NCBI GenBank assembly: GCA_040387835.1
Contig: JAZKCZ010000002.1
Coordinates: 115,431 to 179,430 of the forward strand
Direction: 5' to 3'
Length of the DNA stretch: 64,000 nucleotides
DNA from: Myxococcota bacterium
Lineage (GTDB): Bacteria > Myxococcota > UBA727 > JABDBI01
Part shown: positions 1-64,000 of the stretch, piece by piece
Layout of the letters: each line of letters opens with the position of its first letter
How positions within the stretch are numbered: position 1 is the stretch's first letter
The notes under the pieces: model-generated
What the model was told of the DNA's origin: nothing
The model's database searches: none
Seen by the model: the letters and a program-made list of their open reading frames with translations, nothing else
Translations under genes and position numbers: made by a program

Positions 1-2
1 CA

Positions 3-1604
3 GAAGAGTTAGCGCAAGAAGGTCTTATTAATGCCGAACAATTGGCCCAAGCTTTGGAGCAACAAAAAAGCCAAGGTGAAGACCTAGGCGATATTTTAAT
101 CCGCAAAGGATTTTTATCGGAAAGCGATTTCAATATCCGTTTGGCCAAAAAAGCGGGTGTGCCTGTTGCAACTCCAGAGGACTTAAAGCCGGATCGAGCG
201 CTTACAGGCCTATTGCAGGCTGCTCAAGCAAATCGCTGGCAAGTTATCCCCATTGGCGAAAGCGGCAAAAAGCTAACGGTCGCAACTTCTGACCCATTCG
301 ATTTCATTGTGTTAGATGAGATTAGAGCCGAATTAGGCCGCGAAATCACTTTTGCTTTGGCGTCCAGGCATGAAATCCGAAAACTGATTGAAACTTATTA
401 CACGCAAGGCCCTAAAAACATCCGTGTGATTGAGCCCGAAACGAGCGGCATGAACGCGGTTTCATTGGTGGACGAATTAGTTGATAGCGCCTACGCCGAA
501 AAGGCCAGCGATATACACATTGAAGCCATGCGCGACTCCGTGCAAATTCGATACCGAGTCGACGGCGTGCTCGAACATCGTAAAACCATCCCTATCAACT
601 TCCACCAAAGCGTTCTTTCCAGAATCAAAATTTTAGGGGGGATGGACGTAGCCGAGCACCGCATTCCACAAGATGGGCGCTTTCGTCGAAAAACCGGTGG
701 TCAAAATCTCGATATTCGTATTGCCACCTATCCCACCATTTTGGGCGAATCCGCAGCGATTCGTTTGCTCTCTAAAGAAAGCTTAGTGACACTGGAAGAT
801 ATGGGCCTTGGCGTCAACGAAAGGCAAATATTTGAGCAGCTGATTAGGCGGCCTCATGGTATCTTTCTAGTAACAGGGCCAACCGGATCCGGAAAAACAA
901 CCACCCTCTATACAGCGCTGCATAACATTGATCGCAACAAAAATCATGTGCTCACCGTAGAAGACCCGGTTGAGAACGAAATCGAATTTACCAGCCAAAC
1001 GCAGGTCAATGTCAAAGCCGGTCTAACGTTTGCCACAGTGCTTCGCTCAATGCTACGAGAAGATCCTGACATCATCATGGTCGGTGAAATCAGGGATCAA
1101 GAAACGGCAGAAATTTCCTGTCGGGCTGCGATGACGGGCCATTTGGTGCTGTCTACGCTTCATACGAATACCGCCATTGGCGCCATCTCCAGATTAATCG
1201 ACTTGGGCCTGCAGCCCTATCTCATTTCGTCCACTTTGATTGGGGTCATGGCTCAGCGCTTGGTGAGAAAACTGTGCCCGCATTGCCGCATAGAAGCGCC
1301 TATTCCTAAAGAAGTTGCGACCTATCTGGCTAACAGAGCCGGCGGCTCCATCAAAAACTTTAAAAGCACAGGTTGCAGCGCTTGCAAAGATAAAGGTTAT
1401 AAAGGTCGAGTCGGCATTTACGAACTTATCCCGGTAGACGATGAAATCCGCGTACTTATCAATACCCGCGCACCAGAAGTCCGCATTAGAGAACGGGCAA
1501 AAGTCTCAGGATGCACGAGCATTTTCGAAGATGGACTGGATAAGGTAACCAACGGTATCACCAGCATCGAAGAGGTCTTTAGAGTATGCGGTGAAACCCT
1601 ATGA
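3..1604 (+). CDS. GspE/PilB-family secretion/pilus assembly ATPase (5' end outside window)
   Basis: Walker A GPTGSGKTTT, VEDPVE, LREDPD.IMVGEIRD, HLVLSTLHTN, CxxC zinc motifs; frame is open back to position 3. Confidence 0.93.
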   Translation, partial: EELAQEGLINAEQLAQALEQQKSQGEDLGDILIRKGFLSESDFNIRLAKKAGVPVATPEDLKPDRALTGLLQAAQANRWQVIPIGESGKKLTVATSDPFDFIVLDEIRAELGREITFALASRHEIRKLIETYYTQGPKNIRVIEPETSGMNAVSLVDELVDSAYAEKASDIHIEAMRDSVQIRYRVDGVLEHRKTIPINFHQSVLSRIKILGGMDVAEHRIPQDGRFRRKTGGQNLDIRIATYPTILGESAAIRLLSKESLVTLEDMGLGVNERQIFEQLIRRPHGIFLVTGPTGSGKTTTLYTALHNIDRNKNHVLTVEDPVENEIEFTSQTQVNVKAGLTFATVLRSMLREDPDIIMVGEIRDQETAEISCRAAMTGHLVLSTLHTNTAIGAISRLIDLGLQPYLISSTLIGVMAQRLVRKLCPHCRIEAPIPKEVATYLANRAGGSIKNFKSTGCSACKDKGYKGRVGIYELIPVDDEIRVLINTRAPEVRIRERAKVSGCTSIFEDGLDKVTNGITSIEEVFRVCGETL

Positions 1605-2836
1605 CCATCTTTCATTATAAAGCGCGAGATTCCAATGGTGTCGAGATTATCGGTGAATTGGATGCAGCAGATCAAGCCGCTGCCATGGCTCTGCTGCTTG
1701 AAAAAGGTGTATTTCCTGTTTCGATAAACTCAGGCAAGGCCGACCTCAAACCGACTTCGTCGCCGTTAAAAAAGTCCATTTCTCTTCCCAAGCGCGCCAA
1801 ATTTGGACCTAAGGAACTCGCCAGCTTCACAAGACAGTTTGAGGTCATGTTTGCGGTGGGGATGCCTGTTGATAAAATATTGCTGACGCTAAGTAGACAG
1901 GCAGAACATCCAACGATTCTGGCGGTGTTGGAAGATATTCAAAAAAGCGTGTCCGGCGGCACCAGGCTTTCCGAAGCATTCGCCAAATATCCTAAATATT
2001 TCAACAAGCTATACACCAGCATGCTTGAAATGGGACAAAGTGCAGGCGTTTTGGACAAAACCCTACACGAAATCTCCAATATCCTGCGAAAAGAGCACAG
2101 CATCCGCACCAAGGTAAAATCAGCTCTTCTTTATCCTAAAATCGTCATGTTCACCGTCCTAATCGTTACATGGGGCATGTTGGTTTTCGTATTTCCGCCG
2201 TTTAAGAGCTTTTATGCAGATCAAAATGCAGTACTCCCGCTACCTACCCGCATCGTGATGGCTATGAGCGATATGCTCATTCACAGCTGGTATATTCCTT
2301 TGGCAATTGTTGTTGTCAGCTATTTGGTTTGGCGGCGGGCTAAGAAAATTCCCTATGTTGAGCATCTCCTAGGCAAGCTTGCATTAAATATACCCGTGTT
2401 TGGCCTCTTGAATCGCCTCGCTTCCAATGCGCGCTTTGGGCACCTCGTTGCCGCTCTTTATCGAGTCGGTCTGCCATTGCCTCAGACTCTGGCTATTGTG
2501 GGCGAGACACTGCCCAATATTATCTTTAGAGAAGAAGTCGCCCTGCTGAAAGAAGGGGTGGAACATGGCCAGTCGCTGTCATTGGGCATGACCAAATCAA
2601 AATGCTTCTCGCTTTTGATGAAAGAAACCTGCGCCGTTGGTGAGCAAACAGGTAAGCTCGACACCACTTTAGATGCTACGGCTGGGTTTTATGATACCGA
2701 ATTAGATGAGCTGCTGGACAACTTGTCGACATTAATCGAACCGTTCATGCTCTTCATCCTATTCGGCATCGTTTTGCTGCTGGCTTTAGCGGTCTATCTC
2801 CCCATCTGGAACATGTCCAAAGCCGTGCTGCACTAA
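1601..2836 (+). CDS. GspF/PilC-family inner membrane platform protein
   Basis: F.YKARD N-terminus, two T2SSF domains, GEQTGKLD, LIEP, LPIW; ATGA overlap with the ATPase. Confidence 0.92.
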   Translation: MTIFHYKARDSNGVEIIGELDAADQAAAMALLLEKGVFPVSINSGKADLKPTSSPLKKSISLPKRAKFGPKELASFTRQFEVMFAVGMPVDKILLTLSRQAEHPTILAVLEDIQKSVSGGTRLSEAFAKYPKYFNKLYTSMLEMGQSAGVLDKTLHEISNILRKEHSIRTKVKSALLYPKIVMFTVLIVTWGMLVFVFPPFKSFYADQNAVLPLPTRIVMAMSDMLIHSWYIPLAIVVVSYLVWRRAKKIPYVEHLLGKLALNIPVFGLLNRLASNARFGHLVAALYRVGLPLPQTLAIVGETLPNIIFREEVALLKEGVEHGQSLSLGMTKSKCFSLLMKETCAVGEQTGKLDTTLDATAGFYDTELDELLDNLSTLIEPFMLFILFGIVLLLALAVYLPIWNMSKAVLH

Positions 2837-2838
2837 AA

Positions 2839-4161
2839 CTACAACAAGTTCGCGGCCATTTCGGCTAGTTCCGAACGTTCGCCCTTATCTAGGGTAACGT
2901 GCCCTGCGATGCCTTCAGATTTAAATCGGTTTACCACGTGGATAAGTCCATTGTTGGTGACGTCCACGTATGGATTGTCAATCTGGTATGGATCGCCGGT
3001 CAGGACAATCTTCGTGCCTTCGCCTGCTCTGGAAATAATCGTTTTCACTTCATGCGGCGTTAGATTTTGAGCTTCGTCGACAATCATAAACTGCGCGGCA
3101 ATCGACCTACCTCGGATATAGGTCAACGGCTCAATCTGCATGATGTTCATATCGAGCAACTCCCGATAGCTACGGTTCGATTTCGCGCTGCCACTTTTTG
3201 AATTCAGTCCCATCAAATATTCAACGTTGTCGAAAATAGGCTGCATCCAAGGGTTTAGTTTTTCTTCAACATCACCTGGCAAAAATCCGATATCTCGCCC
3301 CAACGGGAAAATCGGTCTTGAAACCAGCAATCGTTGAAATGAATGGTCTTCGGCGGTCTTTTGAAGCCCGGCCGCTATCGCCAACAAGGTTTTGCCTGTG
3401 CCAGCTTTACCTGCCAGCGTCACCAACTTGATAGAGTCATCTAGCAATAAATCCAAGGCAAAAGCTTGTTCTTTATTCTTAGGCCTGATGCCCCAAGCGC
3501 CCTGTCTTTGCAGTGCCGTTAGCGGCGTTACTTGCCTGTCCAAAAGCGCAAAGCGGCCCAAAGCTGTATGTGAAGGGTTGTTCTTGTCTTTTAAAACCAA
3601 ATATTGGTTTGGCGCATAGTATGGATCTGGCAGCGATAGGCCGCCATTAGCATAAAACTCATCGATTTGGCTGCCTTCGACTTCCAGTACCGAGTAGCCT
3701 TTATAAAGCTCATCGACCTCGGTGCGCTCAGGCTCGAAATTTTCAGTGGTGATCCCAATGGCATCAGCTCGAATGCGCAGATTGGTGTCTTTCGTTATAA
3801 AAACGATTTGATCGCCTGGCGCGGCTTCGCTCTGAAGCTCCAGCGCCACGGCTAAAATTTTGGAGTCTTGCCCGCGATCGGTAGAGATTTCAGGGGGTAA
3901 CTTACGAGCGGTAATCGCTACGCGAAGCAAACCACCGGAGTCAAGCTTCACGCCTTTAGACAGCGAGCCTTCAGAGCGCAAATCATCTAAATATCGACTA
4001 ACCTGTCTGGCATTTCTGCCCAGTTCAGAAAGTTCCTTTTTAAAATTATCGATTTCCTCGACCACGTAGATTGGAATGACAACTTGGTTGTCTCCAAAAC
4101 TAAACATAGATCTTGGTTCGTGGAGTAAGACGTTGGTATCAAGAATGAATGTCTTCTTCAT
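2839..4161 (-). CDS. PhoH-family ATPase with N-terminal PIN domain (PhoH2/YlaK type)
   Basis: LDTNVLL PIN start, GKAGTGKT, RGRS, DEAQN, GDP.QID. Confidence 0.93.
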   Translation of the reverse strand: MKKTFILDTNVLLHEPRSMFSFGDNQVVIPIYVVEEIDNFKKELSELGRNARQVSRYLDDLRSEGSLSKGVKLDSGGLLRVAITARKLPPEISTDRGQDSKILAVALELQSEAAPGDQIVFITKDTNLRIRADAIGITTENFEPERTEVDELYKGYSVLEVEGSQIDEFYANGGLSLPDPYYAPNQYLVLKDKNNPSHTALGRFALLDRQVTPLTALQRQGAWGIRPKNKEQAFALDLLLDDSIKLVTLAGKAGTGKTLLAIAAGLQKTAEDHSFQRLLVSRPIFPLGRDIGFLPGDVEEKLNPWMQPIFDNVEYLMGLNSKSGSAKSNRSYRELLDMNIMQIEPLTYIRGRSIAAQFMIVDEAQNLTPHEVKTIISRAGEGTKIVLTGDPYQIDNPYVDVTNNGLIHVVNRFKSEGIAGHVTLDKGERSELAEMAANLL

Positions 4162-4163
4162 TC

Positions 4164-4448
4164 CTAATGAAGTATCAGCAAAGATTCTTTTTTTCCAACA
4201 AAACCATATTCTCGTCGGGCGATTTGTTCGATAACGGCTTCAGACCTGGCGCTATGGCCAGCAAGAAGTCCGATTTTTTGCTTTTGCTCTAAAATACGAG
4301 CCTCTAAAAATGCGACTCGTGTTTGCAGGCTTATTTTCTTGTCATGCATGGACCAATATCTGGGAAGGGCCGATGACCCAAACAAAGTGTACCCAAATAC
4401 AAAAATACTGGCGGCCACAACTGCGGCCACTCCATGCTGCAATTTCAT
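4164..4448 (-). CDS. ftsB: Septum formation initiator, FtsB/DivIC family
   Basis: N-terminal TM, coiled coil, IEQIARREYGFV..KE motif. Confidence 0.75.
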   Translation of the reverse strand: MKLQHGVAAVVAASIFVFGYTLFGSSALPRYWSMHDKKISLQTRVAFLEARILEQKQKIGLLAGHSARSEAVIEQIARREYGFVGKKESLLILH

Positions 4449-4452
4449 CTAT

Positions 4453-4740
4453 CTAATAGTCTACATTCACATACGACAAAATACCAATCAATCGAGCTTT
4501 CTTGATTGCTTGAGTTACTTTGCGTTGGTTTTTTGAGGTAAGACCCGAACGGCGTCCCGGAAGAATTTTACCTTCTGGAGACACAAAGCGACGCAAAACG
4601 TCGGTATTGTGATAATCCACCGACATTTTATTTTGAATAAAAAAGTCAGCCAAACGGCGTTTATTTCGGCCGCCTGCAACAGCATTTTTAGGGTTATTGA
4701 GCGGGTCGTCTGCTACAACAAAGTTGGTCATAAGCCCCAT
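4453..4740 (-). CDS. rpsR: 30S ribosomal protein S18 (cysteine-free form)
   Basis: DY..TDVLRRFVSPEGKILPGRRSGL..KNQRKVTQAIKKAR..GIL; alternative start 4731. Confidence 0.95.
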   Translation of the reverse strand: MGLMTNFVVADDPLNNPKNAVAGGRNKRRLADFFIQNKMSVDYHNTDVLRRFVSPEGKILPGRRSGLTSKNQRKVTQAIKKARLIGILSYVNVDY

Positions 4741-4774
4741 CTCATGACAGATTAAGGGCCTATTGGCAAGAGGT

Positions 4775-7147
4775 CTATTCTATTTCTGCAGACGGCGCAA
4801 AACCAGGCTCCGTGCCAGCCACAAATGCTTCCATAATAGGCGGCTTTGCCAGGGTTAGAACTTCTGGGTTTTGCCTAATCTCGCTTTCATCATGAGCCAC
4901 CACACTGGCACCTGCACCGGGATCATAGACCGCATTGGTGGAAGCGAGCTCCCCTGTCTTTTGATCGATCAAGCGCCACACCACCCCTGAAGGCTGCACA
5001 AACTCTTTCGCAGGCATTACTTTAAGCGCCCTAGTCATAAATTGACCCCAAATCGGCAAAGCAGCTACCGCGCCATACTCGTTCATACCCAAAGAACGAT
5101 TATCATCGAATCCAACATAGACCCCCGCAACCAAATCTTGGGAAAAGCCGACAAACCAAGCGCTTCTAAACTCGTTGGTCGTGCCAGTCTTACCCGCTAA
5201 AGGCGCGGTCAATCCAGTAATACGTTTTCCTGAGCCCGCCATCAGACTGCGCATCATATTGGTCATCACAAAAGCGCTCGCCGGCTTAATTACAGGATGC
5301 GATTCTTCTTCGGTCAAGAACAAAACTTTACCTGTTCCGTCTTGTATTTTTTCGATCATAATGGGCTTGCCCACCATACCCGCTGCCGGAAAAATCGAAA
5401 AAGCATTAACATGCAACAGCGGAACCACTTCTCCAGAGCCAAGAGCCAGCGTTAAATCTCTAGGCATAGGCGTTTCAGGGGTTACTTCCCCAGCTCGTTC
5501 AACCAAATCGAGCACGGCCCCAATGCCCACCTGTTCCATCAAACTAATACTGCAAATATTGATCGAGCTCACCAAACAGGAACGGAGTGTTATCTTGCCC
5601 AAAAACACACCTTTATCGTTCTTAGGTCGCCAGTTTTGGTATTCCTTCGGCGAATCATCAATCAAAGTGGCAGGCGTCGCAACACTTTCATCAATCGCAG
5701 TCACATAAACAAATGGTTTAAACGAAGATCCTGGCTGCCTTCGCGCCTGCGTCGCCCTATTAAAGTTAGAGCTGGCAAAATCATATCCGCCCACCATGGC
5801 GAGCACGCGATGTGTCTGCGGATGAATGGCCACCAACGCGCCTTCTGCCAACGGCTTTTGTTCTAACGAAAGCTCGATGCTACCGAGCTTTTTATCCACT
5901 CGAACCAGGATAATATCGCCAGCTTTCAATGCAGCACTCATTTTCTTAGGCGGTTGGGTATAGTGCTCTGGGTTAAAAGGCCTAGCCCATCCCATTTTAC
6001 TAAGCGGCAAGATCCCGCGAGCATCTGCTCCCAACTCGATCACTGCTTGCTGATTCACATCTGAGACGCTTTTCACAACCCCCTGTACGATGGTGTGCTC
6101 ATCGATTGCTCTGGTACTCGCTCTAATTCGCTCAGCCGTTTGAACGGCATCTTCACTTGGCAATCTGGCCAAAGGCCCGCGATAACCTTGTCGTTTATCT
6201 ACATGGCGCAGGCCCCATCGCATCGCGTCGTTTGCAGCCAGCTGCAGCTGCATATTAATGGAGGTCTTAATGTTAAAGCCAGCCTTATAAAGCTCGTCCT
6301 CGCCGTACTGCAAAATTAAATAACGTCTAATTTCTTCAACAAAATAAGGCGCTTTATTTAAATAAGGATCGCTTCTTGGCTTTACTACGATCGGCTCTAA
6401 GCGTGCCTTTTGCGCTACAGCCGCCGGGATTAAACCGTGGGTAACCATCTGCTCCAACACATAGTCCCGCCTTTGTCTGACGCGCTCTGGATCCTTAATT
6501 GGATTGATTTTATTCGGGCTTTTAGGGACCGAAGCCAACGATGCAGCTTGGGACAAAGTAAGCTCTTTGGCCGGTACACCATAGTAAGTCTGGGCGGCTT
6601 CTTCGATCCCATATGCGCCGTTACCAAAATAGATTTGATTCAAATATAAATTGAGGATCTCATCTTTGGTCAGCGCATCTTCAATACGTTTTGCCAAAAT
6701 AAACTCTTTAATCTTTCGTGAGTAAGTCCGCGAATGCGTCAATAGCATGGTCTTCGCCGTTTGCTGAGTGATGGTGCTACCTCCGATTCTTTGCCCGCCA
6801 ATGAGTTGGTATTTGACCTCGTTAAGCACAGCACGGATAACACCGAAATAATCAATGCCTTGGTGTTTATAAAAATCTGCATCTTCCGCGCCCAAAAATG
6901 CGTTCCGCACTTGAGCCGGCAAAGATTTGACCGAGATAATCGTTCGCTTCTCGATGGCAAACTCGCCAATTAAGTTGCCGGATGAATCGAAAACTCGACT
7001 CACCTGATACGGCTTATAGTCTTCGACTTGATCGAGTTTCGGCAAATCATGTAAAATAATTTGGACAGCAGCGAGGGCTGTTCCACCGAGAAATGCCAAA
7101 CCAACGGCTAATATTAGGAGAATTCGAATTAATTTTTTACTTTTCAC
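4775..7147 (-). CDS. mrcA: Penicillin-binding protein 1A (transglycosylase/transpeptidase)
   Basis: AED..F..H.G, GGSTITQQ, RKIKE, YLNQIYFG; QPGSSFKP, SIN, KTG motifs. Confidence 0.93.
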   Translation of the reverse strand: MKSKKLIRILLILAVGLAFLGGTALAAVQIILHDLPKLDQVEDYKPYQVSRVFDSSGNLIGEFAIEKRTIISVKSLPAQVRNAFLGAEDADFYKHQGIDYFGVIRAVLNEVKYQLIGGQRIGGSTITQQTAKTMLLTHSRTYSRKIKEFILAKRIEDALTKDEILNLYLNQIYFGNGAYGIEEAAQTYYGVPAKELTLSQAASLASVPKSPNKINPIKDPERVRQRRDYVLEQMVTHGLIPAAVAQKARLEPIVVKPRSDPYLNKAPYFVEEIRRYLILQYGEDELYKAGFNIKTSINMQLQLAANDAMRWGLRHVDKRQGYRGPLARLPSEDAVQTAERIRASTRAIDEHTIVQGVVKSVSDVNQQAVIELGADARGILPLSKMGWARPFNPEHYTQPPKKMSAALKAGDIILVRVDKKLGSIELSLEQKPLAEGALVAIHPQTHRVLAMVGGYDFASSNFNRATQARRQPGSSFKPFVYVTAIDESVATPATLIDDSPKEYQNWRPKNDKGVFLGKITLRSCLVSSINICSISLMEQVGIGAVLDLVERAGEVTPETPMPRDLTLALGSGEVVPLLHVNAFSIFPAAGMVGKPIMIEKIQDGTGKVLFLTEEESHPVIKPASAFVMTNMMRSLMAGSGKRITGLTAPLAGKTGTTNEFRSAWFVGFSQDLVAGVYVGFDDNRSLGMNEYGAVAALPIWGQFMTRALKVMPAKEFVQPSGVVWRLIDQKTGELASTNAVYDPGAGASVVAHDESEIRQNPEVLTLAKPPIMEAFVAGTEPGFAPSAEIE

Positions 7148-7176
7148 TCACTCTGTCTTAGGGCAAAGATAGGCAT

Positions 7177-8193
7177 ATGATCAAGTACCTGGGTTCCAAA
7201 CGTCAGTTGATCCCCCAGATTCTAACGACAGTTTCGCAGGCAAATCCAAAAGCCACCCAGGTTTTAGATTTATTTTCAGGCACTTCGCGCGTAGGCCATG
7301 CTTTTAAAAAAGCTGGATATCAGGTGTTTTCCAACGATCACAACGCCTACGCTTTCTGCCTGGCACAATGTTATGTCGAAAGCGACCTAAGCGATCATGG
7401 CGACGAAGCTCAACGATGGATCGACAAATTAAATAGCCTGCCAGGCAAGCCAGGATATTTTACCGAAACTTTCTGCATTAAATCCCGCTTTTTTCACCCC
7501 AAAAACGGCGAAAAGATAGATGCCATCAGGGAAGCGCTAGCCAGCGAAAATATTTCGCCAAATTTAATGGCGGTCCTATTAGTTTCTTTAATGGAAGCAG
7601 CCGACCGAGTCGACTCCACCTGCGGTATCCAAATGTCCTATCTTAAATCCTGGGCACCCCGTGCAGGCAACGAGCTGCAATTAAGGCTTCCCAATCTTCT
7701 GCCCCGCTCAAACCATGGCCCAGGCAAAGCGCATTGCTTGGATGCCCTAGATGCCTCCCGTGAACTCAAAGCCGAAGTCATCTACGTTGATCCACCCTAT
7801 AATCAACATAATTACCGGCGCAACTATCACATTTGGGAAACTTTGGTCTTATGGGACAAGCCTGAATTCTACGGCATTGCCTCCAAACGCATTGACTGCA
7901 AAAGCCATCAAAGCTCATTCAATAAAAAAAACCAGTTTATTCATGCCTTTAGTGAACTAATATCGAACCTACGCGCTCAAACCCTGGTGGTATCTTTTAA
8001 TAACGAAGGCTTCATCAGCCAACCGGAGATGGAGTCTCTGTTGGCACAACGTGGAAAAGTCTCGGTTCAAACCATCGATTACAAACGCTACGTAGGTGCC
8101 CAAATCGGCATTTACAGTCCAAAGGGCAAAATTGTCGGCGAAGTCAGCCACCTCAGAAATAAAGAATTTCTCTACACGGTAGCTATGGCCTAA
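7177..8193 (+). CDS. N6-adenine DNA methyltransferase (D12/FokI-like), apparently orphan
   Basis: IKYLGSK, DLFSGT (SAM binding), YVDPPY catalytic motif. Confidence 0.88.
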   Translation: MIKYLGSKRQLIPQILTTVSQANPKATQVLDLFSGTSRVGHAFKKAGYQVFSNDHNAYAFCLAQCYVESDLSDHGDEAQRWIDKLNSLPGKPGYFTETFCIKSRFFHPKNGEKIDAIREALASENISPNLMAVLLVSLMEAADRVDSTCGIQMSYLKSWAPRAGNELQLRLPNLLPRSNHGPGKAHCLDALDASRELKAEVIYVDPPYNQHNYRRNYHIWETLVLWDKPEFYGIASKRIDCKSHQSSFNKKNQFIHAFSELISNLRAQTLVVSFNNEGFISQPEMESLLAQRGKVSVQTIDYKRYVGAQIGIYSPKGKIVGEVSHLRNKEFLYTVAMA

Positions 8194-8894
8194 GGCGAGC
8201 TCATGAGTAACAACGGCTCGAACTTTAAATAATCGCAAGATAGCATCCGATATTCAATACCATTGATAAACCCCTGCGCGGCCGTTCGATGCGATCGCTC
8301 GCCATGCAAGTGCCCATACACACATAGCTTTACTTGAAATTGCTCAATCAGCTCAGAGAAACCCGTTGGGCCTTTATTTGCCGCAAATGGCGGATAATGA
8401 ATTGCCGCAATGATAGGCCGCCCGTCTGCTAATTTCTGAGCGGCTTCCAAAGACATCTTCAAACGTAAGCACTCACGTTCATAAATCTTCTGATCTTGGT
8501 CCGTATAATCCAATGCACCTGGCGCCGACCAGCATCTGCTACCCGCAACCACGGCAAAACCTAAATCATAACAATCGTTCTGAAGTGCCACGCAACTCTT
8601 AGGCAAAGCTGCTCGCACCTTGCTGATACTGCTCCACCAATAATCGTGATTGCCCCTACCTAAGATCTTAAGGCCGGGCCTGTCACCAATCCATTGTAAG
8701 TCCAGCCGTGCTTCTTCCAAACGCATCGCCCAAGACAAATCGCCAGGGCATAAAACCACGTCATCCGGAGCCACCATGCGATCCCAAGCTTCTGCCATAC
8801 GCTCTGCATGTCCCCGCCAATGGGAACCAAAGATATCCATCGGCTTATTAGAAGAAAACGATAAATGCAGATCACTAATGCCCCAAATATTCAT
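8190..8894 (-). CDS. Calcineurin-like metallophosphoesterase
   Basis: DLH, GD, GNHD, HYPP, GHLH motifs. Confidence 0.9.
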   Translation of the reverse strand: MNIWGISDLHLSFSSNKPMDIFGSHWRGHAERMAEAWDRMVAPDDVVLCPGDLSWAMRLEEARLDLQWIGDRPGLKILGRGNHDYWWSSISKVRAALPKSCVALQNDCYDLGFAVVAGSRCWSAPGALDYTDQDQKIYERECLRLKMSLEAAQKLADGRPIIAAIHYPPFAANKGPTGFSELIEQFQVKLCVYGHLHGERSHRTAAQGFINGIEYRMLSCDYLKFEPLLLMSSP

Positions 8895-8996
8895 AAGTTT
8901 TCTACCTTTATCGTTTAGATTAAACGAAAGCTAGTCTCAAAGAAGCTTTAAGACCGCCACCTTTCTGCGGACACGAAATTAAGCTATCCCCAAAAA

Positions 8997-9527
8997 ATGA
9001 CTCCTATTGAACTTGAAATTGGTATGGGAAGAGCCCATTTTTTATTTGAACGTGCTCAAGCAGAGCCTGAGCATCAAATCGTTGGCATTGAATACAAAGC
9101 CCAATGGGTTACCCAAGCGCTAAAAAAACAACATCGTGAACAAATTTATAATGTGACACCAATTCACGGAAATGCGTGGGACATTGTTCCGAAACTATTT
9201 GGACCAGAAAGTCTAGATTTGATCATTGTTAACTTCCCAGACCCTTGGTGGAAACGCAGGCATCACAAACGACGCGTCTTAAACGACAAGTTTATGAAAA
9301 TCCTGCTCCCGATGATGAAGCCCGGAGCGCGGTTTTTCTTTCAAAGTGACGTTAAAGAGCTTTTTGACGTGTATGATCAGCTCCTTTCAGCCTATCTCAC
9401 TAAGGTGCCTTGCGACGTGAACCCGTTGGGAGCGAAATCACACAGAGAGAAAAAATGCGAGGAATCCGGCTTGCCAATATATCGCACGTTGCTCTACAAG
9501 AATCCTCATGTCCAGGCCACAACATGA
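8997..9527 (+). CDS. trmB: tRNA (guanine-N7)-methyltransferase
   Basis: ELEIGMG, GIE, NFPDPW.K.RHHKRR, SD motif. Confidence 0.9.
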   Translation: MTPIELEIGMGRAHFLFERAQAEPEHQIVGIEYKAQWVTQALKKQHREQIYNVTPIHGNAWDIVPKLFGPESLDLIIVNFPDPWWKRRHHKRRVLNDKFMKILLPMMKPGARFFFQSDVKELFDVYDQLLSAYLTKVPCDVNPLGAKSHREKKCEESGLPIYRTLLYKNPHVQATT

Positions 9528-12399
9528 GACCCTTGTTCATCTAAGTAATTCCCGAGCAGCGTCGATGCCAACGCGTGCAGCTTACGAATTTGTTGAAATG
9601 GACGATTCAGAGCAAAGTCTCTCTTATGCAGCCATCGATTCCAAGGCACGCGCCATTGCGGTGGCTCTAAAAGAACAAAAACTTGAGGGCGAGCGCGCGT
9701 TATTGCTGTACGCCCCAGGTCTCGATTACATCACAGCCTTATGGGGCTGCTTTTATGGTGGCGTGACGGCGGTACCAGCTTATCCACCTGATCCAGGTCG
9801 TTTAGACCGAACCTTGCCCCGCCTCATGAATATAGTCGACGACTGTGAAGCGGCCGCCATTTTATCTACAAGCCTCATCCAAAGTTTTGGCGAAGCCAAG
9901 TTACCAGGCAAATGGATCGCTACCGATACAATCGAGCAAGACTTGGCCTCTTATTGGTCAATGCCTAAAATCAATGGCGATACGCTGGCCTTGTTGCAAT
10001 ACACCTCAGGATCAACCGGCTCTCCCAAAGGGGTCATGCTCACGCATCAAAATATCTTGGTTCATGGCGCTTACGTGGAAGACGATGCAAGACTGCATCA
10101 ATACTCGAGAGCCGTTGCTTGGCTACCACCTTATCATGACATGGGGCTGGTCGGCAGCATCATCCAACCCATGTACACCGGCTTTTTATCCACGCTGATG
10201 TCACCGCTGGATTTTCTATCAAACCCTTACAAATGGCTTAAATTACTATCGGACAAGAAAGGCGAAATGAGCGCCGCACCCAATTTCGCCTACGATTTAT
10301 GCACCAGGCGGGTTAGCGAAGAAAAGAAAGCCACCCTCGATTTAAGTAACTGGAAATTTACGATCAACGGCGCAGAACCGGTCAAGCTCGAAACCATGCA
10401 AAACTTCACAAGGGCCTTCGAGTCCTGTGGATTTAAAATGGAGACTTTTTTCCCTTGTTACGGCCTAGCAGAAAGCACGGTCTACGTCTGCGGAGGCTCT
10501 CAAACCGGCGTTCCCAAAGTCAAAGACGGTTTTGTCAGTTGCGGCAAACCCAAAGACCCGTCCATGATCCAAATCAGAGACGGCGAAGTCTGTCTTAAAA
10601 ACGACTACCTTTCGAGCGGCTATTTTAATAAAGCCGAAGACAACCAAAAAGTCTTCAAAGATTATTTCTACACCGGTGATTTGGGCTTTATCGAAAATGG
10701 CGAACTATTTATTACCGGCAGAAAAAAAGACCTGATTATTATCAGAGGCCGCAACTACTATCCTCAAGACATTGAACAATGCGTCGAAAAATCCAGCGCT
10801 AATGTGCGTAAAGGCTGCACCGCAGCATTTTCTATCAGCACAGGCGCCACCGAAGGCCTAGGTCTCGTGGCTGAGTTATCAAACCCTGCCCTTGAAGAAG
10901 AAACAGCTGCGGCCGTCCGGCACGCCGTCAGCTTAGAATTCAATCTAAAAGTGGCAGCGCTCAAGTTTATCCCCGCAAAATCCATTCCAAAAACATCCAG
11001 CGGTAAAATACAACGCTATGCCTGCCGTGAATTGGTAACCATGGATGCATCAGTCAAAAGCATCTTAGGCTTGGATGCTTTAGCCAACATTGAAGAAAAC
11101 AAACCCCTGGTGTCCTACGGCTTAGACTCCTTGATGCGTCAAGAGCTATTGGTGACCTTAAATCTACCAGGCGATACGGTGATCGATGAAAACACAACCC
11201 TAGCCTCATTAAGAGAGCTTCCTGTTTTGGCGGCCAAAAAATCAGAGCCGCCCCGTAAAGCCAGCCAACCGTGGAGCATAAAAAGCCAGATTGAGCTTTT
11301 AGAAAGCACAGGTCTTAAAAATCCATACTTTATCCCGCTAGAAGATCGCTCCTCGGTCAACTTCTCTAACTATAATTATATCGGCCTAGCCGGCCATCCC
11401 GAAGTGTCAGCCGCTGCCAAGGAGGCCATTGACCAATACGGCACTAGCGTATCCGCCAGCAGACTGGTTTCAGGCGAGCGGGTTTTGCACCAAAAGCTTG
11501 AAAAGAAAATCGCAGATTTTATCGGCGTCGAAGATGCAATCGTTTACGTTGGAGGCCATGCCACCAATGTTGGGACCATTAGTCATCTCTTTGGGCCTGG
11601 CGATTTAATTCTGCATGATTCCCTGAGTCACAACAGTATCTTAGAAGGCTGCAAACTATCTGGCGCTAGAGCGATGCCTTTTACGCATAATGATCCAGCC
11701 AGCTTAGAAAGACTGCTGATAAGCCATCGCGCCAACTTCGCCCGTGTCTTAATTGTGATTGAAGGCGTTTACAGCATGGACGGCGATATTTCCGACCTGC
11801 CTGCTTATGTCCACTTAAAAAAAGCCCACGATGCCCATCTCATGGTCGATGAAGCCCATTCCATCGGCGTCTTAGGCAAGACCGGCCGAGGCTTATCAGA
11901 ATACTGCGGCGTAGATCCCAAAGACGTCGATTTCTGGATGGGGACACTCAGTAAATCACTCGCCAGTTGCGGCGGGTACATCGCTGGCGCGCATGAAGTC
12001 GTCGAATATCTACGATACACATCCCCAAGCTTCGTCTATAGTGTTGGCATCTCCCCGCCTAATGCCGCAGCTGCCCTGAAAGCCTTCGAAGTGCTAGAGC
12101 GCGAACCCGAGCGGCTGGTCCGGCTCAATGCAAACGCTAAGCGCTTTATATCGTTATGCAAAGCGCGTGGTATCAATACTGGCCTCAGCAATAACTCAGC
12201 CGTTATTCCAATAATTATTGGCAATTCTTTGGGAACGTTACAGTTATCCGAACGATTACTTTCTCAAGGGATTAATATCAGACCGATTATTTATCCTGCG
12301 GTTGAAGAACATTTAGCCAGGTTAAGAGTTTTCATGACTTCGGAGCATACTGACGGCCAAATCGAAGAAGCGGTGGCGCATCTGGCGAGCAAGCAGTAA
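9508..12399 (+). CDS. Fusion of fatty acyl-AMP ligase, acyl carrier domain and PLP-dependent alpha-oxoamine synthase (SPT/BioF family)
   Basis: LQYTSGSTGSPKG, WLPPYHDMGL, YGLAE, TGDLG, KTSSGK; GLDSL (Ser codon 11128-11130); NYNYIGL, HNS, DEAHSIG, GTLSK. Confidence 0.9.
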   Translation: MSRPQHETLVHLSNSRAASMPTRAAYEFVEMDDSEQSLSYAAIDSKARAIAVALKEQKLEGERALLLYAPGLDYITALWGCFYGGVTAVPAYPPDPGRLDRTLPRLMNIVDDCEAAAILSTSLIQSFGEAKLPGKWIATDTIEQDLASYWSMPKINGDTLALLQYTSGSTGSPKGVMLTHQNILVHGAYVEDDARLHQYSRAVAWLPPYHDMGLVGSIIQPMYTGFLSTLMSPLDFLSNPYKWLKLLSDKKGEMSAAPNFAYDLCTRRVSEEKKATLDLSNWKFTINGAEPVKLETMQNFTRAFESCGFKMETFFPCYGLAESTVYVCGGSQTGVPKVKDGFVSCGKPKDPSMIQIRDGEVCLKNDYLSSGYFNKAEDNQKVFKDYFYTGDLGFIENGELFITGRKKDLIIIRGRNYYPQDIEQCVEKSSANVRKGCTAAFSISTGATEGLGLVAELSNPALEEETAAAVRHAVSLEFNLKVAALKFIPAKSIPKTSSGKIQRYACRELVTMDASVKSILGLDALANIEENKPLVSYGLDSLMRQELLVTLNLPGDTVIDENTTLASLRELPVLAAKKSEPPRKASQPWSIKSQIELLESTGLKNPYFIPLEDRSSVNFSNYNYIGLAGHPEVSAAAKEAIDQYGTSVSASRLVSGERVLHQKLEKKIADFIGVEDAIVYVGGHATNVGTISHLFGPGDLILHDSLSHNSILEGCKLSGARAMPFTHNDPASLERLLISHRANFARVLIVIEGVYSMDGDISDLPAYVHLKKAHDAHLMVDEAHSIGVLGKTGRGLSEYCGVDPKDVDFWMGTLSKSLASCGGYIAGAHEVVEYLRYTSPSFVYSVGISPPNAAAALKAFEVLEREPERLVRLNANAKRFISLCKARGINTGLSNNSAVIPIIIGNSLGTLQLSERLLSQGINIRPIIYPAVEEHLARLRVFMTSEHTDGQIEEAVAHLASKQ

Positions 12400-12757
12400 C
12401 TCCACAAAAATTCAGCTGCAGATGCTCATCGGTTCTTTCACGACAAAGCCCAACCAATTCATCGAGTATGGCCCAGTCGGATGCCCGTTTCAACTGCCTA
12501 TTATGAATATGATTCAATAAGGCTGTATAAGCGTTGGGTTGCTTTACTTCCAAAGCCACCTTTGACAAAAGCATATAAATACCTGTTCGCTCATTTGGTT
12601 CCGCTAAAGCATCCCAATAAAGGTTGTATTCAACTGAGCTCGCAACATCTGGATCCTGTAATAAAAACTGCAAGTTGGGCAATGCAGCGTTTGAATTTAA
12701 CGAAAGCATTAGTATGCCTACAAAAAAAGCCGTAAACATGGTTTTCAACGCGATCAC
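12332..12757 (-). CDS. Hypothetical protein with signal-peptide-like N-terminus
   Basis: Fills the gap between two plus-strand genes; hydrophobic leader FTAFFVGILMLSLNSNA; 68-bp 3' overlap with the fusion gene; start uncertain (12757/12748/12739). Confidence 0.5.
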   Translation of the reverse strand: MIALKTMFTAFFVGILMLSLNSNAALPNLQFLLQDPDVASSVEYNLYWDALAEPNERTGIYMLLSKVALEVKQPNAYTALLNHIHNRQLKRASDWAILDELVGLCRERTDEHLQLNFCGVTACSPDAPPLLRFGRQYAPKS

Positions 12758-12806
12758 CTCGTCGGCAAAACAGCCAATTTGTGGACGTTGTTCCTACTAA
12801 ATCAAC

Positions 12807-14180
12807 ATGAACCTGTTTAGAACCAAAGCGATTGGCGAAATCGAACAAGAAAACGGCGGCCTTAAACGATGCCTCTCGGCTGTAGATGTGACCTTTTTAG
12901 GTATTGGCGCGATTATCGGTGCTGGCATCTTTGTACTTACAGGTGTGGTCGCAGCCACCCACACGGGACCAGCCATCGTCCTGTCCTACATTGTCGCAGG
13001 GCTAGCATGCGTTTTCGTTGCGCTGTCTTACGCCGAACTTGCAGCTAGTATTGGAGGCTGCGGGAGTGCGTATGGCTACGCTTACGCAGGCCTGGGTGAA
13101 ATTATTGCTTGGATCATCGGCTGGGATTTGCTGCTTGAGTATGGGCTTGGCATTTCTACCGTTGCAGTTGGCTGGTCCGGTTACGCCAAAAATGCTTTGT
13201 CAGCGATGGGCGTTGAGCTTCCCGCAGCGTTTGTGAACAGCCCGTCAGAAGGTGGATATATCAATCTGCCGGCGGCTTTGATTATCTTGCTTATCTCCGT
13301 CTTACTGTGTGTGGGCGCCAGAGAAAGCTCTCGGTTTAACACGGTCATTGTGTTTATTAAGCTCATCGCCATTGCCGTATTTATTGGCATCGCGTCGTTT
13401 CATGTTGAACCAGCGAACTGGTCCGTATTCGCGCCGTTTGGTTGGAACGGCGTGATGCAAGGTGCTGCGCTGGTATTTTTTGCCTATATCGGCTTTGACG
13501 CGGTATCTACAGCAGCAGAAGAAACCATAAACCCACAGCGCAATCTGCCGATCGGAATTATTAGCTCACTAGCCTTTTGCACGGTTATTTATATCATCGT
13601 GTCGGCTTTGCTCACGCTGGTTGCCCCCTACGGCGAACTCAACGTAAAATCGCCAGTCGCGGAAGTCTTGCTGAATTTAGATCACCGAGTAGCAGCTGGT
13701 ATTATTTCAGCTGGAGCAATCGCCGGGTTAACGACCGTCATGCTGGTGCTATATTATGGATTTTCGCGGGTCTTCTTGGCAATATCTCGTGATGGGCTGC
13801 TGCCAATGCGGTTTTCCCGAATCAATCCTAAAACTCAAACACCAACCGGTATTATTCTTGTAAGCGGCGTCGTCATGGCTGTCATTGCCGGGTTAACACC
13901 TATCGGTAAACTTGCAGAGCTTGTTAACATTGGAACTTTAGCGGCTTTTGTGTTGGTATGCGGCGGCGTGATTGCATTGCGCATCAAGAATCCAGACATG
14001 CCAAGGCCTTTTAAACTTAGCTTTCACCCGCTGATTCCCGTACTGGGCATTATCTTTTGTGTGTATTTAATGCTGAGCCTGCCATTCGAAACATGGCTAC
14101 GATTCATTGTTTGGATGGCTATCGGCTTGATTCTCTATGCTGTTTATGGATACCGAAACAGCGTAGAAGGCAAGCGTTAG
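12807..14180 (+). CDS. APC-superfamily amino acid permease (cationic amino acid transporter-like)
   Basis: GAIIGAGIF, GSAYGY, FAYIGFD, AEE...P.R..P, 12 TM pattern. Confidence 0.92.
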   Translation: MNLFRTKAIGEIEQENGGLKRCLSAVDVTFLGIGAIIGAGIFVLTGVVAATHTGPAIVLSYIVAGLACVFVALSYAELAASIGGCGSAYGYAYAGLGEIIAWIIGWDLLLEYGLGISTVAVGWSGYAKNALSAMGVELPAAFVNSPSEGGYINLPAALIILLISVLLCVGARESSRFNTVIVFIKLIAIAVFIGIASFHVEPANWSVFAPFGWNGVMQGAALVFFAYIGFDAVSTAAEETINPQRNLPIGIISSLAFCTVIYIIVSALLTLVAPYGELNVKSPVAEVLLNLDHRVAAGIISAGAIAGLTTVMLVLYYGFSRVFLAISRDGLLPMRFSRINPKTQTPTGIILVSGVVMAVIAGLTPIGKLAELVNIGTLAAFVLVCGGVIALRIKNPDMPRPFKLSFHPLIPVLGIIFCVYLMLSLPFETWLRFIVWMAIGLILYAVYGYRNSVEGKR

Positions 14181-14758
14181 ACAAACTTGGAGATAATCCC
14201 TACCACTTCTTCCGCTTTATGTAAGAAGTCCTGGCGACTATCTACGACAAAGTGATTCGGGTGGTTTTTCCAAACTTCGAAGGTTTTCTGATCAAGCAAG
14301 GCAGCTTGCTCCGGTGCTTCATTACGCGCCGGATTATTATGATTGAAGCCCCATTCGATCGAAGGCGTGCGCATATGGATGACCATGGCGTAGCGGCTCA
14401 ACTCTTCTTCTTCTGTAGTGCCCACGCTAGCAAAAAAGTCTTCTTTAGAGCCTGGCCAATAAGCTAGGCCATCGAGCACACCGCGGTCACATAAACCAAC
14501 CGGCGCGATCTGATCTTCTTCCAAAATGCGCTCTTGTTCGCGCTGAATATGATAGATCGAGCGCTGCGCTGCCCGAATGGCACTGGGCGTTTGGTGCCTT
14601 AAAAATCCACCTGAATAGATCATGGTCGCTGCTTCATGTAAAACCACCACTTTGTCTTGAAACATATGTTTGGCCATTTCCAACACAGTGGTTTTACCGG
14701 CACCTGGGCCGCCAGTTAGGACAATAAGCTTTGAATGACTTTCAGATAATGTTGGCAT
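14177..14758 (-). CDS. NadR/Ttd14-like (AAA_28) P-loop NTPase/kinase
   Basis: LTGGPGAGKTT, HEAA, CDRG.LD; ATG at 14758 lies inside the end of the aminotransferase. Confidence 0.8.
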   Translation of the reverse strand: MPTLSESHSKLIVLTGGPGAGKTTVLEMAKHMFQDKVVVLHEAATMIYSGGFLRHQTPSAIRAAQRSIYHIQREQERILEEDQIAPVGLCDRGVLDGLAYWPGSKEDFFASVGTTEEEELSRYAMVIHMRTPSIEWGFNHNNPARNEAPEQAALLDQKTFEVWKNHPNHFVVDSRQDFLHKAEEVVGIISKFV

Positions 14759-15882
14759 AATTGTTCCGATTGAACCCATAGGGGATGCGAATGAGAAAAT
14801 AGACAGAATGATTCATTTAGCAGCTTTCGAGCATTTGGAAAGGCGGAGCCATCAAATCCTAATTTTTGGAATAAAGTCTGCTCCGGAACGGTCTTGCTCT
14901 GCCATTGCACAGCCTCAAGACCATGCTGACTCAGCAGGCCCATCACTTGATCGCGCTGCTTCGCTCTCACGCGATATTTGTGATAAACGCTGGTCCTGCC
15001 TACAATTTCGCCAGGCGGTTCAATCGCATTTAAGCCTATTAAGCCAGCATTTAAGATCGCAGCATTAGTTCGTGCGCGTTCGTTCCAGAAATCCAAACGC
15101 TTTAATTGCGTCCTAGCCAGCGCGGCCGTTAACTCAGGCATGCGATACATATATCCAATGCTTACTGAATCATAAGACCGCTTCAAATCAAGAGGCCTAC
15201 TCGGATCAAACACAGAGGTGTCAGACATTTGGATATTTTCACCGAACATTCTAAACCTAGCTGCTCGCTGATAACAGGTTTCATCGTTAGTAACGAAAAG
15301 ACCACCTTCGCCAGCCGCCAGGTTTTTTGACGACTGCAAACTAAAGGCAGCCACTTTGCCAAAGGAGCCTACTTTTTGGCCATGGTAAGTTGCACCATGA
15401 GCTTGGCAAGCATCTTCAATCACCATCAAATCATGCTGGCGCGCAATGGCAAAAATGGCATCGATATCACAAGGCATGCCATGCATATGCACCGGCATAA
15501 TGGCACGTGTCTTTGGCGTAATTGCCCTTTTAACGCAGGCAGGATCTAAGCCTAGACTCCCCAGCTCAATATCAACAAATACCGGTGTGGCACCTTGCTG
15601 CAGTACCGCCATCGCAGAAGCCACGAAGGTAAATGCTGGCACAATCACTTCATCGCCAGGGCCAATACCAATGGCCTCAAGCCCCATATGCAATGCGGCC
15701 GTCCCACTATTAGCGCTCAAGCAATATTTAACGCCTAAGTAAGCCGCAAACTCACGTTCCAAAGACGTGACTTCTGGTGCCAGGGGCCCAGACAAAATGC
15801 CTCGCTCCAGAACATCCAAGACAGCCTGTTTATCCGCGTCAGTAATAACAGGCCAAGACTGATGTTTTAAGCTTTCAGCCAT
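14716..15882 (-). CDS. DegT/DnrJ/EryC1/StrS-family PLP aminotransferase
   Basis: SGTAALH, EDACQAHG, SLQSSKNL..GEGG, YRM.E..AA. Confidence 0.92.
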   Translation of the reverse strand: MAESLKHQSWPVITDADKQAVLDVLERGILSGPLAPEVTSLEREFAAYLGVKYCLSANSGTAALHMGLEAIGIGPGDEVIVPAFTFVASAMAVLQQGATPVFVDIELGSLGLDPACVKRAITPKTRAIMPVHMHGMPCDIDAIFAIARQHDLMVIEDACQAHGATYHGQKVGSFGKVAAFSLQSSKNLAAGEGGLFVTNDETCYQRAARFRMFGENIQMSDTSVFDPSRPLDLKRSYDSVSIGYMYRMPELTAALARTQLKRLDFWNERARTNAAILNAGLIGLNAIEPPGEIVGRTSVYHKYRVRAKQRDQVMGLLSQHGLEAVQWQSKTVPEQTLFQKLGFDGSAFPNARKLLNESFCLFSHSHPLWVQSEQLCQHYLKVIQSLLS

Positions 15883-17033
15883 GCCTGCAAACTCTCGTCT
15901 TGTTTAAATAAGTTATGCTCTACCGGTCGACCAGGCATTTGATAGGGCGCCTTAAAAAACAACGATAGCTGCTCTTGAACTCCAGAGCGTCCTTGACGCT
16001 TGGCCAAGTCAATAAAACGAACCAAATCGAGCACCAAAGGCGCTGCTAGAATCGAGTCTTTGCACAAAAAATTGACCTTGATTTGCATTTTCTCGCCCAA
16101 AAAGCCGGAGATATCAATGTTATCCCAGGATTCTTTGGCATCACCGCGTGGCTTATAATAATGGATATGCACCTGATGATCCTCAACAGGATATCCCAAT
16201 ATGCTGTCTAGCACGCTCATTTTGCTGGTGACCTTGGTTTTATTGGACTCGGGATCGTTTAACACCAAGCCATCGTTGTTGCCCAAAATATTGGCAGAGT
16301 ACCAGCCATCCACTTTCAGATTACGCACCGCAAACATTGGCGCCAATGCAGTTTTAAGAAGCGTCTGGCCAGTTTTACCATCTTCACCAGCTAGCGGAAC
16401 GCCGTTTTTAATCGACATCTCTTGCAGTGCCGGAATATTACTTAGACTTGGCGTAAAGTTTACATAAGGCACGCCACTATCAATGGCAGCATATAGATAC
16501 TTCATGGCCGGTGAAATGCGTTCATCGTTTGCATCAAGGCCTGCTTCAAATGCTGCCAAGGTGCGATGCACATCTGTCACTTCACAGAACTTTTCGGTCG
16601 AAGTCAAATTGACCATCACCAACCGCTCAAGACCCTGACCTGTTTTGAACACAGCCATGTCTTTTTTCATTTGAGCAATTTCTTCTCTAAAAGAGCTACA
16701 TGCCAAAATATTTTTGCCGCTCATGCTGTGCAAAAAGCGCTTCGAAACAGCTGCCTTCCATGGCTTAAAGCTGCTCAAATCGTCTCGCACCAGATTCAGT
16801 AAGTGAGCTGGCAGAACTTCATGGGAAAGCGCAGCTTCATAGGCAGTGTCTTCTCTTAAATCCCAGCCACCGAACCTCAAATCATCGAGTGCGGTCACGT
16901 CAAGACCAACGGTCTCGCTCATCATCCCTTGTCTGGGAGCCAGATTCTTTCGCATCAAAGCAACGCCCGCCATCACGGTTGTAGAAACGGCGCCACTTGC
17001 TCCAATTAAACAGATACCTAATTTTTGACTCAC
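15867..17033 (-). CDS. ino1: myo-Inositol-1-phosphate synthase
   Basis: GASGAVSTT, YVNFTP, GEDGKTGQT, NILGNNDG, SK, DSILAAP..LDL, FFKAP. Confidence 0.92.
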   Translation of the reverse strand: MSQKLGICLIGASGAVSTTVMAGVALMRKNLAPRQGMMSETVGLDVTALDDLRFGGWDLREDTAYEAALSHEVLPAHLLNLVRDDLSSFKPWKAAVSKRFLHSMSGKNILACSSFREEIAQMKKDMAVFKTGQGLERLVMVNLTSTEKFCEVTDVHRTLAAFEAGLDANDERISPAMKYLYAAIDSGVPYVNFTPSLSNIPALQEMSIKNGVPLAGEDGKTGQTLLKTALAPMFAVRNLKVDGWYSANILGNNDGLVLNDPESNKTKVTSKMSVLDSILGYPVEDHQVHIHYYKPRGDAKESWDNIDISGFLGEKMQIKVNFLCKDSILAAPLVLDLVRFIDLAKRQGRSGVQEQLSLFFKAPYQMPGRPVEHNLFKQDESLQAWLKA

Positions 17034-18583
17034 GAAACCTGCTCCTTGTTAATAAACTGTGTAACCAAATCGCACTTTTGCTGATCGATAATTCGGGGAA
17101 ACTTACTTTGGACGCTTCTAAATCCTAGTCGATCCATAATCTTTTGAACGGACCCTGAAAGAAGTTTGTGTGAAACCGGAGGAAGAATCGCCACATCGCT
17201 TAAACGATGTTCACGATAAACTCGATTTTGAATTTTAAGCTCATCGTCAATGGCGGTCATAAATAGATTCAAATCCATCGGCCTTTTTTCAAACTCAAAG
17301 AAAAATTGGTAACGACCTTTCCCAGAAGCGTCAACACCCACTTCTGGGCCGACACAATACTCAACAATAGAACATGAAAATTGAGATTGAGCCTTCGCAA
17401 CGGCCTTTTCGATTTCCACATAAGTAGTCAGTTCTTGAGTCAAAGATAAAACGCCGCTAGGCCTGCCCACAAATTCCATTCGATGCGGATAAACAGAATT
17501 AAACCGAACAAAATCGCCAATATAATAGGCGAATAATCCCGACGACGTGGTCAAAACAATCGAGTAATCTACGCCTGGCTGGACTTCCCACAGCGCCAAA
17601 CGAGGCGCATCATCTCGCCCATGCTTCTCCCTAGGCACAAACTCGAAAAACACCCCTCGATCCGGGATCATCAACAGAGCACGATCCTCCAAATGATCGG
17701 TCACCGAAAATAGCCCACCCTCAGTCGCATTGTAATTATCCATCAAGATAATATCGCGTCCAACACGCTCGTTAATGAGCCTGCGATAAGGATTAGCATT
17801 AACCCCGCCACCAAAAAGCACTCTCAAATTAGGCCATATTTCCTGAATGGTTCGGACGCCGCGGTGCGCCAAAAGCTTGTCGAAAAAAATCGAGAACCAG
17901 CAACTTGTTCCCGAAATCGCGTGCACGTCATAATCCCAGTAGTTCTCTGCGATTGCTTGTAACTTTTGGTTATAGTCCAAAATATCTCGCACGGAAGGCT
18001 TAGGAATCGCCATCGGCCGCGCCAAAGCGGGCAACTCCCGAAACATAATCCCCGGATTTGACCCGGTGAACACGCCGTTTCCTTCCGATTTCAAGACGCT
18101 AGGCGGAAACAACCCCAAGTTATAGCCCCCAACAAAGCCTCTGTCTTTGCTAAGGCGTAGGTACTGAGCAATCACGTCAAACGCAGCTTTCTGCTGCCAG
18201 ACAATCTGCTCTTTCGAAATAGGTAAAAATTTATTCTGCGCGGCGGTTGCTGAAGTACCTGAAGACTGGCCGTAATACGAAATCAGCCCTGGCCAAAGGA
18301 TATCGCGCTCGCCCTGTCTCATCCGCTGGATATAAGGCTCAAACCCAGCATATGGCCTTAAAGGCGTTGCCCTCTTAAAATCAGCATAAGTTTTTACTTT
18401 GGCAAAACCATGCGCCTGACCAAACTCAGTTTCAGCTGCCGTTTTGCAGTGAGACAGCAAGATTGATTCCTGGGTTTTTTGAAGCCGACCTTGTGTTAAA
18501 TTCCCTAGCCACTGATTAAGCCGTCGCCTCGCCAATAGTCCTAAGACTGGATTCAATGCACGAGCCGCGGCAAAACTTTTCAT
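17030..18583 (-). CDS. GH3-family acyl-adenylate/amido synthetase
   Basis: SSGTS, YNATEG, YYIGD motifs; alternative GTG start at 18595. Confidence 0.9.
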   Translation of the reverse strand: MKSFAAARALNPVLGLLARRRLNQWLGNLTQGRLQKTQESILLSHCKTAAETEFGQAHGFAKVKTYADFKRATPLRPYAGFEPYIQRMRQGERDILWPGLISYYGQSSGTSATAAQNKFLPISKEQIVWQQKAAFDVIAQYLRLSKDRGFVGGYNLGLFPPSVLKSEGNGVFTGSNPGIMFRELPALARPMAIPKPSVRDILDYNQKLQAIAENYWDYDVHAISGTSCWFSIFFDKLLAHRGVRTIQEIWPNLRVLFGGGVNANPYRRLINERVGRDIILMDNYNATEGGLFSVTDHLEDRALLMIPDRGVFFEFVPREKHGRDDAPRLALWEVQPGVDYSIVLTTSSGLFAYYIGDFVRFNSVYPHRMEFVGRPSGVLSLTQELTTYVEIEKAVAKAQSQFSCSIVEYCVGPEVGVDASGKGRYQFFFEFEKRPMDLNLFMTAIDDELKIQNRVYREHRLSDVAILPPVSHKLLSGSVQKIMDRLGFRSVQSKFPRIIDQQKCDLVTQFINKEQVS

Positions 18584-18594
18584 GGAGCAGTGCA

Positions 18595-19251
18595 CTAACG
18601 GATCTTAATCGATTGATCCACACCCACTTTGGGACATTTCTTTTGCACAGGACAGCCAGGACAATTTGGCTTTCTGGCGTGGCAAATGCGCCTGCCGTGA
18701 AAGATAAACGCATGATGTGCTTCTAATAACCTGTCTTTAGGAAATAATTTCGTTAAATCCGTTTCAACTTTGGAAGGGTCTTTTTCGGCGGTTAAACCAA
18801 GTCGCCGGGCAATACGCCCGACATGGGTGTCTACCGCGATGGCCTGCACGCCAAAAGCATTGGCCAAAATCACCGCGGCGGATTTTGGGCCGACGCCCGG
18901 GATGCTCTCCAAAGCGTCTCGCTCTTTAGGCACGGCTCCACCAAAATCAGTCATGATTTTCTTACCAGCTAAGACGAGATTTTTGGATTTCATCCTAAAA
19001 AATCCCAACGTTCGAATATAGGGCTCGATATCCGCTGGTGTTGCCTGACTGAAAGCTTTGGCATCAGGGTATGCCTCAAATAAATCCGGCGTTACTTTGT
19101 TGACAGCTTTATCGGTTGTCTGCGCCGATAGCGCCACGGCCACCAAAAGTTGCCAGGGGTCTTTCTTATCATAATCCAGCTCAATTTCCGCATCGGGGAA
19201 TTCAGCGCAAATGGTATCTAAAAAATATAGGGCTTTGGCTTTAGAGGTCAT
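18595..19251 (-). CDS. nth: Endonuclease III
   Basis: LSAQTTD, HhH PGVGPKSA, VDTHV.R, C-x6-C-x2-C-x5-C Fe-S motif. Confidence 0.95.
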   Translation of the reverse strand: MTSKAKALYFLDTICAEFPDAEIELDYDKKDPWQLLVAVALSAQTTDKAVNKVTPDLFEAYPDAKAFSQATPADIEPYIRTLGFFRMKSKNLVLAGKKIMTDFGGAVPKERDALESIPGVGPKSAAVILANAFGVQAIAVDTHVGRIARRLGLTAEKDPSKVETDLTKLFPKDRLLEAHHAFIFHGRRICHARKPNCPGCPVQKKCPKVGVDQSIKIR

Positions 19252-20302
19252 GGGCTATTTTTTCTGCGAAGCCTTTAAAGCGACCATCCGCTTTAATATG
19301 AAACAAAGTTTCATTGGGCTTGCGCAGATAAGCAATACCAATAATATTTGGCTCCGTATCTGTAAATCCAAAAAGAGAAATATGCTCAGGCATTCCTGCG
19401 CTGGAGGTGGTTATATCGCAAGGCATCGGCCCAAACACTTCACCAGCTTTAGCGGCTTTAATGCGCTCCGCATGATGCTGCACATCCTCAGGCGACGCAA
19501 AATAAACGGTATTATATCGGCCAGCTGGTAGATGACTCATGCTGACGGCTTCACTGGTCACTTTGGGCTGGCCGAACACTTTTTGCACAGCATGTTGAAT
19601 TGCCAGTTGAATCTCTTGATCGCTTTGAAACGCCCGGGTTCTAACACAAACGAGTTCTCGATCAGCCAAAAGCCTTTTCGCCTCTGCCTGCGCCTTTTCG
19701 ATGTTCGCTTCTTCAAAATGGAGCCTTTGGATTGGCCATTCACTCAACGAGGCAGAATCGCAAGATGGTAAGTCGATCAACTTTATCGCTGGCTCAGCAT
19801 CTATATCAGTATGGTCAATATTATATCCGGCGCGTCCGTTGCCAAATACGATCAGCTGGATGGGCTGGTCGAAGCGGCGATTTGCTAAATTGCCATAGGC
19901 TAATTCGAAAGCAAACTGCTGGTCTGTGACAGGCGCGGTATCAAGATCTAGGGCGATGAAGAGGTCGGCTGTGGGGTTTGTGCGCCACTTAGATCTCGGG
20001 AGGGTGGTTAGCCAGCCGGAACTTCTGCCCTGCTTTTTTAAAGCAGAGATATCTTGCAGAGTGGTTTTAGCGTTGCCGGATTTACTCGCATCGATGAGAT
20101 AGAATTCGCCTCCATGAGCGACGCAGAAGGTTTTTACATTTCGATGTTGTACCCAGGATTGGATTAGGCTTGCGGCGCGATCGATTCCATTTTGGCAATT
20201 AGGATCGTCGGTCAATCCTAAGGTGTAATTTGAAAAAAATGCTAACGAGCGCGGATTATTCAAATAAAAATCCCGCATGGGCTCATGCTGCCAGTGCATC
20301 AT
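19241..20302 (-). CDS. Hypothetical protein
   Basis: 353-aa ORF overlapping both neighbours in the same orientation; no family recognised. Confidence 0.65.
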   Translation of the reverse strand: MMHWQHEPMRDFYLNNPRSLAFFSNYTLGLTDDPNCQNGIDRAASLIQSWVQHRNVKTFCVAHGGEFYLIDASKSGNAKTTLQDISALKKQGRSSGWLTTLPRSKWRTNPTADLFIALDLDTAPVTDQQFAFELAYGNLANRRFDQPIQLIVFGNGRAGYNIDHTDIDAEPAIKLIDLPSCDSASLSEWPIQRLHFEEANIEKAQAEAKRLLADRELVCVRTRAFQSDQEIQLAIQHAVQKVFGQPKVTSEAVSMSHLPAGRYNTVYFASPEDVQHHAERIKAAKAGEVFGPMPCDITTSSAGMPEHISLFGFTDTEPNIIGIAYLRKPNETLFHIKADGRFKGFAEKIAHDL

Positions 20303-21344
20303 GGACTAACCTCTGGAAGTGTTGCACGCCATTTTCTTTGGCAAGAACTAACTGACCTTGTTCGTAGTAACCTGACGCACAACCACGTTGCACAGCTTCG
20401 CATAAAGCCGTGTCTTCTTTTTGAACTTGGTCTAAAAAATCGACCACGCTGTCTTTGTCACTTTCTGTCACACCTTCGGGGAAGTAAATATCGTAAATGG
20501 CCAACGTTTTGTTCGGAGATATTGGCTCATAAACCGTGCTTGAAACATTCACGATGCCCGGATAGATATTGATGGTAAAGTTGGGCCATAAATAGGACCC
20601 AGCGCCGCGCAGTTTTTTATCCGCGTCTGCCATCTCAGCACCTTTCAACGTACAACGTTGCACTGAATGATAGGCATAAGGCGTCACTTCATAATCATCC
20701 ATGCGGACGATTTTCACCAACTCCGGATGTGCCACCGGGCAATGATAACATTCCAAATAATTATCAATGGTAAGCTTCCAGTTTGCATGGATTTCGTAGC
20801 GCATCTGCCGGTGATGCTTCAGGCTCATTAAATCAATGCCGATTTCAGAAATCGCTTCAGGAAGCCCGTCCATCTGTGACGCAAACGACTGTGGCGCCTC
20901 GAGCAAGCTCACAAACACAAATGGCCCCCATTCTTCGACCGTCAAAGGGTGCAAGGGATAATTGGACTTCATAAACTTGGGATCCGAGTTTGTGGCAGGA
21001 GCCGATTGCAAATCCCCTTGCAGATTCCAAGTCCAAGCGTGATAATGGCACTGGATGCTCTTGCGATTGCCTGACTCGCACAAAACAATTTGGCTACCTC
21101 GATGCCGGCAAACATTGACGAATGCGTTCAAACTGCCTGCTTCGGTACGCACCACAATCACCGGCACTTTTCCAGCAACTCTGCAGGTTATGTAATCGCC
21201 TGGATTTCTAAGCAGATGAGCCGAACCCGCGTAATTCCACATTTTTGAAAAAATATATTTTTGTTCTGAATCGAATATTTCCTGCGAAGTATACCAATGC
21301 CCCGGTATCGTCTTACCACTAAGTAATTGCTCGCTTAAACTCAT
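20283..21344 (-). CDS. Rieske non-heme iron oxygenase alpha subunit (choline monooxygenase-like)
   Basis: CRHRG...CHYHAW Rieske motif, NWK...NYLECYHC..AH, ED...CE.VQ.G. Confidence 0.9.
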   Translation of the reverse strand: MSLSEQLLSGKTIPGHWYTSQEIFDSEQKYIFSKMWNYAGSAHLLRNPGDYITCRVAGKVPVIVVRTEAGSLNAFVNVCRHRGSQIVLCESGNRKSIQCHYHAWTWNLQGDLQSAPATNSDPKFMKSNYPLHPLTVEEWGPFVFVSLLEAPQSFASQMDGLPEAISEIGIDLMSLKHHRQMRYEIHANWKLTIDNYLECYHCPVAHPELVKIVRMDDYEVTPYAYHSVQRCTLKGAEMADADKKLRGAGSYLWPNFTINIYPGIVNVSSTVYEPISPNKTLAIYDIYFPEGVTESDKDSVVDFLDQVQKEDTALCEAVQRGCASGYYEQGQLVLAKENGVQHFQRLVHDALAA

Positions 21345-21363
21345 GCGAAGGCAACAAACCATC

Positions 21364-21392
21364 TTGACGAAATATGCCTTAGCTGATATTCA
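21364..21392 (+). promoter_or_regulatory. Putative sigma70 promoter of the art operon
   Basis: TTGACG (21364) - 17 bp - TG.TATTCA (21387). Confidence 0.45.
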
Positions 21393-21432
21393 AACATTCC
21401 CATTTATTCAAATTTGTGAATATTTTTGGTTT
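21393..21432. promoter_or_regulatory. Possible degenerate ARG box region
   Basis: ARG half-sites ATTCA (21406) and TGAAT (21417) just downstream of the putative promoter of an operon ending in argR; only half-sites match. Confidence 0.3.
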
Positions 21433-21446
21433 GGAGTTCAAACCTC

Positions 21447-22202
21447 ATGTTACGACTACTTTCTCTTAGTTTTCTATTAGTTCTGGGTTGTTCAAAAAAA
21501 CGGGATGATGCGAATCTCGTTCTTTGCACCAATTCGACCTACCCCCCTTACGAAAGTATTGATGCACAGGGCAACTCTGTTGGCTTTGACATTGACGTGG
21601 CCGGCGCCATTGCCACTCAGCTTGGCAAAAAGTTAGTGATTAAAGAGATGGCCTTCGACTCGCTTATCTTAGGCCTAAGCCAAGACAAATGCGATTTGGC
21701 CATGGCAGGATTGTCCATCACGCCCAGCAGACAAAAAGAAATTACATTGATTCCTTATCAAGGTGAGCCAAGCAAATCTTACTACTTGTTATTTTGGGAA
21801 CAAATCCCGGCGGGCATCCAAACGGCCGCTGACATACAAAACATCGGCAACAAAACCGTGGCCGTTCAAGTGGGTACCTGGATGGAAGACTTCGTGAAAA
21901 CCATCCCTGGCATCGAAATCAAAGCGCTGGATGCAACCACTGAACTCATCATGGAAATCAAGCACAAAAAGTCCGCTGCATCCTTTGTGGAGCCACATAT
22001 TGGCAAAGACGTGGTGCAAAAGGAAAGCCGCATCAAGTTTATAGAAGTTGCGCTCGCACCAGAAGACTGGAAGCTAGGAAACGGCATTGGCATCAAAAAA
22101 TCCAATGCGAAGCTAGCGGCGAAAATTGAACTCGCGCTAAGTCAATTAAAGAAAGCTGGCACATTAGAAACCTTAGAGAAAAAATGGTTTAGCAAAAAAT
22201 GA
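21447..22202 (+). CDS. artJ: Arginine/polar amino acid ABC transporter substrate-binding lipoprotein
   Basis: Lipobox LVLGC, TNSTYPPYE, GFDID, SITPSR. Confidence 0.88.
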   Translation: MLRLLSLSFLLVLGCSKKRDDANLVLCTNSTYPPYESIDAQGNSVGFDIDVAGAIATQLGKKLVIKEMAFDSLILGLSQDKCDLAMAGLSITPSRQKEITLIPYQGEPSKSYYLLFWEQIPAGIQTAADIQNIGNKTVAVQVGTWMEDFVKTIPGIEIKALDATTELIMEIKHKKSAASFVEPHIGKDVVQKESRIKFIEVALAPEDWKLGNGIGIKKSNAKLAAKIELALSQLKKAGTLETLEKKWFSKK

Positions 22203-22834
22203 TAGAAACGATTCTCCCTCTCCTGCTCAAAGCGTCTCTGATTACAATTCAGGCCAGCGCCTTGGGTGGCTTGTTCGGTTCAATTGGCGGCATCTTGCTA
22301 GGCCTTTTTGCCTGCGAACGACTTCGCATTCCAGGGCTATCTCACTTAATTGGCCTCTATGTAGCAATAGTTCGTGGCACGCCCATGTTTGTGCAGTTGC
22401 TCATTGTCTATTTCGCCGTGCCTGAAGCGCTTGATATCGATATTCCACCGCTGACGGCAGGGATTATCACTTTGGCGCTCAACTCTTCTGCCTATTTGTC
22501 CGAGATTATTCGTGGCTCCATCAATGCGCTGCCCATAGGCCAATGGGAAGCAGCTGACACTTTAGGATATAAAACTCATCAAACTTTAAGACGCGTGATT
22601 TTGCCACAGGCTCTTAAAAATGCGTTGCCTGCCATTACCAATGAATTTTCGACTCTAATTAAAGAAAGCAGCATCCTAATGTTCATCGGTGTTCCAGAAC
22701 TGCTCAAAGCCAGTCGAGATATCGTTGCTCGAGAGCTAAAACCTTTGGAAGTCTATGCACTGGCTGCCCTCATTTATTTAGCAATGACCAGCGCCATGGC
22801 ACTTGTCACCAGGCAATTGGAGAAACGCATATGA
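22199..22834 (+). CDS. Amino acid ABC transporter permease
   Basis: RGTPMFVQL, SAY.SEIIRG, GQWEAA..LG (EAA loop), LIKESS. Confidence 0.93.
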   Translation: MIETILPLLLKASLITIQASALGGLFGSIGGILLGLFACERLRIPGLSHLIGLYVAIVRGTPMFVQLLIVYFAVPEALDIDIPPLTAGIITLALNSSAYLSEIIRGSINALPIGQWEAADTLGYKTHQTLRRVILPQALKNALPAITNEFSTLIKESSILMFIGVPELLKASRDIVARELKPLEVYALAALIYLAMTSAMALVTRQLEKRI

Positions 22835-23523
22835 ATCTGATTACTGGCCAAAATATTTCTCTTAGCTACCCAAAAGCCACGCAGCGCACTTTAAGCGATG
22901 TGAATTTTGAAATCCCTAAGGGGCGCATCACTCTGTTTATGGGTCGAAGCGGCTCCGGCAAAACTTCGCTTTTGCGTTGCATTTCAAATTTAATTACCGA
23001 TTATTCAGGCGATATTTTATTTGAAAATAAGCCCATCAAATCGCTTTCAAATGCGGAAAGAGCCAAAAGCGTCGGATTTGTGGCGCAGCAATTTAATTTG
23101 TTTCCACATATGACCGTTTTACAAAACTGCGTTCAACCTCAGCGCATCGTGCTAGGCCGGAGTGAAGAGGAAGCCTCTGCTAAGGCGCACCTGCTATTAT
23201 CATCGCTAGGCATCGAGCAGCTAGCCTCTCGAAAGCCACACCAGCTTTCCGGTGGACAGATGCAACGCGTTGCGATTGCCAGAGCGCTTTGCATGGATGC
23301 CAAAGCCCTATTACTGGACGAGCCAACTTCGGCTTTAGATCCAGAAAGCACCGGCAAGTTGCGGGAAATCCTAAATATCTTGCTTAAAAACGATGTCTCC
23401 GTTGCCATCTCGACCCATGACATGGGCTTCGCCCGTAGCGTGTACGATCGAGGCTACTTTTTGGAAGGCGGGCGAATTTTGGAAGAATCAGCCGACCGAA
23501 TTCACCAATATATGCAGTCATGA
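22831..23523 (+). CDS. Amino acid ABC transporter ATP-binding protein
   Basis: GRSGSGKT, QQFNLFPH, LSGGQMQR, LLDEPTSALD. Confidence 0.93.
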   Translation: MNLITGQNISLSYPKATQRTLSDVNFEIPKGRITLFMGRSGSGKTSLLRCISNLITDYSGDILFENKPIKSLSNAERAKSVGFVAQQFNLFPHMTVLQNCVQPQRIVLGRSEEEASAKAHLLLSSLGIEQLASRKPHQLSGGQMQRVAIARALCMDAKALLLDEPTSALDPESTGKLREILNILLKNDVSVAISTHDMGFARSVYDRGYFLEGGRILEESADRIHQYMQS

Positions 23524-23915
23524 AACAGTCTAAACGTGTCAGTCATTTAATTAAGCTTCTCGAGAGCAGAGAATTCGAAAGCCATGAAGAACTGCTGGAA
23601 ACACTATCAGCTCAAGGTGTTCCAAGCACACAGGCAACCCTATCTCGGGATTTAAATCGCCTGGGCATTCAAAAAGTCCATGGCATGTACACCCTGCGTG
23701 GCCATTCAAAAATTCGCATAGACGCTGCTGGCCCCAACCTCTTAGTTGTTAAAACAACCGGCGGCGGTGCATCTGCCTTGGCTGCTGAGATTGACGGCTG
23801 GGATATCGCTGGGCTCATTGGCACTGTCGCAGGCGACGACACAATTTTCATCGCCAGTAAGGATGTGAAAAGCCAGCTGCTGATTCATAAAACTCTCTTG
23901 GAAATGCAAGCTTAG
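23520..23915 (+). CDS. argR: Arginine repressor
   Basis: TQATLSRDL HTH, VVKT..G.A, GTVAGDDTIF. Confidence 0.93.
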   Translation: MKQSKRVSHLIKLLESREFESHEELLETLSAQGVPSTQATLSRDLNRLGIQKVHGMYTLRGHSKIRIDAAGPNLLVVKTTGGGASALAAEIDGWDIAGLIGTVAGDDTIFIASKDVKSQLLIHKTLLEMQA

Positions 23916-23933
23916 GTGTTGTAGACTCAACTC

Positions 23934-24167
23934 ATGAAAATCGAGATATACGCTTCGGCAGGTGCCATTGAAGGACAACGCATCGTCAGTTTTCTGGAAA
24001 GCGCTGGCATTGAAACGTCTTTAGTGGAGCGAGATGTGTTTCCACAAATGCCTACTACTCATCAGTTTATCATCGCTGTAGCTCCAGATTTTCGCGAAAA
24101 AGCCATCGAAATCATTGCCAATGCTCGCTTAGATCAAGTCATTACTGATACCGGAACCTTTCTGTGA
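23934..24167 (+). CDS. Small hypothetical protein (DUF2007-like)
   Basis: I..FLESAGIE...I.VAP....KAIEII pattern. Confidence 0.6.
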   Translation: MKIEIYASAGAIEGQRIVSFLESAGIETSLVERDVFPQMPTTHQFIIAVAPDFREKAIEIIANARLDQVITDTGTFL

Positions 24168-24847
24168 ATAAGAGTGTCCGCTGGTTTTTATGTATCAGCA
24201 CGCTCGTGACGTTGGCTTTATATGTCCTTCCTTTTGGCGGGCTGGTTATCTATCCCCTGCTCATGCTATCGACCCTCGTTCATGAAATGGGTCATGGCTT
24301 AACCGCGCTCTTGGTTGGTGGAAAGTTCTACACATTGCAGATGTGGGCAAACGGTTCAGGCGTCGCTCAAATTGGCGGTCTGGACAATCGCTGGGAAAGC
24401 GCCATTGTCTCCGCAGGCGGTTTGCTTGGGCCTGCCATCGCAGCAGCGCTGGGGCTGGTTATGTCCAAGCAAGAAAATTTAAGCCGTCTCACATTTTCGT
24501 TGCTAGGTGCTTTCTTAATCTGTGCTGAATTTTTATGGGTTAGAAATCTATTTGGCTGGTTTTTTGTCGGCAGTCTAGGCGCACTCTATCTCTGGTTGGC
24601 GCAACAGTCTAACGCTTGGATTACCAGAGCGGCCCTGATATTTTTCTCGCTACAACTTAGTCTTAGCGTCTTTTCCAGAGCGGATTATTTGTTTACACCC
24701 GTAGCCTACACCAGCGCAGGGATTATGCCCTCAGACGTTGCCCAAATTGCTGCCGCCTTATGGCTACCATATTGGTTTTGGGGAGGCGCCTGTGCGCTGT
24801 TTTCAGGCTTGGTGCTGCTGCTCGGCTTGCGCATAGCGCTCAAATAG
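24164..24847 (+). CDS. M50B-family membrane metallopeptidase
   Basis: HEMGH, SAGGLLGP, SD motif, multiple TMs. Confidence 0.85.
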   Translation: MNKSVRWFLCISTLVTLALYVLPFGGLVIYPLLMLSTLVHEMGHGLTALLVGGKFYTLQMWANGSGVAQIGGLDNRWESAIVSAGGLLGPAIAAALGLVMSKQENLSRLTFSLLGAFLICAEFLWVRNLFGWFFVGSLGALYLWLAQQSNAWITRAALIFFSLQLSLSVFSRADYLFTPVAYTSAGIMPSDVAQIAAALWLPYWFWGGACALFSGLVLLLGLRIALK

Positions 24848-25093
24848 AAAAGGACCAAACGGCACAACCGCTGCAGCGTAAGCCAATAAATGCTTTTTAA
24901 GAGACCAGCCGTCTTCCACAGCCAAAGTAAACGCGGCCACGCAGTAACCTAAAAACAAAATGCCGTGGACGGGACCCAAAACCCGAACGCCTATGGGCAT
25001 CTGCAGGTAATATTTTGCCGGCATCGCAAAAAGCAGCAAAAGCAAAAAAGAGCAACCTTCCAAACGACCGAGGATTTGAAACCACTTATTCAT
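24803..25093 (-). CDS. DUF3817 family membrane protein
   Basis: LEG.SFLLLL..AMP.KY, G..HG.LF..Y, PFGPF. Confidence 0.85.
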   Translation of the reverse strand: MNKWFQILGRLEGCSFLLLLLFAMPAKYYLQMPIGVRVLGPVHGILFLGYCVAAFTLAVEDGWSLKKHLLAYAAAVVPFGPFLFERYAQAEQQHQA

Positions 25094-25923
25094 AAGGCAA
25101 GTCCGTAACGAAAAACAGCGCCAGGTTCAAATGCTTTTTCAAAAGACACAGACCCCTGCAACTCAATTGGAGGCAAATCGGATGTCCGCATTTCAAAATG
25201 CGGCCCGCCGTCAAAGGGATCTACGCGGTGATCATACCGAAACCCCAATTGCTTAAGTATATGGGAAGCAGGTTTGCTACCATCGCCCACTTGGCCAATC
25301 ACAGCCTGCGCTTCTCTAGGCAAAGAATCGAAAGGAATGGGTTCTCTCGGGAACACGTCCTCTATAAACTTCTTATCCTTACGAGAAAGGTGGTCCGCTT
25401 CATGGTAAGACAAGTTGGTAAAGTGCGCTCCCAACGCTTTCCAAAGTGGAGAGTCGTCATTAGCCATCGGCGGCAGCAGCTCAGCGATAAGTCGCTCTTT
25501 AAACAATGAGGCGTGCATTTGAATAAACTTAAATCGAATGAGGCTTAGTGCCCTGCCCAGCCTTTGTGGCACATGTCGATAATCCGGATCTAAAATCAAA
25601 CCGCCTATTTCCGTATACCCATCTGTGTCAAAACCAAGCTGCAGGCTCGAGTCTTCAACTTGAAAAAACATGTGGGGTAACTCAGGCGTTCCATGACAAG
25701 CAATCACTTGGCTGCTGCCAATCACTAAACCCGATAAATCGTCCACCAGCACAAACACGTAAAGTCCATCGTCAGGATGCCCAATCTTTCCTTCGAATGA
25801 AGCGCATGTGAGGCCTAAGATTTCCCTGATATCAGGCAGTGCTGCGGGTAGATTCGTGGTGTTCAAAATCTGAGCCAGTCTATAAAGACTCTCTGCATCA
25901 TTCAATTGTGCGTTTCGAATCAA
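25090..25923 (-). CDS. astA: Arginine N-succinyltransferase
   Basis: EIGGLIL, LSL.RF, IAEL, SPLW..LG..F, EAD, DPFDGGP; TTG start. Confidence 0.85.
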   Translation of the reverse strand: MIRNAQLNDAESLYRLAQILNTTNLPAALPDIREILGLTCASFEGKIGHPDDGLYVFVLVDDLSGLVIGSSQVIACHGTPELPHMFFQVEDSSLQLGFDTDGYTEIGGLILDPDYRHVPQRLGRALSLIRFKFIQMHASLFKERLIAELLPPMANDDSPLWKALGAHFTNLSYHEADHLSRKDKKFIEDVFPREPIPFDSLPREAQAVIGQVGDGSKPASHILKQLGFRYDHRVDPFDGGPHFEMRTSDLPPIELQGSVSFEKAFEPGAVFRYGLAL

Positions 25924-25965
25924 ATAAATAAAAAAACCTCTCTTAGTATGCTAAAGCAAGCGATC

Positions 25966-27705
25966 ATGAGCAGTTTATTTCAAGGCAGTTACAGCCATTT
26001 CGAACTTTCACCCGAATTAAGTCTCGGTCTGTCGGATCTAGGTTATCTAAATCCAACCAAAGTCCAAAAAGAAGTTTTTGCGCCCATTTCCGCTCATCAA
26101 GATTTGGTCGTCCAAAGTCACACTGGTTCAGGCAAAACCACAGCTTTTTGCCTACCGATATTAAGCCAAATTCAAAAAGATCTTAAATCACGACCTCAGG
26201 TGTTAATGCTTGCGCCCACCCGCGAACTCGCCAAACAAGTGGCCATCGAGTGCGGTCGTTTAGGCCATCATGCTGGCGTCAAAGTTGCAGTTATTTATGG
26301 CGGCGCTTCCTTTGAAGCTCAAATCGCTGCTTTAAAAGCTGGTGCCCAAGTCATCGTCGGAACTCCAGGTCGCTTAAAAGATCTTATCTCACGCCAACTG
26401 TTAAATCTCTCCCAGATCGAAACAGTGGTTTTAGACGAAGCCGACGAAATGCTTTCCATGGGTTTTTGGGACGATGTCACTCATATTTTGAGCAAAACCC
26501 CTAAAGAGCGACAGACTTTATTATTTTCCGCAACGTTGCCTTGGGTCATTGAGCAAAGCTTGGGTCAGATTGCCAACAATCCCACCATGCTCAATTTCAG
26601 CTCTGACCAAGTCAGTGTGCAATCAGTCAGACACGTGCTGCATCTCGAAGAAGAATCGCAGCTCAAATCCAGAAGCCTTTTGTACGCTCTCGAATTGCAC
26701 CGGGCCAAGCGCGCCATTGTTTTCTGCAATACCAAAGATGAAACAGAAACTCTGGAAAACTACCTGCAAAGATTTTCCTACCGGGCCAAAGCCTTAAACG
26801 GAGATATGAGTCAAAGCGCCAGAGAAAAAGTTCTGCATGATATTAAAAATGGCGAACTAGACGTGGTGATAGCTACCGACGTTGCTGCCAGAGGCATCGA
26901 TATCCCTGGCCTGTCACACGTGTTCAACTACGAGCTGCCAGATAATCCCGAAAGCTATGTCCATCGCACAGGTCGTACCGGGCGTATCGGCAACCTAGGT
27001 GTAGCCGTCAGTTTAATCCGCGGCAAAGACATCATGCTAACCGAAGATTTGAAAAAATCTTTTGGCGTCACTTTCGACGAAGTACAGTTCCCGCCTGAAT
27101 CAGAAATCTTGTGGATGCAAGGTGAGCGCCTTTCCTTATTGCTCACAGAACAAGCAGACGGCGTAGAAATCAGCCAATACCGTCCGATTGCCAAGTCCAT
27201 GTTGCAACGAGGCGATTTGGCCGAAATCCTAGCATTTTTGATGCGCTCTCACTTCTCCAAACGACCAAGCCAGCCGCAACAAGCCCACGAGCCGAGATCT
27301 CAGCGTCCCCAGCAGCGTCCGGAACGTTCTGAACGCCCAGCAAGACCACCGCGCGCTGAGCCAAGAGCGCCCTCAGAACCTAGTGTACCAGCGACGCTGC
27401 CCCACAGGCAAATCTATATTACCTTGGGCAAGCTTGATGGTTTCGAGGATCTGACACAACTCGCAAATCACATGAGCGAGCTATCCAAAATTGACCTCGG
27501 CCATTTCACAGGTGCCGGCAATCTTAGAGATACAAGCTCCCACTTGGAAGTTGACACCGAAGTTGCCGAACAAATCAAAACCGCTGTCCACGGACTTCCG
27601 CGGGCTTCAGGTGTTACGGAAACGCTGACATGTGATTTTGGAACCGGCAGCTCTCAGAAAAAGCCACCGCATCGAAATCACCGCCCTCGCCGGCCTCAAG
27701 CCTAG
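25966..27705 (+). CDS. DEAD-box RNA helicase (DeaD/CsdA-like)
   Basis: TGSGKT, PTRELA, TPGR, DEAD, SAT, HRTGRTGR; degenerate C-terminal RNA-binding domain. Confidence 0.93.
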   Translation: MSSLFQGSYSHFELSPELSLGLSDLGYLNPTKVQKEVFAPISAHQDLVVQSHTGSGKTTAFCLPILSQIQKDLKSRPQVLMLAPTRELAKQVAIECGRLGHHAGVKVAVIYGGASFEAQIAALKAGAQVIVGTPGRLKDLISRQLLNLSQIETVVLDEADEMLSMGFWDDVTHILSKTPKERQTLLFSATLPWVIEQSLGQIANNPTMLNFSSDQVSVQSVRHVLHLEEESQLKSRSLLYALELHRAKRAIVFCNTKDETETLENYLQRFSYRAKALNGDMSQSAREKVLHDIKNGELDVVIATDVAARGIDIPGLSHVFNYELPDNPESYVHRTGRTGRIGNLGVAVSLIRGKDIMLTEDLKKSFGVTFDEVQFPPESEILWMQGERLSLLLTEQADGVEISQYRPIAKSMLQRGDLAEILAFLMRSHFSKRPSQPQQAHEPRSQRPQQRPERSERPARPPRAEPRAPSEPSVPATLPHRQIYITLGKLDGFEDLTQLANHMSELSKIDLGHFTGAGNLRDTSSHLEVDTEVAEQIKTAVHGLPRASGVTETLTCDFGTGSSQKKPPHRNHRPRRPQA

Positions 27706-28106
27706 AAGCAATACGCTGGTACGTCGGTAAACTTCGGGAATTCATAGTCGATCGGCGTACACGTGCCTTTCTCAATGGTAAACTTGGTGACTTTAAATTT
27801 AGCACCAACTTTAAGGCCATTTTCAGTTGCCCAAGCGAGCGATGGCAACATGCCGTCCGCAGTGGTGTAAGTCGCAATATTGGTCTCAGGCCAAACATCC
27901 TCAGCTGCGTTGTCTGGCTTAAACTCAAAATCGACAAACACTGGGTCCTTTTTGCACTGATAAAACTGTGCATCCTTACAGGCTTCTACAGCGGTAACGG
28001 TAGCCACGCCCGGAATCTTCTTATAAGCGCACTCTCCACCAACAGTATTGCCTTCTGCGAAAGCCGAAAGCGAAATAATAAAAGATACAAAGGCAAAAAG
28101 CTTCAT
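27702..28106 (-). CDS. Hypothetical secreted protein
   Basis: SD GAGGAG before ATG 28106; signal peptide MKLFAFVSFIISLSAFA; 5 Cys. Confidence 0.75.
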   Translation of the reverse strand: MKLFAFVSFIISLSAFAEGNTVGGECAYKKIPGVATVTAVEACKDAQFYQCKKDPVFVDFEFKPDNAAEDVWPETNIATYTTADGMLPSLAWATENGLKVGAKFKVTKFTIEKGTCTPIDYEFPKFTDVPAYCF

Positions 28107-28157
28107 AAGATATCTCCTCAAGCTTATATATGTCCGCGGCATGCAATTTGGCCACTT

Positions 28158-28233
28158 CGTCATTGCGAGCAAAGCGAAGCAATCCATGCCCACTTCATTA
28201 GATTGCCGCGTCGCTACGCTCCTCGCAATGACG
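28158..28233. repeat. CGTC-type REP / Rickettsia-palindromic-element-like hairpin
   Basis: Perfect 12-bp inverted repeat CGTCATTGCGAG (28158-28169) / CTCGCAATGACG (28222-28233), inner GCAATC (28179) / GATTGC (28201). Confidence 0.8.
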
Positions 28234-28286
28234 CTAGTCCCCGGAATAAATATCGTTTGGCTTTTGGTTGCAAGCGAGGAACTCGT

Positions 28287-28802
28287 ATGCCCTATATTTC
28301 CATTCTAATTTTGGCCATTTGCGGCACTCCGCTGACACATGCGGCGGTTTCCTCGCGTCTTGGGTTTACTAAAAGCAACTTCAGTTTTGGCATCATTGCC
28401 GTTAACGATGCAAATGGCGAAGCGTTCATCGAACAGTTCAATGCCTCCATCAACGGAACTTGGATTCTAGCGCAATATGCCCTTCAGGAGTATCTGAGCA
28501 ACCCCATTATCGTCCAATCCCTTACACCCGAAAGAGATAACTTCTTTCTATGGAGCACCGAACGTCAAAACGCTGTCAGATATCTGATCAACATGGGGAA
28601 CGGTACCGATTGTTATGACTGCTTATTAGAGCTGAAGACTACCTTCCATCTGACAAACAATGCTATCGTTGCCGTTGCGAAACAACGATCCTATCTATTT
28701 TTTTATAAGGCCATTTATTTTGTGGCCACTACTCTCGGCAGCGCTATCTTGCACATGAACTCAAGGAAAATTTATTCGTTCATTCGAAATAGATGGGACT
28801 GA
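28287..28802 (+). CDS. Hypothetical secreted protein
   Basis: SD GAGGA before ATG 28287; signal peptide MPYISILILAICGTPLTHA; hydrophobic C-terminal segment. Confidence 0.65.
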   Translation: MPYISILILAICGTPLTHAAVSSRLGFTKSNFSFGIIAVNDANGEAFIEQFNASINGTWILAQYALQEYLSNPIIVQSLTPERDNFFLWSTERQNAVRYLINMGNGTDCYDCLLELKTTFHLTNNAIVAVAKQRSYLFFYKAIYFVATTLGSAILHMNSRKIYSFIRNRWD

Positions 28803-28823
28803 AATATCGTTGGAATTCAATTT

Positions 28824-29477
28824 ATGCGCTCGTTCCTAATTTTAGCCGGATTTCTCTTCATTGCTCAGCCTTCCGCAGCAACTAGGACATGGGGGCAACT
28901 CATTGCTAAATCGCCTTTTCAATTCCCATATTTAACCGGTATTCTTCCAGCCGAAGTAATCGCTAACATCCTTGGCTTTGCCTTCACTCGAGATTTATTG
29001 GATCCGCCGCCTATAGCAACTGAGCAATGGGTGGAAAAAAATATACCGCTATTTCTCTTGGGGCTTGGAATCCTGCCTCATTACTTTAGAGACATCCAGC
29101 TACCAAATGCAGCAGAACAGTTAGCGCTGACCATGACTTCCCGACTTAGCAATGCGATGCAGGTAATTGACGCCCATCATGCTGCAATACCACGTCAAAA
29201 AGTACAAGTAGCTCTCAAAGTAGCTATCAATACCGTGGCAACGATAATTTACGGGGGCACTTTAGCTAAAGCCATCATGGATGATTGCATCGAAAGCTGG
29301 CAAATTTTCACCGTAATCGCTTTAGCCACCTCATTCTTGATAATAGAGTTACCCTATTCCGTTTTCAACATGCTGAAAAAGACAAAGCCCCATATTTCGC
29401 CGGTAGCGAAGGCGTTATGTAGCTGCACACTGAAGTTAATGGAACGCCCAACGGAAGTGATCGCTCACCCCTATTAA
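28824..29477 (+). CDS. Hypothetical protein with signal peptide, F-box-like motif and bilobed hydrophobic segment
   Basis: MRSFLILAGFLFIAQPSAA leader; LPAEVIANILGFAFTRDLL; two adjacent hydrophobic helices near C-terminus. Confidence 0.7.
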   Translation: MRSFLILAGFLFIAQPSAATRTWGQLIAKSPFQFPYLTGILPAEVIANILGFAFTRDLLDPPPIATEQWVEKNIPLFLLGLGILPHYFRDIQLPNAAEQLALTMTSRLSNAMQVIDAHHAAIPRQKVQVALKVAINTVATIIYGGTLAKAIMDDCIESWQIFTVIALATSFLIIELPYSVFNMLKKTKPHISPVAKALCSCTLKLMERPTEVIAHPY

Positions 29478-29514
29478 GAAATATTTGAGCTATCGAAGTG
29501 ATTGAGTTAGCCAA

Positions 29515-30102
29515 ATGCACAATGTCTTCAAAAAACTTATACCCGTCCTATTCATATTCTGTTTAGCATGCCCTCTACATGCCCAGGTGTCCCCCGCAGT
29601 TGCTGAAGCGAAACTTGCCTATTTTTGGGGATCGGTCCTCGCATTAAGCTCCATGGTACTAGTGGGTACAGGAGCGATGGCAGTAGCTGCCAAGTCCCAA
29701 GAGCTTTTAAACCAAAAATCAGCAATAGCGACCTCCAACAACACCATCGCAGCTGCAGATGCTAACCAACAAACAGATTTGAAAAGCTACACAGCTTTAG
29801 CCATTACCGGAGCGATTGCAGGCGGCTTCGAATTCGGCAGCGTCATAGGGATTTTGGTGGCTAATCGGGGCGACTTAAAATTATCATTATATTTGTCGGT
29901 GATAGCTTTCACCATGGGAATATTGAACTCAGCTCTGACAGGCTGTGCTGCTGCTGGCTTGAGCCGGAATTGCGCCACTTGCACTCAAAGCAATCAATAT
30001 ATAGCTGTATGGGCGGTTGGCCGGGCGGCCGGCTTGATAGCCGATTTCATCTATTTATTGGCAACGGCTTGTTATATCCACTCTACAAACGATCCCTATT
30101 AA
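29515..30102 (+). CDS. Hypothetical multi-pass membrane protein with signal peptide
   Basis: Leader ...CLACPLHA; about 4 hydrophobic helices; CxxC in a loop. Confidence 0.7.
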   Translation: MHNVFKKLIPVLFIFCLACPLHAQVSPAVAEAKLAYFWGSVLALSSMVLVGTGAMAVAAKSQELLNQKSAIATSNNTIAAADANQQTDLKSYTALAITGAIAGGFEFGSVIGILVANRGDLKLSLYLSVIAFTMGILNSALTGCAAAGLSRNCATCTQSNQYIAVWAVGRAAGLIADFIYLLATACYIHSTNDPY

Positions 30103-31702
30103 TTCGACGAACAAGCTCCTCCAACCCTAAACCGGTTCGAGCTGAAATTCGAACATCGCCCAAACGATGACTCACGGCGCTCTGCAGCAGATCCACTTCA
30201 ACATCGCATTTATTGACAACGAGTAATCTGGGTTTGTCAGACAGTTTTAAATCATCCAATATCGCATCGACCGATTTAATATGCCGTTCTGCCTCAGGAT
30301 CCGAACCATCAACCACATGCAGTAACAGGTCAGCTTCGTGCAGCTCTTCCAGGGTCGCCCGAAAAGCGTTGATTAAACCTTGCGGCAGATCTCTGATAAA
30401 GCCGACGGTATCAACTAAGATGACATTTTGGCCATCTGGCAGCCTTAGCGCTCTCGAAGTGGGATCAAGCGTCGCAAATAGTGCATCCTCGGCATAAACG
30501 TCCGACCTGGTCAGCCTGTTGAGCAATGTTGACTTACCAGCATTGGTGTAACCAACCAGCGCTATTACTGGAAACTTTTTAGCTTGCCTACTCTGCCTGG
30601 TCAGTTCTCGTTGCTCGCACAACTTATCGATGTCTTTCTCAAGCTTGGCAGCCCTGTCTTTGACGCGCCGTTTATCAAGTTCCAGCTTGGTTTCACCGGG
30701 ACCGACACCACCGATGCCGCCGGTTAATCTAGATAATCCGCTCTGTTTTTTAGCCAGTCTAGGCAAAGAATATTGAAGCTGAGCTAGCTCCACCTGAAGC
30801 TTACCCGCCTTGCTCTTAGCTCGCTGCGCAAAGATATCCAAAATCAACATGGTCCGGTCCAAGATTTTCAAATCGGTCATGTCGGTAATGGCATTAAGTT
30901 GCGAAGGCGACAAATCGCGGTCAAAAATCAACATTTCAGCCCCAAGATGTAAGGCCTGAAGGCAAAGCTCTTCAAGCTTACCGCTGCCAACGATGGTTCT
31001 TGGGTCGATTTGTTTGCGTTGCTGAACAACAGTGTCTAAAACTTGGACTTTCGCTGTTCGAGCTAATTCTTGGAGTTCAGAAATAGACGCCTGCCAGAGT
31101 TTTCGTGGGCCAGTATAAACACCCACCAGCATCGCTTTCTCACGCGCGCCAGCAACGCTTTTAGGCGCTTCCTTTGAAAGCGCACTCTCAAGCTCTGCGA
31201 TGACCTCGCCAAAGTCGAAATTGATACTCTGAAGATTATGGTATTGCTCGGTTTGATGCCTGGCCTTGGCCGATAGCACCCCAGATACCAAACGACCCGG
31301 CAGGCCCGTAGGCAGCACTTCGATTTGCAAAACGGCATCCAGGTGCAGCTTTTCCAAATCGGTAATAAAATCTCTGTCGAGCTCGTAACTAGCCTGGGTC
31401 GAGCGCCTAGGTTTTGCAACGAGTAGCCTTAAACCTCGAAGGCGGGATTTTGATGCCCTTTCACGACCAATCTCAGGCAAATAAAGCTGTGTCTGCTCAC
31501 CCAAAACGACGTGCTGGACACTGCCCTTTCGATCGACCAACACACCGACCATGCGGCCTAAATCGCCCGCAGCCTGACAAAGAGCCTTCGCTAAAGTCGG
31601 CATAATCAAATCGGTAGCTGGAACCTCATGATCGTAAATCGCTTCAAGCGCATCCAAGGACGAAGCTTTTAGACCAGAGGTTTTTCCATAAACTGTTTTC
31701 AG
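30083..31702 (-). CDS. hflX: GTPase HflX with N-terminal extension (probable CTG start)
   Basis: GYTNAGKST, DALFATLD, DTVG, NKCD; ILDIFAQRA, QVELAQL.Y.LPRL. Confidence 0.93.
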   Translation of the reverse strand: MKTVYGKTSGLKASSLDALEAIYDHEVPATDLIMPTLAKALCQAAGDLGRMVGVLVDRKGSVQHVVLGEQTQLYLPEIGRERASKSRLRGLRLLVAKPRRSTQASYELDRDFITDLEKLHLDAVLQIEVLPTGLPGRLVSGVLSAKARHQTEQYHNLQSINFDFGEVIAELESALSKEAPKSVAGAREKAMLVGVYTGPRKLWQASISELQELARTAKVQVLDTVVQQRKQIDPRTIVGSGKLEELCLQALHLGAEMLIFDRDLSPSQLNAITDMTDLKILDRTMLILDIFAQRAKSKAGKLQVELAQLQYSLPRLAKKQSGLSRLTGGIGGVGPGETKLELDKRRVKDRAAKLEKDIDKLCEQRELTRQSRQAKKFPVIALVGYTNAGKSTLLNRLTRSDVYAEDALFATLDPTSRALRLPDGQNVILVDTVGFIRDLPQGLINAFRATLEELHEADLLLHVVDGSDPEAERHIKSVDAILDDLKLSDKPRLLVVNKCDVEVDLLQSAVSHRLGDVRISARTGLGLEELVRRINRDRL

Positions 31703-31962
31703 GCGGGTGTTCCTACTTCAAGAACAGCTTCGCTGCTTTGATCAAGTTTCAAAAACAAGCGCATCTGTTTCATTAATTTTTGGCGGTCAGCGGGTTCAGA
31801 CAAATCCAGGCGATATTCGTTAATAATCTTGGTTTGCATATCACGCCAACCATCCCATTCTTCCTGGGAAATTTTTTCGAAGATTTCTTGACCCAAAGGT
31901 CCGCCGAAGGGAGGTGCAGATAATTTTTGATTCATAAGCCCTATTTTAGCCATTTTGCTCAA
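31699..31962 (-). CDS. yggX: Fe(II)-trafficking / oxidative damage protection protein
   Basis: PPF.G.LG..I...IS...W..W...QT..INEYRL; TTGA overlap with arfB. Confidence 0.85.
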   Translation of the reverse strand: MSKMAKIGLMNQKLSAPPFGGPLGQEIFEKISQEEWDGWRDMQTKIINEYRLDLSEPADRQKLMKQMRLFLKLDQSSEAVLEVGTPA

Positions 31963-32363
31963 TCGAGCAAGGGAGGTCTTCGCAGCTTTTTCTGCGAGCC
32001 ATGCTGCTGCTTAGCATCCAAACGCCTGGCTTTAGATCCCCTGGTTGCTTTGGTTTTAATGCGATTTTTTAAAACGATCAGTGCTTGTTCAACCAGCTGT
32101 TCTAGCCGTTCATAACCAAACTCACGGTTCATGACCTGGCTTCTGAAAGTATCGATATGGATGACCAGCTCACCTTTCAGATTGATGCGGTTTTTCAGCT
32201 TGTGGCTACATCGCTCTTTTTGCTCGTCCGTTAGCGCAGTGCTATTGGCGACATGCCACCGAAGCGTCACGCGAGAGCTAGTGGTATTAACGTGTTGCCC
32301 GCCAGGCCCGCCGGACCGGCTGGTCTCAATATCAATCTCAGATTTGGGGATTTGAATCGGCAT
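31959..32363 (-). CDS. arfB: Alternative ribosome rescue factor ArfB
   Basis: SRSGGPGGQHVN, RSQ..NR, basic tail RIKTKATRGSKARRL..K. Confidence 0.93.
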   Translation of the reverse strand: MPIQIPKSEIDIETSRSGGPGGQHVNTTSSRVTLRWHVANSTALTDEQKERCSHKLKNRINLKGELVIHIDTFRSQVMNREFGYERLEQLVEQALIVLKNRIKTKATRGSKARRLDAKQQHGSQKKLRRPPLLD

Positions 32364-32420
32364 GGTGTTTTGAAGGTACCGCTCTTTGCAATTCACGCAT
32401 AGTAGATTAAGCAATATACC

Positions 32421-32909
32421 ATGCCATCTTTTGATATTGTGTCTGAAATTGACCAACATGAAGTTCAAAATGCTTTTGACCAAGCGATTAGAGAGCTTGG
32501 ACAACGATTCGATTTTCGAGGCACCAATGCGAAAATCGACCAAGTTGAAAAAGGATTTGTGATTACCGCCAACGGCGAAGACCGCGTTGAAGCATCCTAT
32601 GAAGTATTGGTGGACAAGTTTGTAAAACGTAAGCTTTCATTTAAATTCCTGGACAAGAAAAAAACACTGCCAGCCGGTGGTCAGAGCTTTAGACTGGAAG
32701 TGGATTTGAAAAAGGGCATCGATAAAGAAAACGCCAAAAAACTGGCCGAAATTCTGAAAAACGAGAAATCCCTAAAAATCACCGCCTCGATTCAAGGTGA
32801 AAGCCTGAGAGTTACCGGTAAAAAGAGAGATGATTTACAAGAAACCATTGCGCTGCTTCGCGCCAAAGAATTCCCGCTAGAGCTAACTTTTAATAATTTC
32901 CGTGACTAA
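32421..32909 (+). CDS. yajQ: YajQ-family nucleotide-binding protein
   Basis: MPSFDIVSE, RFDFRG, IQGE.LRVTGKKRDDLQ, FNNFRD. Confidence 0.95.
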   Translation: MPSFDIVSEIDQHEVQNAFDQAIRELGQRFDFRGTNAKIDQVEKGFVITANGEDRVEASYEVLVDKFVKRKLSFKFLDKKKTLPAGGQSFRLEVDLKKGIDKENAKKLAEILKNEKSLKITASIQGESLRVTGKKRDDLQETIALLRAKEFPLELTFNNFRD

Positions 32910-34752
32910 AGATTTACAGACAGTTTTCGCCGAAGACGGGCCGCTAGCAGATTTATTGCCAGGCTATCGCCCGCGGCCTGCTCAAATCGCGATGGCTGAG
33001 GCCATCGATAACACGATTTTCAAAAAGAGCGGCCGCCTCATGGTTGAAGCGGGCACTGGCACTGGCAAGTCACTGGCCTATTTAATTCCTGCCCTGCTCT
33101 CGGGCAAAAAGATTCTAATCTCAACGGCAACCAAAACGCTACAAGACCAACTCTTTCAAAAAGACTTGCCGCTCGCGCTCAAAGCCACCGGTCTGGAAAA
33201 GAACACCCTGCTTATGAAGGGGCGTTCCAATTACCTGTGCCTTTTGAAAGCAGAGCAATTCGCACCCTCGGGCAACTTGCTCGACAAAAAAGAAAATAGT
33301 CGAGTTGATTCCATCCGAAGCTGGATGCACGAAACGCAAACCGGAGACAAGGCTGAGCTCAAAGACTTGCCAGAAGACTCTCCGTGGTGGTCCGATCTAA
33401 ATGCCAACGCCGATAGCTGCCTTGGTCAAAAATGCCCGCTATTTAATGATTGCTATGTCACCAGATTGAGGCGCAAAGCGCAGTCTGCAGACGTTTTAGT
33501 GGTCAATCACGCTTTGCTGTGTTCGGACCAACGCAACGAAGATGGTTTCGGTCAAGTAATCCCACCAACTGAGCTTTGGGTATTAGATGAAGCGCACGCT
33601 TTGGAAGACGTGGCCACCAACAGTTTTGGCATGGAAATCACGGCTCGGCAGATGCGCTATTTAGCACGCGATTTGCAAAGTGCTTTTCCACATATCCTAC
33701 CGCATAACCATTCGCAGTATGCAGAAGCCTTGGAAGCGTTGCTTCCCTATTTTCTAAAAATTTGTGAGAATTTTGGCAATGCACAGGCTCAAGGCTTTGC
33801 CGAAGAACTCAAGCCGCATTTAAGCTTTTTAGAAGTTGCCCTGTCTGGCGCCAAACTCGATGTATTAGCGCGGCGTGTGTATAAAATAACGACCGATCTG
33901 CATTTCATGCTGAGCGACGCGGCAAAAAATAGCGGCTTTGTCATCTTCTCCGGCCAGGACAATCGTGGGCGATGTCTGACCGCAGCGCCGATTGAACCTG
34001 CGCAAATCCTAAAGAAAACGCTCTGGGATAATGAAAATCCGGTGATTCTCACCAGCGCGACTTTGGCGATTCAAAACAGCCTTGAATCTTTCCAAAAGCG
34101 CTTGGGGCTGGAAGATTGCGAAGGGTATATTTACAAAACGCCGTTTGACACGCTGCATCAGTCCGCGCTGTATATCCCGCTACAAATATCCAAGCTTGAA
34201 GATGAACTTCAGGCACTGGTTAAAATGAGCGGCGGCGGTACGTTTTTGCTTTTCACCAGTCATCGCGCGATGAACGCAGCGCATGAAGTGCTGCAAGAGC
34301 AGTTTGAATCTCAAGGTCTGCAAGTCTTTAAGCAGGGGGACAAACCAAAACTTGAACTCATCCGAGACTTCGTTGAGGCTGAGAAAAATTTTGGCGGGGT
34401 GTTGTTTGCCACGCACTCATTCTGGGAAGGCGTGGACGTGCAAGGTAAAGCGTTGCGCATGGTCGTCATTGACAAGTTGCCCTTTAAATCGCCGGAAGAT
34501 CCGATTCATAAAGCTAGGTGCGAGCAGATAGAGAAGGAAGGCCGTTCTTCGTTTTATGAACTATCGGTTCCGCACGCAGCGCTAACCTTGAAACAGGGTG
34601 TTGGCAGACTGCTTAGAACGCATACGGACCGCGGAATTGTAGCGATTTTGGACCAGCGCCTGATTCAAAAAGCCTATGGCCGGGTGTTTTTAGATACCTT
34701 ACCACCGATGACCCGCATCCATCAGCAGCAATCCTTAAGGGACTTCTGCTAA
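32902..34752 (+). CDS. DinG/YoaA-family Fe-S DNA helicase
   Basis: EAGTGTGKS, KGRSNYLC, C...KCP..C, DEAH, TSAT, SFWEGVD, QGVGRL.R. Confidence 0.92.
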   Translation: MTKDLQTVFAEDGPLADLLPGYRPRPAQIAMAEAIDNTIFKKSGRLMVEAGTGTGKSLAYLIPALLSGKKILISTATKTLQDQLFQKDLPLALKATGLEKNTLLMKGRSNYLCLLKAEQFAPSGNLLDKKENSRVDSIRSWMHETQTGDKAELKDLPEDSPWWSDLNANADSCLGQKCPLFNDCYVTRLRRKAQSADVLVVNHALLCSDQRNEDGFGQVIPPTELWVLDEAHALEDVATNSFGMEITARQMRYLARDLQSAFPHILPHNHSQYAEALEALLPYFLKICENFGNAQAQGFAEELKPHLSFLEVALSGAKLDVLARRVYKITTDLHFMLSDAAKNSGFVIFSGQDNRGRCLTAAPIEPAQILKKTLWDNENPVILTSATLAIQNSLESFQKRLGLEDCEGYIYKTPFDTLHQSALYIPLQISKLEDELQALVKMSGGGTFLLFTSHRAMNAAHEVLQEQFESQGLQVFKQGDKPKLELIRDFVEAEKNFGGVLFATHSFWEGVDVQGKALRMVVIDKLPFKSPEDPIHKARCEQIEKEGRSSFYELSVPHAALTLKQGVGRLLRTHTDRGIVAILDQRLIQKAYGRVFLDTLPPMTRIHQQQSLRDFC

Positions 34753-34755
34753 AAT
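34747..34755 (+). promoter_or_regulatory. Extended -10 element TG-C-TAAAAT, 6 nt before ATG 34762
   Basis: Sequence TGCTAAAATatttagATG; no SD. Confidence 0.45.
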
Positions 34756-34761
34756 ATTTAG

Positions 34762-35973
34762 ATGCCCCCTGATATCATGCATCTCAAGATAGTCCTTATC
34801 TTGACCGTTGGTTTAGCTTTGGCCAGCCTATTCGGCTATCTCTCCTATCGTGCCAAGCTGTCACCTATCCTAGGCTACTTATTGGCAGGGTATGCGATCG
34901 GGCCCTATTCCCCGGGCTTTGTTGCTGACTTAGCTTTATCGGAACAGCTGGCAGAAATTGGCGTGGTGCTGATGATGTTTATCGTCGGCCTGCAATTTAA
35001 AGCCAAAGATTTATTAAATGTTAAACATGTCGCGATTCCTGGGGCGCTGGTGCAAACGCTAATTGCGGCTGCCGTTAGCGCTGGCTTAGTCTATGCGGCT
35101 GGGTGGACCATCGAAGCTGGTACCGTATTGGGCCTGGCATTGGGCGTGGCCAGTACAGTAGTTTTAGTACGCTTGCTAAACGACAACCATTTGAGTTCAA
35201 CTCGCTCTGGTCACATTGCTATCGGCTGGCTAATTGTAGAAGATGCCATTACCATTGTGGCGCTTTTAACCCTTCCCGTCTTAGCGCACTCTCTGCAGGC
35301 AAACCAATTCGATCTTACGGATTTTGCCTATACCTTGATGGTTTGTTTGCTGAAGTTTCTTGCATTGCTAGCTTTGATGGCGACGCTTGGGCGTAGAGCC
35401 ATTCAATTTGCCTTAAGGCGGGTTATTATAACCAAATCGAACGAACTATTAACCATCACTATTTTGGCCCTTACTTTTTTAGTGGCTACCGCTTCGGCAT
35501 TTGTGTTTGGCACATCGATTGCGCTCGGTGCATTCCTGGCCGGAATGATTATTGGCCAGACCGATTTCAAACATCGGGTCTCGCTCACTTTCATCCCACT
35601 TAGAGATACCTTTGCTGCCATATTTTTTCTGTCGATTGGGATGTTGTTTAACCCGGTAACAATTCGAGACCACTACCTTTTGTTTATTGCGGTGATGGGG
35701 GTTATCTTTTTAATCAAACCGTTGGCGGCATTTTTAATCGTTACGTTGTTAAAGCAGCCGCTTGAGACTAAATTGATCGTTCCTATTGCTCTGGCTCAAA
35801 TAGGTGAATTCTCTTTTATTTTGGCGGAAGAAGCGTCTAAACTCAAGATTCTTCCAGACTCTGGCTATGACGTCATTATTGCGGCAGCCTTCTTTTCCAT
35901 TGCCTTCAATCCCATAATCTTTAGGCTTTTTTCAAAAAATCTGGCATATAAGCAGGCCTATGGCAGGTCATAA
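34762..35973 (+). CDS. CPA2-family cation:proton antiporter (YbaL-like) without C-terminal RCK domain
   Basis: GYLLAG..IGP, AEIGV.L.MF.VGL, ASTVV, IVED, LAQIGEFSFIL. Confidence 0.9.
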   Translation: MPPDIMHLKIVLILTVGLALASLFGYLSYRAKLSPILGYLLAGYAIGPYSPGFVADLALSEQLAEIGVVLMMFIVGLQFKAKDLLNVKHVAIPGALVQTLIAAAVSAGLVYAAGWTIEAGTVLGLALGVASTVVLVRLLNDNHLSSTRSGHIAIGWLIVEDAITIVALLTLPVLAHSLQANQFDLTDFAYTLMVCLLKFLALLALMATLGRRAIQFALRRVIITKSNELLTITILALTFLVATASAFVFGTSIALGAFLAGMIIGQTDFKHRVSLTFIPLRDTFAAIFFLSIGMLFNPVTIRDHYLLFIAVMGVIFLIKPLAAFLIVTLLKQPLETKLIVPIALAQIGEFSFILAEEASKLKILPDSGYDVIIAAAFFSIAFNPIIFRLFSKNLAYKQAYGRS

Positions 35974-36685
35974 TAAATGGTCCAAAGTTAAGAATATCAA
36001 AGGCGTAGCCGATGCGAAAAGGTCCAAAGTTTGGACGAAGATTATTCGTGAAATCACTGTCGCTGCGAGAATGGGCGGCATTGATCCAGCCGGTAACCCT
36101 AGACTGCGAAAAGCCCTTGAAGACGCTCGAACCAATAATCTCGCCAAAGAGCCCGTCCAACGCGCCATGGCAAAAGCATCCGGCAAAGAAGATACCGGTG
36201 ATTACGAAGAGTTGACCTATGAAGGGTATGGCCCAGCCGGTGTTGCCATCCTGGTAAGCTGCTTGACCGACAATCGCAACCGCACTTACTCAGAAGTCCG
36301 CACGGCTTTCAACAAGAACGGTGGCAACCTAGGCACCCCAGGTTCGGTGGCATTTGGCTTTCAGAAAAAGGGCCTAATTCTGTTGGCCAAAGTAGACAAC
36401 CAAAACCTAAACGAAGACAAAATTTTGGAATCAGGACTTGAAGCAGGCCTCGAAGAATTCTCAGATGAAGAAGAAGGCTTTTCCATCACCTGTACTCCCG
36501 AAACGCTATTGGATCTAAGGACAGCTCTAGAAGCACACCAAATCAATATTGCTTCCGCAGACATCGCGATGGTCTCGGACAATCCGATTGAACTTTCGAT
36601 GGAACACTCAGAAACGCTGAGCGAACTCATCGAAGCCTTAGAAGACTTAGATGACGTTCAAAAAGTGTGGACCAGCGCGAAATAG
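35960..36685 (+). CDS. yebC: YebC/PmpR family protein
   Basis: MAGHNKWSK, GG.DP..NPRL, YEGYGP.G, TDNRNRT. Confidence 0.95.
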   Translation: MAGHNKWSKVKNIKGVADAKRSKVWTKIIREITVAARMGGIDPAGNPRLRKALEDARTNNLAKEPVQRAMAKASGKEDTGDYEELTYEGYGPAGVAILVSCLTDNRNRTYSEVRTAFNKNGGNLGTPGSVAFGFQKKGLILLAKVDNQNLNEDKILESGLEAGLEEFSDEEEGFSITCTPETLLDLRTALEAHQINIASADIAMVSDNPIELSMEHSETLSELIEALEDLDDVQKVWTSAK

Positions 36686-36732
36686 TCCAAACATCCGATT
36701 TGTAACGTTTTCAATTGGACCAGAGTATATTC

Positions 36733-64000: not shown

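What the first reader, a model, noticed from the sequence alone, without database searches (positions are those of the whole stretch)
9508..12399. Single-polypeptide FAAL-ACP-alpha-oxoamine synthase: candidate self-contained sphingoid base synthase
Seen: adenylation motifs, a GLDSL phosphopantetheine site in a very short (about 55-60 aa) carrier segment, and a complete PLP oxoamine synthase (DEAH, GTLSK). Known: serine palmitoyltransferases belong to this family and some bacteria feed them acyl-ACP from a dedicated ligase and ACP. Inference: the fusion activates a free (possibly scavenged) fatty acid and condenses it with an amino acid to give a 3-keto long-chain base without CoA or FAS. No bioA/bioD/bioB is in the window, arguing against BioF.
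Basis: partly seen in the sequence, partly recalled or inferred. Interest (0 to 1): 0.75.

Follow-up and report, generated by a model that had tools for sequence, protein, structure and literature searches.

The report
Fused one-protein sphingoid base synthase
One gene fuses a fatty-acid activator, a very short carrier domain and a serine-palmitoyltransferase-type enzyme, so it probably makes the first building block of sphingolipids directly from free (probably scavenged) fatty acids; it is an untested, trimmed-down variant of bacterial routes described in 2022 and 2025.

Summary

- **Serine-type enzyme.** The PLP domain is 52% identical to PfSgaB of Pseudomonas fluorescens, a proven, serine-specific palmitoyltransferase. 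It falls in the same clade (100/99). AU tests reject grouping it with KBL or BioF.
- **Not BioF.** The 96%-complete, 1.83-Mb genome has no bioB or bioD and no second enzyme of this family.
- **Scavenged fatty acid is plausible.** FabD, FabF, FabZ and PlsX were not detected.
- **Carrier can be loaded.** The only phosphopantetheinyl transferase is Sfp-type.
- **Partner reductase.** An extended-SDR reductase gene overlaps the fusion gene in long-form relatives. Among 41 related genomes it occurs in exactly the four that carry the fusion.

The A-CP-AOS layout was catalogued in 2013 and is abundant in metagenomes. This copy is a shortened form: the FAAL-specific insertion is lost and carrier helix I merges with the last FAAL helix.

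Verdict: a new variant of a known kind, of moderate interest.

The parts
9508..12399 (+). Whole gene: FAAL-ACP-SPT-type alpha-oxoamine synthase fusion, 963 aa plus stop codon
   Evidence: ORF list and translation. Pfam and NCBIfam scans. AlphaFold2 model with mean pLDDT 87.3.
9508..11022 (+). Fatty acyl-AMP ligase domain (residues 1-505), all ANL core motifs intact
   Evidence: Best PDB matches are FAALs: 7R7E-G at 411 bits, 3KXW and 3PBK. NCBIfam FAAL subfamilies match at E 1e-93 to 1e-98, below their cut-offs. It is 34% identical to E. coli BL21 AasR.
10501..10584 (+). Site of the lost FAAL-specific insertion (residues about 332-359, between YGLAE and GEVCLK)
   Evidence: The A5-to-A6 spacing is 41 aa here. 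It is 71-77 aa (median 75) in 113 long-form homologues and 37 aa in this genome's own FACL-like ligases. HMMER alignments to FAAL structures break at residue 332.
11023..11238 (+). Minimal acyl carrier domain (residues 506-577); GLDSL with Ser541 at nt 11128-11130
   Evidence: PP-binding scores 22.9 bits against a cut-off of 20.8 on the excised segment. D540 and S541 are invariant in 68 homologues. In the model one helix (500-519) spans the FAAL end and carrier helix I, followed by helices 541-550 and 565-577. The segment is 60% identical to orthologue P0003, against 35% for the following linker.
11239..11307 (+). Flexible linker between carrier and PLP domain (residues 578-600)
   Evidence: pLDDT is below 50 for residues 573-590. 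Identity to orthologues is only 35%.
11308..12396 (+). SgaB-type serine palmitoyltransferase-like PLP domain (residues 601-963); PLP lysine Lys816 at nt 11953-11955
   Evidence: Aminotran_1_2 matches at E 1.6e-51. The domain is 52% identical to PfSgaB and lies in the same clade at 100/99 support. AU tests reject joining it to KBL (p 0.0057) or BioF (p 0.0064).
8997..9527 (+). trmB (tRNA m7G46 methyltransferase); its 3' end overlaps the fusion gene start by 20 nt, so the two are probably co-transcribed
   Evidence: TIGR00091 scores 117 bits, above its cut-off. A trmB-fusion neighbourhood is conserved in L014, L015, L018 and L027.
12807..14180 (+). BcaP-like APC amino-acid permease downstream on the same strand; possible amino-acid supply, link unproven
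   Evidence: NF053761 BcaP scores 598 bits against a cut-off of 690. In orthologous locus L015 the permease starts 5 nt after the fusion gene.
12332..12757 (-). Small convergent ORF (141 aa) with a hydrophobic, signal-peptide-like N-terminus by eye; it overlaps the last 68 nt of the fusion gene
   Evidence: No Pfam hit. Weak positional homologues exist in L014 and L027: 31% identity over 51 aa, E 1e-4.

Best explanation
The gene encodes a homodimeric, three-domain enzyme that carries out the committed step of sphingoid-base synthesis on one polypeptide. Homodimer formation is inferred from established knowledge of the AOS family and from PfSgaB size-exclusion data in PMC12134224.

Proposed steps (all inferred from homology; none was shown experimentally here):
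1. The FAAL domain adenylates a free long-chain fatty acid with ATP.
2. The acyl group moves to the phosphopantetheine arm on Ser541 of the built-in minimal carrier domain. The arm is installed by the genome's only PPTase, which is Sfp-type.
3. The SgaB-type PLP domain (Lys816) binds an amino acid, most likely L-serine. It performs a decarboxylative Claisen condensation with the acyl-S-carrier, releasing 3-ketodihydrosphingosine-like amino ketone and free holo-carrier.
4. An unlinked extended-SDR reductase (genome contig C1:144663-145625) reduces the 3-keto group, either on the free base or after N-acylation as CerR does.

The genome has no detectable type II fatty acid synthase. The acyl chain is therefore probably scavenged.

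This lineage carries a trimmed version of the enzyme. The FAAL-specific insertion and most inter-domain linkers are deleted, and carrier helix I is continuous with the last FAAL helix.
For: **Domains and motifs.** All three domains and their catalytic motifs are intact.

**PLP domain identity.**
- 52% identical to PfSgaB (E 5e-130).
- PfSgaB is shown in PMC12134224 to make 3-KDS and to prefer L-serine almost exclusively.
- PfSgaB nests inside the clade of fused domains at 100/99 support.

**Wider tree.**
- This clade groups with bacterial SPTs and eukaryotic LCB2, apart from KBL, ThAOS and BioF (97/94 to 98/96).
- AU tests reject joining the fused clade to KBL (p 0.0057) or BioF (p 0.0064).

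**Same parts as the characterised split system.** The E. coli BL21 operon encodes FAAL (AasR), reductase, AcpR and spt.
- 34% identity to AasR.
- 36% identity to Spt.
- 30% identity to the reductase, over its N-terminal half only.

**Reductase partnership.**
- Its gene overlaps the fusion gene in L001/L016, L018, L028 and L029.
- An orthologue of at least 62% identity is present in exactly the 4 of 41 relatives that carry the fusion: G000, G002, G014 and G016.
- Fisher p = 1e-5, uncorrected for shared ancestry.

**Carrier under constraint.**
- D540 and S541 are invariant in 68 sequences.
- 60% identity to the orthologue, against 35% for the linker.

**Genome context.**
- An Sfp-type PPTase is present.
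- No other AOS paralogue exists.
- No BioB or BioD.
- No FabD, FabF, FabZ or PlsX.
Against: - No fused member has been assayed.
- No NCBIfam SPT equivalog cut-off is met: 318 against 640, 294 against 500, and 228 against 670.
- The PP-binding match is marginal. With no linker after A10, the carrier's reach to both active sites is uncertain.
- The clade also holds PKS-offloading enzymes of unknown amino-acid specificity.
- SPT recognises serine mainly through water networks (PMC10196870), so specificity cannot be read from residues.
- A tree without LCB2a and BL21 Spt left the clade unresolved against KBL (AU p 0.1).
- No ceramide-synthase-type N-acyltransferase was found. There were no hits for the planctomycete GNAT-like neighbour or for the BL21 cluster neighbours. 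The fate of the base is therefore unknown.
- The reductase resembles BL21 CerR only weakly (30% over half its length) and is not KDSR-type.
- Chain-length preference of the FAAL domain was not addressed.
Confidence: 0.7

Rival explanations
1. The chemistry is the same, but the amino acid is not serine. It could be alanine, glycine or another amino acid. The product would then be a 1-deoxy-sphingoid-like amino ketone or amino alcohol. It could act as a signal or secondary metabolite (CqsA/LqsA-like or PKS-offloading logic) rather than as a sphingolipid precursor.
For: - The clade contains many stand-alone or ACP-fused members. These sit behind FAAL-PKS megasynthases in cyanobacteria and in Terasakiella, next to methyltransferase and export genes.
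- Specificity cannot be read from residues.
- The neighbouring permease is most like the branched-chain amino-acid transporter BcaP.
- No ceramide synthase was found.
Against: - The only assayed clade member, PfSgaB, is almost exclusively serine-specific and is 52% identical.
- The substrate-loop motif YGTSVSASRLVSG is identical in PfSgaB and the window protein.
- In a 1.8-Mb streamlined genome a core membrane role is more plausible than a secondary metabolite.
Confidence: 0.17
2. The carrier segment is a vestigial linker. After losing the FAAL-specific insertion, the ligase domain makes acyl-CoA, or hands acyl-AMP on directly. The PLP domain then uses that diffusible thioester, as classical SPTs can.
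For: - The FAAL-specific insertion is deleted. Deleting it gives FAALs weak acyl-CoA synthesis (PMC8460268).
- The carrier is truncated, with a marginal HMM score and no linker after A10.
- Orthologue P0004 lacks even more of helix I.
- PfSgaB and other SPTs accept acyl-CoA in vitro.
Against: - D540 and S541 are invariant across 68 homologues, including the short forms.
- The carrier segment is conserved like the FAAL domain and far better than the true linker.
- Per PMC8460268, CoA rejection depends mainly on the blocked canonical pocket and the FAAL-specific helix, not on the insertion.
- An Sfp-type PPTase is retained in a genome with very few carrier proteins.
Confidence: 0.08
3. It is a BioF-type enzyme. 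It would activate pimelate and condense it with alanine to give 8-amino-7-oxononanoate for biotin, like the natural BioW-BioF fusion.
For: - TIGR00858 (bioF) is the highest-scoring PLP-domain model at 360.6 bits.
- JGI annotates homologues as 8-amino-7-oxononanoate synthase.
- A natural acid-activating BioWF fusion exists (PMC9544090).
Against: - The score is below the bioF cut-off of 426.45.
- BioB and BioD are absent from a 96%-complete genome.
- E. coli BioF lies on the other side of the tree, and the AU test rejects joining it (p 0.0064).
- Identity to E. coli BioF is only 34% for the window protein. PfSgaB is 29% identical to BioF, against 52% to the window domain.
- The ligase is FAAL-type, not BioW-type.
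Confidence: 0.02

Closest known systems
PfSgaA/SgaB/SgaC of Pseudomonas fluorescens MYb115 (Peters et al. 2025, Nat Commun, PMC12134224)
   Same: - SgaB is an alpha-oxoamine synthase with proven SPT activity and near-exclusive L-serine preference.
- The window's PLP domain is 52% identical to it and lies in the same 100/99-supported clade.
- In both systems the acyl chain is inferred to be delivered on a carrier domain rather than by a classical acyl-CoA pool.
- In both, a separate reductase is proposed to finish the base.
   Different: - In Sga the chain is built de novo by an iterative type I PKS (SgaA), and the AOS is a separate protein.
- Here a FAAL-ACP loading pair with no KS/AT is fused directly to the AOS, so a ready-made fatty acid is used.
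- The partner reductase here is an extended SDR (epimerase/HpnA-like), not the KDSR-like classical SDR SgaC.
AasR / AcpR / Spt (+ CerR-type reductase) of Caulobacter crescentus, E. coli BL21(DE3) and Sphingomonas (Padilla-Gomez et al. 2022, PMC9386255)
   Same: - The logic is the same: a dedicated FAAL-type ligase loads a free fatty acid on a dedicated ACP, which SPT prefers over acyl-CoA.
- An epimerase-family reductase belongs to the set.
- This genome's best matches to BL21 AasR, Spt and the reductase are the fusion protein and the C1 reductase.
   Different: - There the parts are three separate proteins; here they form one chain.
- Identities are only 30-36%.
- The carrier segment has no detectable similarity to AcpR.
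- The PLP domain belongs to the SgaB/LCB2-side clade, not the Rhodobacteria SPT clade.
- The fusion therefore looks like an independent assembly rather than a simple gene fusion of that operon.
'A-CP-PLP2' (AMP-binding / carrier / AOS) proteins catalogued by Milano et al. 2013 (PMC3870968): Blastopirellula marina A3ZWL3, Microscilla marina A1ZVW4, Synechococcus PCC 7002 B1XHP8
   Same: Same three-domain architecture. The long-form homologues found here are mostly Planctomycetota.
   Different: - Those entries are 1070-1190-aa long forms whose product is listed as unknown.
- The window protein is a 963-aa short form. It lacks the FAAL-specific insertion, the FAAL-carrier linker, part of carrier helix I and 10 residues at the AOS N-terminus.
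FAAL-ACP loading didomains of PKS/NRPS assembly lines (structures 7R7E-G, 3KXW, 3PBK; Patil et al. 2021, PMC8460268)
   Same: They are the best structural and sequence matches for residues 1-505. They include the PAYPP proline-rich motif and transfer to a fused carrier.
   Different: Canonical FAALs carry the FAAL-specific insertion, which the window protein has lost. They also hand the acyl chain to a KS or C domain, not to a PLP enzyme.
BioWF natural fusion (pimeloyl-CoA synthetase + AON synthase; PMC9544090)
   Same: An acid-activating enzyme fused to an alpha-oxoamine synthase.
   Different: BioWF uses CoA with no carrier domain, has a BioW-type ligase, acts on pimelate and alanine, and serves biotin synthesis. 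No biotin pathway is detectable in this genome.

Membership tests
Fatty acyl-AMP ligase (FAAL) subfamily of ANL adenylating enzymes | ANL core motifs (A3 P-loop, A5 YGxxE, A7 TGD, A8 hinge, A10 catalytic Lys) | tested here: met
   All motifs are read directly from the translation. Pfam AMP-binding matches at E 3e-43.
Fatty acyl-AMP ligase (FAAL) subfamily of ANL adenylating enzymes | Closest relatives are FAALs rather than acyl-CoA ligases | tested here: met
   The top PDB hits are FAALs, at 411, 339 and 256 bits. NCBIfam FAAL subfamilies outrank FadD-type models (329 against 100 bits), although no curated cut-off is reached.
Fatty acyl-AMP ligase (FAAL) subfamily of ANL adenylating enzymes | FAAL-specific insertion in the N-terminal domain (Arora 2009; PMC8460268) | tested here: not met
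   The A5-to-A6 spacing is 41 aa. It is 71-77 aa in 113 long-form homologues and 37 aa in this genome's FACL-like enzymes. The insertion is present in the family but deleted in this lineage.
Fatty acyl-AMP ligase (FAAL) subfamily of ANL adenylating enzymes | Rejects CoA and transfers acyl only to holo-ACP (blocked canonical pocket, FAAL-specific helix) | not tested
   The pocket residues were not mapped, and biochemistry is needed.
Acyl/peptidyl carrier protein (PF00550) | Conserved (D)S(L) phosphopantetheine attachment serine at the start of helix II | tested here: met
   GLDSL carries Ser541. D540 and S541 are invariant in 68 homologues. The model starts helix 541-550 at the serine.
Acyl/peptidyl carrier protein (PF00550) | Profile match above the Pfam gathering score | tested here: inconclusive
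   The excised segment scores 22.9 bits against 20.8, covering profile positions 6-42 of 67. The domain is not reported in the whole-protein scan at E <= 0.001.
Acyl/peptidyl carrier protein (PF00550) | Four-helix bundle fold | tested here: inconclusive
   The AF2 model gives three helices (part of 500-519, 541-550, 565-577) at pLDDT 71-84. Helix I is shared with the FAAL C-terminus and helix III is reduced to a turn.
Acyl/peptidyl carrier protein (PF00550) | A PPTase able to modify it is encoded in the genome, and the serine is modified | tested here: inconclusive
   One Sfp-type PPTase (AASDHPPT_N + ACPS, 207 aa) lies at C2:669247-669870. Actual modification cannot be tested here.
Alpha-oxoamine synthase family (fold-type I PLP; BioF/KBL/ALAS/SPT) | PLP lysine, stacking His, Asp-x-x-His and C-terminal Arg in register | tested here: met
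   H684, D781, H784, K816 and R940 align with the catalytic residues of KBL, SPT and LCB2 structures. PF00155 matches at E 1.6e-51.
Serine palmitoyltransferase | Reaches a curated SPT equivalog score (NCBIfam NF047599, NF047600, NF047603) | tested here: not met
   Scores are 293.8 against 500, 318.1 against 640, and 227.6 against 670. These models represent the Bacteroidota and Proteobacteria SPT types, not the SgaB type.
Serine palmitoyltransferase | Phylogenetic placement with biochemically proven SPTs | tested here: met
   The domain shares a 100/99 clade with PfSgaB. That clade groups with LCB2/SPTLC2, BL21 Spt and S. multivorum SPT at 98/96, apart from KBL, ThAOS and BioF. AU tests reject the KBL or BioF alternatives. 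Caveat: ALAS, CqsA and cysteate acyltransferase were not included.
Serine palmitoyltransferase | Uses L-serine and a long-chain acyl thioester to give 3-ketodihydrosphingosine | not testable with these tools
   This is inferred only from 52% identity to PfSgaB.
Serine palmitoyltransferase | Accompanied by downstream sphingolipid enzymes (3-keto reductase, ceramide synthase) | tested here: inconclusive
   A reductase partner is strongly supported. No N-acyltransferase was identified, and no bCerS reference or model was available.
8-amino-7-oxononanoate synthase (BioF) | Reaches the TIGR00858 cut-off and co-occurs with bioA, bioD and bioB | tested here: not met
   The score is 360.6 against a cut-off of 426.45. 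There are no BioB or BioD hits in the 96%-complete genome.

The most novel reading that the evidence does not exclude
The carrier-dependent SgaB-type clade would be the closest bacterial sister of the eukaryotic SPT catalytic subunit LCB2/SPTLC2. This clade includes the FAAL-ACP fusions of this Myxococcota-like lineage and of Planctomycetota. Eukaryotic sphingolipid synthesis would then descend from a bacterial, ACP-fed enzyme of this type, rather than from the Alphaproteobacteria- or Bacteroidota-type SPTs.

In my trees three eukaryotic LCB2 sequences are sister to this clade at 99/96 support. They share the 'SYNY' motif variant. However, the AU test does not reject eukaryotes grouping with the other bacterial SPTs (p 0.25), and taxon sampling is thin.
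Probability: 0.2. Interest if true: 0.8.

Novelty: new variant of a known kind. Interest (0 to 1): 0.5.

Why it matters
If the reading is right, several consequences follow:
- Sphingoid-base synthesis can be packed into a single polypeptide that draws on free fatty acids.
- This one-protein route, not the textbook stand-alone SPT, may be a common entry to sphingolipid-type lipids in Planctomycetota and some other poorly cultured groups. A Black Sea survey counted 138 Planctomycetota MAGs with 'Spt-like' proteins without noting domain context (PMC11334938).

In this organism the case is sharper:
- The genome is 1.8 Mb, with no detectable fatty acid synthase and no lipid A pathway.
- It still keeps the fusion and its reductase.
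- That suggests an envelope lipid made from host- or prey-derived fatty acids.

For enzymology, the short form is a natural minimal design. It has no FAAL insertion and almost no linkers. It could show how a carrier domain shuttles between an adenylating site and a PLP site, and it could serve as a compact biocatalyst for amino-ketone lipids.

Tried and rejected
**Literature.** Five literature searches for a characterised FAAL-AOS fusion found none.

**Residue-level prediction of the amino-acid substrate.** Abandoned, because SPT binds serine mainly through waters and the PLP phosphate.

**Trees.**
- The first tree rested on one eukaryotic sequence.
- A tree without LCB2a and BL21 Spt left the clade unresolved (AU p 0.1).
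- I therefore added BL21 Spt, human and yeast LCB2, cyanobacterial members and PfSgaB.
- One PDB call meant to retrieve S. paucimobilis SPT returned only ThAOS.

**Search for an N-acyltransferase (all negative).**
- The planctomycete GNAT-like neighbour has no homologue here.
- The BL21 cluster neighbours have none either.
- The AAT-family acyltransferase next to acpP occurs in 30 of 41 relatives regardless of the fusion, so it is not a specific partner.

**Link between the fusion and loss of lipid A.** Rejected as specific. LpxC is missing from 37 of 41 relatives, across the whole order.

**Ketoacyl-synthase hits.** The weak PF00109 hits are thiolases, not KAS enzymes.

**Reductase in Planctomycetota.** No orthologue was found in two fusion-bearing Planctomycetota genomes, so the pairing is lineage-specific.

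**Prevalence.** The fusion is not universal in Planctomycetota. About 4 of 121 evenly sampled genomes, including the seed genome G041, have a full-length-sized frame.

Full report
**1. The observation**

Window 9508-12399 (+) is one uninterrupted ORF of 963 aa.
- Pfam finds AMP-binding (16-373, E 3e-43), the FAAL/DIP2-type C-terminal subdomain (408-505) and Aminotran_1_2 (617-959, E 1.6e-51).
- The carrier domain is not reported in the whole-protein scan. When excised, it matches PP-binding just above the gathering score (22.9 against 20.8 bits).
- All catalytic motifs are present.
- The N-terminal residues from Met1 are conserved in orthologues. The start at 9508 is therefore right, and it overlaps trmB by 20 nt. 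The database gene call (P0002, 944 aa) is 19 residues short.

**2. The family and the short form**

The full-length protein has thousands of homologues with the same three domains. Of 8000 scored candidates, 7785 reach E <= 0.001, and the best 120 all share the architecture. They are mostly 1070-1190 aa and mostly from Planctomycetota. The layout was catalogued as 'A-CP-PLP2' in 2013, with product unknown (PMC3870968).

The window protein and three close relatives are short forms of 952-963 aa: P0003, P0004 and the fusion in genome G016, at 66-68% identity. Measured differences:

| Feature | Short forms | Long forms | This genome's FACL-like ligases |
|---|---|---|---|
| A5-to-A6 spacing in the ligase | 41 aa | 71-77 aa (n = 113) | 37 aa |
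| A10 motif to carrier serine | 36 aa | median 112 aa | – |
| Carrier serine to start of PLP domain | 65 aa | median 86 aa | – |

- The ligase spacing shows that the FAAL-specific insertion has been deleted.
- The AlphaFold2 model (68-sequence alignment, mean pLDDT 87.3) draws one helix, 500-519. It is both the last FAAL helix and carrier helix I. Helices 541-550 and 565-577 follow, then a disordered linker at 573-590.
- The carrier is not decaying. D540 and S541 are invariant in 68 sequences. The segment is 60% identical to P0003, against 62% for the FAAL domain and 35% for the linker.

**3. What the PLP domain is**

NCBIfam does not settle it. The scores are bioF 361, SPT-CFB 318 and KBL 315 bits, all below their cut-offs. 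Phylogeny and one key comparison do settle it.
- Earlier notes of this scan pointed to Peters et al. 2025 (PMC12134224), which I read. PfSgaB, an AOS partnered with an iterative PKS, makes 3-KDS, prefers L-serine almost exclusively, and incorporates labelled serine in vivo.
- Its sequence, taken from the paper's supplement (machine-read with a few dropped letters), is 52% identical to the window's PLP domain (E 5e-130).
- By comparison it is 34% identical to E. coli BL21 Spt, 33% to KBL and 29% to BioF.
- The substrate-loop motif YGTSVSASRLVSG is identical in the two proteins.

In the final tree:
- PfSgaB, Terasakiella and cyanobacterial PKS-associated enzymes and all fused domains form one clade (100/99).
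- That clade groups with eukaryotic LCB2/SPTLC2 (99/96).
- Both then group with BL21 Spt and S. multivorum SPT (98/96), apart from KBL, ThAOS and BioF.
- AU tests reject holding the fused clade with KBL (p 0.0057) or with BioF (p 0.0064).

Caveats: a sparser tree was unresolved, and ALAS, CqsA and cysteate acyltransferases were not sampled.

**4. The known split system**

The E. coli BL21(DE3) operon characterised in PMC9386255 reads FAAL (AasR), epimerase-family reductase, ACP (AcpR) and spt. The window fusion is this genome's best and only strong match to AasR (34%, E 5e-80) and to Spt (36%, E 1e-61). The function set is therefore the same. However, the ligase is closer to PKS-loading FAALs and the PLP domain is SgaB-type. 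The fusion looks like an independent assembly.

**5. The reductase partner**
- In long-form relatives an extended-SDR gene of about 322 aa overlaps the 3' end of the fusion gene: the Myxococcales MAG (L001/L016), L018, and genomes G014 and G002.
- This genome has a 60%-identical orthologue on another contig, C1:144663-145625. Its neighbours are unrelated.
- Among 41 related genomes, an orthologue of at least 62% identity occurs in exactly the four that carry the fusion: G000, G002, G014 and G016.
- Fisher p = 1e-5, uncorrected for relatedness. The four belong to four genera, two of which also contain genomes lacking both genes.
- Its best models are HpnA-like, SdmB and OleD-type lipid keto-reductases. 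It is this genome's best match to the BL21 reductase, at 30% identity over half its length.

**6. Genome context**
- The assembly is 1.83 Mb in 4 contigs, 96.45% complete. Earlier notes call it an uncultured Myxococcota lineage. The closest named homologue is from a Myxococcales MAG.
- It has no second AOS-family gene and no BioB or BioD.
- It has no detectable FabD, FabF, FabZ or PlsX. The PF00109 hits are thiolases.
- It has no LpxA, LpxB, LpxC, LpxD or LptF/G, although an Omp85 protein is present.
- LpxC is absent from 37 of 41 relatives. That trait is order-wide and not tied to the fusion.
- The only PPTase is Sfp-type.
- Local synteny in close relatives runs PBP1A, Dam, Metallophos, TrmB, fusion, BcaP-like permease.

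**7. Mechanism**

Shown here: intact domains and motifs, clade membership with a proven SPT, and co-inheritance with a reductase.

Inferred:
1. Fatty acid plus ATP gives acyl-AMP.
2. The acyl group moves to acyl-S-Ppant-Ser541.
3. PLP-serine performs a decarboxylative condensation, giving a 3-keto long-chain base.
4. The C1 enzyme reduces the 3-keto group.

Open points:
- Dimer formation is assumed from the family.
- It is open whether the tightly tethered carrier works in cis or across the dimer.
- The downstream fate of the base (N-acylation, head groups) is unknown.

**8. Verdict**

This is a fused, trimmed variant of known bacterial sphingoid-base modules: AasR/AcpR/Spt (2022) and SgaAB (2025). 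It belongs to an abundant but biochemically untested architecture. Interest is moderate. The reduced, FAS-less and lipid A-less host and the possible sister relation to eukaryotic LCB2 are the more unusual aspects.

Noticed in passing
window 14177-18595 (-): A tightly packed operon of a GH3-family amido synthetase, myo-inositol-1-phosphate synthase, a DegT-type aminotransferase and an AAA_28 P-loop protein lies about 1.8 kb downstream of the fusion gene. The AAA_28 gene, and a following gene cut off at the contig end, are also near the fusion in orthologous locus L015. A link to an inositol- or amino-inositol-bearing lipid head group is conceivable but untested. It is the subject of another finding.
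   Followed up: no
whole genome G000 (window is C2:115431-179430): The 96%-complete 1.83-Mb genome lacks detectable FabD, FabF, FabZ, PlsX, LpxA, LpxB, LpxC, LpxD and LptF/G. It keeps AcpP (66% identical to E. coli), thiolases, PlsC and an Omp85 protein. LpxC is missing in 37 of 41 relatives, including genomes of 5-8 Mb.
   Followed up: partly
genome contig C2:656800-658011 (outside the window; locus L045 2801-4008): acpP is followed after 3 nt by a 320-aa AAT-family (PF03417, acyl-CoA:6-APA acyltransferase-like) gene. It is conserved in 30 of 41 relatives. An ACP-coupled Ntn-type acyltransferase in a FAS-less genome is unexplained. It does not co-vary with the fusion.
   Followed up: partly
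window 12332-12757 (-): A small ORF of 141 aa with a hydrophobic, signal-peptide-like N-terminus (by eye) is convergent to the fusion gene and overlaps its last 68 nt. It has weak positional homologues in L014 and L027 (31% over 51 aa) and no family match.
   Followed up: partly
window 19241-21362 (-): A choline/carnitine O-acyltransferase-like gene (PF00755, partial match) overlaps a Rieske ring-hydroxylating oxygenase alpha-subunit gene. This is an unusual pairing for a small bacterial genome and may relate to carnitine or quaternary-amine metabolism.
   Followed up: no
locus L018 (GCA_017116375.1, JAFITA010000002.1): This contig is labelled Sulfobacillus acidophilus. Yet it carries Omp85/POTRA, TamB and the same Metallophos-TrmB...fusion-reductase neighbourhood as this lineage. 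The record is probably a mislabelled or contaminating diderm genome.
   Followed up: no
relatives G005, G007, G010 (same GTDB family as the window's genome): Family members with genomes of only 0.3-0.6 Mb are rated 87-91% complete. This suggests extreme genome reduction, and so a host-dependent lifestyle, within this family. None of them carries the fusion.
   Followed up: no
trees: Eukaryotic LCB2/SPTLC2 (plant, human, yeast) come out as sister to the SgaB-type/fused clade (99/96) rather than to the other bacterial SPTs. The AU test does not exclude the alternative (p 0.25).
   Followed up: partly

Follow-up and report, generated by a model that had tools for sequence, protein, structure and literature searches.

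A conserved GH3, inositol-phosphate synthase and DegT gene trio in Myxococcota and its possible role in forming an aminocyclitol amide

A stretch of 64,000 nucleotides from the genome of a Myxococcota bacterium, referred to here as the window, encodes a GH3-family amido synthetase, a myo-inositol-3-phosphate synthase (MIPS), a DegT-family aminotransferase and an AAA_28-type P-loop protein side by side. This locus raises the question of which of these genes belong to one pathway and what that pathway may produce. A preliminary description had proposed a four-gene operon for an N-acylated aminocyclitol, and its minus-strand run with overlapping boundaries was confirmed by the list of open reading frames of the window and by reading the junctions directly. 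Pfam domain scores also bore out all four family assignments (Table 1).

The junction between GH3 and MIPS is GTGA (17033–17030), with AAGGAG upstream. MIPS and DegT overlap by 16 nt (15867–15882), and the overlap between DegT and AAA_28 is 43 nt with the start at 14758 or 64 nt with the start at 14779. Translational coupling joins GH3, MIPS and DegT in the window. The run of genes in this direction extends further upstream, which the preliminary description had not mentioned: nth ends 11 nt before GH3, and overlapping carnitine-acyltransferase-like and Rieske genes are located 5′ of nth.

Table 1 Genes of the cassette and its flanks in the window.
Gene product	Position	Strand	Remarks
GH3-family acyl-acid amido synthetase	17030..18583	-	517 aa from ATG 18583 (database version); alternative GTG start 18595, giving 17030–18595
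MIPS, myo-inositol-3-phosphate synthase	15867..17033	-	PF07994 + PF01658
DegT/DnrJ/EryC1-family PLP aminotransferase	14716..15882	-	DegT_DnrJ_EryC1, PF01041, 331 bits
AAA_28 (NadR/Ttd14-like) P-loop protein	14177..14758	-	PF13521, 78 bits; 193 aa from ATG 14758 (database version); longer ORF to 14779
nth, endonuclease III	18595..19251	-	TIGR01083, 232 bits, above cutoff; upstream flank of cassette

Co-localisation of GH3, MIPS and DegT in other genomes had been named beforehand as the observation on which the proposal would stand or fall. Of 77 informative related loci, 62 have MIPS directly after GH3, and among the 58 of these with room for a further gene, DegT takes that place in 57; antisense shadow-ORF clusters of high-GC loci (c4, c10 and c11) were left out of the neighbour clusters. 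The order GH3-MIPS-DegT recurs in dozens of species, in metagenome-assembled genomes labelled Myxococcaceae, Archangiaceae, Polyangiaceae, Sandaracinaceae and Kofleriaceae, and the association was strongly clustered on the GH3 tree (none of 500 shuffles gave a value as low). This arrangement is far beyond chance. The idea of one pathway encoded by the run is supported for the trio but not for the P-loop gene, which follows DegT in the closest relatives only, and the functional unit is GH3-MIPS-DegT, three genes rather than four.

The window's genome belongs to a family of 21 small genomes, 17 of which are missing the cassette, indicating that it is dispensable. Only four members encode GH3, and these are also the only ones with MIPS and with a GMC oxidoreductase, whose gene is unlinked to the trio. 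The genome in which the cassette is kept here is very small (1.8 Mb). A larger locus with the FAAL-ACP-oxoamine synthase genes (9508–12399) as obligate partners was rejected, since full-length orthologues are present in two genomes without the trio (G139 and G143), the genes are missing from two trio-positive genomes (G127 and G145), and only 4 of 80 loci have them next to the trio.

The N, M and C domains of GH3 (PF03321/PF23571/PF23572) scored 109, 56 and 51 bits against a Pfam cutoff of 23.6. The three nucleotide-binding motifs defined for this family (SSGTSxGxxK, YxxSE and GLYRYxxGD types; PMC12493201) appear as SSGTSATAAQNK, YNATE and GLFAYYIGD, respectively, with core residues that do not vary among 24 homologues. 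Plant GH3 structures were the only sequence matches in the PDB. The NCBIfam model of OlsH (NF052613) matched over the full length at 279 bits, which is well under the equivalog cutoff of 620 and points to substrates other than those of OlsH. The preliminary description had assigned N-acylation to this protein, and the assignment has gained support from OlsH, a GH3-like lyso-ornithine-lipid synthetase since shown to N-acylate the amine of ornithine with fatty acids (PMC12493201). From these sequence features, GH3 is predicted to catalyse an ATP-dependent amide-forming step.

MIPS contains the NAD_binding_5 (232 bits) and Inos-1-P_synth (123 bits) domains, and scored 322 bits against the Bacteroides enzyme BT_1526 (7NWR) and 224 bits against the Archaeoglobus fulgidus enzyme. 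The segments GEDGKTGQT, NILGNNDG, KTKVTSK, DAKESWD, DSILAAPLVLD and FFKAP align with their counterparts in 1U1I and 7NWR; the catalytic residues are presumably those of the A. fulgidus enzyme. The earlier view of MIPS as intact agrees with these conserved active-site segments, by which the protein looks catalytically complete. It is encoded by a single copy in the window's genome. In larger genomes, the MIPS of the cluster is an extra paralog (60–68% identity), and the common copies are 46–52% identical. No phosphatidylinositol-phosphate (PIP) synthase was found in the window's genome, where the CDP-alcohol transferases are PgsA-like and PssA-like, and a canonical inositol phospholipid was therefore rejected as the use of MIPS. 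The single MIPS, the lack of a PIP synthase and the restriction of MIPS within the family to the four genomes with GH3 together argue for an inositol supply dedicated to the cassette.

DegT carries a PLP-lysine motif of the SxxK type, SLQSSKNLAAGEGG, and the segment EDACQAHG. Its best PDB match was 7B0D, annotated as glutamine--scyllo-inositol transaminase (227 bits). Scores against BtrR and RbmB were 185–190 bits, compared with 209 and 196 bits for the NDP-sugar enzymes QdtB and perosamine synthase. The family and the gene context predict that DegT converts an inosose to an inosamine; the PDB ranking is mixed, and the context alone favours a cyclitol substrate.

Removal of the phosphate and oxidation of the ring would be needed between MIPS and DegT, and both steps were missing from the preliminary scheme. 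An IMPase-family gene is located elsewhere in the genome (C2:675270–676055) and scored 164 bits with the inositol-1-monophosphatase model, under the cutoff of 332. On contig C4, likewise unlinked to the trio, we found a translationally coupled pair encoding a GMC flavoprotein oxidoreductase and an aldehyde dehydrogenase (ALDH). Of 62 trio loci, 37 have a GMC gene, 33 an ALDH gene and 28 an IMPase gene in the vicinity of the trio. The one alternative dehydrogenase family that we searched for, Gfo/Idh/MocA (PF01408), had no match in the 96%-complete genome and was detected in all 14 reference genomes used as a control; an inositol dehydrogenase of this family was thus rejected as the oxidation enzyme. 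The GMC protein, co-inherited with the trio, is the best candidate for the oxidation. Solved structures gave only distant matches to it and were uninformative on its substrate. A Pfam search at thresholds up to E = 10 gave nothing for the C-terminal extension of ALDH (about 180 aa), which also showed no recognisable resemblance to the extra N-terminal segment of the GMC protein from locus L012.

We favour, with a confidence that stops just short of even, a self-contained GH3-MIPS-DegT cassette that works with the unlinked GMC-ALDH pair and a housekeeping-type IMPase to make an aminocyclitol amide, for which an amphiphilic N-acyl-inosamine of the envelope is the likeliest identity; we infer what the product is, which acid it contains and which enzyme performs the oxidation. 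MIPS, whose identity is well supported, would convert glucose-6-phosphate to inositol-3-phosphate, from which an IMPase-family phosphatase, encoded apart from the trio here and beside it in other genomes, would strip the phosphate. The flavin-dependent GMC protein would then oxidise a ring hydroxyl to give an inosose, as its co-inheritance and the absence of Gfo/Idh/MocA suggest, and DegT would transaminate the ketone to an inosamine. Finally, as expected from its family and from OlsH, GH3 would adenylate a carboxylic acid and pass the acyl group to the amine. This acid is probably a fatty acid, which is the weakest link of the scheme, and the ALDH partner may supply it from an aldehyde.

Alternatively, the aminocyclitol amide may be soluble and serve, for example, as a signal, a rhizopine-like nutrient, a compatible solute or an antibiotic-like compound, to which GH3 adds a short, aromatic or otherwise non-lipid acid. 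Soluble precedents exist in the scyllo-inosamine-based rhizopines and in the aminocyclitol amide hygromycin A. The patchy distribution of the cassette within the family resembles that of accessory metabolism, no exporter or flippase was found at the window's locus, and its genome has no MMPL homologue and a single, unlinked LPG_synthase_TM gene. Plant GH3 enzymes, moreover, accept hormone-type acids (PMC12493201). However, judged by NCBIfam models, the characterised bacterial enzyme closest to GH3 is one of lipid synthesis that uses fatty acids, and in other genomes MMPL and LPG_synthase_TM genes are recurrent neighbours of the trio (26 and 17 of 62 loci, respectively). An LPG-synthase-like gene also accompanies the inositol-lipid clusters of Bacteroides (PMC9246714). 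Resistance, regulator and tailoring genes of the antibiotic-cluster type were not recurrent among the neighbours of the trio. Taking both sides into account, we regard a soluble product as unlikely, though worth keeping in mind.

The role of the GMC-ALDH pair can also be read differently. GH3 paralog loci without MIPS and DegT retain GMC and ALDH genes (ALDH in 5 of 15), and locus L046 has the order GH3-ALDH-GMC-P450. This retention suggests that GMC and ALDH, together with the P450 in paralogous loci, may oxidise an alcohol through an aldehyde to the acid used by GH3, for example by omega-oxidation to a dicarboxylic chain, leaving the inositol oxidation without an assigned enzyme. GH3 would in this case too yield an aminocyclitol amide, although one with an unusual acid, and the inosose would come from another enzyme. 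ALDH requires an aldehyde, which inositol chemistry does not provide, and its coupling to GMC in the window's genome fits this role. On the other hand, a 1.8-Mb genome devoid of Gfo/Idh/MocA would be left with no candidate for the cyclitol oxidation, and the match of the GMC profile to that of MIPS and GH3 is compatible with either role. We consider this reading rather improbable.

We give little credence to the absence of any shared pathway, in which GH3 would make an OlsH-like N-acyl amino acid, MIPS would provide inositol for another envelope component, DegT would form an amino sugar, and adjacency would reflect co-regulation of envelope functions. In those GH3 enzymes that have been characterised, the amine is an amino acid (PMC12493201); DegT is as similar to NDP-sugar enzymes as to inosose enzymes, and MIPS is widespread in the phylum and often found in genomes with no GH3 (169 versus 25 of 301 sampled genomes for MIPS and GH3, respectively). 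Against this, order and tight coupling are kept across families and the genes are gained and lost as one block, MIPS being missing from every family genome without GH3. There is no PIP synthase to consume the inositol, a second DegT paralog elsewhere in the genome is available for sugar work, and neither a nucleotidyltransferase nor a 4,6-dehydratase, as would form NDP-sugars, was found within the cassette by inspection of ORFs and domain search.

The NadR/Ttd14-like AAA_28 protein had been suggested to be the kinase or self-protection enzyme of the pathway. Its AF2 model is confident (pLDDT 91), and the best Foldseek matches were thymidylate and deoxynucleoside kinases (TM 0.6–0.7), consistent with a small-molecule-kinase fold of a generic nucleotide-kinase type; a PADLOC scan gave weak P-loop matches only. 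Orthologues with 67–74% identity are present in two family members without GH3, MIPS or GMC orthologues (G048 and G120). In G048, AAA_28 directly follows nth, an arrangement that amounts to an empty site for the trio. Homologues with 53–55% identity in the cultured myxobacteria Hyalangium and Labilithrix are found in unrelated contexts. AAA_28 is a pre-existing neighbour of nth, co-transcribed here, and not a conserved member of the cassette. A dedicated role in a four-gene pathway is very unlikely and was rejected, because the 43-nt overlap with DegT, the predicted kinase fold and the shared position in the three closest relatives are outweighed by the phylogenetic profile, the empty site, the unrelated contexts and the absence of AAA_28 from the other 59 trio loci.

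Returning to the favoured N-acyl-inosamine, we offer a distinctly tentative view of its wider meaning: an undescribed class of phosphorus-free envelope lipids, made by a portable GH3-MIPS-DegT cassette in about 5% of the sampled species of the phylum, with a flavin-dependent GMC in place of the NAD-dependent Idh, and with a cell-surface role suggested by survival of the cassette in a lineage with a 1.8-Mb genome that probably depends on a host or on prey. Neither a compound nor a pathway of this kind came up in a literature search on GH3, MIPS and aminotransferase genes in myxobacteria, on inosamine in Myxococcus and on acyl-inosamine or aminocyclitol lipids. If true, an aminocyclitol would be a new head group among known bacterial amino lipids, bacterial GH3 enzymes would have a second demonstrated job after that of OlsH, the gene trio of many uncultured myxobacteria would have a function, and a flavin-dependent route to inosose would be established. 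The system is at its smallest in the window's genome, with three genes and an unlinked two-gene partner, and, along with the natural empty site for comparison, this makes a convenient set for synthesis and expression.

Known aminocyclitol routes include those of streptidine (StsC), of the rhizopines (IdhA and MosB) and of hygromycin A (MIPS Hyg18, phosphatase Hyg25, dehydrogenase Hyg17 and an aminotransferase), the last of which gives an aminocyclitol amide-linked to an acid. The predicted pathway shares with them the passage from MIPS or inositol through inosose to inosamine by a DegT-family aminotransferase. It differs in its candidate flavin GMC, the window's genome having no NAD-dependent Gfo/Idh/MocA, in the predicted amide formation by a GH3 ligase, and in its setting, which is Myxococcota with lipid-transport neighbours rather than actinomycete antibiotic clusters. 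The Bacteroides cluster BT_1522–BT_1526 (PMC9246714) contains the closest solved relative of the window's MIPS, and both kinds of cluster have an LPG-synthase-like membrane protein. However, the window's genome lacks PIP synthase and PIP phosphatase, and GH3 and DegT have no counterpart in Bacteroides. OlsH/OlsI of Singulisphaera acidiphila (PMC12493201; NF052613) offer the likeness in chemistry, as a GH3-like enzyme with the same nucleotide-binding motifs uses ATP to join a fatty acid and an amine into a phosphorus-free amino lipid. OlsI of that operon is an alpha/beta-hydrolase O-acyltransferase, and no alpha/beta-hydrolase was seen among the annotated recurrent neighbour clusters of the trio. 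As the operon partners of the window's GH3 are MIPS and an aminotransferase instead of ornithine-lipid genes, we predict that it acylates a cyclitol amine rather than an amino acid.

The genome that carries the cassette is 1.83 Mb in size (4 contigs, 96% complete, GC content approximately 48%), and the window spans 115431-179430 of its contig 2. Four ORFs, all on the minus strand, occupy 14177-18595 of the window: GH3 (acyl-acid amido synthetase), MIPS (myo-inositol-3-phosphate synthase), DegT (PLP aminotransferase), and AAA_28 (NadR/Ttd14-like P-loop protein). Public gene calls place the start codon of GH3 at ATG 18583 (517 aa) and that of AAA_28 at ATG 14758 (193 aa), in agreement with the preliminary description. 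The motifs are intact, and the overlapping boundaries reported there were confirmed by reading the junctions directly: GH3 and MIPS share GTGA with AAGGAG upstream, and the two following overlaps are 16 nt and 43 nt. The co-directional string extends upstream; the stop codon of nth, the endonuclease III gene, lies 11 nt ahead of GH3. Simple scans revealed no promoter or terminator signals exceeding the shuffled expectation.

Features discussed in the text and their coordinates.
Feature	Source	Position	Strand	Remarks
GH3	Window	17030-18595	-	All three GH3 domains (Pfam)
MIPS	Window	15867-17033	-	Pfam NAD_binding_5, 232 bits; Inos-1-P_synth, 123 bits
DegT	Window	14716-15882	-	Pfam DegT_DnrJ_EryC1, 331 bits
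AAA_28	Window	14177-14779	-	Pfam AAA_28, 78 bits
Rieske oxygenase and O-acyltransferase-like genes	Window	19241-21362	-	Overlapping each other
Fatty acyl-AMP ligase fusion	Window	9508-12399	+	963 aa, single polypeptide
ALDH and GMC genes	Contig 4, own genome	66285-69625		L083 8283-11641
nth	L090 (genome G048)	8171-8830		AAA_28 from ~8146
GMC-like gene	L012	6235-8094		N-terminal extension ~160 aa
GH3 paralog, ALDH, GMC, P450	L046	9983-16942		No MIPS or DegT

Ahead of nth, and in the same direction as nth and the cassette, a Rieske oxygenase gene overlaps a gene for a truncated choline/carnitine O-acyltransferase-like protein (353 aa). The oxygenase is GbcA-like in its N-terminal half (164 bits, far under the cutoff). 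Together, the two genes suggest a metabolism of quaternary amines (carnitine, choline, betaine). The pair was not found at the corresponding position in the related loci L001 and L002. The MAGs most closely related to the genome carry the labels Myxococcaceae, Myxococcales, or Deltaproteobacteria. Its family contains small genomes only (0.3-3.4 Mb, several of 0.3-0.6 Mb at 87-91% completeness), which is striking under their myxobacterial NCBI labels and suggests a host- or prey-dependent lineage.

To survey the cassette in other genomes, 24 GH3 homologues were aligned and the alignment was scanned against one genome per species, yielding 80 loci. The related loci were all from MAGs, and neighbours were assigned by tblastn with the window's proteins. 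Of the 77 loci whose contig permits judgement, 62 had MIPS directly downstream of GH3; where the contig left room for a further gene, DegT directly followed MIPS in all but one case (57 of 58). The MIPS-linked state clustered strongly on the maximum-likelihood GH3 tree, requiring 8 changes compared with a shuffled mean of 17 (none of 500 shuffles was as low). An even sample of the phylum gave a GH3 match in 25 of 301 species, and the best MIPS match adjoined GH3 in 15 of these. Based on these linkage counts, the tree, and the phylum survey, the three genes are conserved together, contrary to the possibility raised in the preliminary description that they do not co-occur elsewhere. On the GH3 tree, the window clusters with L001-L003, and two low-GC MAGs, L004 and L019, form the sister group. 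L019 (JABDAE010000026.1, 40% GC) is labelled Chlamydiae and carries a complete set of ALDH-GMC (aldehyde dehydrogenase and flavoprotein oxidoreductase), GH3-MIPS-DegT, and the flippase-like LPG_synthase_TM; either the bin is mislabelled or a transfer has taken place.

AAA_28 does not share this conservation. It follows DegT only within the window's own clade (L001, L002, and genome G145). Orthologues with 67-79% identity were present in all four trio-bearing genomes of the 21-genome family, and also in G048 and G120, which lack GH3, MIPS, and the GMC orthologue. In G048, AAA_28 follows nth after approximately 20 nt with no gene between; this junction amounts to the locus with the trio left out, and the three genes thus behave as a cassette with a natural empty site. 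Since both states are found inside one genus and the trio-bearing genomes of four genera have an identical insertion point, deletion of the trio in G048 and G120 is the simpler history. Homologues with 53-55% identity occur in unrelated contexts in Hyalangium gracile and Labilithrix luteola. These observations argue against the role of pathway kinase or self-protection first proposed for AAA_28. Its AlphaFold model (pLDDT 91) resembles thymidylate and deoxynucleoside kinases (TM 0.6-0.7), suggesting a small-molecule-kinase-like protein whose only tie to the pathway would be co-transcription.

MIPS retains the segments that, in the A. fulgidus enzyme, hold the catalytic lysine and aspartate residues. 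It matched BT_1526 (PDB 7NWR), whose MIPS function has been demonstrated (PMC9246714), with 322 bits. It is the sole copy in the genome, and MIPS never occurs without GH3 in the family. The only CDP-alcohol phosphatidyltransferases of the genome resemble PgsA and PssA rather than PIP synthase, and the alternative inositol sinks searched for were absent. MIPS-derived inositol thus probably feeds the amide. Larger genomes have the cluster MIPS (60-68% identity) in addition to a copy of the common type (46-52%). Two MIPS copies, with ~50% and ~46% identity to that of the window, are present in many large genomes of 9-13 Mb (genera g63, g47, and g90), a pattern that hints at a further specialised paralog unrelated to GH3.

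The predicted substrate of DegT is a cyclitol ketone, although its sequence similarity fits the NDP-sugar class about equally and does not decide between the two. No nucleotidyltransferase or dehydratase that could supply an NDP-keto-sugar is present in the cassette. A second DegT paralog is located at another site in the genome. The genome contains no Gfo/Idh/MocA dehydrogenase; therefore, if inosose is made, the best candidate for the oxidising enzyme would be the GMC flavoenzyme.

We clustered the recurrent neighbour families across the 80 loci, excluding antisense shadow ORFs. GMC oxidoreductase (37 of 62 loci), ALDH (33), IMPase-family phosphatase (28), an MMPL-type transporter (26), and the LPG_synthase_TM membrane protein (17) were found near the trio, and none of them at the window's own locus. 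The genome has an IMPase-family gene and an unlinked LPG_synthase_TM gene elsewhere. On contig 4, directly after the genes for ribosomal proteins S6 and L9, an ALDH gene abuts or slightly overlaps a GMC gene; their products are 49% and 58% identical, respectively, to the cluster-linked versions. This ALDH (620 aa) has an extra C-terminal ~180 aa with no Pfam match. In high-GC relatives ALDH is unfused (~510 aa), and there it is the adjoining GMC-like protein that is extended, by ~160 aa at its N-terminus.

Within the family, a GMC orthologue (65-71% identity) was present in exactly the four genomes with GH3 and MIPS, always on another contig than the trio. It was missing from the remaining 17, among which a single genome holds a paralog of just 27% identity. 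That unlinked genes follow one pattern of presence and absence is the strongest argument for assigning the GMC-ALDH pair to the function of the trio. The phylum-wide profile of the GMC family was uninformative due to too many paralogs. In G127 the orthologue appears twice (contigs 4 and 8) with identical scores and nearly equal coordinates, probably reflecting a duplicated contig in the assembly.

GH3 paralog loci without MIPS retain ALDH and GMC, a pattern that looks like alcohol-to-acid oxidation; in such a role the pair would supply the acid instead of oxidising the cyclitol. One of these loci, L046, additionally has a cytochrome P450 and resembles an omega-oxidation set that feeds a GH3 ligase; it may be a sister system that uses another amine.

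As for the acid, GH3 matched the NCBIfam model of OlsH, a GH3-like lyso-ornithine-lipid synthetase, over its full length (279 bits, well under the equivalog cutoff of 620). OlsH catalyses ATP-dependent N-acylation of ornithine with fatty acids (PMC12493201), and according to a 2026 review its homologues are expected to take other amines (PMC12971839). The MMPL and flippase-like neighbours at other loci point to the envelope, and by analogy a lipid product is favoured. However, no MMPL homologue is encoded in the genome studied here, and the MIPS-less loci with ALDH and GMC also weigh against a lipid; the acid and the role of GMC are therefore proposed tentatively. In the nearby fusion protein, a fatty acyl-AMP ligase and a carrier are joined to a serine-palmitoyltransferase-like alpha-oxoamine synthase; in the Kofleriaceae loci L007 and L021, counterparts of its gene directly precede GH3 in the same orientation. 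Its distribution in the family does not follow the trio, and a larger amino-inositol sphingolipid locus that would include it was therefore rejected.

The gene identities are established at family level, and every substrate and product of the pathway from glucose-6-phosphate to N-acyl-inosamine is predicted. A search of the available literature found no account of the GH3-MIPS-DegT combination or of acyl-inosamine lipids. The predicted amide step resembles that of OlsH, but the cassette's GH3 fails the equivalog cutoff. The entry routes to streptidine, rhizopine, and hygromycin A make the amine as proposed here, but their NAD-dependent dehydrogenase is missing from this system. On these two grounds, the cassette belongs neither with OlsH nor with the classical aminocyclitol routes.
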